A DNA stretch of 45,137 nt. Origin: Escherichia phage vB_Eco_Sem3. Position 1 is the first letter of the stretch. Each line of letters starts with the position of its first letter. The notes under the pieces were generated by a model. The model was not told where the DNA came from. It was given only the letters and a program-made list of their open reading frames with translations, and made no database searches. The stretch is taken from the sequence record PV775410.1; one strand, written 5' to 3'. Made by a program: the position numbers and the translations under genes. Positions 1-45,137 of this stretch are shown here, piece by piece.

Positions 1-114
1 ACCTGGTTCTTTAATTGCGCTTCGAAAGTCGAGTTTACATTACGGCCTAGATGGTGCTGATCACAGGTCCTTCGGACGTAAATCTTCAAATGGCACGGCT
101 CCTAGCCAGCACCA

Positions 115-415
115 ATAGCCCACGCCCTCCCACCCTGTCAAACGCTCAGGAATGGCCCTGAATAGCCTCAGGAATGCACTAAGCGGCTTCACTAAGGCAA
201 TCACCTTGTCCACCACTAAGCCATCCCTAGGCCGTCCTAGGCGCTCTCCAGCGTTCCACCTTGCTAGTACATGAGCAAAGACTAGGCTGTACCAGCTAAC
301 TAGTACGGCCTGCCCTTGTGTACTACTAAGCTAGTACAAGGAGTACATCAGCCCTGCCCCGTCGAAGACGGATTTCCTCAGGCCACCCTATGGGGGCAAC
401 CCGGCGAGGGCGAGG
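115..415. repeat. Direct terminal repeat, copy A (301 bp, identical to 44829-45129)
   Basis: Read directly: agcccacgccctcccaccctg...ccggcgagggcgagg is identical at both ends of the window; contains four ACTAAG motifs. 113 bp of unique sequence lies outside it (1-114). Confidence 0.9.
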
Positions 416-468
416 GCGAGAGAGCTGACACACGCCTACATCAAAATTTTGACTTTGTTACCTGAATG

Positions 469-843
469 TTACAGGTCTACTGGAAGCCATACCTTCTTCT
501 GCCCTTGGGTTACACTAAGAGAAGACCTATCATAGTCACGTGAATACTTGAGATTGTACTCTTCAGTACACCACTCTAAGTTGTCTACATGATTATGTGC
601 CTTGTCTTCATCCTTGTGGTTCACTAAGGGAAGATTATGAGGATTAGGCAAATGACACAGTGCAACCAAGCGATGCACACGGAATGTCTTCTTGCCTTCC
701 TCGTTACTAAGAACTACGTTCAAATACCCACTCTTTGACTTGCCCGGCTTCAGTATCTTGTGATTACCAATGAGCGATTTGACACGTCCATGAGTAGACA
801 CTTGATACCGTGGGTAGCCGGGAACAGTTACCCACGTTTCCAT
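469..843 (-). CDS. HNH homing endonuclease (124 aa)
   Basis: HNH motif ...LVNHKDEDKAHNHVDNLEW... and N-terminal YPRYQVSTHGRVKS (NUMOD-like); RBS AAGGAG upstream of ATG. Confidence 0.8.
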   Translation of the reverse strand: METWVTVPGYPRYQVSTHGRVKSLIGNHKILKPGKSKSGYLNVVLSNEEGKKTFRVHRLVALCHLPNPHNLPLVNHKDEDKAHNHVDNLEWCTEEYNLKYSRDYDRSSLSVTQGQKKVWLPVDL

Positions 844-853
844 ATCAATCTCC

Positions 854-997
854 TTAAGATGCAGAAGGTTTCTTCATGGCACGACGTTGTACATCCTTGG
901 CAATGGCATAAGCTTGCTTAGGGTCACGTCCTGATTGAATAAGCTCTTCTGTGTTCTGGCGTACAGCACTTTGCTTAACTGATTTGATTAATGGCAT
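854..997 (-). CDS. Hypothetical small basic protein (47 aa, MPLIKSVKQSAVRQNTEELIQ...)
   Basis: Hand-called ORF below the track size cutoff; RBS AGGAAG upstream; sits between tailspike 2 and the HNH gene. Confidence 0.35.
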   Translation of the reverse strand: MPLIKSVKQSAVRQNTEELIQSGRDPKQAYAIAKDVQRRAMKKPSAS

Positions 998-1008
998 TCA
1001 ACTTCCTA

Positions 1009-2721
1009 CTACTTTGCAACCCAACCTTGAGCAGATGTACCAGATTCTTTAACGTACAATGTACTACCACCAGAACCATTGATATCAGTTGCTAAAGAGC
1101 CTACAGGTGCACCTACGCCTAAAGTTGTAGGGTTGCCATTTAGTCCATAAACAATCACCGTACTAGAACCAACTCCTTGGTTATTCTGAGGCGCCTGTGT
1201 GCCATAGCAATCATTGCCAATGAGTTTAATATTGGAACAAGAAGAAGTAACACGAATACCAAGGCTTGGCTTGTTAGGGCTTTCTCCGTCTACTCCAATA
1301 TTACCTTCTACTAGGATGTTGTTAGCCCCTGTGTCTATACTAATGAAGTGCCTACCTGCTTCAGCTGTAGATACTTCCTTCATATTATTGGCTTTAATCA
1401 CTAGACCGCTAGCCTTGCAGTTTACATGAATACCATATTGCCCTAATTTAGAGAAGATATTACGACTAAGTATACCTCCTCCTGATAAACCAGTACCAAT
1501 GAATGTAGTAGCATCAGACTCACCTAACCAAATCCCACTACCTCTACCGTTTTCCCAAGTATTACCTTCGATGTGGTATTTTGTCCCAAAGCGTAAACCG
1601 ATTAACCCTAAGCCACCAGAGCCTGTATTACCTTTTACAATTAAATTCTTACACCACCTTGCATCTACACCATAGGATACATCCTCTGTGAGGATCATAG
1701 TATTATTAGAAATTTCAATATGGTCATGCCAAATGTCACTAATATCAGTAAAAGGCCAAGATGGTGCAGCAATTAGAACTGGTGTCCTTACGCCATCAAA
1801 AGTGCAATCTACAATACTACCTTGTCGAGTACCCTGCGGTTTAGTCTGAGATGAGACAGGTGTAACATGGACACCTCTTGCATTAGAGTTCCTAAATGTG
1901 CAACCACGCACTGTCCAGTTTTTCCAGTTAAATACACGGACACCTGCAAAGAGAGCACCATCTGTAGTGCAATTCAAGATACGGATATTGTTGTCCTGTA
2001 CACCGTAAGCTGAGGCGTGATTTCCAATCAGTGCACCATAACCTCCAAACCCTGATTCTGTGTTTGGACCAGCATAGCAATTCTCCACCAGCATACCACT
2101 TGACTGTACATAGTGACCAACTGTAATAAGACCTGGGTCTAACTGTATAGCCTCTGAGAAGTTACGACTGCCTGTATTCTTAAAACCTAGGAATTTGCAA
2201 TCACGAATAACTACGTTGTTCCAATCTGCTAAATCTATGGCGTGGTAGTCCACTACATTGTTAACTGTTATGCCTTCAAACTTCAAATCATTATTACTAG
2301 TAGATGCAAATACTACAAAAGGTGTATCTCCCTTAGTGTGACCATTGCCTTCATAGATACCTCCACTGACTGTTACATTACTAGCTTGCCCTTGTGATAA
2401 TCTGAATAACGTATCTCCTGTTTCGTAGTCACGTACAAATGTTACACCTTTAGCAACCTTGAAGTGTGTATTAGCAAATATCTCAACAGTACCACTGAGT
2501 TTGTATTTTCCAGCTTTAGTGACTAATACAGTGCCACCGCCTAACACTCTGACTGCATTGAACGCAGCTTGAAGTGCTTGCCTGTTGTCATTGGAAGATG
2601 GAGTAACTCCAAAATCCGCAACATCTATTGTATCCGATAGTTTATCAGATAGCAGGCGCTCAATAGTACCTGTTAGTTTACTCTTGTACTTCACCAAGTA
2701 AGCACTTAATCTTTGAAGCAT
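1009..2721 (-). CDS. Tailspike protein 2, putative capsule/polysaccharide depolymerase (right-handed beta-helix)
   Basis: 570 aa; repetitive Gly/Asn/Thr/Val-rich beta-helix-like sequence (…NNVVDYHAIDLADWNNVVIRDCKF…); short N-terminal anchor region; RBS GAGGAGG; position matches the second tailspike of SP6/K1-5-type phages. Confidence 0.7.
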   Translation of the reverse strand: MLQRLSAYLVKYKSKLTGTIERLLSDKLSDTIDVADFGVTPSSNDNRQALQAAFNAVRVLGGGTVLVTKAGKYKLSGTVEIFANTHFKVAKGVTFVRDYETGDTLFRLSQGQASNVTVSGGIYEGNGHTKGDTPFVVFASTSNNDLKFEGITVNNVVDYHAIDLADWNNVVIRDCKFLGFKNTGSRNFSEAIQLDPGLITVGHYVQSSGMLVENCYAGPNTESGFGGYGALIGNHASAYGVQDNNIRILNCTTDGALFAGVRVFNWKNWTVRGCTFRNSNARGVHVTPVSSQTKPQGTRQGSIVDCTFDGVRTPVLIAAPSWPFTDISDIWHDHIEISNNTMILTEDVSYGVDARWCKNLIVKGNTGSGGLGLIGLRFGTKYHIEGNTWENGRGSGIWLGESDATTFIGTGLSGGGILSRNIFSKLGQYGIHVNCKASGLVIKANNMKEVSTAEAGRHFISIDTGANNILVEGNIGVDGESPNKPSLGIRVTSSCSNIKLIGNDCYGTQAPQNNQGVGSSTVIVYGLNGNPTTLGVGAPVGSLATDINGSGGSTLYVKESGTSAQGWVAK

Positions 2722-2806
2722 GTAACCTCCTCTTCTGAAAGGCTACCACCATGATAACCTTTAAGAAAAGTTGCGTGAAAAGCAGTGCTTACGCACTGCC
2801 TGTCTC

Positions 2807-4705
2807 TCACTTAGGCAGGGAAGCTAGTGCTTCCTGCATACGCTTGATAGTCCTACGCATCAACGCAGCCTCTAATATCAGTACTTCCTCGTAACGAATA
2901 CCGTAGCGGGAACCTGCTGGTGTAATCAGTTTACGAGAGCCATTGGCATCTTCCTCGTATACATCATCCCAACTGTCGAAGCACAAGAAGCCATAGCGGT
3001 GTGCATCTATGCCGTGACGTTCGAAAGCCTCCTTAGCTCGCTGAGCGATGATACCGAAGTGCCATCTAGCTGAGTCTGCACCCTTCTCCTCAACACGATC
3101 CAAATACTGAAACTGCACAAAGTCAACTTCAGACCAAGCATCCAGTAAGGCATCTGATATAGTAAGAGGTTCTGTTTTACACCGAGCATCTGAGGTGACA
3201 GTGAATGCTGCTTGAGTAAAACCGCCAGACCATGCCCGACTGGCGGAACCTAATGCATATGTACCAGTACTATCTGGGGTCATTGCATCAGCACCTAACT
3301 GCAAAAAGCCTGTGCTACTGGTAGAAAGACGCACGTTACCGTTGGTGAGGGACACTGTCCGAGAAGTACCATCAGAAGTAAATAGGCGAACTTGAGAAGA
3401 AGTGCCCCCACCTACAGCTAATGACACAGCACCATCTCCAAGCATTCTGTACTTATCAGCAGAAGTAAGAACACCTGAAGGGAGTGACATGGACTTAATC
3501 CGCCATTCGAACCTACCTGACATACTACCTATGTACTGCCCTAAGGCAGGTGCGTGCACTACGTTACTATTATTAGTGCCGTCAATAGTAGCTGCACCGT
3601 CAATAGTACTAGCAGAACTGAGAATGTCGTTTCTCCTGCCAGGGTGCTTTACCTCTACGAAGTTACGGGTAGAGCCGGATTCGAAAGTAATAACACCTGT
3701 AGCACTGTAGCTAGGAAATACAGACGCATAGTTGTTATTAGCTGTACCTATAAAGCGTGCAATTGTAGCAGTCTGCCCTTGTCCTAAAGAGTTAGTACCA
3801 TCACATCCTGACATAAGCACATTATTTATGACGTTATCAGATCCCTCTACGGTAACACCATGAGCCTGCCTAGCATCAGAAGTTGAGTAATCTACGAGCA
3901 CGTCTGATATTAAGTTCGTACTTCCTTTGCCTGCAACAACCGCTGCATACTTAGGGTTATTAGCCATCACCCCACTGATAAGGTTATTAGAAGGAGCTAT
4001 TGGCCCTTCAGTGCCGTTGTAAGTTACATGCTGGCAATCTGCCCCTATAACATTACTGACTATGTTGTAACTGGCTGTACCTTTCAACTCTACTGCTCCG
4101 AACTGAGGGTAGTTCTTAGCAATGACGTTATCTATGAGGGAGTTAACTGAGGAGTCAGCAAGTACGCATCCGGCTGCCTTATTAGTAGCATAGCCTGAAT
4201 AGCTACCTCGAATACCTTTAATCATAAGCCCCTCAGGTGGCGCATCATTAGGGTATGCGATTAAACTGAAACCAGTACCTTTAACGTTTGAGAAGTTAAC
4301 GTCACTTACAGTAACATCACTTCCACCAGCAAGAGATACCTGCTGTCCCTGAGTTGTATCAGTCGCCTTATTACTTTCTACCGTAATATTACTTAAGCGA
4401 CCTGCACGTAGATTGTTAAATACTAAGTAGTTACCTGTACTGGAACGGTGACTTAGCACGCCACTACCCCTACCGTCTAAGTTACAGTAATTACTATTAA
4501 TACCAGAGCTAGAGAATACACCATCTGAGACTGTGACAGCTTTCTGAGAGTTTAATGAAGCAGCTATAACCTCCGTATCATCAGTAGTGGCGTCACCTGC
4601 AGCACCAAACGGCTTTGATGTTAAAACTCTCGCATCAAGGTACTCATACAAAGATTGTCCTTTATGCAAGATTCCTTCAGTATTAGGTTTGGTTAATTTA
4701 GCCAT
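2807..4705 (-). CDS. Tailspike protein 1 with C-terminal intramolecular chaperone (peptidase S74-type autoprocessing) domain
   Basis: Start at MAKLTKP (RBS GGAG; track ORF extends 20 codons further upstream). Beta-helix-like body; C-terminus …SDARCKTEPLTISDALLDAWSEVDFVQFQYLDR…FGIIAQRAKEAFERHGID…GFLCFDSWDD resembles the autocleaving chaperone domain of endosialidase-type tailspikes. Confidence 0.8.
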   Translation of the reverse strand: MAKLTKPNTEGILHKGQSLYEYLDARVLTSKPFGAAGDATTDDTEVIAASLNSQKAVTVSDGVFSSSGINSNYCNLDGRGSGVLSHRSSTGNYLVFNNLRAGRLSNITVESNKATDTTQGQQVSLAGGSDVTVSDVNFSNVKGTGFSLIAYPNDAPPEGLMIKGIRGSYSGYATNKAAGCVLADSSVNSLIDNVIAKNYPQFGAVELKGTASYNIVSNVIGADCQHVTYNGTEGPIAPSNNLISGVMANNPKYAAVVAGKGSTNLISDVLVDYSTSDARQAHGVTVEGSDNVINNVLMSGCDGTNSLGQGQTATIARFIGTANNNYASVFPSYSATGVITFESGSTRNFVEVKHPGRRNDILSSASTIDGAATIDGTNNSNVVHAPALGQYIGSMSGRFEWRIKSMSLPSGVLTSADKYRMLGDGAVSLAVGGGTSSQVRLFTSDGTSRTVSLTNGNVRLSTSSTGFLQLGADAMTPDSTGTYALGSASRAWSGGFTQAAFTVTSDARCKTEPLTISDALLDAWSEVDFVQFQYLDRVEEKGADSARWHFGIIAQRAKEAFERHGIDAHRYGFLCFDSWDDVYEEDANGSRKLITPAGSRYGIRYEEVLILEAALMRRTIKRMQEALASLPK

Positions 4706-4784
4706 GCTATCTCCTATTACTTTCCAACCCTCCCTATGAAGATTGGCTAGTAATAGGCCGCTCAAAAGAACGGCGCTATCTTAT

Positions 4785-4807
4785 CTCTTCTATAGTGTCC
4801 AGTAAAT
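4785..4807 (-). promoter_or_regulatory. Phage RNAP promoter (late class, CCAGT variant) upstream of tailspike 1
   Basis: Minus strand reads ATTTACTGGACACTATAGAAGAG, close to the SP6 promoter ATTTAGGTGACACTATAGAAG. Confidence 0.7.
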
Positions 4808-4836
4808 CGTAAGACACTGATACATAAAGCTATGTA

Positions 4837-5034
4837 TTAATTATATCCGCGTTCCAGCGAAAGAATATACAAACCTAATTTTGTAGCGTCAGGCTTACTA
4901 AAGCAGACCTTATCGTCTACCTCGTAAACTTCCGTCAGCGTCGGCCTCAGAGGTTTCACCATTGCTTTCTCTGGTAACGCCTGCTGACACCCGGAAGTGA
5001 TCAGCGAACCAATCAGAAGGGTTGTCACTAACAT
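4837..5034 (-). CDS. Putative o-spanin-like outer-membrane lipoprotein (65 aa)
   Basis: Internal start MLVTTLLIGSLITSGC gives a signal peptide plus lipobox (TSG-C); mature part is Pro-containing with a second Cys; overlaps the adjacent membrane ORF in another frame, as Rz/Rz1 pairs do. Confidence 0.45.
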   Translation of the reverse strand: MLVTTLLIGSLITSGCQQALPEKAMVKPLRPTLTEVYEVDDKVCFSKPDATKLGLYILSLERGYN

Positions 5035-5131
5035 GATTCGCTTCACTTTGTGCCTCCTTCTCTTCTTGTTTCTTCTTAGCAGAGACAAGCAGGCCAATAA
5101 GACCTGCCAGAACTTCTAGAAACTTATTCAC
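4910..5131 (-). CDS. Membrane protein, i-spanin candidate (73 aa)
   Basis: Hydrophobic segment FLEVLAGLIGLLVSA followed by a charged tail; no ATG anywhere in the ORF (only a GTG start without an RBS), so it may be the frameshifted continuation of the 49-aa ORF at 5124-5273. Confidence 0.3.
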   Translation of the reverse strand: MNKFLEVLAGLIGLLVSAKKKQEEKEAQSEANHVSDNPSDWFADHFRVSAGVTRESNGETSEADADGSLRGRR

Positions 5132-5273
5132 AGGTGATCACTTGGCAGACCACATCTGTCACAGAGGATTCCGTGCCAGAGCCAAGGTCTACACCAAGAC
5201 CTACAGAAACAAGAGCAATTGCCAATGCAACTAGTGCACCTACAACCTTCTTAGATTTGAACAGCTTTTTCAT
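5124..5273 (-). CDS. Small membrane protein (49 aa, MKKLFKSKKVVGALVALAIALVSVGLGVDLGSG...)
   Basis: Hand-called; strong RBS AGGGAGG 5 nt before ATG; basic N-terminus then one hydrophobic helix; lies in the lysis cluster. Confidence 0.45.
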   Translation of the reverse strand: MKKLFKSKKVVGALVALAIALVSVGLGVDLGSGTESSVTDVVCQVITCE

Positions 5274-5381
5274 TGCACCTCCCTTTCCATTGTGCTAATA
5301 AAGTTGAGTAGTTCTGCCAATCTTCATAGTTACCTTCCTCTGAAGCCTTAGCAACCATGCGTTCACACCATGCAACACAAC

Positions 5382-5726
5382 CTACCATCGTGCACACCCG
5401 TCACGTACATCAATATGAGTAAAGGAGTTATACTTACCAATCCCATATTTGCCTTGGTACTTATCAGTAAGATACTTATGTACATCAGAAGGTAAGATGC
5501 CTCGTACCTTAATGTCAGCAGCCTTACCAGTAAGATGCATGGAGTTCTTAGCTCCTCCTACATTAGCATTGTGCTTAGCACAGCGGTGCCCCGAAGTGAT
5601 AACTACAGGAGAACCAAAGTGCTCACGCACATCTGTGACTACCTGTAGTAATTCAGCATCAACAGTGGATGTACCGCACCCACAACGGCAAGCGAACTCA
5701 CGGCGCTTGAAGTATTTGTTAAGCAT
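5382..5726 (-). CDS. Endolysin, L-alanyl-D-glutamate peptidase (peptidase M15 / VanY-like zinc peptidase)
   Basis: Start at MLNKYFKRREF (RBS GGTGGAG; TAATG overlap with the upstream gene stop). Motifs SGHRCAKHN…MHLTGKAADI…FTHIDVRD match the His/Asp/His zinc site of M15 peptidases. Confidence 0.8.
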   Translation of the reverse strand: MLNKYFKRREFACRCGCGTSTVDAELLQVVTDVREHFGSPVVITSGHRCAKHNANVGGAKNSMHLTGKAADIKVRGILPSDVHKYLTDKYQGKYGIGKYNSFTHIDVRDGCARW

Positions 5727-6019
5727 TATTCTCCACCTGCTGGAGTAACGGCTGACGATTCCATACCAGTTACATCCCAAGAGTCTGTTGGTTCACTACC
5801 ACGTGCAACAGCAATATGCATGGTTGTGTCATCTCTCTCAACAGCAACCATTGCACCTTTCTGCTTACCTGACAGGTGTTTGATGTTGATAGGGTGATCT
5901 TTACTCTTAAGGTCTGCTTCTTTAACAACAGGCATCGGGATTGCCGTTGCAATAGTTTGTACTGCTTTTACTCGAAAAGCCTGACCCGTAACAGAACCTG
6001 TAGTACCATATTTAGCCAT
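5726..6019 (-). CDS. Hypothetical protein, 97 aa (paralog of 6038-6316)
   Basis: Strong RBS AAGGAGG; shares PV(V/I)K.E..K…SGKQKGAMV…IA.A..G…W with the neighbouring ORF. Confidence 0.6.
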   Translation of the reverse strand: MAKYGTTGSVTGQAFRVKAVQTIATAIPMPVVKEADLKSKDHPINIKHLSGKQKGAMVAVERDDTTMHIAVARGSEPTDSWDVTGMESSAVTPAGGE

Positions 6020-6037
6020 GTAATCTTCCTCCTTATC

Positions 6038-6316
6038 TTAAACTGGGTTAACAGTTGGTTCCACTGTTACTAACTTCCACTCTGAATCTTCTTTGCCATC
6101 AACCGCGATAGCAATCTTCAATACACCACCTTCCACTTCAAGGCACACCATGGCCCCTTTCTGTTTACCTGATTTGGTGGCATCATTAATAGCATTGCTT
6201 TTCTTACTAGCTTCCTCTTTTTTGATTACCGGAAGCATTAGTTCTTCACTTACAGGTTGTACCTGCTTTCTCTTAGACTTACCTGTTAATGGTTGACTAC
6301 TATAATCATTAGCCAT
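6038..6316 (-). CDS. Hypothetical protein, 92 aa (paralog of 5726-6019)
   Basis: Start at MANDYSSQ (RBS AGGAGAGAGAC); the track ORF has a 22-codon upstream extension without an RBS. Confidence 0.55.
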   Translation of the reverse strand: MANDYSSQPLTGKSKRKQVQPVSEELMLPVIKKEEASKKSNAINDATKSGKQKGAMVCLEVEGGVLKIAIAVDGKEDSEWKLVTVEPTVNPV

Positions 6317-6453
6317 TGTCTCTCTCCTATTATGTAAATATAGTAAGGTAGTAAGGAATAGGGTGTACAGGAGTACACCCATACTAAGGCATACCTATAT
6401 AACCTAGGTTAACCTATATATTACCTATTATTTTCTCTTATTATCTGGGCCTT

Positions 6454-6476
6454 CCTTCTATAGTGTCCAGTAATTA
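6454..6476 (-). promoter_or_regulatory. Phage RNAP promoter (TAATTACTGG variant) overlapping the terminase large subunit stop codon
   Basis: Minus strand reads TAATTACTGGACACTATAGAAGG. Confidence 0.6.
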
Positions 6477-8372
6477 ATAAGTCCTTGAAATCCTTGCAGA
6501 AAGTGTATTTCTGCTTGCCGATTTATTTCGGTAGTTCTGCCCGTAAACTCGCTGCTGCATCGCTACGGAAGTGTTGGTCACTCTTCGCTCAGTACCGTAA
6601 TCCCCATATAGCATTGCCCTGCGTAGATGAGGTGTGTTCATAGCATGGATGTAATCTCGCATCTCCTGCGCTCTGAGGCGATTAATCCGTGTAACCTCGT
6701 CATAGTCTATCTGAGAAGTTAATTGCCGTATAGCGCCATACAGGGCGTCTAGGCGGTCATCGTGCCGGAGGCTGTTCTTCTCAATCGTTATGTTCGACAT
6801 TTGATTGAAAAGACTGTAGGACATGCGTAGTTCAAGCGGATAGTGCTGTACCGACTCAAAGTCTGACTTCACCATCTCTGCATTGAAGATAAGCCTATGT
6901 GCTGCCATGAGCGGCTCCAGCGTCTCAATGATACGCAATTCTTTCTGTCCGGTGGCGTAATCTTCTTCCAGAGTTACAGGCCACTCTCGTTCAAAGTACG
7001 GCTTAATTACCGCCTCAAACGCGCCATGACCAAAGTTCTTCTCAATGAATACCTCTTTAACACCCGCCTGCTTTGCGGCCTGCACAATGCGATTCAGGGA
7101 CGACTCTCGGTATCCGCCAGGTACACCAAAGCACTGATACACATAAATGAATGTGCCGTGCAGGAATACGATGGCTACACCCGTCTCATCTCCGTTCTTA
7201 CCACCACCTGCAGGGTCAATATACATAATCTTGCGGGAGACAGCACCCCATTCGTATGGGCGAGCTACAGGTCTGTACATGAAATCCGTAGGCTTGTTAC
7301 CATACTTAGGTGCATCACCAATTATGTTTATGGAATCATTACTCCACGTAGGCATCACAGGGACTTCCTCTGTACCAAACGAGGTGAAGATTAGATTGTT
7401 CAGGCGTAATGGGTATCTGTCAGCATCCATCATGCGAGTGTTAAGCATGAACTGAAGCTGGAACTTAGCAGCACCCTGAGAGATTTCCTTCTCAATCAGG
7501 ACTTCATCATCATACATTTCAGGGGCACAAGGTGCACCACTATTACCATCCAACCCGTACCCTGAGCGAAGTGCGGGGTTGTCCTTCATATCTTGAACAA
7601 TCATAGGTGCAAGGAAGTCGCCATAACATTGCTCTTGCTCTACTGAAGGGTAACGCGCAGTCCAGATACGAACAGAGTAACCACGAGCAGGTAGGTTGTT
7701 GTAGATAGAGTTTACGTTCTGAGGTGTACCAAGGTAAATGATATCTCCAAACTGGTTGATAGATTCAAACTCCTTAGTCAGTTCCTCAAGCAAGGCACGG
7801 CCCGCTGCCGTACGAGCATTCTGCATCGACTCTACGTCATCCGCTAGAATAATATCAGCACGAGCACCCTGCATACCTGCTTCGATTGAGTAACAGGATA
7901 CAGAAGGAGACTTATCACTACCACGTAGGGTGTAATGAATCTCAAACGCCTTAACGGATGCACGGTCCCCAGCGTAGATATCCGGCAGCATAAACTCAAG
8001 AAAGTCTAAGCCACGGAAGATTTTAACTACCCAACCTGCGATTTCCTCTGCTCGCTTGGCGTTTTGGGACACAACCATGATACGCTTATGCGGTTCATGA
8101 ATAATACGGAAGACCGTATAGATTGCTGATAGTGTTGTCTTAGCGATACCACGAGGCGCTTCGATGAGGCGGTACTTGTGTCCGTAAAATAGGAACTTCA
8201 AGATATCAGCCTGCATACGAATCAGATGAGGGTTGCCTGCAATTAAGTTATGAATAACTGTATCTGCAAAGAGAAGCAAACCTTCCGCTGTGTAAGGAAA
8301 GGTCTGCTGTAACTCCTGTAGCATCTCCCATCTGGCAAGAGCCTCCGCTTGTGATTCTCTTGCCTTAGCCAT
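6474..8372 (-). CDS. terL: Terminase large subunit
   Basis: About 632 aa; ATPase plus nuclease architecture typical of T7 gp19-like terminases; RBS AAGGAGGA; located after the small terminase gene. Confidence 0.85.
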   Translation of the reverse strand: MAKARESQAEALARWEMLQELQQTFPYTAEGLLLFADTVIHNLIAGNPHLIRMQADILKFLFYGHKYRLIEAPRGIAKTTLSAIYTVFRIIHEPHKRIMVVSQNAKRAEEIAGWVVKIFRGLDFLEFMLPDIYAGDRASVKAFEIHYTLRGSDKSPSVSCYSIEAGMQGARADIILADDVESMQNARTAAGRALLEELTKEFESINQFGDIIYLGTPQNVNSIYNNLPARGYSVRIWTARYPSVEQEQCYGDFLAPMIVQDMKDNPALRSGYGLDGNSGAPCAPEMYDDEVLIEKEISQGAAKFQLQFMLNTRMMDADRYPLRLNNLIFTSFGTEEVPVMPTWSNDSINIIGDAPKYGNKPTDFMYRPVARPYEWGAVSRKIMYIDPAGGGKNGDETGVAIVFLHGTFIYVYQCFGVPGGYRESSLNRIVQAAKQAGVKEVFIEKNFGHGAFEAVIKPYFEREWPVTLEEDYATGQKELRIIETLEPLMAAHRLIFNAEMVKSDFESVQHYPLELRMSYSLFNQMSNITIEKNSLRHDDRLDALYGAIRQLTSQIDYDEVTRINRLRAQEMRDYIHAMNTPHLRRAMLYGDYGTERRVTNTSVAMQQRVYGQNYRNKSASRNTLSARISRTY

Positions 8373-8671
8373 CAATCCTCCTTAGTGAATTGAATTATCT
8401 TACCACTGGATGCCTCTCGGATAGCCTTGAGGCGCTTAGATAACTTGGACTCTTCCTGCTGTGCAGCAGGTGTGGCGGTAATGCCGTTATCAAGAACCCA
8501 CTTACACATCGCACCAATATCCTTACCAGACACTAAATGTAATGCTGCATCAGGGTCTTCTTCTATAGTGTCCAGTATTGCCTGTGCTTTCTTATTGAAG
8601 ATTTTGGTAATAGCACCATGCAGAATGCCAACCTCATCCTCTGTAGCTGCATGTTTATTGTGTACGCTCAC
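8372..8671 (-). CDS. terS: Terminase small subunit (99 aa, GTG start)
   Basis: RBS GGAGGGAG 6 nt before GTG, immediately after the holin stop; position equivalent to T7 gene 18. Assigned by position and size, not by motif. Confidence 0.5.
   Translation of the reverse strand: MSVHNKHAATEDEVGILHGAITKIFNKKAQAILDTIEEDPDAALHLVSGKDIGAMCKWVLDNGITATPAAQQEESKLSKRLKAIREASSGKIIQFTKED
8557..8580 (-). promoter_or_regulatory. Promoter-like sequence inside the small terminase gene
   Basis: Minus strand reads CAATACTGGACACTATAGAAGAAG: 17-nt core conserved, upstream AT-rich part divergent. Confidence 0.4.
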
Positions 8672-8849
8672 GCTTCTCCCTCCAAATCTTGAACTTATTA
8701 TAAAACCAGTCCCCAATTTGCAACACGGTATAAATGAATGTTGCTATTAACACCCAATTATCCCAACTGATACCGAGGAAGTACCCACCTGATACGAGTG
8801 CAGGTGGCGCAAGCTTCACACCACTATCTACCAGTTCGGAGTTAATCAT
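8655..8849 (-). CDS. Holin (T7 gp17.5-like)
   Basis: 64 aa; …WDNWVLIATFIYTVLQIGDWFYNKFKIWREKRE resembles the T7 holin segment NEWFYVAAIAYTVVQIGAKVVDKMIDWKK; RBS AAGGAGG; directly precedes terS as in T7. Confidence 0.7.
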   Translation of the reverse strand: MINSELVDSGVKLAPPALVSGGYFLGISWDNWVLIATFIYTVLQIGDWFYNKFKIWREKRERTQ

Positions 8850-8858
8850 CCTACCTCC

Positions 8859-9821
8859 TTATGCTGTGATAATCTTAGCAGTCATCCGGCATTCTGGCAC
8901 TCCCTCTGAGAAAGTAACAATGTCACCGTCTACCTGATAAGCAAGTTTAGGTTGTAATAATCCATCAAGGTAGACCTCAATGTACTTAAATGCAGAGCCA
9001 ATCTGTACTACTTGTTGGCCTTCTGCTAAGTCAAAGTTCAACTCTAACTGAATATTAGGTTCAGATGTAGCCACACGACTACCAATCAGCACATACACCT
9101 CTGTACCCGCCACAAGCGGCTCTGCGAAAGTGATAGTGTTGTTGCTTATAGAGTATGCGCCTACAATTTGGTGCTGCAACACCCCATTAAGGAAAACTAG
9201 TGCATCTTGAAATTCATAAGGTGGTTTTACGGAAATCTCACCACCTTGGGCTATCGTGTACCAAGGAACAGTTCTGTGCGCAATACCAGAAGTCATACCA
9301 GCCTTAAGGCCAGCAATCTCAATGTCCTGTTTGGCGTTCCAATCTGTATGCTTCTTGTCGATGGCATCAAGCTGCCCTTTATTTACTGCATCTCCCGGAT
9401 TTGTGCCATCAGCCAAATCAGTAATCTTATTGCCGCCCCAGCTTACATCCTGTTTAATGAAGTATCCTTCTGGATAAAACCCGTCAAGTAACTCCTGTGT
9501 AATCTCCAGTATATGAATGAAAGAACCATTTAAAGACTTCATATCCAAGGTAACACCACGGTCAAACTCAGCGTATGGATACTCCTTTTGTACTTCCCTT
9601 CTAATACGGAACTTCAAACCTGCAACTGGTGCTACATCAAAAGTAATCTGGTGCGTGCCAGTTAGTTGCCAGCCAGATGTAACCTCAATCCAAGTGTTAC
9701 CTTGAAGAGACTCCACTATCACATCTGAGGCACGAAGATAACCTTTATCCCTACCAGCAAAGCTAAAGGGATAGGTTACTTGCGTACCGTTGGCTATATG
9801 TTCTGTGAAAGTATAACTCAT
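8859..9821 (-). CDS. Tail fiber / tailspike adaptor protein (T7 gp17 N-terminal domain-like)
   Basis: 320 aa; N-terminus MSYTFTEHIANGTQVTYPFSFAGRDKGYLRASDV…; too short to be a receptor-binding fibre, consistent with the adaptor that carries tailspikes in SP6/K1-5-type phages. Confidence 0.7.
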   Translation of the reverse strand: MSYTFTEHIANGTQVTYPFSFAGRDKGYLRASDVIVESLQGNTWIEVTSGWQLTGTHQITFDVAPVAGLKFRIRREVQKEYPYAEFDRGVTLDMKSLNGSFIHILEITQELLDGFYPEGYFIKQDVSWGGNKITDLADGTNPGDAVNKGQLDAIDKKHTDWNAKQDIEIAGLKAGMTSGIAHRTVPWYTIAQGGEISVKPPYEFQDALVFLNGVLQHQIVGAYSISNNTITFAEPLVAGTEVYVLIGSRVATSEPNIQLELNFDLAEGQQVVQIGSAFKYIEVYLDGLLQPKLAYQVDGDIVTFSEGVPECRMTAKIITA

Positions 9822-12121
9822 CAATCCTCCAGTTCATCTAAGCCATAACGCAATGCGTTCTGGATTCCTATTACATTAGCTAGAGGCACTAAGCGTAAAG
9901 CCCTACGTGCCACATCTACACCTTCTGTATCACCCTCTGCGTATTTAGTTATAGAATCTGCTAAACGATATGCATCTTGACCAACACCTACTAGTGGTAT
10001 TTGGTCTATCAAACCCTTAGTCTGAAAGCCAGCCTCATAACGGGATTGTACTAACTCAGAAGGTAGAACACCTAGGCCACCTAAGAAATCTCCACCTAGA
10101 CTAAATACAGCAGTTGTACTCATCATACCCATTGCACCAAAGGCCAACCCTTTAGGCGATAACTTCTCTTCCAAATATTCATCTTGGTCTTCTCGACCAA
10201 TAGAGTTCACATAGGCTTTTGCCGCATACACTATTGAACCCAAAGCAAAACCATAAGCTGTCTTCTTAGCAAGACCAATTTTATCGTGGCGAATCCCTCG
10301 ACCAAATTGCTTCTCACCAGATACAAGAGAGAATGACTTAAGCTGTGCAAATGTCTTACCTAGTGCTTTGTTCATCCAGATACCTTCATCACCAATGAAA
10401 TTACGTTGGATAATTAGACCTGACTTACGACGAATAGCATTAGCTAAAGTTTCACCCATGGCATAAGGCATTGTATCAAAGCCAAGCAAGCCAGAACCTT
10501 TAGAGTTAGCATCATAGTGCTTCTGTAGGTTAGTCATGAACTCCTGAGTAAGACCAAGTTCCTCCAGTTTCTTCTGAGGAATAATCTTCTTGCCTTCAAG
10601 GTGGTCAATGAAAGACAAAGCTATTTGCCTATTGGTCATTCGCTCCAGAGAACCCTGTGCCATGCGGAAGAGGGATAGGTTTGTCTGAGCACGTCGTATA
10701 GAGTTCATGGACTGGTCAAAATGGGCCATCATACCTCGCACTGTGGTTACATCACCAAACTCATCGGGACGCGCACCCTTAGTTGTCAGCCAGTTGTCTT
10801 CACCAATGTAACCTACCATTCGCTCAACCTCAGCTAAATTCTTATCTCGAAAGAAGCCATCGCCATTACGCAACGCCTTAGAGGTGAAGCGGAATTGCTT
10901 ACCTAAAGCCATAGTGGTGGCAGCAATACCAAACTCACCCATGAAGTTAGCAAGTTCACCTAGCTGTGCGAAGCCCATCTGACCTAAGCGAAGTACACCT
11001 GTAATGTCACGCCCACGACGCAGCATTTTAGTAGACAAATCTTGTGGGTTTGAATCGATAGATTTACCCATAATCAAGCGAAGCCCTTCTCGCATCTGAC
11101 GGATTTCTTCATCAATAGCCAGACCAGCTGCTTCATCTTTCTCTTTCAATTTAAGTCGCTTCTTTAACTCTTCAATCTTCTCTTGTGCCTTCTTGTAATC
11201 AGGCTCTGATTGACGGATCTTAGCCGACTCCGCTTCAAATTGTGCGTGTGCTTTTGTATCTTTAGCTGCATTTCGTGCATTTCGCTCTACAAGATCAATT
11301 GCATTAAGTGCAGCCTGATAGGTAGAGAAACCTTGACGAGCCAAGGCAGCACCACCTGCCGCTTCCTTCATGTAGTTATCTGTTAACTCTTCCACGTTAG
11401 TGTTCATAAAGTCACGCATACGAATGCCATTGTACTCTTGAGTAACATCTAAGCCTAAACTCATCTTAGCTCGGTTAGAGATATTATCTCTGGTTTCTTT
11501 ATTATCCAGAGCTTCTACCATCTTTTCAATCTCTTCATCACTAAAGCCTGCTTTGCGCATTAGTGCTTCATATTCTGCTTTGGTTTGACCAGACATAGCC
11601 TTTTCAAAGCTAAGCTGTCCGGTCAGGGTGGCATCAGCAACGCGGTTTACTTGTGCTCGTGCAATATCATCAGCCACTTCCTTTGGAACCTTACGAGAAC
11701 CATTCTGGTATGCACGAGAGAATAACTCAATGATGTCCTCTTTATCGTGCATACTGAATTGACGACGAGCCTTCATACTATCAAAAATATCAGGCATGTA
11801 CTTATCATCTGCTTTAACCTTTTCAAACCCAGATTCACCAGAGCGTTGACGTAATGCTAATGCTTCACGATACATAGCTTGCTGCCCCTCTGCTGCCATA
11901 CGGATAGACTTAGGCGTAGACTCATCCATACCGATGCGTACAGCTTCCCATACCTTCTCATTATATTGCTGCACATAGTGAGAGTTAGTATGACCTGCAA
12001 CCGGGTTGATATTATTCTCTTTGAGCCATAAATCGAACCCATCATTGAAACGATTCATATCAGCAGATTTCAGACGGTTCAAGTTAGTATTCTGCATGAG
12101 ACTAGCAGATGCTTTCTGCAT
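9821..12121 (-). CDS. Internal virion (ejectosome/core) protein, 766 aa
   Basis: Large protein in the T7 gp15/gp16 position; assigned by synteny and size. Confidence 0.6.
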   Translation of the reverse strand: MQKASASLMQNTNLNRLKSADMNRFNDGFDLWLKENNINPVAGHTNSHYVQQYNEKVWEAVRIGMDESTPKSIRMAAEGQQAMYREALALRQRSGESGFEKVKADDKYMPDIFDSMKARRQFSMHDKEDIIELFSRAYQNGSRKVPKEVADDIARAQVNRVADATLTGQLSFEKAMSGQTKAEYEALMRKAGFSDEEIEKMVEALDNKETRDNISNRAKMSLGLDVTQEYNGIRMRDFMNTNVEELTDNYMKEAAGGAALARQGFSTYQAALNAIDLVERNARNAAKDTKAHAQFEAESAKIRQSEPDYKKAQEKIEELKKRLKLKEKDEAAGLAIDEEIRQMREGLRLIMGKSIDSNPQDLSTKMLRRGRDITGVLRLGQMGFAQLGELANFMGEFGIAATTMALGKQFRFTSKALRNGDGFFRDKNLAEVERMVGYIGEDNWLTTKGARPDEFGDVTTVRGMMAHFDQSMNSIRRAQTNLSLFRMAQGSLERMTNRQIALSFIDHLEGKKIIPQKKLEELGLTQEFMTNLQKHYDANSKGSGLLGFDTMPYAMGETLANAIRRKSGLIIQRNFIGDEGIWMNKALGKTFAQLKSFSLVSGEKQFGRGIRHDKIGLAKKTAYGFALGSIVYAAKAYVNSIGREDQDEYLEEKLSPKGLAFGAMGMMSTTAVFSLGGDFLGGLGVLPSELVQSRYEAGFQTKGLIDQIPLVGVGQDAYRLADSITKYAEGDTEGVDVARRALRLVPLANVIGIQNALRYGLDELED

Positions 12122-12123
12122 AC

Positions 12124-13128
12124 CTAAGCCTTGGGGGACTCAAACAGGCGAGCACCAAGGCCGCGTACACTTGCATCCTGAGAGGAATGTACGACAGTAC
12201 CAAGGGCAGACAGAGTTCCGGCCCAGCGGCGAGGGGCCATATCAATTGCATTACCTTCCCGCTGTAGGGTTTTCAGCAAATCTTCACCTTTGCTAGAGAT
12301 ATCAAATGCACCCTCAGTGAGTACCTCTTCACCCTTAACACGCATCGCACCGATACTATCATCAGCAACAGCACGCACATAGCGGTCCCCTGCGTCTGCA
12401 CTGCGCACAATACTCGCAGCCCTGTCATCTCCTTGCTCACTGAGCTTAGTGGCCCTACCACGCGCTACAGCTCCAATAACGCCACCCATAGCCATACCGG
12501 AGCCTAGTGCTACCATAATGTCATCTAAATCACGAGTCATGTCACCTTGGACCAATATGGATTCAATAGCGGCATTACTTACGCCAGCGGCGATAGCGCC
12601 ACGCACAGCACGGCCTACGAGTCCAACTTTAGCGGCACCACCGGTTGGAATAGAGGCAACCCATCCCACAGGGTCAAGCACAGCAGCGCCAATCGTCGCC
12701 ACAGAGCCAACCCAGCCAGCCTGAGCAATGCGCTTATTGCGCTCAAGGTCTTCATCAGCATTCTGAATACGGAAGTTCAATTCATCCTCAGAACGAACAC
12801 CCTCAGTGATTGTCTGCATCATATCTGTACCATATTTGAAACGTAGTGCTTCACGTTGCTCAGGTTGTATCTCGAAGTCTGGTTGAGGTGTGAAATCAGC
12901 AGTGGCACGGTCATACCACCGCTTGCCTCCAAATGCCAACCACTCATTCTGGAAGGCAGCACCTACAGCACCTAAGATATCAGCATCAGCTTTAGCTTCA
13001 AGAACTTGCTCTTGTAACTCATTACGCTGGCGTATCGTAGGAGCCGATACCGGAGCCGCCTCAATAGAAAACGGCTCAGGAGTAGACTGGACATATCCAG
13101 CCCAATTAGTCTTAATGTCTTGTTCCAT
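12124..13128 (-). CDS. Internal virion protein, 334 aa (Ala/Gly-rich hydrophobic core)
   Basis: RBS GGAGGAA; may be the N-terminal part of a split gp16-like protein together with 9821-12121. Confidence 0.5.
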   Translation of the reverse strand: MEQDIKTNWAGYVQSTPEPFSIEAAPVSAPTIRQRNELQEQVLEAKADADILGAVGAAFQNEWLAFGGKRWYDRATADFTPQPDFEIQPEQREALRFKYGTDMMQTITEGVRSEDELNFRIQNADEDLERNKRIAQAGWVGSVATIGAAVLDPVGWVASIPTGGAAKVGLVGRAVRGAIAAGVSNAAIESILVQGDMTRDLDDIMVALGSGMAMGGVIGAVARGRATKLSEQGDDRAASIVRSADAGDRYVRAVADDSIGAMRVKGEEVLTEGAFDISSKGEDLLKTLQREGNAIDMAPRRWAGTLSALGTVVHSSQDASVRGLGARLFESPKA

Positions 13129-13159
13129 AATTCCTCCATAGTGCCTATCATAAAGACCT

Positions 13160-13175
13160 GTCTCACATGTGAGAC
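13160..13175. repeat. Perfect 16-bp palindrome GTCTCACATGTGAGAC (intergenic hairpin element, copy 1)
   Basis: Read directly; flanked by CCT/AGG extensions; followed on the transcribed strand by TCTTTAT. Confidence 0.8.
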
Positions 13176-13192
13176 AAGCCTTGAGTTAGATA

Positions 13193-16141
13193 CTACAACT
13201 TAAATTTACCTACCTTAGAACCTTTAGCTAGCTTGGTAGGTGCAGCCTCATAAACTTGATACCAACCATTCGCGCCAATACGTTTATGAGTCCATGCCGA
13301 GACAGAGCCTGCTGGCATAGGTCCACCAAACCTAACCCACATGGAGCCATCTTCACGAGTCTCCACTTCGGTAATCTTAGGCACACCACCAGCAGATGCC
13401 ATATTGTATGCCTCAGCGCGTCGCTTCAGTAGACCAGGGATACGCTTACCTTCACTTGATGCAGTGCCCAGCATTTCGATAAAGCCTTCCGTAAGCTTAC
13501 CAGCTTTGAATGCAGCAAGAGCACGCGGTGAGTTCTGGATTCCACCTTTACCTAAATTGTAGGTTAAATCCATCAAGCCACGTTGCTGTGCAGGATGCAT
13601 CTGGTCAAACGGAATCTTCCAGTCACGAGTAGGAGGCACATGCTTCTTGGCATCTTGCTCCATAAGAGCGCGAGCCTTGCTCTCTGTAAGCTGAGACATA
13701 GACCCTCGATAGGGAACTAGTTCATCACCAATCTTAATATACCCGTTTCGCTTCTCTTCTTCCGTTAAGAAATGACCGTAACCGATAGACTCACCGCGAG
13801 CGTCTTTATATGGAGTAAAGGTTCCAGTTGCTCTATTAAAGCCAACTTTGTCTTTATTCTCATCCATAGCTAGCTTGTCATAGAATTGTTGCATATTACC
13901 TCGATAGTTAATCTCGAAGTTAGAAGGCAGATTCTCACCAGAAGCAAAAGCTGAAGACATGAGGAAGTTAGCTAGTCCAAATTTACCAATATCTTTGGCA
14001 GTTGGTTTAGCTGGCATAGGCTCTTGTACACCAATATCTGTACGATACGGGTGAACATACTCGCCTTTATCTCGTTCCTCTACTTTCTTCTGATAGGCAG
14101 AATCTAGTAGTGAAGTAGTATCTAAAGAGGTTACAGGGATTACTCCAGAAAGAGGGCGACCTGCTGCACCAGCACGAATCACAAAAGTTCCTTTCTGTTC
14201 ATTGTAATCAATGTATATATCATCTTTAGTTTCCCACTCTTGAAGCTCCTTCTTCAATTCTGGCATCTGTGTTTCTACATACCTACCAAGCGCCAGAGGT
14301 ACATCGGTAGGGTTTACGCCTTTCCCAACTGACATAAGCATATCAGATGCAGAAGTGTAATCACCTTTAATGAAATAGCCACCGGAAGTCTTTGCATCCT
14401 CTGTTTGAGTGTAGCGTTTATTGCCCCAAGTAATTAAAGCCTTCTTGATAGAATCCATGTTACGCATACCACTAGACCACAACATATTGGCCTTAGCTCG
14501 TAACTCTTCTTCCGCAATAGCTTTACCTAAGTCTGACACTTCGGTTTTACCATCAAACCAGCCAGCACCAGATACCTCATCCAGTGCATCTCCAATAGCT
14601 GAGTTGAACTTCTTGGTTTCCTTCTCAGTACGAGAGAATTTCTGCTGTGCTTCACGCGCAAACCTTGCAGCCTGCAAGGGTGTCTCTCCCATTTGTAGTG
14701 CAGTGTTGTAGTTATCCATGTAGCCATTCACCGTGTCACCAAAGACACCTCGGCTCTCTTCTGGTAACTGTTCCCACAACTGGCGAATAGTCATCAACTC
14801 CTGTGGTTCGCCCTTGGCAAAGTGCTCAGGCGATAGCATAGATTCCATGGCTTTGATACGAGACTCAAAGGTATCATCCACTAAGCCTTTGGAGTTCATG
14901 AATTGCAGGCGCTGCACTTCCACTGCACCACGAATAGCTTCAGCCTCTTGACTGTAAGGGTCCAAGCCACGTTGTTTGATTTGCTGGTCTGCATAAAGTT
15001 GGCTATCCTGTTTGATAACATCAATGTAAGCCTTCTTCTCTTTATCAGTCTTACCTTGGAAGCCAGTAAGGCGGTCGGAGTAAAGCTCACGTCGCATATC
15101 CTGCATTGCACCTAGCTCTGCATTCTGCTTAGCCCGTTGGCGCATCAGTGCCTCTAGCTCTGGATTAGAGAAGACAGAGTTACCTGTCAGATTATTAATG
15201 TGCTGTGCTCGTTCCAACAATTCTTCATCAGTTAAATCACCTGCAAGGTAGGATTCTTTAACTTCGAAAGACATACGAGTTACATCAGCTACATTATTCC
15301 TAGCCCAAACTGCATTACCACTAGTGATGGCTGTGATAAGCTGTGGATTCTTAGCATAAACAGAAACACCCTTATCGTCCTTCACATACTTCAGGGCTTC
15401 AGCCATGCTAACATCACCGCCTTGTGCAAGTGAAATTGCTCGCTGGACTAACTTCTTGTGCATCTGTTCAGGTAGTAACCCTTGAGTAAGACCTTCGCGG
15501 ATTCGTTCCTGTAAAGCATAGCCAGAGGCTTCAGGGTCAATATTAGAATCCCAAGTAGAAGCCACTCGCCCGTCAAAGGTATCCTCACGGTCTGCTTGTT
15601 CACGGTCAAGTTTATGCTGGGTTCGTGTAGCCCAAATCTGAGGCTGCTGTTCTTGGAAGACATTAGTGACCATACGCATAGTATCTTTGTCACCTTGCAA
15701 CTCAGGGTATTGCTGGAACAGCTTATTCTGCATCTCATTACGAGAGTCAACCATAAGTTGTGTCCACTCGTCATCCGTTCCTTGGAAACGAGTAGCCATG
15801 TCTTTCATTCGTGCTGCTTCATCATTAGCTAGCAGTTGAGCTTTGACAAGCATGTTAGCACGAGCGCCACCACGAGTTGCATCCTCAGAAGGCATTAATC
15901 CGTTATATGCCCGTTCCATTTGAACAACCTTATCTTCCTCAATCTTTTGATTAAGGATACCAGTGGTTACATCAGCTACACTACTGGCTGCTCGAATAAG
16001 GTCTTCGATAAATCGACTACCGGAGGTAGAAGCTACGCCAGCCTCCACACCTCCAACTCGCTGAGGTGCAAAGGTCATGACATTAGGGGAAGTGGCCTGC
16101 ACTTGTGGCAGACCTTGTACTGCTTGTCGCTCAATTGCCAT
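13193..16141 (-). CDS. Internal virion protein with lysozyme-like peptidoglycan hydrolase domain, 982 aa
   Basis: C-terminal region (…GYGHFLTEEEKRNGYIKIGDEL…LTESKARALMEQD…GLMDLTYNLGKGG…) looks like a phage lysozyme fold; TAATG overlap with the upstream gene. Confidence 0.6.
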   Translation of the reverse strand: MAIERQAVQGLPQVQATSPNVMTFAPQRVGGVEAGVASTSGSRFIEDLIRAASSVADVTTGILNQKIEEDKVVQMERAYNGLMPSEDATRGGARANMLVKAQLLANDEAARMKDMATRFQGTDDEWTQLMVDSRNEMQNKLFQQYPELQGDKDTMRMVTNVFQEQQPQIWATRTQHKLDREQADREDTFDGRVASTWDSNIDPEASGYALQERIREGLTQGLLPEQMHKKLVQRAISLAQGGDVSMAEALKYVKDDKGVSVYAKNPQLITAITSGNAVWARNNVADVTRMSFEVKESYLAGDLTDEELLERAQHINNLTGNSVFSNPELEALMRQRAKQNAELGAMQDMRRELYSDRLTGFQGKTDKEKKAYIDVIKQDSQLYADQQIKQRGLDPYSQEAEAIRGAVEVQRLQFMNSKGLVDDTFESRIKAMESMLSPEHFAKGEPQELMTIRQLWEQLPEESRGVFGDTVNGYMDNYNTALQMGETPLQAARFAREAQQKFSRTEKETKKFNSAIGDALDEVSGAGWFDGKTEVSDLGKAIAEEELRAKANMLWSSGMRNMDSIKKALITWGNKRYTQTEDAKTSGGYFIKGDYTSASDMLMSVGKGVNPTDVPLALGRYVETQMPELKKELQEWETKDDIYIDYNEQKGTFVIRAGAAGRPLSGVIPVTSLDTTSLLDSAYQKKVEERDKGEYVHPYRTDIGVQEPMPAKPTAKDIGKFGLANFLMSSAFASGENLPSNFEINYRGNMQQFYDKLAMDENKDKVGFNRATGTFTPYKDARGESIGYGHFLTEEEKRNGYIKIGDELVPYRGSMSQLTESKARALMEQDAKKHVPPTRDWKIPFDQMHPAQQRGLMDLTYNLGKGGIQNSPRALAAFKAGKLTEGFIEMLGTASSEGKRIPGLLKRRAEAYNMASAGGVPKITEVETREDGSMWVRFGGPMPAGSVSAWTHKRIGANGWYQVYEAAPTKLAKGSKVGKFKL

Positions 16142-16861
16142 TAAATACCTCTTGTTCCAGATGAATATGTACGAGAATCAGTTAAAGCTTTACCTAAAGC
16201 CATGCCGGACTTACTACCTGTTACATAGGCAGATGCCAGACTCGGTATACCTTGCACCAAGGTGCTCACGGCAGAAGGCTTCTTAAACTCACGCATCTGC
16301 ATCTGTCCACCTCGCTGGATAGATTTAAGCTGATTGGTGAAGTTAATCTTCTGATTCTCATAGTTATCAATAATTGTACTCTGGTTCCTCCCGCCCTCTG
16401 CTGCTAAGTCATTCAGCATAGAAGATACAGAGTTACCACCAGTACCAGTAGCACCTGCTAGTAATGCAACCTGTGCTCGCTGCTGTAGTAGTGAAGCCTG
16501 ATTGCTTATTGCATCTGCATGATATTGTTTAGCAGCAGAACGCTCTGCATCTGCTACTGTTTTGTATGCTTCTTGTGTAGCAATAAGTTGCTGCCGCCAC
16601 TGTTCTTCTTGTGCTTTCTTCATTGCCTTGGCTTCATCACTTCCACCAAAGAGATCACCAATCAAGCCTAAACCTTGAAGGCCAGCACCAAGAAGCCCAG
16701 CATTAGAGAAGCCAGCAGTAGAGCCGCTTAGGAAGCCACCTAGAGAACCTAGCAAGCCTCCGCCACCTGCGGCAGCACCTCCAGCAGCGGCTGCTGCAGC
16801 TGCCTGTAAACATACTACCAATAGAAGACATACCAGCCATAACGGCAGAACCTATAGCCAT
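16141..16861 (-). CDS. Internal virion protein A-like (Gly/Ala-rich), with an apparent frame discontinuity near the 5' end
   Basis: Strong RBS AAAAGGAGGG plus ATG at 16861 (TAATG-coupled to tail tubular B) opens a frame that turns Cys/Arg/Trp-rich after about 20 codons; the long Gly/Ala-rich ORF (16141-16821) is in the +1 frame and has only a TTG start with no RBS. Confidence 0.5.
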
Positions 16862-19263
16862 TAGACCCTCCTTTTGGTTGGATTGTAGCTCCCTTCCCAC
16901 TCAATATCACGAAGCTGGAATGTGTGGGGTGACTCTACAATAATACGATAAACAACATCCGTGCTCTTAGCTCTCAGTGGAAATCTGAAGACACCTTCTC
17001 TCGGTTCAACATAGCCTACTGTATTATTGAGAGCACCACCTATACGGTTTGACGCTAATACTCTACGTACTTTACCACTCTTCACATTCTTAACTTCTAC
17101 GGAGAAATCGGGGTACATGTCAAGATTAAGGTGAACCAATCCTACAACTGGTACATCAATATAGGATACACGGTCTTGATTGTCTCTGATAACCACAGGT
17201 GTAGGTTCAAACTCTTGAGGGTAAATCTGACCAACAATAACCTTCGCTTTTACATGACTGTCATCATACATATCAAAGGTTGTAGACAAAGTATTGTCAC
17301 TAGGGTTGTACTTGAATAAGAAAGAGCCACCAATATATGAATCCCAACCCTCGATTAAGATGCAATCTAAAAGTTCTGGGTTAGTAGGAGTCCAAGGAAG
17401 CGGTTCAGACACCCATTCATCTTCTGCTTTAAAATACTTGAAGACTAACTCTGCTTGCCTATCCATTCTGATGCGGTCATTCAAACCGTAGGTTAGTGCA
17501 TCACCCATGTCCATCTTCTCCAGATATACGCCATCTCCTCGCTCAAGGAGCAGGTAAAGTAATTCACCAGAATAAAACATACCTCGCACCTTTGTACCTA
17601 TAGGCCACTTCCATACATGCCATGCCGATTGTACACGGTCTGTTCCTTGCCATAACCAATCGTAGCAGTAGATTATGTTACGATACTTATCGGTAGTGAC
17701 AAGTAACCTGTTGACATTGGTGCTTGCTGCCATGTTGGTAATGTTACCTTCGATGAGTTTATTCACATGACTTGTGATTGCTTGTGCCTTCTTAGTGTCA
17801 CTATAAGAGTCTGTATAGAACTCTCGTACACCAGAGTAAGAACCATCATTAGTGGCAAACATTACCGATTCACCAGTTACTACTGGCTTCACTTTATTGT
17901 TCACTTCAAATGTTGTAACAGGCTTAAGAAGTGCATTTGACTTCTCTAAAGGCTTATCGCCTGGCAGTATGAATTGTGACTTATCAGAGAACAACACGGT
18001 AGCGCCATCTAAGGTCACTGCATGTTTTAGCTGGTAGACTTCACTAGCATCTGAGAAAATATCAAATGGGTCAGTTGCCAATGCAGAGATAACCGTATAA
18101 CGAAAGAAATCGAAGAAGTATGATGTACGAGAAGCAATAACCGCTTCACCTGCTGTAAAGCATAGGCGGTTCTGCACCATGAACATTCCACCTATTGTCT
18201 GGGGTACCTCCTCATCAATAAAAGAGGGCATAGGGTTAGTCAAGTCATCCCCTACTTTACGATCTTCCCAATCACCTTGTCTTATCTTGAATTGAGCTAT
18301 GCCGTTGATGATATCTGTACGTTCAATAATGTAAGGCATTGTGCCTTTATCAAACCCAAGTAATACATCAGCAGCTATTGTTTCTTTCCAAGACACAAGG
18401 TTTCCCTCTTTAGGCTCAGCTTGCAGCCAGTAACGAGACTCAGGTTTGCTGCCAGTAGGCCACACTTGTACTTTATAACCAGCAGGCGCACGAGAAGGGA
18501 GTAGGTCAGTAGAGCTAACTTTATTCTTGATAGCCACTAAGTCCTTACCTTTTGCACCATCGGTGGTTGTTATTGTAAAGCTAGCACCATCCCGTCTCTC
18601 GATAAATATACTAGTACCGTCTCTTTGTATTTCATAGTCACTCACACCGCTCCATTGCTGCAACTTAGAGTACAATTCAGAAGTGATACGTTCAGTTCGA
18701 ATTTGTTCAACATGGTCTGCACTTCCACCATCCGGTGTTTTAAAACTAGCAGCGTTGGTCCCATTAATTACAATGGAATAAGATGTACCATATTGACCAT
18801 ACGCACAAAACACAATGGCTTTGTTTCCAACTTTAGGTGACTTCCTGTTACTAGCTTTAACTACCTTCCTACGATTAAGCATGAAAGTAACATCAGCTAT
18901 CGTCATGAATTGTACATCTTCCCTTGGATTAACAACCTCAGAGAGGTAGGTCATAGGTGCATCTTGTGAAGTAACATTACATTTGCGCCCATACTTATCA
19001 AATATCTCAGGAACTTGTCCTTTCTTCAACGTGAAGAAATACTCTTCATCACCATCACCTCTGCGATAATGATGAATAGCCATGTCATCAGTCCCCGCAT
19101 CAAGTATCTTTGCAATATGAGTTGTACCCATGCGTGATTGAGTACCATTCACTACATCAGGTATCATATTAACCATAGCTGTGCACTGACCATCCAAGCG
19201 TACCGCTGGCGGCTGCTGGCTAATCCCTTGGATTTGTCTACCTAATGAACCTTGTACTTCCAT
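16861..19263 (-). CDS. Tail tubular protein B
   Basis: About 800 aa, T7 gp12-sized; start at MEVQGSLG with RBS GGGAGGA and a 1-nt overlap with the tail tubular A stop. Confidence 0.85.
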   Translation of the reverse strand: MEVQGSLGRQIQGISQQPPAVRLDGQCTAMVNMIPDVVNGTQSRMGTTHIAKILDAGTDDMAIHHYRRGDGDEEYFFTLKKGQVPEIFDKYGRKCNVTSQDAPMTYLSEVVNPREDVQFMTIADVTFMLNRRKVVKASNRKSPKVGNKAIVFCAYGQYGTSYSIVINGTNAASFKTPDGGSADHVEQIRTERITSELYSKLQQWSGVSDYEIQRDGTSIFIERRDGASFTITTTDGAKGKDLVAIKNKVSSTDLLPSRAPAGYKVQVWPTGSKPESRYWLQAEPKEGNLVSWKETIAADVLLGFDKGTMPYIIERTDIINGIAQFKIRQGDWEDRKVGDDLTNPMPSFIDEEVPQTIGGMFMVQNRLCFTAGEAVIASRTSYFFDFFRYTVISALATDPFDIFSDASEVYQLKHAVTLDGATVLFSDKSQFILPGDKPLEKSNALLKPVTTFEVNNKVKPVVTGESVMFATNDGSYSGVREFYTDSYSDTKKAQAITSHVNKLIEGNITNMAASTNVNRLLVTTDKYRNIIYCYDWLWQGTDRVQSAWHVWKWPIGTKVRGMFYSGELLYLLLERGDGVYLEKMDMGDALTYGLNDRIRMDRQAELVFKYFKAEDEWVSEPLPWTPTNPELLDCILIEGWDSYIGGSFLFKYNPSDNTLSTTFDMYDDSHVKAKVIVGQIYPQEFEPTPVVIRDNQDRVSYIDVPVVGLVHLNLDMYPDFSVEVKNVKSGKVRRVLASNRIGGALNNTVGYVEPREGVFRFPLRAKSTDVVYRIIVESPHTFQLRDIEWEGSYNPTKRRV

Positions 19264-20000
19264 TAACGATCCTCCCACGGACGGAGCGCCCAACTCTCAT
19301 AAGGTGAATGAGAGTAAGCAGGTACATTCTGAGAGCCACCAGCCATGATACCAAACTGACGCTGAGTGGGGTTATGTACCAGCATGTTTAATCTCTTCTG
19401 TGACATTTGCTCAGATTGTACATCCATAAGAAGCTGAGTGGCTATCTGCTGCGCAGTGGCTAGCTTAGTCTGATCTGCATCCTTAGACACAATAAACTCT
19501 ACAGCAGCTTGATAGGCAATAGCCTGCATTACACTTGTAGGTAAATGCTCGTAGGGTAGTAAGGTGAGTAAGGTAAGACGAATCATACCATTAGCATTAA
19601 CATGCTTACGCATATCAAAGGTGTGACTCCAAGTAGAGTAGAGCTTACCTGCACGCATAGTCATAGGCACTTTCTTCTCACCCAATGCGTAGCACTGCAA
19701 TACAGCTAGGCAGTTATTAGGCAAGTTAATCTCACCGTTCGTATCTGGTGCAAGCTGCCAGTTAGGTTCACGATTGAACCACCAGCCACCGCCTTTGTTA
19801 TACTGGAAGCGCTGGGATACAATATCAATCATCTTACTTGCATCTTCAGCATCAAGGTCGCCTGAGTCGAGAGAATCCACACCCTCACGACCAATGGCTC
19901 GCATACAAAGGTTAACAGCCTCCAGCTTACTATCAATCACTTGAAAGGCTACATCTGAGACAGTATAGCCAGTGTAACTTTGTTGTTTAATAACAGGCAT
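19263..20000 (-). CDS. Tail tubular protein A
   Basis: About 245 aa; start at MPVIKQQ (RBS AGGAGGA); directly follows the capsid gene and terminator as T7 gp11 does. Confidence 0.8.
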   Translation of the reverse strand: MPVIKQQSYTGYTVSDVAFQVIDSKLEAVNLCMRAIGREGVDSLDSGDLDAEDASKMIDIVSQRFQYNKGGGWWFNREPNWQLAPDTNGEINLPNNCLAVLQCYALGEKKVPMTMRAGKLYSTWSHTFDMRKHVNANGMIRLTLLTLLPYEHLPTSVMQAIAYQAAVEFIVSKDADQTKLATAQQIATQLLMDVQSEQMSQKRLNMLVHNPTQRQFGIMAGGSQNVPAYSHSPYESWALRPWEDR

Positions 20001-20011
20001 GAATCCTCCTA

Positions 20012-20047
20012 ACAAAAAGAACCCTACCTACGCAAGGTAGATAGGGC
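20012..20047 (-). terminator. Hairpin plus U-tract terminator after the major capsid gene (T-phi-like)
   Basis: Minus strand reads GCCCTATCTACC-TTGC-GTAGGTAGGG followed by TTCTTTTTG. Confidence 0.65.
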
Positions 20048-20054
20048 ATAGGTA

Positions 20055-21260
20055 TTACTCAGCAGGTTTCATTGCAGTCGGCTTAATGTCATTAGCCATG
20101 ACAGCACGAACAGCAGCAACTAAGTCTTCAGCAGACAGACTAGCAGCAGCGGCAGCACCTGCCGGAGCAGCATTCTTGACGTATACAGCTTTGCGCTGTG
20201 CACGGTTAAGAACTTGAGTGTGCTGTGCTCCACCAGTACCCTCAGCATCACCAGTAGATGAGTTACGCTTAGTTGTCACAACAGACACTGCTTCCCAACG
20301 ATCAGGGATTGCACCTTCAGACATAAAGGTGTCAATGTAATAGGTCTTCTCTTTCTTCTCATAGAAGATATCACCTGTTACATCAATTGAACGACCAACA
20401 AGAAGAGCGTCAGCTGTGAACAGTACAGCGATAGCGCCATTCATTTCTGCAGTCGGGTCATAACGATAACCGTTGTCTTCATTTGACAGCAGGTGATGTT
20501 TCTGATCAGCAGAGAATTTAGGGAAGCGGTTAGACGGGATAACAGGGCAGTTGTAAGAAGACAGAACAAAACCCTGAATGGTTGCACCAGACTGGCTAAT
20601 GGTGTAGCTCTTGTCAACGATACGGTCTGCATCACGCAGTACGTTGAAGTAGCGCCATGGCATCAGAATAGCTACATCAGAGATATCAACTTCCTGCTCA
20701 AGCTGCTGCTCCAGAGCAAACTCTACAGCCGCCATTACATACTGCGGGTTGACCATCGCTTCTCCTTCATTGACCTCTACGTTGACAGAGAAGCCATGGC
20801 CTTTCACACGAGGGTTTTTGCGCTTAGCCTGAGTGTTGGCAATACCGCCCAGCAGCATCTGCTGAATCAGCATTTCATCTTCCATCTTCTTCAGCTGCTT
20901 CGCTTGGTTAGTAGCCAGCTTCGGCTTCAGGCTATCAATGTCACCCTGTACGTCGTGCAGGTGAGCAACAGTGTTACGAGCAATAACAGTGGCATCAATT
21001 ACCAGCTGGTTTTTATCTGCCTGAGTAGAGGTTGCAGCCGGAGATTGGCCCGGTGCCAGAACCTGCAACTCTGTTTCACCCAAATATTTGTTGCTTACAG
21101 TGTTAGTACCAGTAACAGTCTGAACATCAAAGTAGGACATGATGTTCTCACCTTTCAGGTACTGCTCATTTACCTTGCCATTGAATTTCTCAATGAGAAG
21201 GCTGTCTACCTCGCCGGAAGCAGAGACTGCAACGTTGGTCAGGTTATTCGGGGTGCTCAT
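20055..21260 (-). CDS. Major capsid protein
   Basis: 401 aa; strong RBS AAGGAGG; preceded by the strongest-looking phage promoter and followed by a terminator; T7 gp10-like size and position. Confidence 0.9.
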   Translation of the reverse strand: MSTPNNLTNVAVSASGEVDSLLIEKFNGKVNEQYLKGENIMSYFDVQTVTGTNTVSNKYLGETELQVLAPGQSPAATSTQADKNQLVIDATVIARNTVAHLHDVQGDIDSLKPKLATNQAKQLKKMEDEMLIQQMLLGGIANTQAKRKNPRVKGHGFSVNVEVNEGEAMVNPQYVMAAVEFALEQQLEQEVDISDVAILMPWRYFNVLRDADRIVDKSYTISQSGATIQGFVLSSYNCPVIPSNRFPKFSADQKHHLLSNEDNGYRYDPTAEMNGAIAVLFTADALLVGRSIDVTGDIFYEKKEKTYYIDTFMSEGAIPDRWEAVSVVTTKRNSSTGDAEGTGGAQHTQVLNRAQRKAVYVKNAAPAGAAAAASLSAEDLVAAVRAVMANDIKPTAMKPAE

Positions 21261-21307
21261 TAATAAACCTCCTTATAAATCAAATTGATAATTTAGGGAG
21301 ACATTTC

Positions 21308-21331
21308 TCCCTTCTATAGTGTCCAGTAAAT
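21308..21331 (-). promoter_or_regulatory. Phage RNAP promoter upstream of the major capsid gene
   Basis: Minus strand reads ATTTACTGGACACTATAGAAGGGAGA. Confidence 0.75.
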
Positions 21332-21336
21332 ACTGA

Positions 21337-22257
21337 TTACAGACCGCGAGCCATACCAGCACGACGGCGAGCATCCAGTTTAGCCTGATACTCAGCAGCA
21401 GCTTTCTTGTCTGTACCGAAGCGAGAGCTAAGAGTCATCATCTCACGCAGGTACTGCTCACGAGAGAGTGGGCCATTATCTTCAGATGCAGCAGCAGGTG
21501 CAGAGGGTTCAATCAGGTTTGGTTTGTCATCACCCTGTGCAGACTTACGGCGGCTCTCCAGTTCACGCACAGCGTACTGCTGGAGGTACTGGTTGCCAGA
21601 CTCCATCACCGCATTGAATGCCGTGAGTTCGTCATCGGATAGCGTTTCAAGCGCCCACGCCTCAAGACGTGACCACCCTTCTTCACCACCAACTTCCTTA
21701 GAGATATCAGAGAAGCGCTGAGTGTTAGCTGCTTCCCGCTCTTTAGCTGCGTTGGCTTCTTTCAGGAAGAAGGCTTCATTTTGAGCCTTAAGACCTGACA
21801 GGTAAGCATCTACCGCAAACTTGCCAAAAGCATCATACAATTTCTGCTTGGTTGCATCTGACAGTTCAAACTTGCCACCTTTGGAATAGAGTTCCTTGGC
21901 AACCTGCTTGGCATCAATGCCTTTCTCTTTAAGGCTGTCAGTTACATCCTGTGGGATGTCTATTGTTACTTCATGTTCTCCGAAGAAGTATTGCACTTCC
22001 TCAGTGTCGGTCGCGGTATCATCTGGCTTAGATTCACCATTCTCTCCGCCATTGTCTCCTTTTTCTGAAGGCTGTCCAGAAGCTTCTCCTCCGGTGTCTT
22101 CAGTAGGTTGTGCACCAGCATTGTCATCTTGTACAGCAGTGCCAGCGTCAGCAGGAGCATCAGTAGTAGCAGCATCAGTTGTTACCTCCTTGGTTTCTAC
22201 CGGACCCTCTTCAGCAGTAGGGTGAGTGGTTGACGGTTCAGTAAATGAGAAAGACAT
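21337..22257 (-). CDS. Scaffolding protein
   Basis: 306 aa, acidic with a low-complexity N-terminus and helical C-terminus; between portal and capsid genes; TAATG overlap with portal. Confidence 0.75.
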   Translation of the reverse strand: MSFSFTEPSTTHPTAEEGPVETKEVTTDAATTDAPADAGTAVQDDNAGAQPTEDTGGEASGQPSEKGDNGGENGESKPDDTATDTEEVQYFFGEHEVTIDIPQDVTDSLKEKGIDAKQVAKELYSKGGKFELSDATKQKLYDAFGKFAVDAYLSGLKAQNEAFFLKEANAAKEREAANTQRFSDISKEVGGEEGWSRLEAWALETLSDDELTAFNAVMESGNQYLQQYAVRELESRRKSAQGDDKPNLIEPSAPAAASEDNGPLSREQYLREMMTLSSRFGTDKKAAAEYQAKLDARRRAGMARGL

Positions 22258-23807
22258 TACGCCTCCTTAAGTTCTTGTTGAATTACACCCGGCACGGCCT
22301 TAGCCACACCTTCTTCAAGCATCTGTGCTTGCTGTGCTTGCATCTGTGCTTCCTGTTCTTGTGCTATCTCTTCAGCCGATTTAAGGAACGGCAGTTCAGC
22401 AGAGATTTGACCACGCACCCAATCCATATAGTCAGGCCATTTCACAGCAGCTAGGACAGGCTCAGGCCATTGTAATGGCAGTGACATATACTGAGCAAAG
22501 TTAGCCAGTTTATCCAACTCAGCCATGCGTCCTAAAGCTTCAATACCTGTGATTATCACAGGGTCCACTAGGTCACTAGTGAAGGACTCACCTGCCTCCA
22601 GCAGACCCCACATCGCTACTGGCGATTGCATAGTAGTAGCAAAGAGGGAGTATACACCACCCATGTTCTGCTCAATCTCTAACGCATCTCGCTGGATTTC
22701 TACAGCAGTAACACGTTCGGCGTCACGGCGTGTCATTGTCTCCATCATGAAGACAACACCGATACGGCGAGTGTATACCTCTAGAACCGCGCTAATAGGT
22801 GTGAGGTCTGCATACTTACCTAACTGTACAATATGGATGTCTTCTTCTACACCAGTGACAACCTCACCAGTGCCAGAGTTAACAAAGTGGTCAACATCAG
22901 TTTGAGCACCCGGACGAATCAGGTACTTGATATCTGCCATCAGCGCAGCACCACGGGCAACCGCTTCAGATAAGAATTGGATAACGAATAAATCACCGGA
23001 GTAATCCTCTGCAAGAGGGCGACCCCAATCCTCACCATAGCTTCGCTTCCAAGTTAATGGGATGAAAGGTAGCTTTTCTGATTTGATTTTACTCACCTTA
23101 CCCACAGGGATATCATCAGCAGATTGCTTGAGTTCCCAAAATCCATCACCAAGATACTTAGCATGTGTGTACAGCTTAACGCTGTCATCTTCTTTGCACT
23201 TCTTACCTTTCAGGCCAACCTCTACTACAGCACGTGTAGCTGGGTCAAAGGTACGTAAGGCTTTCTCTTGTAGCAAGATAATGTCTAGCAGGTCGCCATT
23301 GGTATCACGGTTAACTACGTAGTGATGCATTGGGATAGCACTGATTGCACCTTTGCTCGGCTTGTATAGCAGACAGCTGCCAGCAACAATAAGATGCTTA
23401 AATGCTTCTACTACAGCAGGCCGGAATTGACGTTGCTCTAACTCTTTCATTGCCCGTGTTTCCACTTGAGCGAAGATAGTAGCTAACTCTGTCTTCTTCA
23501 GGCCACGCTGATTAAGAACCTTCTCACCTTGTGCAGTTAAGTCTACACGGAAGAAGGAACGCTGTGCAGGGAATAGCACTTGCGCTAGCTTGTTGGCTAG
23601 ATGGTTAGTTGCCTGAGCACCCACACCTTGCCATCCATTCTGCGAAGTCTCATTATCACCTTTGTCATTCATCAGATAGGGCAAGGTTAATTTGGAGTAA
23701 TGCTTCGCCCTATCAAGGAAAGAGCTACGTTTAGTGGAGAATTTCTCCCATAGCTTAGGTATCTTAGACCGCTTACCTCCATACTCCAAATCTGTGCTCT
23801 GTTTCAT
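22257..23807 (-). CDS. Portal (head-tail connector) protein
   Basis: 516 aa, T7 gp8-sized; RBS GAAGGTG; assigned by size and synteny. Confidence 0.85.
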   Translation of the reverse strand: MKQSTDLEYGGKRSKIPKLWEKFSTKRSSFLDRAKHYSKLTLPYLMNDKGDNETSQNGWQGVGAQATNHLANKLAQVLFPAQRSFFRVDLTAQGEKVLNQRGLKKTELATIFAQVETRAMKELEQRQFRPAVVEAFKHLIVAGSCLLYKPSKGAISAIPMHHYVVNRDTNGDLLDIILLQEKALRTFDPATRAVVEVGLKGKKCKEDDSVKLYTHAKYLGDGFWELKQSADDIPVGKVSKIKSEKLPFIPLTWKRSYGEDWGRPLAEDYSGDLFVIQFLSEAVARGAALMADIKYLIRPGAQTDVDHFVNSGTGEVVTGVEEDIHIVQLGKYADLTPISAVLEVYTRRIGVVFMMETMTRRDAERVTAVEIQRDALEIEQNMGGVYSLFATTMQSPVAMWGLLEAGESFTSDLVDPVIITGIEALGRMAELDKLANFAQYMSLPLQWPEPVLAAVKWPDYMDWVRGQISAELPFLKSAEEIAQEQEAQMQAQQAQMLEEGVAKAVPGVIQQELKEA

Positions 23808-23808
23808 A

Positions 23809-24018
23809 TTACACCTTCAAGCTAGAAGCTACCGGACGGACAAGGCCACGCTTGCCTTTTGCAGATGCAGTAGCATCATCATCTCCTGCACCAATCTGAA
23901 TATCTTCAGCTTCAGTCTCTGGCTTACGCTCAAGCTGCTGTGCTGGCACTTTCGCTTCAATACGTGGTGCATCTTGAGCAAGACCGATAGCCTTAAATGC
24001 TTTCTTTACAACACCCAT
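23809..24018 (-). CDS. Hypothetical small protein, 69 aa (possibly a gp6.7-like virion protein)
   Basis: RBS AAGGAG; small charged protein immediately upstream of portal. Confidence 0.45.
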   Translation of the reverse strand: MGVVKKAFKAIGLAQDAPRIEAKVPAQQLERKPETEAEDIQIGAGDDDATASAKGKRGLVRPVASSLKV

Positions 24019-24027
24019 GTTATCTCC

Positions 24028-24489
24028 TTAGAACTTCAGGTTATACACAGTGCCAAACGGTTCAAAGCCAAGTCGCTTATACATACGTCCGACACGTTCT
24101 TCATTGATACCAGAGGCGATAGATAGACGGACCTCAGAGCATTCATTCTCATTGGCCCATTGCTTTAGGGCTTTGATGAGACGCATACCAAGAAGTGTTC
24201 CTCGCCTCTCTGGTATAATATAAAAGAGAATGTCAGAGGCAACTCTTACAGGCGTCCAAGGAGCCAACTCGTGATAGCCAGCCCACAGGAACCCTACAAT
24301 CTGCCCTTCATCTACAGCAACCCATAGGAATAAATCTTCTCTACTAAGAGATGCACAAAGGTTATGTGCACTTTGTTCTGCATTCCATGAGGCTGAGTGG
24401 TGGGCTACAACCTTGACTTCCTCTTCCACATATTTATTCCCAAGGTTTATAATCTCAGGAATATCTAGGAAGGAAGCTGGACGTATCAT
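24028..24489 (-). CDS. GNAT-family N-acetyltransferase
   Basis: Start at MIRPASFLDIPEI (ATGA-coupled to the upstream ORF); acetyl-CoA binding motif …FYIIPERRGTLLGMRLIKAL…. Confidence 0.75.
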   Translation of the reverse strand: MIRPASFLDIPEIINLGNKYVEEEVKVVAHHSASWNAEQSAHNLCASLSREDLFLWVAVDEGQIVGFLWAGYHELAPWTPVRVASDILFYIIPERRGTLLGMRLIKALKQWANENECSEVRLSIASGINEERVGRMYKRLGFEPFGTVYNLKF

Positions 24490-24656
24490 TGGACCACCAG
24501 TTGTGCTCTGACACAATCCATGATGTAACGCTTAACTTCATCAACGATTAACTCTTCATGAGTCTTAGTCACCTTAGGAGAAGAAGGCTTGAGAATCATC
24601 TCAAGCATCTCCATTCCTTCAAATGAAATCGTCGGTTTCTTCTTCGTCTGTACCAT
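24486..24656 (-). CDS. Hypothetical protein, about 56 aa
   Basis: Stop overlaps the GNAT start (ATGA), suggesting translational coupling; no clear RBS. Confidence 0.35.
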   Translation of the reverse strand: MVQTKKKPTISFEGMEMLEMILKPSSPKVTKTHEELIVDEVKRYIMDCVRAQLVVQ

Positions 24657-24816
24657 ATAATTCGTCAACCTTCTCTTGGATAGCTTCTACAGAAAGACCA
24701 AGTTCTTCTGCATCAGCCAGTAAAGTATATGGCACTTCCATGCCACAGGATAGAGTTTCGAAGATGGCCTCTGCTACCTCAACAGCACGAGTTGCCTTCA
24801 TAGAATCAAAAGACAT
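24619..24816 (-). CDS. Hypothetical acidic protein, 65 aa (MSFDSMKATRAVEVAEAIFE…DEEETDDFI)
   Basis: RBS AAGGAGG; the track ORF carries a 20-codon N-terminal extension. Confidence 0.5.
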   Translation of the reverse strand: MSFDSMKATRAVEVAEAIFETLSCGMEVPYTLLADAEELGLSVEAIQEKVDELYGTDEEETDDFI

Positions 24817-24933
24817 AATTAACCTCCTTTTAGTTGTGAATATAAGGAGTCTAATTCTTCTGACTGATAGCCCCACATGTAATAGTATTGCTCAATGGCT
24901 TCTATTAACAATTCAAGCTGTTTTTCGTTCAAA

Positions 24934-25881
24934 TCAATAAACATCAGGAACCTCCTTATCGTGGCGTAATTCAGAAACCTTGGGAAGTCTCAGGACTCCC
25001 TTGCTAGATTCCTGCAACGCCTTGACAGCGAAGATCTTCCCAATGACGTTCAGTTCGCCACCGTGCTTAATATCGTGATACATTTGGGCTGCATCCTCAT
25101 GTGACCAGCCACGACCCAGCATAGCCTTAACAGACTTGCCTCCTTTCCATTTGAAAATGAGGTTAGCTACTTTACCTTTATACTTACCTTTTCCTTCCTC
25201 CCACCCAATACAGGTTAGGTCGTAAGACACCATACGAACGATCTTCGTTTGACGATAGCCCTTGTGCCCACTTTCATACTCCACGTCAAGTTTAAACACA
25301 GCACCCTCTCGGCCTGCATCTATTTGCTCTTGCGCAAACGCTTCAACTTCTCGCTCATTATGGCAAGGAGTAATAGGAAGGATAGCGTTGTACCCGCTAA
25401 GATGAGTGCCGATGCGACGATGTAAAGCATCGTAACGTTTGAGATAAGAAACATCAGTGAATCCATCATGGAATGCCTTAATGGTTAACATATCAAAGAA
25501 GTCGATATACAGGTTGTCTTTAATCTGCTGGCCTATAAAGTCAAGTGGCTCTGTACGATTAGGGTTTACCACTCCTGACAGAGCTTCAAGATAAACATCA
25601 ACAGCCATAGATTGCAACTCACCAAGATACAACCCGACAGGAAATACACTAAATGTCTTTTCCAAGGCTTCAACATTTGCGAGTTTCTTACCAGTACGAC
25701 CAAAGATGGCAACAGCACCATCATTGCGCACCACAACAGCACTGAATATTCCATCTCGTTTCACCTGTGCATAACATGGAAAAGTAAGTTTCTTCTCAGG
25801 AACTTCACCGCGATGCTTCACCAGCATGAATGGATGATTGCGGTGGTCTTCTGGAAGACCTAGGAATTGGAAGATGTTCAT
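24934..25881 (-). CDS. ATP-dependent DNA ligase
   Basis: 315 aa; adenylation motif …AQVKRDGIFS… (KxDG) and downstream EGAVFK motif; RBS AAGGAGG. Confidence 0.85.
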   Translation of the reverse strand: MNIFQFLGLPEDHRNHPFMLVKHRGEVPEKKLTFPCYAQVKRDGIFSAVVVRNDGAVAIFGRTGKKLANVEALEKTFSVFPVGLYLGELQSMAVDVYLEALSGVVNPNRTEPLDFIGQQIKDNLYIDFFDMLTIKAFHDGFTDVSYLKRYDALHRRIGTHLSGYNAILPITPCHNEREVEAFAQEQIDAGREGAVFKLDVEYESGHKGYRQTKIVRMVSYDLTCIGWEEGKGKYKGKVANLIFKWKGGKSVKAMLGRGWSHEDAAQMYHDIKHGGELNVIGKIFAVKALQESSKGVLRLPKVSELRHDKEVPDVY

Positions 25882-26051
25882 TTCACCTCCTTCATCACAC
25901 CTTTGACTATTGCCTCTTTAAAGTGTGCTAAGTTAGAACCATATGCACTTAGGTGCCACATTGCACCTTCATCATCAGAGGTCAATACAAAACCGCGAGA
26001 GCTTACTTTATATAAGTTACCGAAGTACCCTCTATACAGTTTACCTTCCAT
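25878..26051 (-). CDS. Hypothetical protein, about 57 aa
   Basis: Start at MEGKLYRGY with RBS GAGGA; the track ORF starts upstream at TTG. Confidence 0.4.
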   Translation of the reverse strand: MEGKLYRGYFGNLYKVSSRGFVLTSDDEGAMWHLSAYGSNLAHFKEAIVKGVMKEVK

Positions 26052-26052
26052 A

Positions 26053-26556
26053 TTAAATATCCTCATCAATACATTCGTGACGATGCTTCTGGAATAACTC
26101 TTTATAATAGTCTGCCTTCTTCAAGTCTTCTTCAGTATTGAACTTCTTACCTGCACGCAGGCGATACTTAAGGGCATTACCCATGCAGTACCCAGCGAAT
26201 TGCTTTTCAGTCATACTGCGGGCAATGATAGTGATTGCCTCTACACCATCAAAGAACTCGTAGTGCTTAGGCTGAGTTACCATATTGTTGTCTAACTTAT
26301 CAGATGCAAGTTTGAATTTTTTGGAATCCCAACCTGTACCCCTCACCTCACGAAAGCACAAGTTAATGCCATCAATATCATCTATGGTTACAGGGCTATC
26401 AGGGTCAATACCAGCTTCTTTGCAGAATTGATTCCAAGGAATAGAATCTTTTTCATTACGAAATACCTTGTCTCCAACTTTAAAAGATGTTTTCTCTTGA
26501 CCACAAGTACAGTAATCATAACGCTTATGACACTTCTTACATTCATAGTGTGACAT
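26053..26556 (-). CDS. Zinc-finger plus DUF3310-like domain protein
   Basis: Start at MSHYECKKCHKRYDYCTCGQ (RBS GGAGGA); C-terminal …QPKHYEFFDGVEAITII…NALKYRLRAGKK…EDLKKADYYKEL matches my recollection of the DUF3310 pattern. Confidence 0.55.
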   Translation of the reverse strand: MSHYECKKCHKRYDYCTCGQEKTSFKVGDKVFRNEKDSIPWNQFCKEAGIDPDSPVTIDDIDGINLCFREVRGTGWDSKKFKLASDKLDNNMVTQPKHYEFFDGVEAITIIARSMTEKQFAGYCMGNALKYRLRAGKKFNTEEDLKKADYYKELFQKHRHECIDEDI

Positions 26557-26642
26557 ATTGAATCCTCCATTCACTATACAATCAAGGGCTAGTGCAATAT
26601 CATTTGGATACGCCATCCGATAAAGTCTTACCTAGCCCTTTG

Positions 26643-26662
26643 TTCTATAGTGTCAACTAAAT
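26643..26662 (-). promoter_or_regulatory. Variant phage promoter-like sequence (GTCAACT core)
   Basis: Minus strand reads ATTTAGTTGACACTATAGAA; intergenic. Confidence 0.4.
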
Positions 26663-27688
26663 CTTGCCAATCCAACGGTTGTCGCTATTGGTTTGCATCG
26701 GGACAATATGAGGTACACCCTCCAGAATAACCACACAACCTAATGCTGGCTTGTATTTAGACTCACGCCCATAGGCAAATGCACGGGATGACTCATCAAT
26801 TAAGCAGCCACCTTGCACAGCCCAATACTGTTCATGTGTATTACGTGCGTACTCCACAGACATCTTACCGTGCAAGTGACCACACACAAGGTTCATACGC
26901 TCATGCGCTGCATCTGCTAGGACAGAGCCAGCAGGTTGATGCTTGAATGCCACCTGTTCGCCATTCGGCAACTCAAGAACATGTGTATGCTGCCAATCCC
27001 ACTGGTCGCCACCTCCATTTGGGAAGAAGACTTCACGGTAGGTGCGAAGATATTGCACTGGAATACCCTTGGCGCTTGCCTTACGGAAGTGCATAGAGCC
27101 GTGATTAGAATGACACAGGCGCATCACAGGGAACATCTTGTGCAACTTGTGCATGAAGACACGAGCCTTCTCTAGCTCCATGCCAGCACTATCCAGATTC
27201 GGGTCAGAGTCATGGAAGGAGAGGGCGTGTTTATCTGCCTCATCTCCTAAGTGAACCACTGTATCTGGACGGTAACGTGCCGCGACTGCTGCAAGGAACT
27301 CTAAGGTATCTGGATGCTCATAAGGTGCATGAGTATCAGGGATTACCAATACACTTCGATGAGGCGAGTCAGGCAATGGTACAATAGCCAAATCCTCGTA
27401 GCGGTCAGGAGTCCTGAGCTTACGCTCTTCTTTGATACGCTTATCTTCTTGCAGAAGGGTCTGGTAATAATCACCATTCTTCTTGGTCTTCTTGAATTGA
27501 CCATGCCAGTATCGAGCCAACTGGCGGGTAATCTTCTTACCCACAGGGTGACACGATAATACACGTGCCATCTCATTGTAATTAACATTACCTTTCTCGT
27601 CGGTAGCTTGCTCGATTGCATCAAGTACCTCGGAGTCTTTGTACAAGCTGCGAAGCTTACCCAACTTTAACCTCCTTCTTTCTTGCAT
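26657..27688 (-). CDS. Calcineurin-like metallophosphoesterase
   Basis: Motifs …VLVIPDTHAPYEH…, …HLGDEADKH…, …GHLHG… typical of binuclear metallophosphatases; start uncertain (track ORF extends to 27796 and overlaps the endonuclease gene). Confidence 0.7.
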   Translation of the reverse strand: MQERRRLKLGKLRSLYKDSEVLDAIEQATDEKGNVNYNEMARVLSCHPVGKKITRQLARYWHGQFKKTKKNGDYYQTLLQEDKRIKEERKLRTPDRYEDLAIVPLPDSPHRSVLVIPDTHAPYEHPDTLEFLAAVAARYRPDTVVHLGDEADKHALSFHDSDPNLDSAGMELEKARVFMHKLHKMFPVMRLCHSNHGSMHFRKASAKGIPVQYLRTYREVFFPNGGGDQWDWQHTHVLELPNGEQVAFKHQPAGSVLADAAHERMNLVCGHLHGKMSVEYARNTHEQYWAVQGGCLIDESSRAFAYGRESKYKPALGCVVILEGVPHIVPMQTNSDNRWIGKI

Positions 27689-28067
27689 AAGCAAGGCGTG
27701 CCTTACGGTTCTTAGCCTCGCGCTTCTCTGCCTCCGTTTGATGTTTGTGATATAACTTATCTGTCTGAGGCGTACTATGTAACTTCCAGTATTCATATAG
27801 TCGCTCTAACCATTGAAGCTGGAAGTAACGGTTGTTACCAGCCTTACCGTAACCAGAGATAACACCCTTAATCTTTCCTTCTGCACCATTGCAGCCTCGG
27901 CATACAACAGCACGGCAGAATCCTGTCTCATGGTCATGGTCAAGTACACGGTTTATAGGAGTAACAGCCTTGAGACTGCCGCCACATAGTGGGCACTTCC
28001 ACCCTTGCTTCTCTAGCAATTCCCTCTTATAAGCTGCTACCTCCGATGATTTTAATTTGCTAACCAT
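27657..28067 (-). CDS. Endonuclease VII-like junction-resolving nuclease
   Basis: 136 aa; …WKCPLCGG…LDHDHETGFCRAVVCRGCN… matches the Cys4 plus H-N-H pattern of T4 endo VII-type enzymes. Confidence 0.7.
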   Translation of the reverse strand: MVSKLKSSEVAAYKRELLEKQGWKCPLCGGSLKAVTPINRVLDHDHETGFCRAVVCRGCNGAEGKIKGVISGYGKAGNNRYFQLQWLERLYEYWKLHSTPQTDKLYHKHQTEAEKREAKNRKARLAYARKKEVKVG

Positions 28068-29080
28068 TCTGCATCATCTCCCCACAAGATTGGGTTCTTA
28101 TCGGCTCGCCATATATCACCTTTGAATCTTGCCATGTGAGCTAGGCGACCACATTCGAGCATCAGGTCAAAAGCCTTGCCGATACGATAACCACCTCGGT
28201 AATTCTTAATCTTAACTTGTCCATGTCCGAACTTAGCCTTGTAAGCACCAAGCACTGCCATGTACAACTCTTTCTCTGTCTTACAATCTTTGAGAAGATC
28301 ATAGGCGTATTTAGCACCACGTCCAGGTATGCCAGCATAGTTATCAATATCATCACCGATAATCATCTGTGCATAATGAAACATGAGGCCAGCACCTTTA
28401 AGGTCTTTAACCTGACCATTAGCCTTACGGCGTAACTCAAGCCAACCCATAGGCTCTACCCATTTCTTCTCTTGACCCGGCTGAAGATGCCAACCGGGAA
28501 CAATCATCAAATCCTTATCTAAGGAAACGATGCAAGTATCAGAGAATGCTTTATGCTCTGGACTACCGATAGGGAACTCGTTACCTGTATCTTGCTGGAA
28601 GCGGCGGTGACTGTCCCATTGTGCAATGCTCATGAGGTCATCAGCCTCTTCTCCATCTGCCAATATTGCACCATGAACCTCTAAGAGATGCTCTCGCAAT
28701 TCATAGAAGAACGGAGGCTTCTCGGTCTTACGTTGACCCTTATAAGGTTTGGTGAAGGCTAGGCGAACTCGGAAGTTAGCTTCTGATTTCGTCATGAATA
28801 ACTTAGCAGCATCACACTCTGCTGCATACACCCAAGAGTTAAGCAAGGAGTTCACACGGTCACACGCTTGCTTACACTCAGGGGTATCTTTGATTGATGG
28901 GACTTGTCCTGACTTAACACGAGTTGTAGCTCGTACATAAGTCATGTCACTGATTGTATACCCGACGATGTAAGGTAACATATCAGCATCTATTAAAGCG
29001 ATTCGATTACCTTCAGTCGGCCACAGCAACAGGTTATTGTCTTCCGATACTGTAGCTCCGAAGTCGAAGTTTGGTCGCAT
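28052..29080 (-). CDS. 5'-3' exonuclease (T7 gp6-like, FEN family)
   Basis: Start at MRPNFDFG (RBS GAAGGAG); motifs …IALIDADMLPY… and …ADGEEADD… typical of the 5'-3' exonuclease metal-binding sites. Confidence 0.8.
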   Translation of the reverse strand: MRPNFDFGATVSEDNNLLLWPTEGNRIALIDADMLPYIVGYTISDMTYVRATTRVKSGQVPSIKDTPECKQACDRVNSLLNSWVYAAECDAAKLFMTKSEANFRVRLAFTKPYKGQRKTEKPPFFYELREHLLEVHGAILADGEEADDLMSIAQWDSHRRFQQDTGNEFPIGSPEHKAFSDTCIVSLDKDLMIVPGWHLQPGQEKKWVEPMGWLELRRKANGQVKDLKGAGLMFHYAQMIIGDDIDNYAGIPGRGAKYAYDLLKDCKTEKELYMAVLGAYKAKFGHGQVKIKNYRGGYRIGKAFDLMLECGRLAHMARFKGDIWRADKNPILWGDDAEWLAN

Positions 29081-29283
29081 GTAGGCCACTCCTTCAGCAC
29101 ATGTTCACGCAGCCACTCTTTCGCCCAATTAGCAGGGTGTATCTTATCTCGGTGACATACATACTCTGGTATTAAGTGGTTATGCAGATAAATCTCTTCA
29201 CCTAAGAGAATAGTGATAAGATAACCAAGATGTATGGATGAGAAGCTCACGTGAATCAGGAAACGTTCTTCAATAGTCGGCAT
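28993..29283 (-). CDS. Hypothetical protein, 96 aa
   Basis: RBS GGAGAA upstream of ATG; 3' part overlaps the exonuclease start by about 90 nt, so the true extent is uncertain. Confidence 0.3.
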   Translation of the reverse strand: MPTIEERFLIHVSFSSIHLGYLITILLGEEIYLHNHLIPEYVCHRDKIHPANWAKEWLREHVLKEWPTCDQTSTSELQYRKTITCCCGRLKVIESL

Positions 29284-29305
29284 AATTCATTCTCCAATAA
29301 CTATT

Positions 29306-29341
29306 ACGCAAAAGACCCTGCCTACACTAAGGCAGACAGGG
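29306..29341 (-). terminator. Hairpin plus U-tract terminator-like element
   Basis: Minus strand reads CCCTGTCTGCC-TTAGTGTA-GGCAGGG followed by TCTTTTGCG; downstream of the 123-aa gene. Confidence 0.5.
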
Positions 29342-29400
29342 CATTAGATGAGGTGAGCGTGATAGTCAACCAGGACTAACAGAGGCAACACCTGCTATTA

Positions 29401-29772
29401 TCAAAATTCTTCCTCTTCGCTTACCGGAGTTTCCGGTGCAGCTACTTCTTCTGCTGGAGCTTCAGCTTCTTCAGCAGCCTTAACTTCTTTCACTGGTTTA
29501 CCAGCAGCAACCCAATCCAGATATTCAGCTACGATATTAGCCTTACCAATCTGAGCTTTGTCAGCCTGCTCAGGGAAGCAAGCACGAGCGAACTCCAGAC
29601 CAGCAGCGAAGTTACCCATGCTGTCAATCTTAGCCTGAGCTTCTTCACGAGTATCATAAGCCTTAGTACCAGCTACCAGTTGATCAGCTTCATCGACGAT
29701 AATGAAAGACTCAACGGATACCAGAGCAGCACCTTTAACAACACGGTTTACGATAGTTTCAATCTTGAACAT
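29401..29772 (-). CDS. Acidic-tail protein, 123 aa (C-terminus …PVSEEEEF)
   Basis: An acidic C-terminal tail ending in Phe is the hallmark of T7 gp2.5 and gp4 DNA-polymerase-binding tails; this could be the SSB or another replisome partner. Confidence 0.55.
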   Translation of the reverse strand: MFKIETIVNRVVKGAALVSVESFIIVDEADQLVAGTKAYDTREEAQAKIDSMGNFAAGLEFARACFPEQADKAQIGKANIVAEYLDWVAAGKPVKEVKAAEEAEAPAEEVAAPETPVSEEEEF

Positions 29773-29822
29773 ATTAAATTCTCCTTTGTTAGTTGTGGCA
29801 TTATCGCCGATTAAAATTCTTC

Positions 29823-29844
29823 TCTTCTATAGTGTCCAGTAAAT
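29823..29844 (-). promoter_or_regulatory. Phage RNAP promoter
   Basis: Minus strand reads ATTTACTGGACACTATAGAAGA. Confidence 0.7.
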
Positions 29845-29858
29845 ACCGGACACCGATT

Positions 29859-29875
29859 TGTCTCACACGTGAGAC
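29859..29875. repeat. Palindromic hairpin element GTCTCACACGTGAGAC (copy 2, CACGTG-centre variant)
   Basis: Read directly; sits between a gene stop and the promoter at 29823-29844. Confidence 0.75.
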
Positions 29876-29876
29876 T

Positions 29877-30095
29877 TTATAAAACTGTGTTCACCTGAGC
29901 AATGTCATGCGCCGGAAGCGATACGCCGTGGCGTTTCCCCGTAGCTGGGTCGCTGTAGTTCACCACGTGCTGTCCGTCGCGCCAGATGTAGTGCAGGTCA
30001 GCATAAATCTCCCCTTCGGAGAAAGAGTGGAAAGTGCTACCTCCGAGCGTTGTGATACCTTTCTTGCAGTGCAGGGTTACGATTTGTACTTTCAT
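29877..30095 (-). CDS. Hypothetical protein, 72 aa
   Basis: Track ORF; tightly packed between neighbours. Confidence 0.45.
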   Translation of the reverse strand: MKVQIVTLHCKKGITTLGGSTFHSFSEGEIYADLHYIWRDGQHVVNYSDPATGKRHGVSLPAHDIAQVNTVL

Positions 30096-30104
30096 CCTTT
30101 CTCC

Positions 30105-30911
30105 TTAATATTCCGCGTCCTCATCCATCTCCGGTGCAGGAGTATCTTCTGCTTCAGGTACTTCCTGTGGAACAGACTCACCAGTATCCAGAGATTTACG
30201 ATTATCTGGAGTAGCATCCTCGTCATCTTTCTTCTTGGCTTTCTTCCACTCTGGGTCTTCTTCACGAGCAGCTTTAATGATTGCTTCTACGTGAGAACCA
30301 GCAACAGACAGGTTCTTACCACGAGGTGTTTCATTAAGGAAGTATTGACGCACCAAGTTAGCTGGGATGTCATCAAGGATTTCTTTGGTCAGCTTGTCGA
30401 AGGTGATATGACCTGTCATAGACAGACCTTCCTCTTCTACCTGAGCCAGTACAAGCTTCTTCAACTTATCAGGCATACCGCCAAAGCCTTTCCAGTTAAC
30501 ATACTTGAAAGTACCATCATCATTCTTGTCGCCAGAGCCAACCATAGTTGCAGTCAGGCATTCACCGATGAAGTCATCGAAACCACCAAGCAGCTCTTTA
30601 GGGTCAACTGCATTCAGGAACTTAGTCAAGGTTGCCTTGTCACCAGACTTCAGAGGCACAGCCATCCACTGTTCCATGCGAGAATCATCTTCATTCTTGT
30701 CGTCGTCACCCATCAGGATAATCTTAACAAGAACAAAGTTTGCTGGCTTCTTAACCTCAGTGGTATTACCTTTCTTAAAAATATCTTGGAAGGAACCAAC
30801 ATGAATGATGCCAGAGATTACTGCTTCATGATCACCAACTTCAGGGTTCTTAAATACTTTACCTTCAGCCTTAGTAACCTGAGCACCAAAATCAAAATCA
30901 CCACGTGCCAT
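30105..30911 (-). CDS. Putative ssDNA-binding protein (gp2.5-like architecture) with acidic C-terminal tail …EMDEDAEY
   Basis: 268 aa; long acidic C-terminal tail ending in an aromatic residue; position in the replication module. Assignment is tentative. Confidence 0.4.
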   Translation of the reverse strand: MARGDFDFGAQVTKAEGKVFKNPEVGDHEAVISGIIHVGSFQDIFKKGNTTEVKKPANFVLVKIILMGDDDKNEDDSRMEQWMAVPLKSGDKATLTKFLNAVDPKELLGGFDDFIGECLTATMVGSGDKNDDGTFKYVNWKGFGGMPDKLKKLVLAQVEEEGLSMTGHITFDKLTKEILDDIPANLVRQYFLNETPRGKNLSVAGSHVEAIIKAAREEDPEWKKAKKKDDEDATPDNRKSLDTGESVPQEVPEAEDTPAPEMDEDAEY

Positions 30912-31063
30912 TTATTTAGTCTCCTATTGTCAGTTAGCTTTGTACTGAGCACAAGCATGTACTCACTAGAAAGCCCGATACTATATCGGGTTGTGCAAGA
31001 TGCACAATGGTTCAACATCAACATCAACACTTTACAATCATAGGCCGAACTAAGCCGACCTAT

Positions 31064-31086
31064 TGTTCTATAGTGTCCAGTAATTA
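31064..31086 (-). promoter_or_regulatory. Phage RNAP promoter (TAATTACTGG variant) overlapping a stop codon
   Basis: Minus strand reads TAATTACTGGACACTATAGAACA. Confidence 0.55.
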
Positions 31087-31461
31087 TTTGGTCAGATTGT
31101 CTAGCTCAATTTCCAGCATAACAATCTCTTTCTTCAGACTGTCAGATGCGGCTTGATGTACAAGGGCGATGGATGCCTTGTTCTCTTCAAATTCAGCTTT
31201 CAGACTGTCGCGCTCTTGCTGGTGACGTGCCAGCATCTCTTCAACCTCTTTGACTTGGCGTGCATTAAGGTCATCACGAGATGCATAGTAGCGGTTATGG
31301 CAGTCAATCATTTTAGAACTACGATGTTCTTCAACTTTAACTTGCTCTGCCTGTACTGCCTCGATGCGAGACTCAATAGCTTTGATAGCCTTGGACTTGA
31401 ACTTATTAGCCAGACCACGAAAGTATTGAGCTACAAATACCAGAGTAGTTACCATAGACAT
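31084..31461 (-). CDS. Membrane-anchored coiled-coil protein, 125 aa
   Basis: N-terminal hydrophobic segment MSMVTTLVFVAQYF, then a charged heptad-like helical region. Confidence 0.55.
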   Translation of the reverse strand: MSMVTTLVFVAQYFRGLANKFKSKAIKAIESRIEAVQAEQVKVEEHRSSKMIDCHNRYYASRDDLNARQVKEVEEMLARHQQERDSLKAEFEENKASIALVHQAASDSLKKEIVMLEIELDNLTK

Positions 31462-31525
31462 GTTTATATCTCCTATATTTACTTAATTACCTATACTACC
31501 TTATAAACCTAGATTGTCTAGGCTT

Positions 31526-31547
31526 TCCTTCTATAGTGTCCAGTAAA
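31526..31547 (-). promoter_or_regulatory. Phage RNAP promoter
   Basis: Minus strand reads ATTTACTGGACACTATAGAAGGAA. Confidence 0.7.
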
Positions 31548-31830
31548 TCATGTTAGACAAAATAAGTAGGGATAAGTTATCCATAAAGGCCACTCGTAAG
31601 TGACCTTGAGTATAACTCAGTCGTAGTTACCATCACAATCCGGGTCAATGCCAGAGAAGGCCCAGAGTACTACCATAAATAATATGATACCAAGAATAAT
31701 AAAAGCAGTTTGCATTAGTCGTAACCCTCTTCTTCATCAGGTATATCTAGTCTCATACTCCCATAACAAGCAAGCATAAGGAGTGTAAGAAAGAGAGTGA
31801 AGAATAGGCAAATAATGTCAAGCCTATCCA

Positions 31831-34380
31831 TCAGTGTGTTTCCTTCCAGCTTGCGCCAATCTTATATTCTCCTGCCATCGGGCAACGCATCTTCAGATAC
31901 TGCCCTGCCCAAGTCATGGCGTCGGCAATGATATGACCTGCACGGTGATAGCGGCGCTGGCAATGCAATACACCAGCATCAGCATCAACGCTAACGAGGT
32001 TTGCAGCAGACCACATACGTCCTTCAGAATCCACATGAATACGTTTCTCCTCTGCATCGAAAACTGCTTTCACAGCAGCCTTCTCTGTTTCGAACCCATC
32101 TAAGGTGAAAGGTAGGTCGTAGTTAAGATACAAGACCTCCTCTTCAGGAACTTCCATCTGGATTTCATCATGCACGTTAGCCACACCACAAGGATTTCCC
32201 ATAGCATCCAAAGCTACACCTTCCTTGCGCATTACTGCAAATGCCTTGACTAATGCATATTTCATACACAAAGAGCCAGTCATCTGGAGTAATACGTTAA
32301 GCATCGTGTGCTCTTTAAGTTCACCACCAGACATGCGGATGCGACCCCAATGCCCATCAGGTGCTTGCAGGTAGCCAAACTTGTTACCTTGTGCGATAAC
32401 ATTCTCACGAAGACGTGCAAGAGACGGTAGTTCAATCTCGAATCTTGCCACAACTTCCTTCATTTCTTCCTCAGTAACACCGCAGACTGCTGCAAGGTTG
32501 GCTATACCAGAACCATAGAGGAAGGCGTATATAAACGTCTTCGCCATATCACGCTTAGGAAGACCAGCCTTCATCTGGTTATGCGTATGAATATCACCGT
32601 GCAGTACAATCTCTTGGTACTCAGGGTCATTCATGAAGTGAGACAGGACACGCAGTTCAAGACCTGCACCGTCACAACCAAGAATTAGCTTGCCTTTCCC
32701 TGCTATGAATAAATCACGTAAAGGATACAAGCCACGGGCAGGAATATTAACCACGTTACGATGACGCATACGGAACGTAGAAGTGCCAATACTAATAGCA
32801 ACAGCTGGAACACGCCACTCTCCGTCATCTTTGTCAGACGTAGGCCAACATCCGTACCTCTCGTAGTATTGCTGCGCATTGATTCCTAGCTCCTTGTTGA
32901 ATGCTACAGGTACAAGGCCGCGACACTTTCGTACACCAGCCTGCGAGGGCCACGTTCCCTTCTCGTTGAAGGCTTCAACGTCACCACGGTTGAGTATCTG
33001 ACCACGACGGGATACGAGTATGTACCATGCAGCGATACCCAAGCACCAATCAGGGACTGTTTTACCTTCACGTGCGGCTCTTTCTTGCCATAAAGTGAGA
33101 GACTTTTCATTTATCTTACCACTCCAAGGTTTTGGTAACACTCCGTGCTCATCGAGATGAGCTTGCTCGGTATCGTTAAATTCAACACCTTTCCATCCAT
33201 ACTCATAGAGCACTTGCTTAACTGTATCCCTGTTACCCAAGGGAATCTCTTCGAAAGTAACAGGCGAGTAAGCGCCAATCCACTTGATGCTTGGCGTGTC
33301 ATTACGGTTTCCTCTAAGGTGAGGAAAGTCTTTCTTGACACTAGCCGACCAATCACCAGACTTAGTAGTGACACTCCATACTGTCTTGCGATCTCCTCGT
33401 CTCTCGGCATGAAGAAAGTGTGAGGGGTCAAGGACAGTAGGTATATTGTTGCTAGCTCCATACTCATTTGCGCGTTGGCATACTTCATTCTTTTCTTCCG
33501 GTTTAAAAGGTTTAGACTTGATACGCATAGGCATGTGAGGGCGGAACGCTGCGACTGTCTCATCAATCTTAGCGTCCAATTCTTCGCATCGGGCCAAAGC
33601 CTTGTCTATGTCCAGACGGAACCCGCGCTCGGCCTGACGGCTCATCTCCAGCGCCACAATGGACTCCATGTGGAAGGCTGTCTCAATGCCTAGGCCCGTG
33701 CGTTTATTCACGCCACGGCGTTTGTGCTCCATCCATTCCCCGTTAAAGAGCCAGAGGAACAAGTCACGACCAATCGCCACGTCCTCACGTACACGGTGAA
33801 CCATGTGGTCAGTTAGTTTAGACCAGTCCTCGTTCTCCGGTTTATAGCGACCTATACGGATGCCGTGCGCCTCAATTGAGTGAGGGGCGACGTTACCCAT
33901 ACCTTTGGCATATGCTTGCGGAGGAAGGCGTCTATCGGGGTTTAACAGGCGACTCATCACCAGCGTATCGACCACCTTAATGGGACACAAGTCTGCCCTT
34001 AAGCTGCCTTTGCCACGACGCTGGGTATAATTATACCCTTTCCAGATATCTGGAAATGCTTTCTCTAAAGCTAAACCATCATAGCCTAAGAAGTTTTGAG
34101 AAACGATAGCATCCGCATGATATAGGAAATTAACACCATCTTCCAGAGTACCATCTTGATGTCCTTCCCATTCAACTAAATGCTCTCTTGCAGAAGGATC
34201 TCTATTCTCAAATGAGTTAAAGAAAAGAAACTCTTCGGTAGTTAGTAGATCTACGCAGCAGATAATATGGACATCGTGATTACCTTTACCATAACGTATA
34301 GCGTCTAACAAACCTTTCGCTTCCAAATCCATAACTAGGATTCTGCCTTTAGCGGCCTCTTTCCAATTAATACCTTTCAT
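31831..34380 (-). CDS. DNA polymerase (family A, with 3'-5' exonuclease domain)
   Basis: 849 aa; N-terminal exonuclease-like region (…VMDLEAKGL…) and C-terminal polymerase motifs (…LHGDIHTHNQ…, …KTFIYAFLYGSG…, …VANVHDEIQMEV…); T7-like position. Confidence 0.9.
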   Translation of the reverse strand: MKGINWKEAAKGRILVMDLEAKGLLDAIRYGKGNHDVHIICCVDLLTTEEFLFFNSFENRDPSAREHLVEWEGHQDGTLEDGVNFLYHADAIVSQNFLGYDGLALEKAFPDIWKGYNYTQRRGKGSLRADLCPIKVVDTLVMSRLLNPDRRLPPQAYAKGMGNVAPHSIEAHGIRIGRYKPENEDWSKLTDHMVHRVREDVAIGRDLFLWLFNGEWMEHKRRGVNKRTGLGIETAFHMESIVALEMSRQAERGFRLDIDKALARCEELDAKIDETVAAFRPHMPMRIKSKPFKPEEKNEVCQRANEYGASNNIPTVLDPSHFLHAERRGDRKTVWSVTTKSGDWSASVKKDFPHLRGNRNDTPSIKWIGAYSPVTFEEIPLGNRDTVKQVLYEYGWKGVEFNDTEQAHLDEHGVLPKPWSGKINEKSLTLWQERAAREGKTVPDWCLGIAAWYILVSRRGQILNRGDVEAFNEKGTWPSQAGVRKCRGLVPVAFNKELGINAQQYYERYGCWPTSDKDDGEWRVPAVAISIGTSTFRMRHRNVVNIPARGLYPLRDLFIAGKGKLILGCDGAGLELRVLSHFMNDPEYQEIVLHGDIHTHNQMKAGLPKRDMAKTFIYAFLYGSGIANLAAVCGVTEEEMKEVVARFEIELPSLARLRENVIAQGNKFGYLQAPDGHWGRIRMSGGELKEHTMLNVLLQMTGSLCMKYALVKAFAVMRKEGVALDAMGNPCGVANVHDEIQMEVPEEEVLYLNYDLPFTLDGFETEKAAVKAVFDAEEKRIHVDSEGRMWSAANLVSVDADAGVLHCQRRYHRAGHIIADAMTWAGQYLKMRCPMAGEYKIGASWKETH

Positions 34381-34852
34381 ATCTAGACCAACCTTTGTGA
34401 GATTTGAAATTCCGCCAACCTTTATACACCTTACTCATAGAATTAAGGTTGAGGTTGTTTTCTTTGCAGAATTTAGACAAGTTAAATACTTCTACTCGTT
34501 CTCCTTCTGGATTACAGAATATGTAGGATTTAGCACAAGCAGCTTCGTGTCTCTCTTTAGAATGCGCAGTGTTACCTAACCTATCAGTCCATTCTAAATT
34601 ATCTTCATGACAGTTAGCTCTGTCATAATCTTTATGGTTGACTTCTGGTAAATTAAGAGGGTTCGGTATGAAATTCTCTGCCACCAAGCGGTGCAATTTC
34701 CTATGCTTTCCTGCAATATTCATTATCCGATAACCATCTTTGTCAAGATAACCTACAAGGAATCTGTTTGTTATCGTGCTAAAGATACGACCATCGGAAT
34801 AGAGGATGTAGTTAGTAAAAATCCTCGTACATTTGATCTGTTTCGAACTCAT
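34367..34852 (-). CDS. HNH homing endonuclease (161 aa) abutting the DNA polymerase start
   Basis: Start at MSSKQIK (RBS AGGAGGGAGG); …LPEVNHKDYDRANCHEDNLEW… HNH motif; 3' end overlaps the DNAP start by 14 nt. Confidence 0.75.
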   Translation of the reverse strand: MSSKQIKCTRIFTNYILYSDGRIFSTITNRFLVGYLDKDGYRIMNIAGKHRKLHRLVAENFIPNPLNLPEVNHKDYDRANCHEDNLEWTDRLGNTAHSKERHEAACAKSYIFCNPEGERVEVFNLSKFCKENNLNLNSMSKVYKGWRNFKSHKGWSRYERY

Positions 34853-34953
34853 CCTCCCTCCTTTCTGGTTTAGGTTGCATTGAATCTTGGAAATCCCAAT
34901 CAGAATCATAATCACGTGGCATAATGCACCTCCAATCAACATGATAAAAGGCT

Positions 34954-34969
34954 GTCTCACACGTGAGAC
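34954..34969. repeat. Palindromic hairpin element GTCTCACACGTGAGAC (copy 3)
   Basis: Read directly; followed on the transcribed strand by CCTTTTAT. Confidence 0.75.
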
Positions 34970-34979
34970 AACCCTTGAC

Positions 34980-35156
34980 TTATCGACTGCGAATCTTACG
35001 TTTCACTTCACTTTCCTTGATAACCTGTTCACGAGTGAGACTATTCTTCTTGGCCTCAGCCATAGTTAACTGTGCGAACAGAAAGGCTTGGTTAGTAATC
35101 TTGGCTTGCAGGTCTTCATGACCATCGAACATTTTAAGACTATGTTTATTCTGCAT
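34980..35156 (-). CDS. Hypothetical protein, 58 aa (MQNKHSLKMFDGHEDLQAKITNQ…)
   Basis: Hand-called ORF below the track cutoff; overlaps the upstream gene stop. Confidence 0.35.
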   Translation of the reverse strand: MQNKHSLKMFDGHEDLQAKITNQAFLFAQLTMAEAKKNSLTREQVIKESEVKRKIRSR

Positions 35157-35364
35157 ATTTCACCATGAAACTGCCAATGACTTTAAAATCCTCACGGAAT
35201 TGCCTTTCAGTCCAATGACCAAAAAGTTCCAGTTGGAAACTTGCACTACTACTAGCACCTATTAATGCCAATCTTTTTGAAGTACGATAAGGCTTAACGC
35301 CATTTGGTGCTACAACTGCATAGCATTTATGAGGTCCACGCATATAAATTAATACCTTAGTCAT
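35146..35364 (-). CDS. Hypothetical protein, 72 aa
   Basis: Track ORF in the gap between the primase/helicase and DNAP blocks. Confidence 0.45.
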   Translation of the reverse strand: MTKVLIYMRGPHKCYAVVAPNGVKPYRTSKRLALIGASSSASFQLELFGHWTERQFREDFKVIGSFMVKYAE

Positions 35365-35374
35365 GATTAACTCC

Positions 35375-36064
35375 TTAGATATTCACGTATGTTTCTTCAG
35401 TAACAATAGGGAGGTACAGTAACTCTTCATCATTCAAGATGTGAAGACCTTTCAACCCTTGCTTACGAATAATACCTTCTATAGTGTCGGCAAAATGCTT
35501 ATTAATTACACGTCGTTGCGTACCGTGTTCTGTGATTGCATGGTCAACATCCATGATTCGTACAGGTACATTTGGATGCATCATGGCTTCGCCAATCTTT
35601 ACCATAGCTTGTCCTGTGGATTTACCAAGAGCACGAGTGTTAAACTGCGTAACACCTAGTGCAGTGCCACATTGCTTAATCATTTCACTTTGAGTCTTAC
35701 CAGTGATTACATTGCGACGCTCTTTCTTGAGTGTGGTTTTCTTTTCTGCCATGTACTCTGCTAGTGTTTGAGGACCAGCACCATAATAAAGAGGGTATAA
35801 TAGCATTTTATGCAGCTGGCGGGCACACTTATCGCAAATCTCATCGTGTACGCACTTACATTGATTGCTTACCTCTCCAATCTTCTCAAGGTAGTTATGT
35901 GCTGATTCCTTTTGATAAGCCTGTCTAATACCATTACTGTACTCTACATAGTAGCTGTTTTCACTTACATTAGTCACAGTACCACGGCAACGATATCTAC
36001 GTGAGGTTACATTGATGTTACGAACATAATCACCTACATTCAATACTAATTTATACATAATCAA
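35375..36064 (-). CDS. Hypothetical protein, 229 aa, with Cys cluster (C-x-C-x5-C-x2-C)
   Basis: …NQCKCVHDEICDKCARQ… suggests a zinc-binding site; no recognisable catalytic motif. Confidence 0.55.
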   Translation of the reverse strand: MIMYKLVLNVGDYVRNINVTSRRYRCRGTVTNVSENSYYVEYSNGIRQAYQKESAHNYLEKIGEVSNQCKCVHDEICDKCARQLHKMLLYPLYYGAGPQTLAEYMAEKKTTLKKERRNVITGKTQSEMIKQCGTALGVTQFNTRALGKSTGQAMVKIGEAMMHPNVPVRIMDVDHAITEHGTQRRVINKHFADTIEGIIRKQGLKGLHILNDEELLYLPIVTEETYVNI

Positions 36065-36097
36065 TCTCCAGTTATTTAATGTACTTAATAAGAGCCT

Positions 36098-36113
36098 GTC
36101 TCACATGTGAGAC
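36098..36113. repeat. Perfect palindrome GTCTCACATGTGAGAC (copy 4) with CCT/AGG extension
   Basis: Read directly; followed on the transcribed strand by GGCTCTTATT. Confidence 0.8.
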
Positions 36114-36130
36114 AAGCCCTGATAAATACA

Positions 36131-36292
36131 CTAGATAAGGCGTGTTACAATAAAGAACATTGACATCATAAAACCAGATGCAACGATAAGTTTCACTGCT
36201 TTCTTGAAGCCATATCGTGCAGCATAATCTGCGATCACAAGCATGAATAGGATCTCAATACCGATATTCAATACTGGTTTAATAATTTCCAT
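36131..36292 (-). CDS. Small hydrophobic protein, 53 aa (MEIIKPVLNIGIEILFMLVIADYAARYGF…)
   Basis: Hand-called; ATG overlaps the primase/helicase stop (TAATG). Confidence 0.4.
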   Translation of the reverse strand: MEIIKPVLNIGIEILFMLVIADYAARYGFKKAVKLIVASGFMMSMFFIVTRLI

Positions 36293-38280
36293 TAAAACTC
36301 CTGTTCATCGTCAAAAGTTGTCTCTTCTATAGTGTCCGGTAAATCCGGCACTTCTTGTTGCCTTGCTTCACCTGTATCAAATGACTTAGTACGGGCTTGT
36401 GGTTCCATTAAACGTCCGGTTTGAATGTCACCCTTAAGCATGACCTTGGTTCCAGTGTAGATACCTTGGTCGCGGTCTTTGACACATGAGATGTACGTGG
36501 TAGTCCGTTCATCAAGCGTTTCAGCTCTTGTATTACGCTCAATCCCCAAGGCGTAAGATGCCCAGAATCCGATAGCGCCTGAACCTCGGAAGTCAGAAAG
36601 GATAACCTCGCCACCTTCTTCGTGTTGGGTACGGTTTGCCGGAGGACGTGTAAGGTGTGATACAAGGAATATAGTAACCGGGTGTCGGTCTTTGATAGTA
36701 CCAATCCGCTTGACGCATTCATCAAGTGCACCAACCTTCCCACCAAAAGCACGCTCATCTAATTTAATCCCCGTTAAGTTATCAATGATGATATTAGAAA
36801 TGCCCATAGCCTCAAACTCTAGGCAAGTTTGCTCTACCTTTTCCATCGAATAGTCACCCTCTAGGTCAGCTACAAACAGCTTACCTGTATCAGCTACATA
36901 ATCAATGGCGGCGTTAGCCTCTTCCTCGGTGTAGTCGAACACCTCACGGTATCCATCTTCTTTCGGGTCGTTGGTTGGCGGTAACTCAATACGCTTATCA
37001 ATCCACTTGCCGATAAAAGCACGGGACACCTTGACCATCGGGTCTTCTGTAGAAATGATGCCTACAGATTCACCGTGTTCTTCAATGAGGTGCTTAACTA
37101 CTTCACGAAGGAACTCAGTCTTACCCACACCAGAGCCTGCGCCTACAATGATAAGTTGGTTCTTACGAATACCTAGCGTTACCTTGTTCAGCTTAGGCCA
37201 AGGCCATGATAGTCCTTGCTCTGGACGTGCAGCCTTGAGCTTATCCCTTTGAGATGCGATAGATTTAATCTGGCTACCAAAGACTTCATCAGATGACTTG
37301 GCATTAAACCATGCATCTACAAACTCTTTAGCCTTGCCAGCCATCAATGCCTTGTTAGCATCTTTGCAACCAGATGGATATTCGAGGATGTAGGATTTGC
37401 CAGGAAACAGGCGAGCAGCTTGTTGGTTCTGCTTCTGCCCCACCTCGTCGCCATCAAAGCCCCATATAATCTTCTTGAATTGGGCTATGTGCTCACGGTT
37501 TTGCACTATCTCTTCAAGGCAAGACTCACCTTTATTGACAGACCATACATGGTATGGCTGACCTTCCCACTTAGTACCTTTGGCAGAATCAAGGAGCATC
37601 TGCTGCGCTGCTAGTGCATCAAGTTCACCGCCTACAATAAGCAAGCAATCCTTTCGTCTCCCCTTGTCTAACACGTGAGACAAAGTATTCATACCGAAAA
37701 GATCTTGCATGCCAAAGAGTTTACCTAAATGACCAAACTTAAAATCTTTAGGTAATGTGCGACACTTAGCTCCTACTAGCTCACCTTTCTCGAAGCGTGG
37801 ATAGTAATGCCGCGAGACTCTACCCTCTTCATCGTGTCCGACACGTACATCATACAATGCGCAAATGTCGCCGCGAATGTGTCTGGAAACAAGGTTCTTA
37901 CGCTTAAGCGTGAGGAACCATTCAACATCAAGTTTCCACTCTGCTTCTTGGTCTGCCCTTTCTTGCTCATTCATGACCTCCCAACGGTCTTTCATACGCA
38001 TACCACCAAGAGCGATGGCGCGTAGCTTAGGGTCGCTTATCTTCCCTTCCTTCTCCATCTCTTTGAATTGAGAAGGTGTGTATTTGATATTGCCAGTAAT
38101 AGGCAACTCGGTTATCTCGATGCCTCCCTCTGGCTTATGATAGTAGGGTCTACCATTATCATGAAAGTGACCACGGTTACAATAGCCAGCACCATCATCA
38201 AATATCATGAGATGATTGCCGGATTTATCGTGCCCATTCTTCTGGCAGGCAGGGCACGGGATGTTATTAATAATAGCCAT
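36292..38280 (-). CDS. Bifunctional DNA primase/helicase (T7 gp4-like)
   Basis: N-terminal zinc ribbon (…CPACQKNGHDKSGNHLMIFDDGAGYCNRGHF…), Walker A …VGAGSGVGKTEF…, acidic C-terminus ending …DDEQEF. Confidence 0.9.
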   Translation of the reverse strand: MAIINNIPCPACQKNGHDKSGNHLMIFDDGAGYCNRGHFHDNGRPYYHKPEGGIEITELPITGNIKYTPSQFKEMEKEGKISDPKLRAIALGGMRMKDRWEVMNEQERADQEAEWKLDVEWFLTLKRKNLVSRHIRGDICALYDVRVGHDEEGRVSRHYYPRFEKGELVGAKCRTLPKDFKFGHLGKLFGMQDLFGMNTLSHVLDKGRRKDCLLIVGGELDALAAQQMLLDSAKGTKWEGQPYHVWSVNKGESCLEEIVQNREHIAQFKKIIWGFDGDEVGQKQNQQAARLFPGKSYILEYPSGCKDANKALMAGKAKEFVDAWFNAKSSDEVFGSQIKSIASQRDKLKAARPEQGLSWPWPKLNKVTLGIRKNQLIIVGAGSGVGKTEFLREVVKHLIEEHGESVGIISTEDPMVKVSRAFIGKWIDKRIELPPTNDPKEDGYREVFDYTEEEANAAIDYVADTGKLFVADLEGDYSMEKVEQTCLEFEAMGISNIIIDNLTGIKLDERAFGGKVGALDECVKRIGTIKDRHPVTIFLVSHLTRPPANRTQHEEGGEVILSDFRGSGAIGFWASYALGIERNTRAETLDERTTTYISCVKDRDQGIYTGTKVMLKGDIQTGRLMEPQARTKSFDTGEARQQEVPDLPDTIEETTFDDEQEF
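36321..36344 (-). promoter_or_regulatory. Phage RNAP promoter, CCGGT class
   Basis: Minus strand reads ATTTACCGGACACTATAGAAGAGA; embedded in the 3' end of the primase/helicase gene. Confidence 0.65.
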
Positions 38281-38498
38281 TAGTTCACCTTAATAATTCT
38301 AGGTTGGTAAGAGTCAGCTTTTCTACGATTAGAGATAAACTTCTTTGCATCCCTTTCGGTGCAGAAGATAGCCTCTGTATCAGTATAGCCAATAGGCATC
38401 ATACAAGTGACCCATATTAAGCCTAATACTTTACGTTGCACTATGTAGAACTCTTGCCCGTGACTATTTAAACAGGTCTTGATTCTATATTTAGCCAT
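38280..38498 (-). CDS. Hypothetical protein, 72 aa
   Basis: RBS GGGAG; occupies the T7 gene 1.2 position but shows no similarity I can recognise. Confidence 0.5.
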   Translation of the reverse strand: MAKYRIKTCLNSHGQEFYIVQRKVLGLIWVTCMMPIGYTDTEAIFCTERDAKKFISNRRKADSYQPRIIKVN

Positions 38499-38501
38499 AA
38501 C

Positions 38502-38630
38502 TCAGAACTCCCACGCAGCGCGTTTAGATGCACGGTCACGGACAGGTTTATTCAGCTTCTTGCCTTTCTTCTGCCCTTCTTCCATGTCAAAACGGTTAGC
38601 TTTACGGGTCATCTTCTCAAAGTTACGCAT
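38502..38630 (-). CDS. T7 gp1.1-like small basic protein (42 aa)
   Basis: MRNFEKMTRKANRFDMEEGQKKGKKLNKPVRDRASKRAAWEF closely parallels T7 gp1.1 (MRNFEKMTKRSNRNARDFEATKGRKLNKTKRDRSHKRSWEGQ, from memory). Confidence 0.7.
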   Translation of the reverse strand: MRNFEKMTRKANRFDMEEGQKKGKKLNKPVRDRASKRAAWEF

Positions 38631-38656
38631 GGTTAAATCTCCAAAGTAAGTTAGTC

Positions 38657-38677
38657 TTATCTATACTGTCCGGTAAA
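38657..38677 (-). promoter_or_regulatory. Phage RNAP promoter variant (TATACTGTC core, CCGGT class)
   Basis: Minus strand reads ATTTACCGGACAGTATAGATAAG; immediately 3' of a palindrome on the transcribed strand. Confidence 0.5.
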
Positions 38678-38683
38678 TACGAA

Positions 38684-38699
38684 GTCTCACATGTGAGAC
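38684..38699. repeat. Perfect palindrome GTCTCACATGTGAGAC (copy 5)
   Basis: Read directly; 6 nt from the promoter at 38657-38677. Confidence 0.8.
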
Positions 38700-38841
38700 A
38701 ACCTAGATCTGCCCTTCCTCTAAGTAGTAATAAGAGGAAGGAAGGAGGTAATAGGTATTCCTAGATAACCTATATAGCCTTTAATACCTATTACTTCCTT
38801 TTATATCCTTTATCTTCCCTTTTCTTTCCTGTCTCCGACGG

Positions 38842-38864
38842 CTATCCTATAGTGTCCGGTAAAT
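38842..38864 (-). promoter_or_regulatory. Phage RNAP promoter, CCGGT class (first promoter after the RNAP gene)
   Basis: Minus strand reads ATTTACCGGACACTATAGGATAG. Confidence 0.65.
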
Positions 38865-38866
38865 AA

Positions 38867-38882
38867 GTCTCACATGTGAGAC
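38867..38882. repeat. Perfect palindrome GTCTCACATGTGAGAC (copy 6)
   Basis: Read directly; 2 nt from the promoter at 38842-38864. Confidence 0.8.
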
Positions 38883-38914
38883 ACTTTATGTTAATGAAAT
38901 GTTACCGGTAGTAG

Positions 38915-38947
38915 GTAAAAGAAAAGGCCACTCCCGAAGGAATGGCC
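38915..38947 (-). terminator. Intrinsic terminator downstream of the RNAP gene (early terminator)
   Basis: Minus strand reads GGCCATTCCTTCGGGAGTGGCC followed by TTTTCTTTTAC. Confidence 0.7.
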
Positions 38948-38955
38948 TATTAATA

Positions 38956-41583
38956 TTATGCGAAGCAATAGTCAGATACTAAGATTTCGTTAAGGTCAAA
39001 TTCTCCTTGCTCTGGCACTTGGATTCCGGTGTCTACTAACCAGCGTTCTTCATGCTCATCTAACAGGCTTTGCAGGGCATTACGACCTTGATACATCTTC
39101 ACCATTTCTGCCCTTAAGCTATCCCGCAGGTCTGCTGTACGGCCTGCATGAGTACCAAAGGAATCATGGATGACTGCAATAGAGGTAATACCTTTATCCA
39201 CTAAAGCACACACCGTTAGAATCAGGTGGCTAGCATCATGACCATGCACGAAGTTAGGAGCAGCCGCACCCATCATGGCTGTTTCATCCACTACATCAGT
39301 CTCAATCTGTAGACTCATCTTGATTTCACCCATCAAGCAAGTGGATACGCGTAGCATGTCGGTAGCCATTATCTTTTGTTGCAAGATGAAACCAGTAGGT
39401 AAGGTGTACTCTAGCCCTTCGTTTCTTTTAGCTGCGAAGCGTGCAAGCTGGCGAATCATTTTCATCGCCACTATAGGAGCTTTAACAACCTCAGAGATAG
39501 AAGGCCAGATTAAAGCTGTCATATAGTTATAAGCTGCGCTAGGTGTCAGGCTGTCCTTACGGTCATTATCAAAAGGGTGTACAGGATTGGCGGTACGCCC
39601 TTCCGCAATAGCTCGTTGGGCCTCTTTTTCTTCCAAATCAACGATATAATCAATCACTGATTCACGGCAGGTTAGACGTGTGCTGCCATAAGGTAGTGTC
39701 ATTACGGGCTTTTTGGTCAATCCGCGAGTGATTCCTATCATATCCCACGCATTAGCCATGCTACGCAGTTCTGCACCTGTAAGTGTGACGCTCCCAGATG
39801 TGAAAGTCACTGCATCGTCTGCATTCATGTAGGCGTAATTCTTCTGGATAACAACCTGCGCAACCGCGCCATAAATATCTTGAGGGAAGTCAGAAGGCTT
39901 AAGGTTTACTGCTTTCGCACCTACTTCATCGCGTAACATCGCGCTATAGTGCTGGATACCAGAGCAACTACCGTCTTGATGGACGGGTAGATGCGTCATG
40001 AATTGGTCTTGCGTGCCTTCATCCAGTGCATCCAGATAACGCGCATATTCAAAGCACCATGCAAGGAAGCCGTAAGGGGAATCAGCATTTACCCATTGAG
40101 TGAAGGTCAGCGGATCGGCTGCAATGTCGCGGCACATGTCTTGAAATTCGCCATCCAGCACGTTAGAGGTGCGCACGTCAAAAGTTTTCTTATCCCAACC
40201 CCAGTTATTCGCCCCGTTCACCAAAAACCACTTAAGCGCCTCAGCGCTATCAAGACGCTGCCCTTCGGTAAAACGGAGCAATGCCTTGCCTAAGTCGTTT
40301 GATTGCGGCGAGAGCGTGCTAGATTGCGCATAAACGCGTGAACGGCTATCCAGTGCATATACAAAATAAATCGCGTCAAACTGGCTGTATTTACGGGCCT
40401 GTCCTACCATGCGGACGGTCGCCGCCGACTTGCTGCCGCGCTTAGTCTCAGCGGTATACAGCTTAGTACATTCACCCTTCCAGTTGATGAAGGCCTGCCA
40501 TTGCTCCGGTGTTAGCATCTCTTTCAATTCACGGCCTCGCAGGTGCTGGAACTCTAACGGCACTGGATTAGCTGGCTTGTTCTCACGGTCGATGAGTGGT
40601 TTAAAGGAAGGCACACCATAACCAAGGTCGAGACGGATAACGTCCTCTACTACCTGCAAAACCTCTTTATTAACCTGCCACTTAGTCGCCTGCAAAGCGT
40701 TAACAGCCTTGTAAACCGCTGGCATTTGCTTTTTGGTCAGCTTGCGGACGTGCTCGCGGTTTCCTTTAACCAGACGAATACGACTCGCCACCTTCTCGGT
40801 ATGGAAGCCACCATTAAACGGAGAAACCCACGGACGAGGAGGAATAACGCAAGGCGCATAGGCTGGACTCAGCTGAGCTACGTGCTCTTTAAATGCAGTT
40901 ATCCATTCACCCACATGTTCGCTAGTCTGTAAGTAGTAAACGCCATGCTTGCCACCATTAGTGCGCAAGGTGCGAAGAAAGACAGGCTGACCATTGAAGA
41001 ATACACTATTTTCCAGTATTTCTAGCAAGGTCATACCTATTTGTAGCAAGGTATCTTTAGGCCACGCCTCCCAGCGAGAGAAATCAGCGTCACGGTCAGC
41101 CACTGACTTCTCAGCCACGACCGCTACGTTGTGCGCATGGCGATATGATTTAGTCTTACTTGCCTTAAGTGACTTCTTAACTTTCTCAAAGTATTTGGCG
41201 GCGTGACCTTCCAGCTTGCTAAAACGTACTTGGTCCTCAATGCGGTCAGCTACATTCATGGCTATAGCCTGCAAGGTTACATCCGTGTTCAGCATATCCA
41301 TAACGATTTTCATCGTGATATATGCTGCCACTTCGTTTTCTACGCAGTTAATGAAAGCTAATGCACGCGGTGCACGGCCTCTTTTACCTTCATACTCTTC
41401 CTTGTATGCCTGAATACCTTCAGCCATTGGCGCGATTAACTCGGACAATAAGCGGCGATTCCAGGCCGTGTCTGATTCATTACCGGATGCAATCTGGCGT
41501 TGTTGGTCCGCTTCAAAGCGACGGATACCGCCGTTAAACATTTCTTCTTCAAGTTGAAGTTGAATAGCGTGTAGGTCTTGCAT
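38956..41583 (-). CDS. Single-subunit DNA-dependent RNA polymerase, SP6-type
   Basis: 875 aa; N-terminus [31 protein letters not shown]… and catalytic motifs (…[15 protein letters not shown]…, …VHDSFGTHA…) match SP6 RNAP as I recall it; RBS AGGAG. Confidence 0.95.
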
Positions 41584-41646
41584 CTTGTTTACTCCTAGTG
41601 AAAGAAACCTTAATAGGTGACACCTAAGAAGATGCCACCGATAAGG

Positions 41647-42570
41647 TTACTTAGTTAATTCTTCTACTGCCTCAGAGATTAAGGGCCATGCTTCATGGCC
41701 TTCGCCGTATCCTAGCTTAACCAGTTCGCGGCGTGCCTTGTTAACTGCTGTTTTCTTCGTTGCCTCCTCAGCGCTTAAACCTAAGCGAGCATAGAAGCAG
41801 GAAGATTTGAATTGCGGCAGCATAGGCGCGGCTGCTTTCTTGCTTTCGCGTGCGCTGCTTAAGGAGGCAATGCGGTCATTAGCTGCCTGTAATTGCTCGG
41901 TCAGTGCTTTAATTTGTGCCAGAAGGCCAGCAATAGCGGCACTCTCGGTGTTAGCCGTGTTATCCAGTGGCGCGGCCTTAGGCGCTTCCGGCTTGCTTTC
42001 ATCTTCCCACGGTGCGGATTCGTCGTTACCCGACTCACTTGCTGGCGGCACACTTTGTAATTCCTCTTTCGCCTTCTCTAAGATGAAATCCTCAAAGGTT
42101 GCATGTCCTTGCATAGTTTCTGCGGCCTCAGTCGCATTCTCCTGCGGTTTTACCGCCTCAGACTTAGATTGTACCGTCTCGGCCTTTGTCTCTTTCTTAG
42201 GATCAATCAGGGCGTTTACGGCGTTAGTGTCCAGCTTGCCCTCTGCGGCGAGTTCTGCGGCCTTCTCCATGATCATATTTTCATCAGCGAAAGGAACAAG
42301 CGCCAGCATTACACGCATAGCCACACCTTTAAAGCGTTCGTCTCCTTCAAAGACACGGGCTACACTCATCAGCTTGTAGCATTGTGCTTTCTTGATGCCG
42401 AACTCTGATTCTACATAAGCTAAAAAGTCTTTTTGACCTTCGAAATCACCGCGTAATTCATTCAGACAAGCGCCAACTTTGATGTAAGAAGTGCCGATAT
42501 TGTCTAAGTGCTGCTTGATTTCAGCGGTTGCAGCTTCACGAACAGACAGAAGGATGTTTTCAGTAGTCAT
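41647..42570 (-). CDS. Early protein of unknown function, 307 aa
   Basis: Start at MTTENIL (RBS AAGGTGA); N-terminal globular region, long acidic Ala/Pro/Glu-rich linker, small C-terminal domain; occupies the T7 gene 0.7 position but has no kinase motifs. Confidence 0.6.
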   Translation of the reverse strand: MTTENILLSVREAATAEIKQHLDNIGTSYIKVGACLNELRGDFEGQKDFLAYVESEFGIKKAQCYKLMSVARVFEGDERFKGVAMRVMLALVPFADENMIMEKAAELAAEGKLDTNAVNALIDPKKETKAETVQSKSEAVKPQENATEAAETMQGHATFEDFILEKAKEELQSVPPASESGNDESAPWEDESKPEAPKAAPLDNTANTESAAIAGLLAQIKALTEQLQAANDRIASLSSARESKKAAAPMLPQFKSSCFYARLGLSAEEATKKTAVNKARRELVKLGYGEGHEAWPLISEAVEELTK

Positions 42571-42631
42571 ATTAATCACCTTATAGTGTAAGTAAATATC
42601 ACATAGCCCACATAGGCAGGCTATAGGCTAG

Positions 42632-42859
42632 TTACTTGATGTAATGCCACGTTTCTATAAATGCATCTTTGCTAATGGCGCATTCCGTGCCGTTAGGTGC
42701 AATGTATTCTACAAGCCCACCTCTTACACAAAGGTAATTACCGCCTTCCTTTCTTAGTTTGCGTTTAGCTTTATCAAATAAGAACTCACGGTAAAGATGA
42801 TAGGAGCACCAGCTTAAGCCAATAAGAGCAAATGCCATAATGATGCTATCTAAATCCAT
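42632..42859 (-). CDS. Early small membrane protein, 75 aa
   Basis: RBS AGGAG; N-terminal TM helix IIMAFALIGLSWCSY, then a basic soluble domain. Confidence 0.55.
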   Translation of the reverse strand: MDLDSIIMAFALIGLSWCSYHLYREFLFDKAKRKLRKEGGNYLCVRGGLVEYIAPNGTECAISKDAFIETWHYIK

Positions 42860-42922
42860 AGTCTTAACTCCTAGTAAGTGAAAGTTTAATCAGGCGCTAC
42901 CGTAGCAACGCCTTGTTAAGCC

Positions 42923-42945
42923 TTCTCTTATAGTGTCAGCTAAAT
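42923..42945 (-). promoter_or_regulatory. Degenerate phage promoter-like sequence (GTCAGCT variant)
   Basis: Minus strand reads ATTTAGCTGACACTATAAGAGAA; lies upstream of the RNAP gene, where a phage promoter would not be expected to act early. Confidence 0.3.
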
Positions 42946-43051
42946 AGTTTGTATGTAGTACCTAGCACTTCCTCACGAATCTGAGCGAATCGTAGGGAAC
43001 ACTTCAGGGTTACACCGTCTGAAAAGATGAAGTTGTATAGCTTTTCCATTC

Positions 43052-43408
43052 TTATTCCTCTTCTTCTTTTTCTAAATATTCGGCAGAGTTGACGTATTCA
43101 ACAATCATATACTGAACACGTTCCCATAGATCAATTGTGAGTTGCTCATAGATACGGGCTTGCAATACTACGGTTACATCCTTAGTGTCTGGCATCAGGC
43201 CGGAGTCTTCGAAGAAATGATCAATTCCTTCACTCGCCATCACGGAGAAGATGTCAGCATAATAGATTGGTACAGCACTATCCGCCGCATCATGGATTGC
43301 ATCATGTGCGTTATCAATACAATCAATAGCATCATTCCAGATACGTTCAACTAATGCAGCATGAGCAGTGTTGTAAACCTGAGAGTAAGTCATATTAGAC
43401 ATAGCCAT
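43052..43408 (-). CDS. ocr: Ocr-like DNA mimic, anti-restriction protein (T7 gp0.3 homolog)
   Basis: Start at MAMSNMTY (RBS GAGGA); …[43 protein letters not shown]…[15 protein letters not shown]… is near-identical in blocks to T7 Ocr as I recall it; acidic C-terminus. Confidence 0.85.
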
Positions 43409-43759
43409 GTTGTTAATCCTCATTTAGTTAGTTAGGTTACATTATAGGAGACTCAAGAGAATCCCCTAGGTTTAACCTATCCAGACTAAGAAGCTTCTAT
43501 CCAAATTGTTAAAGAGCGTGGCTTGTGCCTTGATAGGCTGACTAGTGCCAGCCTTTACTTTAAATCAGTGAGAAACAGCCATACCACTCTTTGAAGCTAG
43601 ATTGGTTTTCCAGTGGTAATATTTCAAGTTTACCATTGACCATACGTTCTACACAAATTAAACCTTTCATGATAATTACCTTAGTTAGTTAGCCTATCAA
43701 GACACAAACCGTATTGTTAAAGAGCGGGATGTTTAAAGACGTCGCCGTCTTGATGCTTA

Positions 43760-43788
43760 ATGTAACCTTGTATGCCGTGGCTGTCAAT
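43760..43788 (-). promoter_or_regulatory. Putative host sigma70 early promoter P2 (TTGACA-N17-TACATT)
   Basis: Minus strand reads TTGACAgccacggcatacaaggtTACATT; followed by a hairpin (AAGACGGCGACGTCTT) and the conserved GCTCTTTAACAAT box. Confidence 0.5.
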
Positions 43789-43795
43789 AGTTAAT

Positions 43796-44005
43796 TTAAA
43801 CTTTATTGCTATTTACTTCTTCCCACTCCAAGGAGTGTTGATTCAGGCTGTTAATCACTCGTTTGTGAGATAACTTGCTTTCAAACTGAAGATAAAACAT
43901 CTCAGTACCATCGTTGAGGTTGTACGTCTGACATTCTGCCTTGTACAAATCGCAGATAGCTTTAGCCGATTTATTGCAATCCGTGTAAATCTCATGTTTA
44001 AACAT
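43796..44005 (-). CDS. Early hypothetical protein, 69 aa
   Basis: RBS AAGGAG; ATG overlaps the stop of the upstream ORF. Confidence 0.55.
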   Translation of the reverse strand: MFKHEIYTDCNKSAKAICDLYKAECQTYNLNDGTEMFYLQFESKLSHKRVINSLNQHSLEWEEVNSNKV

Positions 44006-44174
44006 TGGTTAGCTCCTTCATCAGGTCACGTTTCTGGTTAACTGTATCGGTCCAACCTTCGTTCAGAAAGCGGTGATACAAGGCTAACTCGTCATCTGTA
44101 AGCAATTCGTTGTTACGAATCATGTAGCATAGCAGAGTAAAGATAGCGGACAGTTCACGGTTAGTTAGAGTCAT
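43998..44174 (-). CDS. Early hypothetical protein, 58 aa (MTLTNRELSAIFTLLCYMIRNNELLTDDELALYHRFLNEGW…)
   Basis: Hand-called; RBS GGAGG; ATGA overlap with the upstream ORF. Confidence 0.5.
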   Translation of the reverse strand: MTLTNRELSAIFTLLCYMIRNNELLTDDELALYHRFLNEGWTDTVNQKRDLMKELTNV

Positions 44175-44270
44175 GATAAAGCCTCCACAAACTCAGCATA
44201 AGACAAAGGCTCTTCTCCTCTCACTAATGCGTTATAGTAATAGGCTTTATACAGTTTTTCGTAATTCATA
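44172..44270 (-). CDS. Early hypothetical peptide, 32 aa (MNYEKLYKAYYYNALVRGEEPLSYAEFVEALS)
   Basis: Hand-called; RBS GAGGAA; first ORF downstream of promoter P1. Confidence 0.35.
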
Positions 44271-44390
44271 GCTAATTCCTCATTCAATAAGTAATTAACC
44301 ACGGCATACATAGGTTACACTAAGCAAATTGTTAAAGAGCAAGGTAACTTAGTTACCTACCGTTTGGCTATGTTGCCTCCCGATGACTGT

Positions 44391-44419
44391 AATGTACTAC
44401 CAGCTATTACCTATGTCAA
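44391..44419 (-). promoter_or_regulatory. Putative host sigma70 early promoter P1 (TTGACA-N17-TACATT)
   Basis: Minus strand reads TTGACAtaggtaatagctggtagTACATT; followed by a perfect palindrome GGTAACTAAGTTACC and the GCTCTTTAACAAT box. Confidence 0.5.
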
Positions 44420-44486
44420 CACTAAATTTCACTAAGATAGATTATTTATGTGATACATGTCACAACTACTAAGGTAAACCTAGGTT

Positions 44487-44502
44487 GTCTAACATGTGAG
44501 AC
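44487..44502. repeat. Imperfect copy of the intergenic palindrome (GTCTAACATGTGAGAC, copy 7)
   Basis: Read directly; one mismatch to the perfect palindrome; lies between the ACTAAG repeat array and promoter P1. Confidence 0.6.
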
Positions 44503-44647
44503 TAAGGAAGAGCAACAGATACAGAGCTAGGATAGGCTAGGTTGGCTAGGTTTCTGGTGTTCCTCCTACTGCATCTTATTACTATTCTCTTCTTTAGCGG
44601 TCTACCGACCGCGACCTAATGGCATCTTACATGCTTGCATGTGCAAT

Positions 44648-44787
44648 CACTAAGAGAAGACACTAAGACTTACTAAGGTACACTACTAAGCTATTACTAA
44701 GATAAGCACTAAGGCTTTAACTAGGGTAGTCCACTAAGGTTAACCTAAGCTATCCATCAAGTAATAGCATAAGGTAGTAACTAAGGT
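44648..44787. repeat. Array of short ACTAAG(G) repeats next to the terminal repeat
   Basis: At least eight copies of (C/T)ACTAAG(G) at irregular 10-25 bp spacing; four more inside the terminal repeat itself. Confidence 0.6.
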
Positions 44788-45137
44788 ACACGTCAGGCTT
44801 GTGAGTGGAGCGCTAGCGAAACGAACAGATAGCCCACGCCCTCCCACCCTGTCAAACGCTCAGGAATGGCCCTGAATAGCCTCAGGAATGCACTAAGCGG
44901 CTTCACTAAGGCAATCACCTTGTCCACCACTAAGCCATCCCTAGGCCGTCCTAGGCGCTCTCCAGCGTTCCACCTTGCTAGTACATGAGCAAAGACTAGG
45001 CTGTACCAGCTAACTAGTACGGCCTGCCCTTGTGTACTACTAAGCTAGTACAAGGAGTACATCAGCCCTGCCCCGTCGAAGACGGATTTCCTCAGGCCAC
45101 CCTATGGGGGCAACCCGGCGAGGGCGAGGAAGCAGAG

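Follow-up and report, generated by a model that had tools for sequence, protein, structure and literature searches.

A T7-type ocr allele in the early region of an SP6-like Vectrevirus and its probable exchange as a gene-sized cassette

An ocr gene in an SP6-group genome

The window analysed here is the whole 45,137-nucleotide stretch of Escherichia phage vB_Eco_Sem3 (PV775410.1), and near its right end, on the minus strand, lies a gene of the ocr (gene 0.3) family. The long ORFs of the window are all on the minus strand and the GC skew is negative throughout. A 2.5-kb query taken from the right end was 99.9% identical to Klebsiella phage vB_Ka_Sem4 (PV775411, 45,205 bp) with matching coordinates, and it also matched about 100 related phage records. 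Sem4 is assigned to Vectrevirus, a genus of the subfamily Molineuxvirinae, and the genome of the window was found to be collinear with SP6 by blastn. The window is a complete K1E/K1-5-like (SP6-group) Vectrevirus genome in reverse complement, and its right end is the conventional left end, the first into the cell. The coding features of the locus and of its setting are:

38502-38630, minus strand: ORF of the gp1.1 family, 42 aa (PF08200, Phage_1_1; E=8.2e-16, residues 1-41, full 40-residue domain)
38956-41583, minus strand: single-subunit RNA polymerase (RNAP) of SP6/K1E type, matching PF00940 and PF14700
42936-43049, minus strand: conserved 'gene 4' of 37 aa, directly 3' of ocr (PHROG 11746, E=1.5e-29); downstream flank of the cassette
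43052-43408, minus strand: ocr CDS of 118 codons and a stop; T7-type allele, encoding the DNA-mimic anti-restriction protein Ocr
43417-43421, minus strand: Shine-Dalgarno GAGGA, 8 nt 5' of the ocr ATG, read from the sequence

The RNAP is 85.6% identical to that of SP6, 98-99% to those of K1E and K1-5 and 32-36% to that of T7. Ten minus-strand sites match the SP6-like promoter consensus TAGGTGACACTATAGAAG with at most 3 mismatches, where 0.05 would be expected by chance, and seven of these ten are the identical 18-mer TACTGGACACTATAGAAG. Together with the PF08200 match, these results uphold the initial annotation, which had read the polymerase and promoters as SP6-type and the ORF at 38502-38630 as gp1.1. 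An exact search for the 18-mer in the fetched loci, which are mostly early regions, returned no copy, and the specificity segment of SP6 differs.

The minus-strand ORF of ocr ends at 43052, stop codon included, and translation from the ATG at 43408 yields a 118-aa protein beginning MAMSNMTY, with N-terminus and length identical to those of T7 Ocr. We take this ATG as the right start because GAGGA lies 8 nt upstream of it and because the alternative in-frame ATG at 43423, which overlaps GAGGA, is without a Shine-Dalgarno of its own. The choice agrees with the GenBank CDS of the near-identical phage Sem4. The GAGGA motif aligns with the ribosome-binding site GAGGT of T7 gene 0.3, and the two genes resemble each other in having this site together with a boxA-containing leader.

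The encoded protein is clearly a homologue of Ocr (T7 gp0.3). Against the Pfam family PF08684 'DNA mimic ocr' it scored 142.1 bits, with the cut-off at 25 (E=8.7e-42; positions 1-97 of the 101 in the profile). It also matched PHROG 2568 'ocr-like anti-restriction' with E=2e-46, and phmmer aligned residues 1-117 without gaps to the T7 Ocr chain 1s7z_A (E=1.7e-40). The protein and T7 Ocr are 65% identical along their full length, and BLASTP of the 118-aa protein against T7 gp0.3 confirmed the relationship with 68.6% over a 102-aa alignment. The AlphaFold2 monomer model, built with 50 homologues (pLDDT 88.3, pTM 0.80), contains four helices at residues 8-25, 35-45, 50-57 and 78-117, the last of which is the long C-terminal helix as in the Ocr fold. 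When the model was compared with PDB by Foldseek, eight T7 Ocr chains were retrieved (TM 0.79-0.89, rmsd 1.5-2.0 Å), and at E<1 there were no matches besides T7 Ocr chains. PF08684, PHROG 2568, the 1s7z alignment and Foldseek thus all bear out the first reading of 43052-43408 as a T7-type Ocr.

The four-helix fold, predicted for the window protein, and a pI of about 4 are common to it and T7 Ocr (PDB 1S7Z, PF08684). Two Ocr subunits form a dimer with the shape of a bent DNA segment of about 24 bp, and the targets of Ocr are type I restriction-modification (R-M) enzymes and the BrxX/PglX protein of BREX; the window protein would be expected to dimerise and to bind these targets. Its proposed action matches that of ArdA, an acidic DNA-mimic dimer of plasmids and transposons that blocks type I R-M (PMC2731889); ArdA, however, belongs to an unrelated sequence family with a different fold, and no similarity between it and the window protein was detected. 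Considering all of these features, the ORF is very probably a functional member of the gene 0.3 family, an ocr gene situated in the early region of an SP6/K1E-like Vectrevirus.

The presence of Ocr in this phage is already known from both annotation and literature. It is reported for the phage in the Sem phage paper of 2026 (PMC13005862), the database record of Sem4 already labels the gene Ocr, and SP6 gp5 is named a putative anti-restriction protein in a passage of PMC4837284 that credits Scholl et al. 2004. What appears mildly novel is the sharply bounded two-allele polymorphism of ocr in Vectrevirus and the existence of a charge-reduced sub-lineage.

Candidate promoters, boxA elements and leader of ocr

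The ocr gene of the window lies 1.7 kb from the leading end as the fifth or sixth ORF, whereas T7 gene 0.3 is the first gene, 0.9 kb in. It is situated upstream of all SP6-like promoter matches on the coding strand, the highest of which is at 42925-42942. The following elements were found 5' of the gene:

43424-43489, minus strand: long leader hairpin, immediately 5' of the ocr ribosome-binding site
43505-43517, minus strand: rrn-type boxA GCTCTTTAACAAT, in the ocr leader, preceded by a hairpin at 43535-43554
43713-43725, minus strand: boxA copy 2, 34 nt 3' of a sigma-70-like promoter
43759-43787, minus strand: sigma-70-like promoter TTGACA-17-TACATT (10/12 consensus), nearest candidate upstream of ocr
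44328-44340, minus strand: boxA copy 3, just 3' of a hairpin at 44342-44358 and downstream of the first early promoter
44391-44419, minus strand: sigma-70-like promoter TTGACA-17-TACATT (10/12 consensus), leftmost candidate early promoter

The promoter assignments are tentative, since they are consensus matches only and the sigma-70 and terminator scan gave site counts that were not above those of shuffled sequence. The boxA 13-mer is present in three exact coding-strand copies in the window, a number reached in none of 100 shuffles, and every copy is preceded by a GC-rich hairpin. It is identical to the boxA sequence of E. coli rrnB (PMC2176067). On the transcribed strand, downstream of a candidate promoter, the boxA sequence GCTCTTTAACAA is a predicted antiterminator element. 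In T7 the same 13-mer occupies 813-825, in the interval from promoter A3 to gene 0.3; each of the 13 fetched loci has it in the early region, and the ocr leader is alignable among T7, SP6, K1-5 and the window.

Folding of the RNA of 43409-43570 (minus strand) gave -48 kcal/mol with z=-3.9, and none of 200 shuffles was as stable. The long leader hairpin at 43424-43489 lies where we take T7 to have R0.3, its RNase III processing site. An Rfam scan of 38400-45137 at E<=1 yielded no real family; its only match, below threshold and to a miRNA model, covered 42865-42936 on either strand and points to a hairpin there.

From this arrangement we propose that transcription of ocr is probably begun by the RNA polymerase of the host, at sigma-70 promoters in the end of the genome that is first into the cell, so that the gene would be expressed early. 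The early transcript would run through a leader carrying the rrn-type boxA and the processing hairpin, and its product, a small acidic protein, is predicted to take the T7 Ocr fold.

Distribution of ocr alleles and exchange of the gene

The initial annotation had seen a mosaic early region in the co-occurrence of an SP6-like polymerase with T7-like genes 0.3 and 1.1. The argument from these three genes falls away, while mosaicism itself is retained at ocr on the strength of the allele matrix and the breakpoints given below. An SP6-type RNAP together with Ocr and gp1.1 is the canonical layout of the SP6 group. The annotated products of SP6 include gp5 (1637-1996), which is ocr-like, and gp9, which is gp1.1-like, in matching order relative to the RNAP, and in K1-5 and K1E the product gp3 is annotated as ocr-like at the position found in the window, followed by a 37-aa 'gene 4'. 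As SP6, K1-5 and K1E carry the identical layout, the combination of RNAP, Ocr and gp1.1 is without mosaic signal on its own. The use of gp1.1 as evidence of mosaicism was rejected as well, because SP6 has its own gp1.1 and that of the window is closer to it (74% identity to SP6 gp9) than to T7 gp1.1 (56%).

The closest known counterparts of the gene share its locus and differ in the allele. SP6 gp5 (Zindervirus) lies, like the window gene, after small early ORFs and before a 37-38-aa 'gene 4', gp6/gp7 and the RNAP, and it has the T7-type allele class and the phage subfamily in common with the window; its identity to T7 Ocr (78%), however, exceeds that to the window protein (60-67%), and it retains 34 acidic residues. 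The gp3 proteins of K1-5 and K1E, the type members of Vectrevirus, share genus, locus and Pfam family with the window protein, and the flanks of their genes are 90-100% identical to those of the window, with the 'gene 4' homologue following ocr in K1E, K1-5 and SP6 as well. Yet they are only 47% identical to the window protein, comprise 108-110 aa with about 9 fewer residues in the C-terminal helix, and are 80-83% identical to K1F gp0.3.

In the phage collection, 75 records carry an RNAP at least 95% identical to that of the window. The window ocr allele was found at 90% identity or more in 44 records of the same collection and the K1-5 allele in 24, with a few more of the latter at 85-89%. 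The allele-carrying records and the 75 RNAP records were compared as totals; if the two sets are the same phages, ocr is present in essentially every member of the genus.

Among the proteins shared with T7, Ocr stands at the top with 68.6% identity, followed by the C-terminal DUF3310 part of the gp1.7-like kinase (64%) and gp1.1, whereas the core proteins reach 19-35%. In blastn against T7 there were two significant matches, of which ocr was the strongest and the other was a short stretch in the DNA polymerase gene. The comparison with SP6 gave the reverse order, with core proteins 80-93% identical and Ocr 60-67%. We then compiled the pairwise identities of Ocr and RNAP for eight phages. The window and K1E have RNAPs that are 98% identical and Ocr proteins that are 47% identical, and for the window and K1-5 the values are 99% and 47%. 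T7 and SP6, on the other hand, share 78% identity in Ocr and 35% in RNAP, as do K1E and K1F with 83% in Ocr and 35% in RNAP. The T7-type class of Ocr comprises T7, SP6 and the window, and the K1F-type class comprises K1F, K1E, K1-5 and vB_EcoP_R, so that the T7-like and the SP6-like subfamilies are both represented in each allele class.

The limits of the divergent segment coincide with the gene. From 43800 down to the ATG the window and K1-5 agree at 90-100% of nucleotides, over 43404-43066 at 35-65%, and identity to K1-5 and K1E is regained at 92-100% from the poly-Glu tail (about 43066) downward. These comparisons show ocr to be a gene-sized cassette with breakpoints at the two ends of the CDS, namely the start codon and the poly-Glu tail. 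The K1F-type proteins form a continuum of identities from 100% down to 84%, which spans the 44-45-kb genomes of Vectrevirus and the 39-40-kb genomes of Kayfunavirus and relatives. Furthermore, two records that are both titled Vectrevirus T147P1 carry alternative ocr alleles. Judged by these patterns, ocr is horizontally exchanged, though this is not peculiar to the present phage, and homologous recombination in the conserved leader of ocr is a plausible way for the cassette to be swapped.

The age of the exchange can be gauged from divergence at synonymous sites. Between the window and T7 ocr these sites are saturated (pS 0.77), and the window gene is therefore not a recent copy of the T7 gene; between T7 and SP6 ocr they are not saturated (dS 0.95). 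Outside Vectrevirus, identity falls to only about 70% in the nearest relatives, whether these are taken from the phage collection or from a database of 5.8 billion proteins; among the 93 homologue clusters from that database, the range from 83% down to 74% identity to the window protein is empty. The synonymous saturation and the roughly 70% identity of the nearest outside relatives led us to reject a recent transfer from T7 itself, and the exchange that gave the window its allele is neither recent nor from T7.

The same saturation, which gives no sign of a recent transfer, also accords with vertical descent of the gene from the common ancestor of T7-like and SP6-like phages, its likeness to T7 Ocr being then due to DNA mimicry, which would constrain its sequence far more than those of other proteins. 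In keeping with such descent, the locus is syntenic in all phages examined and the boxA leader is alignable among T7, SP6, K1-5 and the window, and for these reasons the ocr locus as such is probably ancestral; identity in Ocr is, besides, concentrated in the functionally critical block 36-91. Vertical inheritance of the allele is nevertheless quite improbable. It would leave unexplained how phages with RNAPs 98-99% identical (the window versus K1E and K1-5) come to differ to 47% in Ocr between flanks of 90-100% identity, which breaks off exactly at the start codon and the poly-Glu tail, and how K1E and K1F or T7 and SP6 (dS 0.95) come to share 83% and 78% identity in Ocr while their RNAPs stand at about 35%. 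The K1F-type continuum, which at 85-100% identity crosses 39-40-kb and 44-45-kb genomes, and the differing alleles of the two Vectrevirus T147P1 records argue against it equally. Exchange of the gene at an old locus remains the reading that we favour, and the ocr swap offers a clean example of anti-defence gene exchange between two phage subfamilies.

Charge, selection and predicted activity of the window allele

The Ocr of the window contains 24 Asp+Glu and 5 Lys+Arg, with a net charge of -19 and a pI of 4.08. It thereby shows the large acidic excess by which Ocr imitates the phosphate backbone of DNA, though less markedly than T7 and SP6 Ocr, which contain 34 acidic and 6 basic residues with a net charge of -28. 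Typical T7-type proteins have 32-39 acidic residues and the close relatives within the clade of the window Ocr have 29-30. Among the 93 homologue clusters a count below 24 occurs only once, and when ranked together with the 93 cluster representatives the window protein comes second-lowest. Thirteen of the 34 acidic positions of T7 Ocr are lost; the changes include E64F and two reversals of charge, D96R and E113K.

The positions of these losses were compared with the mutagenesis of T7 Ocr by Roberts et al. 2012 (PMC3439906). In that study residues 59-91 were crucial to anti-restriction, and the regions 12-26, 25-35 and 92-99 could be neutralised individually, and the C-terminal tail deleted, with wild-type activity. 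According to that study, homologues have only about 15 acidic residues in common, and activity needs far fewer than 34. The same authors observed a mild defect in Mut7, in which 25-35 and 92-99 were neutralised together, and described partially discharged T7 Ocr mutants that were toxic or without anti-modification activity. On their map the lost residues D12, E16, D26, D29 and D32 fall in the Mut1 and Mut2 regions, D96, E98 and D99 in the Mut4 region, and E106, E107, E110 and E113 in the deletable tail. Twelve of the 13 lost positions therefore lie in regions that are individually dispensable in T7, and the thirteenth, E64F, is inside the critical block. This block (59-91) is identical to T7 at 28 of 33 positions and retains seven of its eight acidic residues (E59, D62, E66, D67, D73, D76 and E87), and the segment 48-63 is identical between the two proteins. 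In the BREX complex, E67 of Ocr forms a salt bridge to R1145 of BrxX (PMC11842806), and E67, in a numbering that counts Met1, is conserved in the window Ocr.

Within its clade the window gene is under strong purifying selection, with dN/dS values of 0.06-0.14 against three other Vectrevirus copies, at dS of up to 0.66. The anti-restriction activity of the allele is likely to be intact, to judge from the retained residues. By analogy with the T7 mutants, the activity could also be reduced or altered, given E64F in the critical block, the reversals D96R and E113K, and a combination of losses resembling that of Mut7.

Two other readings of the low charge have to be set against that of a working anti-restriction gene. 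Decay of the ORF into an ocr remnant that no longer functions is hardly credible. The loss of 10 net negative charges in comparison with the T7 and SP6 proteins could be taken as decay, but the ORF is full-length with its ribosome-binding site and start codon conserved, dN/dS is held at 0.06-0.14 across synonymous divergence of up to 0.66, the fold is predicted confidently (pLDDT 88.3) and the allele is carried by about 44 phage genomes at 90% identity or more. Less remote, though unlikely, is a functional shift, in which the lower charge (-19 against -28) alters the targets of the protein or hides it from Ocr-sensing defences such as PARIS, with its AriA; under such a shift anti-restriction could have been either kept or lost. 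The acidic content is indeed at the extreme low end of the 93 homologue clusters, with 13 of 34 positions lost and two reversed, and this low-charge variant is maintained by purifying selection. A second allele class coexists in the genus, as balancing or diversifying selection would predict, and a published study reports that PARIS binds Ocr at AriA pores of positive charge and that it reacts to unrelated proteins of negative charge as well (PMC11464382). Against the shift, the acidic losses are nearly all in individually dispensable regions, the critical block and the predicted fold are retained, and far fewer acidic residues than 34 are required in T7 Ocr, with about 15 conserved (Roberts et al.). 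The relatives with 29-30 acidic residues moreover confine the low count to a sub-branch, where it concerns mostly the variable C-terminal tail, which fits drift.

We regard it as doubtful, to a similar degree, that two diverged ocr alleles are kept at one Vectrevirus locus with the low-charge form as a PARIS-escape variant that retains anti-restriction. Were it so, the polymorphism would be driven by the systems that Ocr inhibits (type I R-M, BREX) or triggers (PARIS). As a natural Ocr of low charge, the window protein is also a possible probe of the charge needed for recognition by type I R-M, BREX and PARIS.

For the ocr of the window as a functional anti-restriction gene, resistance of the phage to type I R-M and BREX can reasonably be predicted from its homology to known Ocr. 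Like nearly all members of the genus, the phage probably arrives equipped against both systems, and such protection would bear on its host range and on its proposed use in biocontrol, as the paper describing the phage already states. The leading 5.7 kb contain none of the four type I sites that were searched (EcoKI, EcoBI, EcoAI and EcoR124I) and no copy of the BREX site GGTAAG, of which about 5 would be expected there (Poisson probability about 0.007, uncorrected for multiple tests). Over the genome as a whole type I sites occur in ordinary numbers, which gives the phage a need of protection: there are 5 EcoKI, 7 EcoBI, 4 EcoAI and 5 EcoR124I sites, and 39 copies of GGTAAG.

Leading end of the genome

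The end of the genome that enters the cell first (39399-45137, the leading 5.7 kb) was devoid of sites for the type I enzymes EcoKI, EcoBI, EcoAI and EcoR124I, and none of the 39 GGTAAG sites of E. coli BREX present in the genome fell within it, where about 5 would be expected (P about 0.007, uncorrected). The site-free leading end agrees with a shielding of the DNA that would enter ahead of the synthesis of Ocr, the homologue of the T7 gp0.3 DNA mimic.

The early region also carries a repeated motif on its coding strand:

43505-43517, 43713-43725 and 44328-44340, minus strand: three exact copies of the boxA 13-mer GCTCTTTAACAAT

Each of these copies is immediately preceded on its 5' side by a GC-rich hairpin, and the 13-mer is completely identical to the boxA antiterminator of E. 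coli rrnB. T7 has this 13-mer at 813-825, ahead of its gene 0.3, and 1-4 copies per early region were found in all the related phages fetched (SP6, K1E, K1-5, K1F, PM85 and others). Because boxA copies identical to that of rrnB recur in the window and in related phages, we suggest that NusB/S10 would render the early transcripts of host RNA polymerase resistant to termination.

Hairpins and promoter match around ocr

43424-43489, minus strand: long stable hairpin directly 5' of the ocr ribosome-binding site
42865-42936, both strands: putative hairpin or inverted repeat, located between genes 4 and 5
42925-42942: first match to an SP6-like phage promoter, TAGCTGACACTATAAGAG

The leader that holds the first hairpin can be aligned among the window, T7, SP6 and K1-5, and the position of the hairpin presumably corresponds to the R0.3 RNase III site in T7; a search of Rfam families gave no match to this hairpin. 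The second element was recognized through weak, sub-threshold matches to a miRNA-precursor model, which by their presence on both strands indicate a putative hairpin or inverted repeat, and it overlaps the promoter match.

Exchanged and T7-like modules

42632-42859, minus strand: gene 5, 75 aa
26053-26616, minus strand: gp1.7-like protein with a C-terminal DUF3310 domain

At the nucleotide level gene 5 shares 97-100% identity with its counterparts in K1E and vB_EcoP_R. In K1-5, where a different, shorter gene stands at this position, identity is only about 40%; judged by these comparisons, gene 5 is another swapped module besides ocr. When genome segments were ranked by their likeness to T7, Ocr came first and the DUF3310 part of the gp1.7-like protein second, this domain sharing 64% identity with T7 gp1.7 and 63% with its homologue in SP6. 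It is possibly a further exchanged module, or a highly constrained one.

Two records, OZ035788 and OZ035797, are both named Vectrevirus T147P1, yet their ocr alleles differ: one encodes a T7-type Ocr 93.6% identical to the window protein and the other a K1-5 type Ocr 100% identical to K1-5 gp3.

Gene annotation and genome ends

41647-42579, minus strand: uninterrupted 310-aa ORF with a GTG start
115-415 and 44829-45129: exact direct repeat of 301 bp near both window ends

The ORF showed full-length homology to SP6 gp7 (64% identity) and PHROG 4571, whereas the GenBank record of the near-identical Klebsiella phage Sem4 enters this region as two CDSs (41649-42371 and 42422-42571), probably an annotation split of one ORF. 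The repeat is what would be expected of the direct terminal repeat typical for T7/SP6-like genomes; as its copies are inset, the left by 114 bp and the right by 8 bp, the physical genome ends differ from those of the window.

Follow-up and report, generated by a model that had tools for sequence, protein, structure and literature searches.

Three copies of the ribosomal boxA sequence in the early region of a Vectrevirus genome and the long-range RNA helices predicted beside two of them

What is the meaning of a 13-base sequence that recurs three times, unaltered, in the early region of a phage genome? The window, i. e. the whole 45,137-nt stretch of DNA that was analysed, is a Vectrevirus (K1-5/SP6-like) genome in reverse-complemented orientation, and the repeats lie in its early region, which is read by the host RNA polymerase. 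A sequence-only reading of this DNA had described three minus-strand copies of the 13-mer GCTCTTTAACAAT and had regarded them as a conserved functional leader element rather than a product of chance. All three copies were recovered exactly, and the sequence occurs nowhere else in the window:

44328..44340, minus strand: boxA-1; 16 nt including flanking bases, TGCTCTTTAACAATTT, are identical to the rrnB leader
43713..43725, minus strand: boxA-2; exact 13-mer, match to the boxA consensus
43505..43517, minus strand: boxA-3; exact 13-mer, match to the boxA consensus

The identity of the box had been missed by that reading: GCTCTTTAACAAT agrees in 13 of 13 positions with the boxA of the rrnB leader of E. 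coli MG1655, and copy 1, together with its flanks, in 16 of 16. The published functional boxA consensus of the gamma-proteobacteria, GYTCTTTAANA (PMC5725501), has exactly three matches in the 45 kb, and these are the three boxes; shuffled sequences contained a mean of 0.28 matches, and none of 100 shuffles had three or more. A near-match, GCTCTTTAGCAAC at 1088-1100, was set aside since two mismatches are at chance level. The comparison of the same positions in related phage genomes, which had been proposed as a check, found the box nearly invariant in 14 phages: it is kept at 28 sites in these 14 genomes, which represent at least three Autographiviridae subfamilies, in a context that is otherwise variable. 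In this respect, the idea of a conserved functional element held good. All 28 sites are on the transcribed strand, and sites 1 and 2 of the window are located downstream of predicted sigma-70 promoters. For distant phages, the blastn match is limited to about 60 nt at a box, and most of these matches begin at the box itself. The predicted mean unpaired probabilities of the three boxes are 0.71, 0.74 and 0.53 in an equilibrium fold of the full transcript, which differs from a co-transcriptional fold. As judged from its sequence, the box is with little doubt a functional boxA, the loading signal for the NusB/NusE proteins of the host. A boxA in a phage early leader is a known kind of element, as in T7.

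The array encloses or precedes the following genes:

43796..44269, minus strand: cargo of cassette 1, three small ORFs of 32, 58 and 69 aa (ORF list)
43560..43670, minus strand: cargo of cassette 2, an ORF of 36 aa (ORF list)
43052..43408, minus strand: ocr, an anti-restriction DNA mimic and the first gene past the boxA array (phrog_2568, 'ocr-like anti-restriction', E 2.3e-46)

The three ORFs of cassette 1 match the PHROG families 2061, 9275 and 6403, every one of unknown function, and the PHROG search returned no match for the 36-aa ORF of cassette 2. In relatives, the ocr gene is annotated as Ocr. An Rfam scan of positions 42500-45137 at E <= 10 gave no relevant family, only weak miRNA- or snoRNA-like matches, one of them over a long hairpin.

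Upstream of the boxes, the promoters and small hairpins that had been noticed before were found again:

44391..44419, minus strand: predicted promoter P1, TTGACA-N17-TACATT (promoter scan, 10/12)
43759..43787, minus strand: predicted promoter P2, TTGACA-N17-TACATT (promoter scan, 10/12)
44342..44358, minus strand: hairpin hp1, ending 1 nt before boxA-1 (dG -6.6, z -2.3; present in the whole-transcript MFE structure)
43736..43751, minus strand: hairpin hp2, with a GCGA tetraloop, close to where P2 transcripts are predicted to begin (dG -6.7, z -3.8; present in the MFE structure)
43535..43554, minus strand: hairpin hp3, next to the 3' arm of helix A, with which it competes in part (dG -13.1, z -3.9)

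Two boxes do indeed lie downstream of near-identical sigma70-like promoters (TTGACA-17-TACATT at 44419..44391 and 43787..43759), which are the two best of the region, and the promoter scan bore out the implication that the third box lacks a strong upstream promoter of its own. P1 is also present in SP6, and the -35 core TTGAC of P2 is invariant in 12 phages. Likewise, a small hairpin exists ahead of each box and folds better than most shuffles. The hairpin hp1 occupies the place of boxB in the rrn leaders; at this position, SP6 has a hairpin with one compensatory change, and K1-5, CrRp3 and BP12B have none. The hairpin hp2 is retained in CrRp3 with the loop GGGA. For hp3, alignment A1 revealed conservation and covariation (GCTGGC/GCCAGC versus GCCAGC/GCTGGC versus GCTAGC), and the hairpin is absent from the global MFE structure. 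The three hairpins are mutually unrelated, and their distances to the box are about 1, 10 and 17 nt.

The region downstream of the boxes contains much larger structures. After boxes 1 and 2, the 5' arm of a long-range helix of 25-29 bp begins within 1-4 nt, the 3' arm stops 1-27 nt short of the next box, and one to three small ORFs are enclosed:

44297..44326, minus strand: 5' arm of helix B, starting 2 nt past boxA-1 (inverted repeats I5 and I11)
43754..43782, minus strand: 3' arm of helix B, inside the spacer and -10 region of P2 (inverted repeats, duplex, alignment A2)
43686..43710, minus strand: 5' arm of helix A, starting 3 nt past boxA-2 (inverted repeat I1)
43520..43544, minus strand: 3' arm of helix A, ending 2 nt before boxA-3 (inverted repeat, duplex, alignment A1, MFE)

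Among the inverted repeats of the region, the two helices rank highest. Helix B is a duplex of 29 pairs (dG -49.4, z -9.4), and its 3' arm sits within a TTGACA-N17 promoter in 12 of 12 aligned phages. Helix A has 24-25 pairs (dG -42.0, z -6.1), and its 5' arm is followed by a three-frame stop, TAACTAACTAA, then by a Shine-Dalgarno sequence and an ATG. In the MFE structure of the 985-nt P1 transcript, 26 of the 29 pairs of helix B and all 24 pairs of helix A are formed, with mean pair probabilities of 0.92 and 0.96, respectively.

Both helices are maintained across phages by changes on both strands. The relatedness of the sequences inflates the shuffle-based statistics given here: for helix B (alignment A2), 97.6% of the cells are paired, 14 of the 29 pairs show changes on both strands, none of 500 shuffles did as well and slid alignments are only 24-40% paired, the paired count being conservative since one phD2B gap was misplaced by MAFFT and about six false unpaired cells were kept; for helix A (alignment A1), 99.1% of the cells are paired, five pairs and 19 cells have changed on both sides, again with 0 of 500 shuffles, and slid alignments are 25-43% paired. 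The non-Watson-Crick cells are mostly G.U on the sense strand (34 as against 3 for helix A, and 22 as against 9 for helix B). This pattern makes it very likely that helices A and B form in the RNA. They may already have been described in the earlier literature, e. g. in the SP6/K1-5 genome papers.

The third box differs from the other two in that it is followed by a local structure:

43425..43488, minus strand: long irregular local hairpin, a candidate RNase III site and positional analogue of T7 R0.3 (dG -25.4, z -4.35, 0 of 200 shuffles)

This hairpin adjoins the ribosome-binding site of ocr on its upstream side, and it fits the R0.3-type shape, i. e. irregular, about 50-70 nt long and with an internal loop. 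Its outer stem, GGATAGGTTA/TAACCTAAC, is largely conserved, and the inner stem has been replaced and is yet paired in 12 phages. The consensus fold of the aligned leaders between box 3 and ocr is poor, the inner stems not being homologous, and the structure was judged from per-sequence folds. A hairpin of similar shape is present at the same position in T7 (844-911), whose early leader reportedly contains the RNase III site R0.3 described by Dunn and Studier in 1983.

The order of the elements resembles that of the E. coli rrn leader (boxB - boxA - boxC): the 13-mer is identical, a hairpin directly precedes boxA-1, a long-range helix of 25-40 bp begins right after boxA and has its 3' strand beyond the enclosed unit, and a second boxA is the counterpart of the spacer boxA. 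At the rrnB boxA, the 16S leader-trailer helix starts at +1 (dG -56.6, z -9.3), and at the rrn spacer boxA (L135 2223) no partner was found within the 45-nt query (z +1.4). The adjacency of box and arm thus parallels the 16S leader only, because the strand of the 23S helix lies further from the spacer boxA. Helices A and B are both longer than 17 bp, covary and have their 5' strand just past boxA, as do leader-trailer helices. However, the phage unit consists of one to three small protein ORFs over 110-480 nt and the rrn unit of 1.5 kb of structural RNA; moreover, the phage arms are unrelated to boxC, one of the 3' arms is built into a promoter, and the setting is a lytic phage genome. Since protein ORFs rather than ribosomal RNA are enclosed, the phage helices are analogues and not members of the leader-trailer helices.

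T7 provides a second parallel. The same 13-mer is present at nt 813-825 of T7, between promoter A3 and gene 0.3 (ocr), and both phages have strong host promoters upstream of the box and, past it, first an irregular local hairpin and then ocr. T7 has one boxA for the promoters A1-A3 and no long-range helix, whereas three boxes are present here, two of them coupled to cassette-enclosing helices. The genetic phenotype of mutations in the T7 boxA agrees with anti-termination of host transcription (Savalia 2010, cited in PMC3709561). An rrn-type boxA outside of rRNA operons also controls Rho termination in the suhB leader (PMC5725501) and in the leaders of CRISPR arrays (PMC7665894); in the available portions of these sources, the boxes are single-copy and no adjacent leader-trailer helix is reported, whereas the phage boxes form an array. 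With the lambda nut sites, the array would share a boxA that, together with host Nus factors, yields a termination-resistant RNA polymerase. In contrast to nut (boxA - boxB, N protein), the hairpin precedes the box and a long-range helix takes the place of the boxB partner.

How widespread is the association of box and helix? A partner was found for 16 of the 28 boxA sites (dG -40 to -54, z -4.2 to -10.8); at these, the 5' arm begins 1-4 nt past the box, and 0-27 nt separate the end of the 3' arm from the next box. In T7 and EV136_1, no long-range helix accompanies the boxA (z -0.6 for T7). As a negative control, we used 112 sites of the 14-mer TGCTCTTTAACAAT among the IMG/VR matches listed, the contigs not being picked for relatedness: z <= -6.9 was seen at 6 of the 112 sites listed, i. 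e. five Vectrevirus-like ones and L032, and the remainder were above z -4. The listed TGCTCTTTAACAAT matches were discarded as a measure of spread, most of them being chance or in unrelated contexts. L032 is an unrelated phage with unrelated arms in which the order of the parts is identical, and it is thus an independent instance. The box is also the point at which modules have been shuffled: SP6 has the combinations up1-box-down2 and up3-box-down1, and CrRp3 has up2-box-down3. A cassette of this type is present in K30, which belongs to a different subfamily. The frame formed by helix A holds about 15 unrelated ORFs in other phages; it is present in 142 phage records and has almost never been annotated. 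A scan of IMG/VR with the pattern of the helix-A frame gave 16 loci, several of which are phages already among the isolate genomes.

Comparative analysis showed that boxA-1 and boxA-2 are each followed by a 5' arm whose 3' arm precedes the next boxA, so that the cassette between them is predicted to be enclosed as 16S rRNA is. With exact boxA copies and helix arms that enclose a gene cassette, the early operon has the layout of an rRNA operon in miniature. It is probable that early host-polymerase transcripts carry the three boxes as boxA elements of the rrn type, two of them with cassette-enclosing helices, and that the boxes serve anti-termination. In the nascent RNA, each boxA would bind NusB-NusE(S10), as its identity with the rrn and T7 elements suggests, and would with NusA, NusG and SuhB give rise to a fast, Rho-resistant elongation complex of the ribosomal type. 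The modified polymerase could then read through the small, partly untranslated early cassettes as far as ocr and the gene for the phage RNA polymerase. By analogy to the 'delivery' model for rrn operons (PMC10250234, PMC8632103, also for the role of RNase III), the complex tethered to boxA may retain the 5' arm at the RNA exit channel until its 3' partner comes out, and formation of the helix would be favoured. RNase III might subsequently cut the helix and set free cassette mRNAs whose ends are paired and protected, and the Nus factors would be reloaded at the next boxA. At boxA-3, a local RNase III-type hairpin would stand ahead of ocr, as in T7.

Whether boxA and helix are in fact mechanistically coupled and RNase III cuts there appears to us almost evenly balanced, with a slight leaning to the negative. 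The box can work without the helix, since T7 and EV136_1 have boxA alone, and the close spacing could reflect compact leaders. The spacing need not be critical either, because insertion of 6-12 nt between boxA and boxC of rrn cut the activity by only 25-50% (PMC10250234). In addition, the adjacency of box and helix could in part be a by-product of recombination, as the boxes are the junctions of module shuffling.

Several other explanations have to be weighed against this interpretation. According to the sequence-only reading, promoter, small hairpin and box form a conserved unit in which the hairpins are RNase III sites or leader signals. The hairpins are certainly real and better than most shuffles, hp1 has the position of the rrn boxB, and hp3 is conserved and covaries; however, RNase III needs roughly two helical turns of duplex, and stems of 6-8 bp are therefore too short for it. 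Many relatives carry a perfect boxA that no hairpin precedes, among them K1-5 at site 1, PhiM1, Peggy, Koku, CrRp3 at site 1 and BP12B, and it is downstream of the box that the conserved partner is found instead. As a conserved unit, the trio did not stand, and with mutually unrelated hairpins at variable distances from the box and a boxB that is dispensable in rrn operons (PMC10250234, PMC8632103), we consider this explanation very improbable. The long-range helices and the local hairpin at box 3, rather than the small upstream hairpins, are plausible targets of RNase III. Alternatively, the boxes might be mainly repressor sites of the suhB type that act in translation or autoregulation and not in anti-termination. 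Baniulyte et al. (PMC5725501) demonstrated that a gene can be repressed by a boxA that lies no more than about 50 nt from its start codon, and the next likely start codon is 42 nt past the end of boxA-2 and 58 nt past that of boxA-1. But boxA-3 is 96 nt away from the start of ocr, the identical T7 element behaves as an anti-terminator in genetic tests (PMC3709561), repression of its very first anti-host genes would be odd for a lytic phage, and the flanking helices would be left unexplained. Such a role seems unlikely.

The swapping of modules exactly at the box in SP6 and CrRp3, the 15 or so unrelated ORFs in a single frame and the cassette of K30 could also mean that boxes and inverted repeats are features of the DNA, i. 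e. recombination joints of cassettes or sites for DNA-binding proteins, which have no role in RNA. We judge this to be as unlikely as the repressor role: the repeat is the exact host rrn boxA and always on the sense strand, the two arms of a helix vary in concert from phage to phage, and the mismatches are overwhelmingly G.U on the sense strand (A.C on the other), even though, by sequence, that DNA strand could also form G.T pairs when single-stranded. Moreover, exchange of cassettes and a function in RNA can coexist. The least credible alternative is a nut site of the lambda type, at which an N-like phage protein would bind the hairpins and cause anti-termination together with boxA. A boxA near a hairpin does follow the nut grammar, and the loop of hp2 is of the GNRA type, but the order hairpin-boxA is that of rrn and not the boxA-boxB of lambda. 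What lies downstream of the boxes is not a boxB but either a long-range arm or a hairpin of 60 nt, and the upstream hairpins are not conserved. The lambda nut boxA is weaker than the full rrn consensus, which the phage box has. The boxes precede all phage genes, and the first transcripts must thus act before any phage protein exists; an N-like protein was not evident among the early ORFs, which match only PHROG families of unknown function.

The boxA by itself is ordinary, as it adds one more phage with the host element, like T7. The wider architecture is of more interest, since it offers a small, non-essential and easily mutated system for a model that rRNA itself makes difficult to examine: it can be asked here whether a polymerase modified by Nus factors and SuhB retains the strand close to boxA and hands it over to a partner far away, over 110-480 nt as compared to 1.5 kb. 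The architecture would also account for the expression and stability of numerous tiny early phage genes in the face of Rho and exonucleases. Moreover, it provides a signature by which early genes directed against the host or its defences can be located, and it could serve phage engineering as an expression cassette that is compact and insulated. It is conceivable, albeit not the more probable case, that lytic phages of the T7/SP6/KP34 type carry their first anti-host genes in portable cassettes built as mini-rRNA operons, and that they exploit both the anti-termination and the RNA-chaperone ('delivery') activity of the complex as well as excision by RNase III. The order of such a cassette would be boxA, 5' arm, three-frame stop, Shine-Dalgarno sequence, any small ORF, hairpin and 3' arm, and the conserved frame would provide the homology for swapping unrelated genes between phage subfamilies. 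Finally, in PhiM1 and Peggy, where no next boxA follows downstream, an 'anti-boxA' (GAGAGTTAAGAG) extends the helix over boxA itself; in a mini-rRNA operon, pairing of the anti-boxA with boxA would switch off the modification of the polymerase.

The window (45,137 bases) is a complete Vectrevirus genome (Autographiviridae, Molineuxvirinae; K1-5/K1E/SP6-like) in reverse-complemented form, and Escherichia phage vB_Eco_Sem1 is 100% identical to it over the region examined. The repeated box is located at the left end of the phage, where the genes are on the minus strand and, starting at the terminal repeat (about 45137), small early ORFs are followed by ocr and the RNA polymerase gene:

43052-43408, minus strand, ocr
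38956-41583, minus strand, phage RNA polymerase gene

As the sequence-only reading had claimed, the 13-mer GCTCTTTAACAAT is present in three exact copies, exclusively on the minus strand, at 44328-44340 (boxA-1), 43713-43725 (boxA-2) and 43505-43517 (boxA-3). The two TTGACA-N17-TACATT promoters (P1 and P2) are the best sigma-70 matches of the region, and the palindromes quoted upstream of the boxes do form small hairpins on folding (hp1, z -2.3; hp2, z -3.8; hp3, z -3.9). Judged by its sequence, the box is the rrn boxA, since the rrnB leader of MG1655 carries the same sequence (...gcggcacTGCTCTTTAACAATTTatcag...); boxA-1 and this host element have 16 consecutive bases in common. Baniulyte et al. 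(PMC5725501) derived a functional boxA consensus, GYTCTTTAANA, which fits all three copies and nothing else in the window; none of 100 shuffles gave three matches. Towards the opposite end of the genome, a sequence with two mismatches to the box (GCTCTTTAGCAAC, 1088-1100, minus strand) was rejected as a chance-level match. The consensus is also present in the early leaders of SP6 (two copies), K1-5 (three copies) and T7 (one copy); the T7 copy is the identical 13-mer (nt 813-825) and is flanked by promoter A3 and gene 0.3. According to the part of PMC3709561 that cites Savalia et al., mutations in the T7 boxA, like A3 down-mutations, render the host-polymerase inhibitor Gp2 dispensable. Thus, boxA in the early leader of the T7 group is a known kind of element with genetic support in T7.

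The idea that the box is a conserved element was borne out by the same positions in relatives. Our comparison set covered 14 phage genomes from the Molineuxvirinae, Studiervirinae (T7, K30, EV136_1), Corkvirinae (PhiM1) and unclassified Edwardsiella and Cronobacter phages. The early regions of these genomes contain 28 boxA sites, each of them on the transcribed strand, and the sites vary only in the last base, apart from one GTTC variant. The sequences thus show that the box matches the boxA of the host and of T7 exactly, that it is conserved and that it keeps its orientation. The proposal that hairpin and box form one conserved unit did not hold, since the 14 genomes have mostly unrelated sequences 5' of the box and lack the hairpin at many sites. 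With 1.1 kb of the region as the query, the match to distant phages was just about 60 nt long and mostly started at a box. In other viral contigs that are not T7-like as far as examined (e. g. L075, L021, L106, L094, L115 and L015, from among the matches listed for the 14-mer in viral contigs), a GC-rich hairpin is located directly 5' of GCTCTTTAACAAT-CTGGAT. This extended form is also found at the boxA of the rrn 16S-23S spacer (GCTCTTTAAAAATCTGGAT) and in EV136_1; T7 has CTGGT. These loci suggest that the use of an rrn-type boxA is widespread in other phage groups.

The conserved partner of the box is downstream rather than upstream. The strongest inverted repeats of the early region directly adjoin the boxes:

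44297-44326 (just after boxA-1) with 43754-43782 (spacer and -10 region of P2), minus strand, inverted repeat, helix B
43686-43710 (just after boxA-2) with 43520-43544 (just before boxA-3), minus strand, inverted repeat, helix A

We searched for the best RNA duplex between the 45 nt following each boxA and the next 1,300 nt, with shuffled controls. A partner was found for 16 of the 28 sites (dG -40 to -54 kcal/mol, z -4.2 to -10.8); here, the first pair lies 1-4 nt downstream of the 13-mer, and the 3' arm ends 0-27 nt upstream of the next boxA where one follows. The other 12 sites, for which this 1,300-nt search gave no duplex partner (z -2.2 to +1.1), comprise, for each phage, the boxA closest to ocr, to the SAM hydrolase gene or to some other downstream gene, and the sole boxA of T7 and of EV136_1. 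As a control, we used 112 sites with the same 14-mer, among the matches listed, in viral contigs not selected for relatedness: only six of these listed sites reached z <= -6.9 (five Vectrevirus-like contigs and the unclassified phage L032), and the remainder were above z -4.

Paired changes are seen in both helices. Among 17 distinct sequences of helix A, 99.1% of the cells are standard pairs, and five pairs (19 cells) have changed at both positions, with a covariation score of 0.258 vs 0.144 in shuffles (0/500 shuffles); with the partner slid, pairing drops to 25-43%. For helix B (12 sequences), 97.6% are paired as compared to 24-40% with the partner slid, and 14 of 29 pairs are altered on both sides (0/500 shuffles); this count is conservative because of one MAFFT gap in phD2B. 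The paired changes include CTTGATAGG/CCTATCAAG vs CCTGATAGG/CCTATCAGG vs CGTGATAGG/CCTATCACG vs CTTGGTAGG/CCTACCAAG, GTGTAACCT/AGGTTACAT vs GGTGTATTC/GAATATACT, and GTATGCC/GGCATAC vs GTAAGCC/GGCTTAC. The non-Watson-Crick cells are mainly G.U on the sense strand (34 vs 3 other in helix A, 22 vs 9 in helix B), as predicted for RNA pairing in the sense transcript, since they would be A.C in the opposite strand. When the whole 985-nt P1 transcript was folded, both helices were part of the minimum-energy structure (26/29 pairs of helix B, 24/24 of helix A), with mean pair probabilities of 0.92 and 0.96, respectively. The hairpin hp3 (43535-43554) competes with the end of helix A (43520-43544) for the same AGCC/GGCT bases and is absent from the global minimum-energy structure, although it is conserved and covarying. 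Either the two could act as alternative structures in a switch, or helix A may be shorter, with hp3 stacked on it.

The order of the early operon is P1, hp1, boxA-1 and helix B around three small ORFs, with the 3' arm of helix B embedded in P2, then hp2, boxA-2 and helix A around a 36-aa ORF, with hp3 beside the 3' arm, and finally boxA-3, a local hairpin and ocr. This is the layout of an rrn operon, with mRNA cassettes where rrn has rRNA. In the rrnB operon, the same duplex search identified the 16S leader-trailer helix: its 5' strand begins at +1 after boxA and pairs just downstream of the 16S 3' end (dG -56.6, z -9.3). The existence, position and covariation of the phage helices and the parallel to rrnB are established at the sequence level. 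The 25-40 bp 16S helix is essential for 30S biogenesis (Warner et al., PMC10250234). In the model of Wahl and co-workers, as restated in PMC10250234, NusB-anchored boxA holds boxC at the RNA exit channel while the 16S RNA loops out, the trailer pairs on emerging, and RNase III then cuts the helix. In the phage, hp1 occupies the position of boxB, which rrn operons can do without; in these operons, boxA is both required and sufficient (PMC10250234, PMC8632103).

Based on established boxA biology and the T7 genetics, the phage boxA would load NusB-NusE, and the host polymerase would then be Rho-resistant and faster across the early region. By analogy, the tethered complex may promote formation of the long-range helix, RNase III would cut it, and every following boxA would reload the factors. 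Since P2 incorporates the 3' arm of helix B, transcripts initiated at this promoter would lack that arm, and P1 read-through RNA cut in helix B would start at nearly the same place as the P2 primary transcripts. In the literature searched, which did not extend to the genome papers of SP6 and K1-5 or to Savalia 2010, we found no description of phage mRNA cassettes inside boxA-adjacent leader-trailer helices.

The helix-A frame has a fixed order: boxA, 5' arm, three-frame stop, SD, ATG to stop codon, hp3 and 3' arm. Among the sampled phages, it holds 17 different ORFs, of which blastp relates just two pairs; a single RNA frame thus carries about 15 unrelated cargos. One cargo (MKYKYNEGYAAYHAGLERAACPYPFDTEDSNTWLIGWLVGRYE, L141, about 2015-2145) resembles the ribosome modulation factor Rmf by eye (CPY...W..GW motif). 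K30, from a different subfamily, carries a helix-A-type cassette, and a 50-nt query (box plus 5' arm) matched 142 phage records, almost all without annotation under the match. The module order varies, with the joints at the box (SP6, up1-box-down2 and up3-box-down1; CrRp3, up2-box-down3). L032, whose genome is laid out differently and matches none of 50,697 phage records at the DNA level, contains the same order of parts at 2600-3010 (minus strand): boxA, a 5' arm (31 bp) at +2, an ORF of 68 aa and the 3' arm. Its arms (dG -58.4, z -8.8) are unrelated to families A and B. Tandem short repeats are found upstream of this unit.

Helix-A cassettes without a second boxA downstream carry an "anti-boxA" (GAGAGTTAAGAG or GATTCTTAAATGGC) after the 3' arm:

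730-990, phage PhiM1 (L125), anti-boxA locus
1102-1350, phage Peggy (L128), anti-boxA locus
further anti-boxA loci in the phage sequences L138, L141 and L148

At these loci, the helix reaches over boxA, pairing 10-11 of its 13 nt (dG -45 to -58). No boxA nucleotide is paired in SP6 or the window, both of which have a following boxA. The anti-boxA could be a self-limiting switch that masks boxA after transcription of the cassette.

For boxA-3, the duplex search of the next 1,300 nt gave no partner at long range (z +1.1). Downstream of this box is an irregular hairpin of 64 nt (43425-43488; z -4.35, 0/200 shuffles), which runs up to the three-frame stop TAACTAACTAA and the ribosome-binding site of ocr. 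Across 12 phages, this hairpin largely retains its outer stem, and the inner stem is swapped for unrelated, still pairing sequence. A hairpin of this shape is also found at the corresponding position in T7 (844-911), where the RNase III site R0.3 is reported to lie (Dunn & Studier 1983). RNase III processing, which the sequence-only reading had proposed, is therefore plausible for both the 43425-43488 hairpin and the long-range helices; the 6-8 bp hairpins are not plausible substrates. An exact 12-mer repeat, CTAACTAACTAA (43424-43435 and 43681-43692, minus strand), puts stops in all three frames just 5' of the ribosome-binding sites of ocr and the 36-aa ORF; it or a close variant occupies the same position in most relatives.

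Two long local hairpins on the minus strand are candidate processing or stabilising structures: one at 42868-42938, directly 5' of the ribosome-binding site of a 75-aa ORF (dG -29.7, z -4.46), and one at 41605-41648, directly 5' of that of the RNA polymerase gene (dG -22.5, z -5.28). A miRNA-like Rfam match was produced by the former and is spurious. Sequences resembling SP6-type phage RNA polymerase promoters (ATTTAGCTGACACTATAAGAG and ATTTACTTACACTATAAGGTG) are present within the early region at about 42921-42943 and 42579-42601 (minus strand). Finally, an array of short direct repeats on ACTAAGG/CCTTAGT (families D2-D6) is located at 44467-44800, between the terminal region and P1, and resembles the short repeats close to the T7 genome ends.
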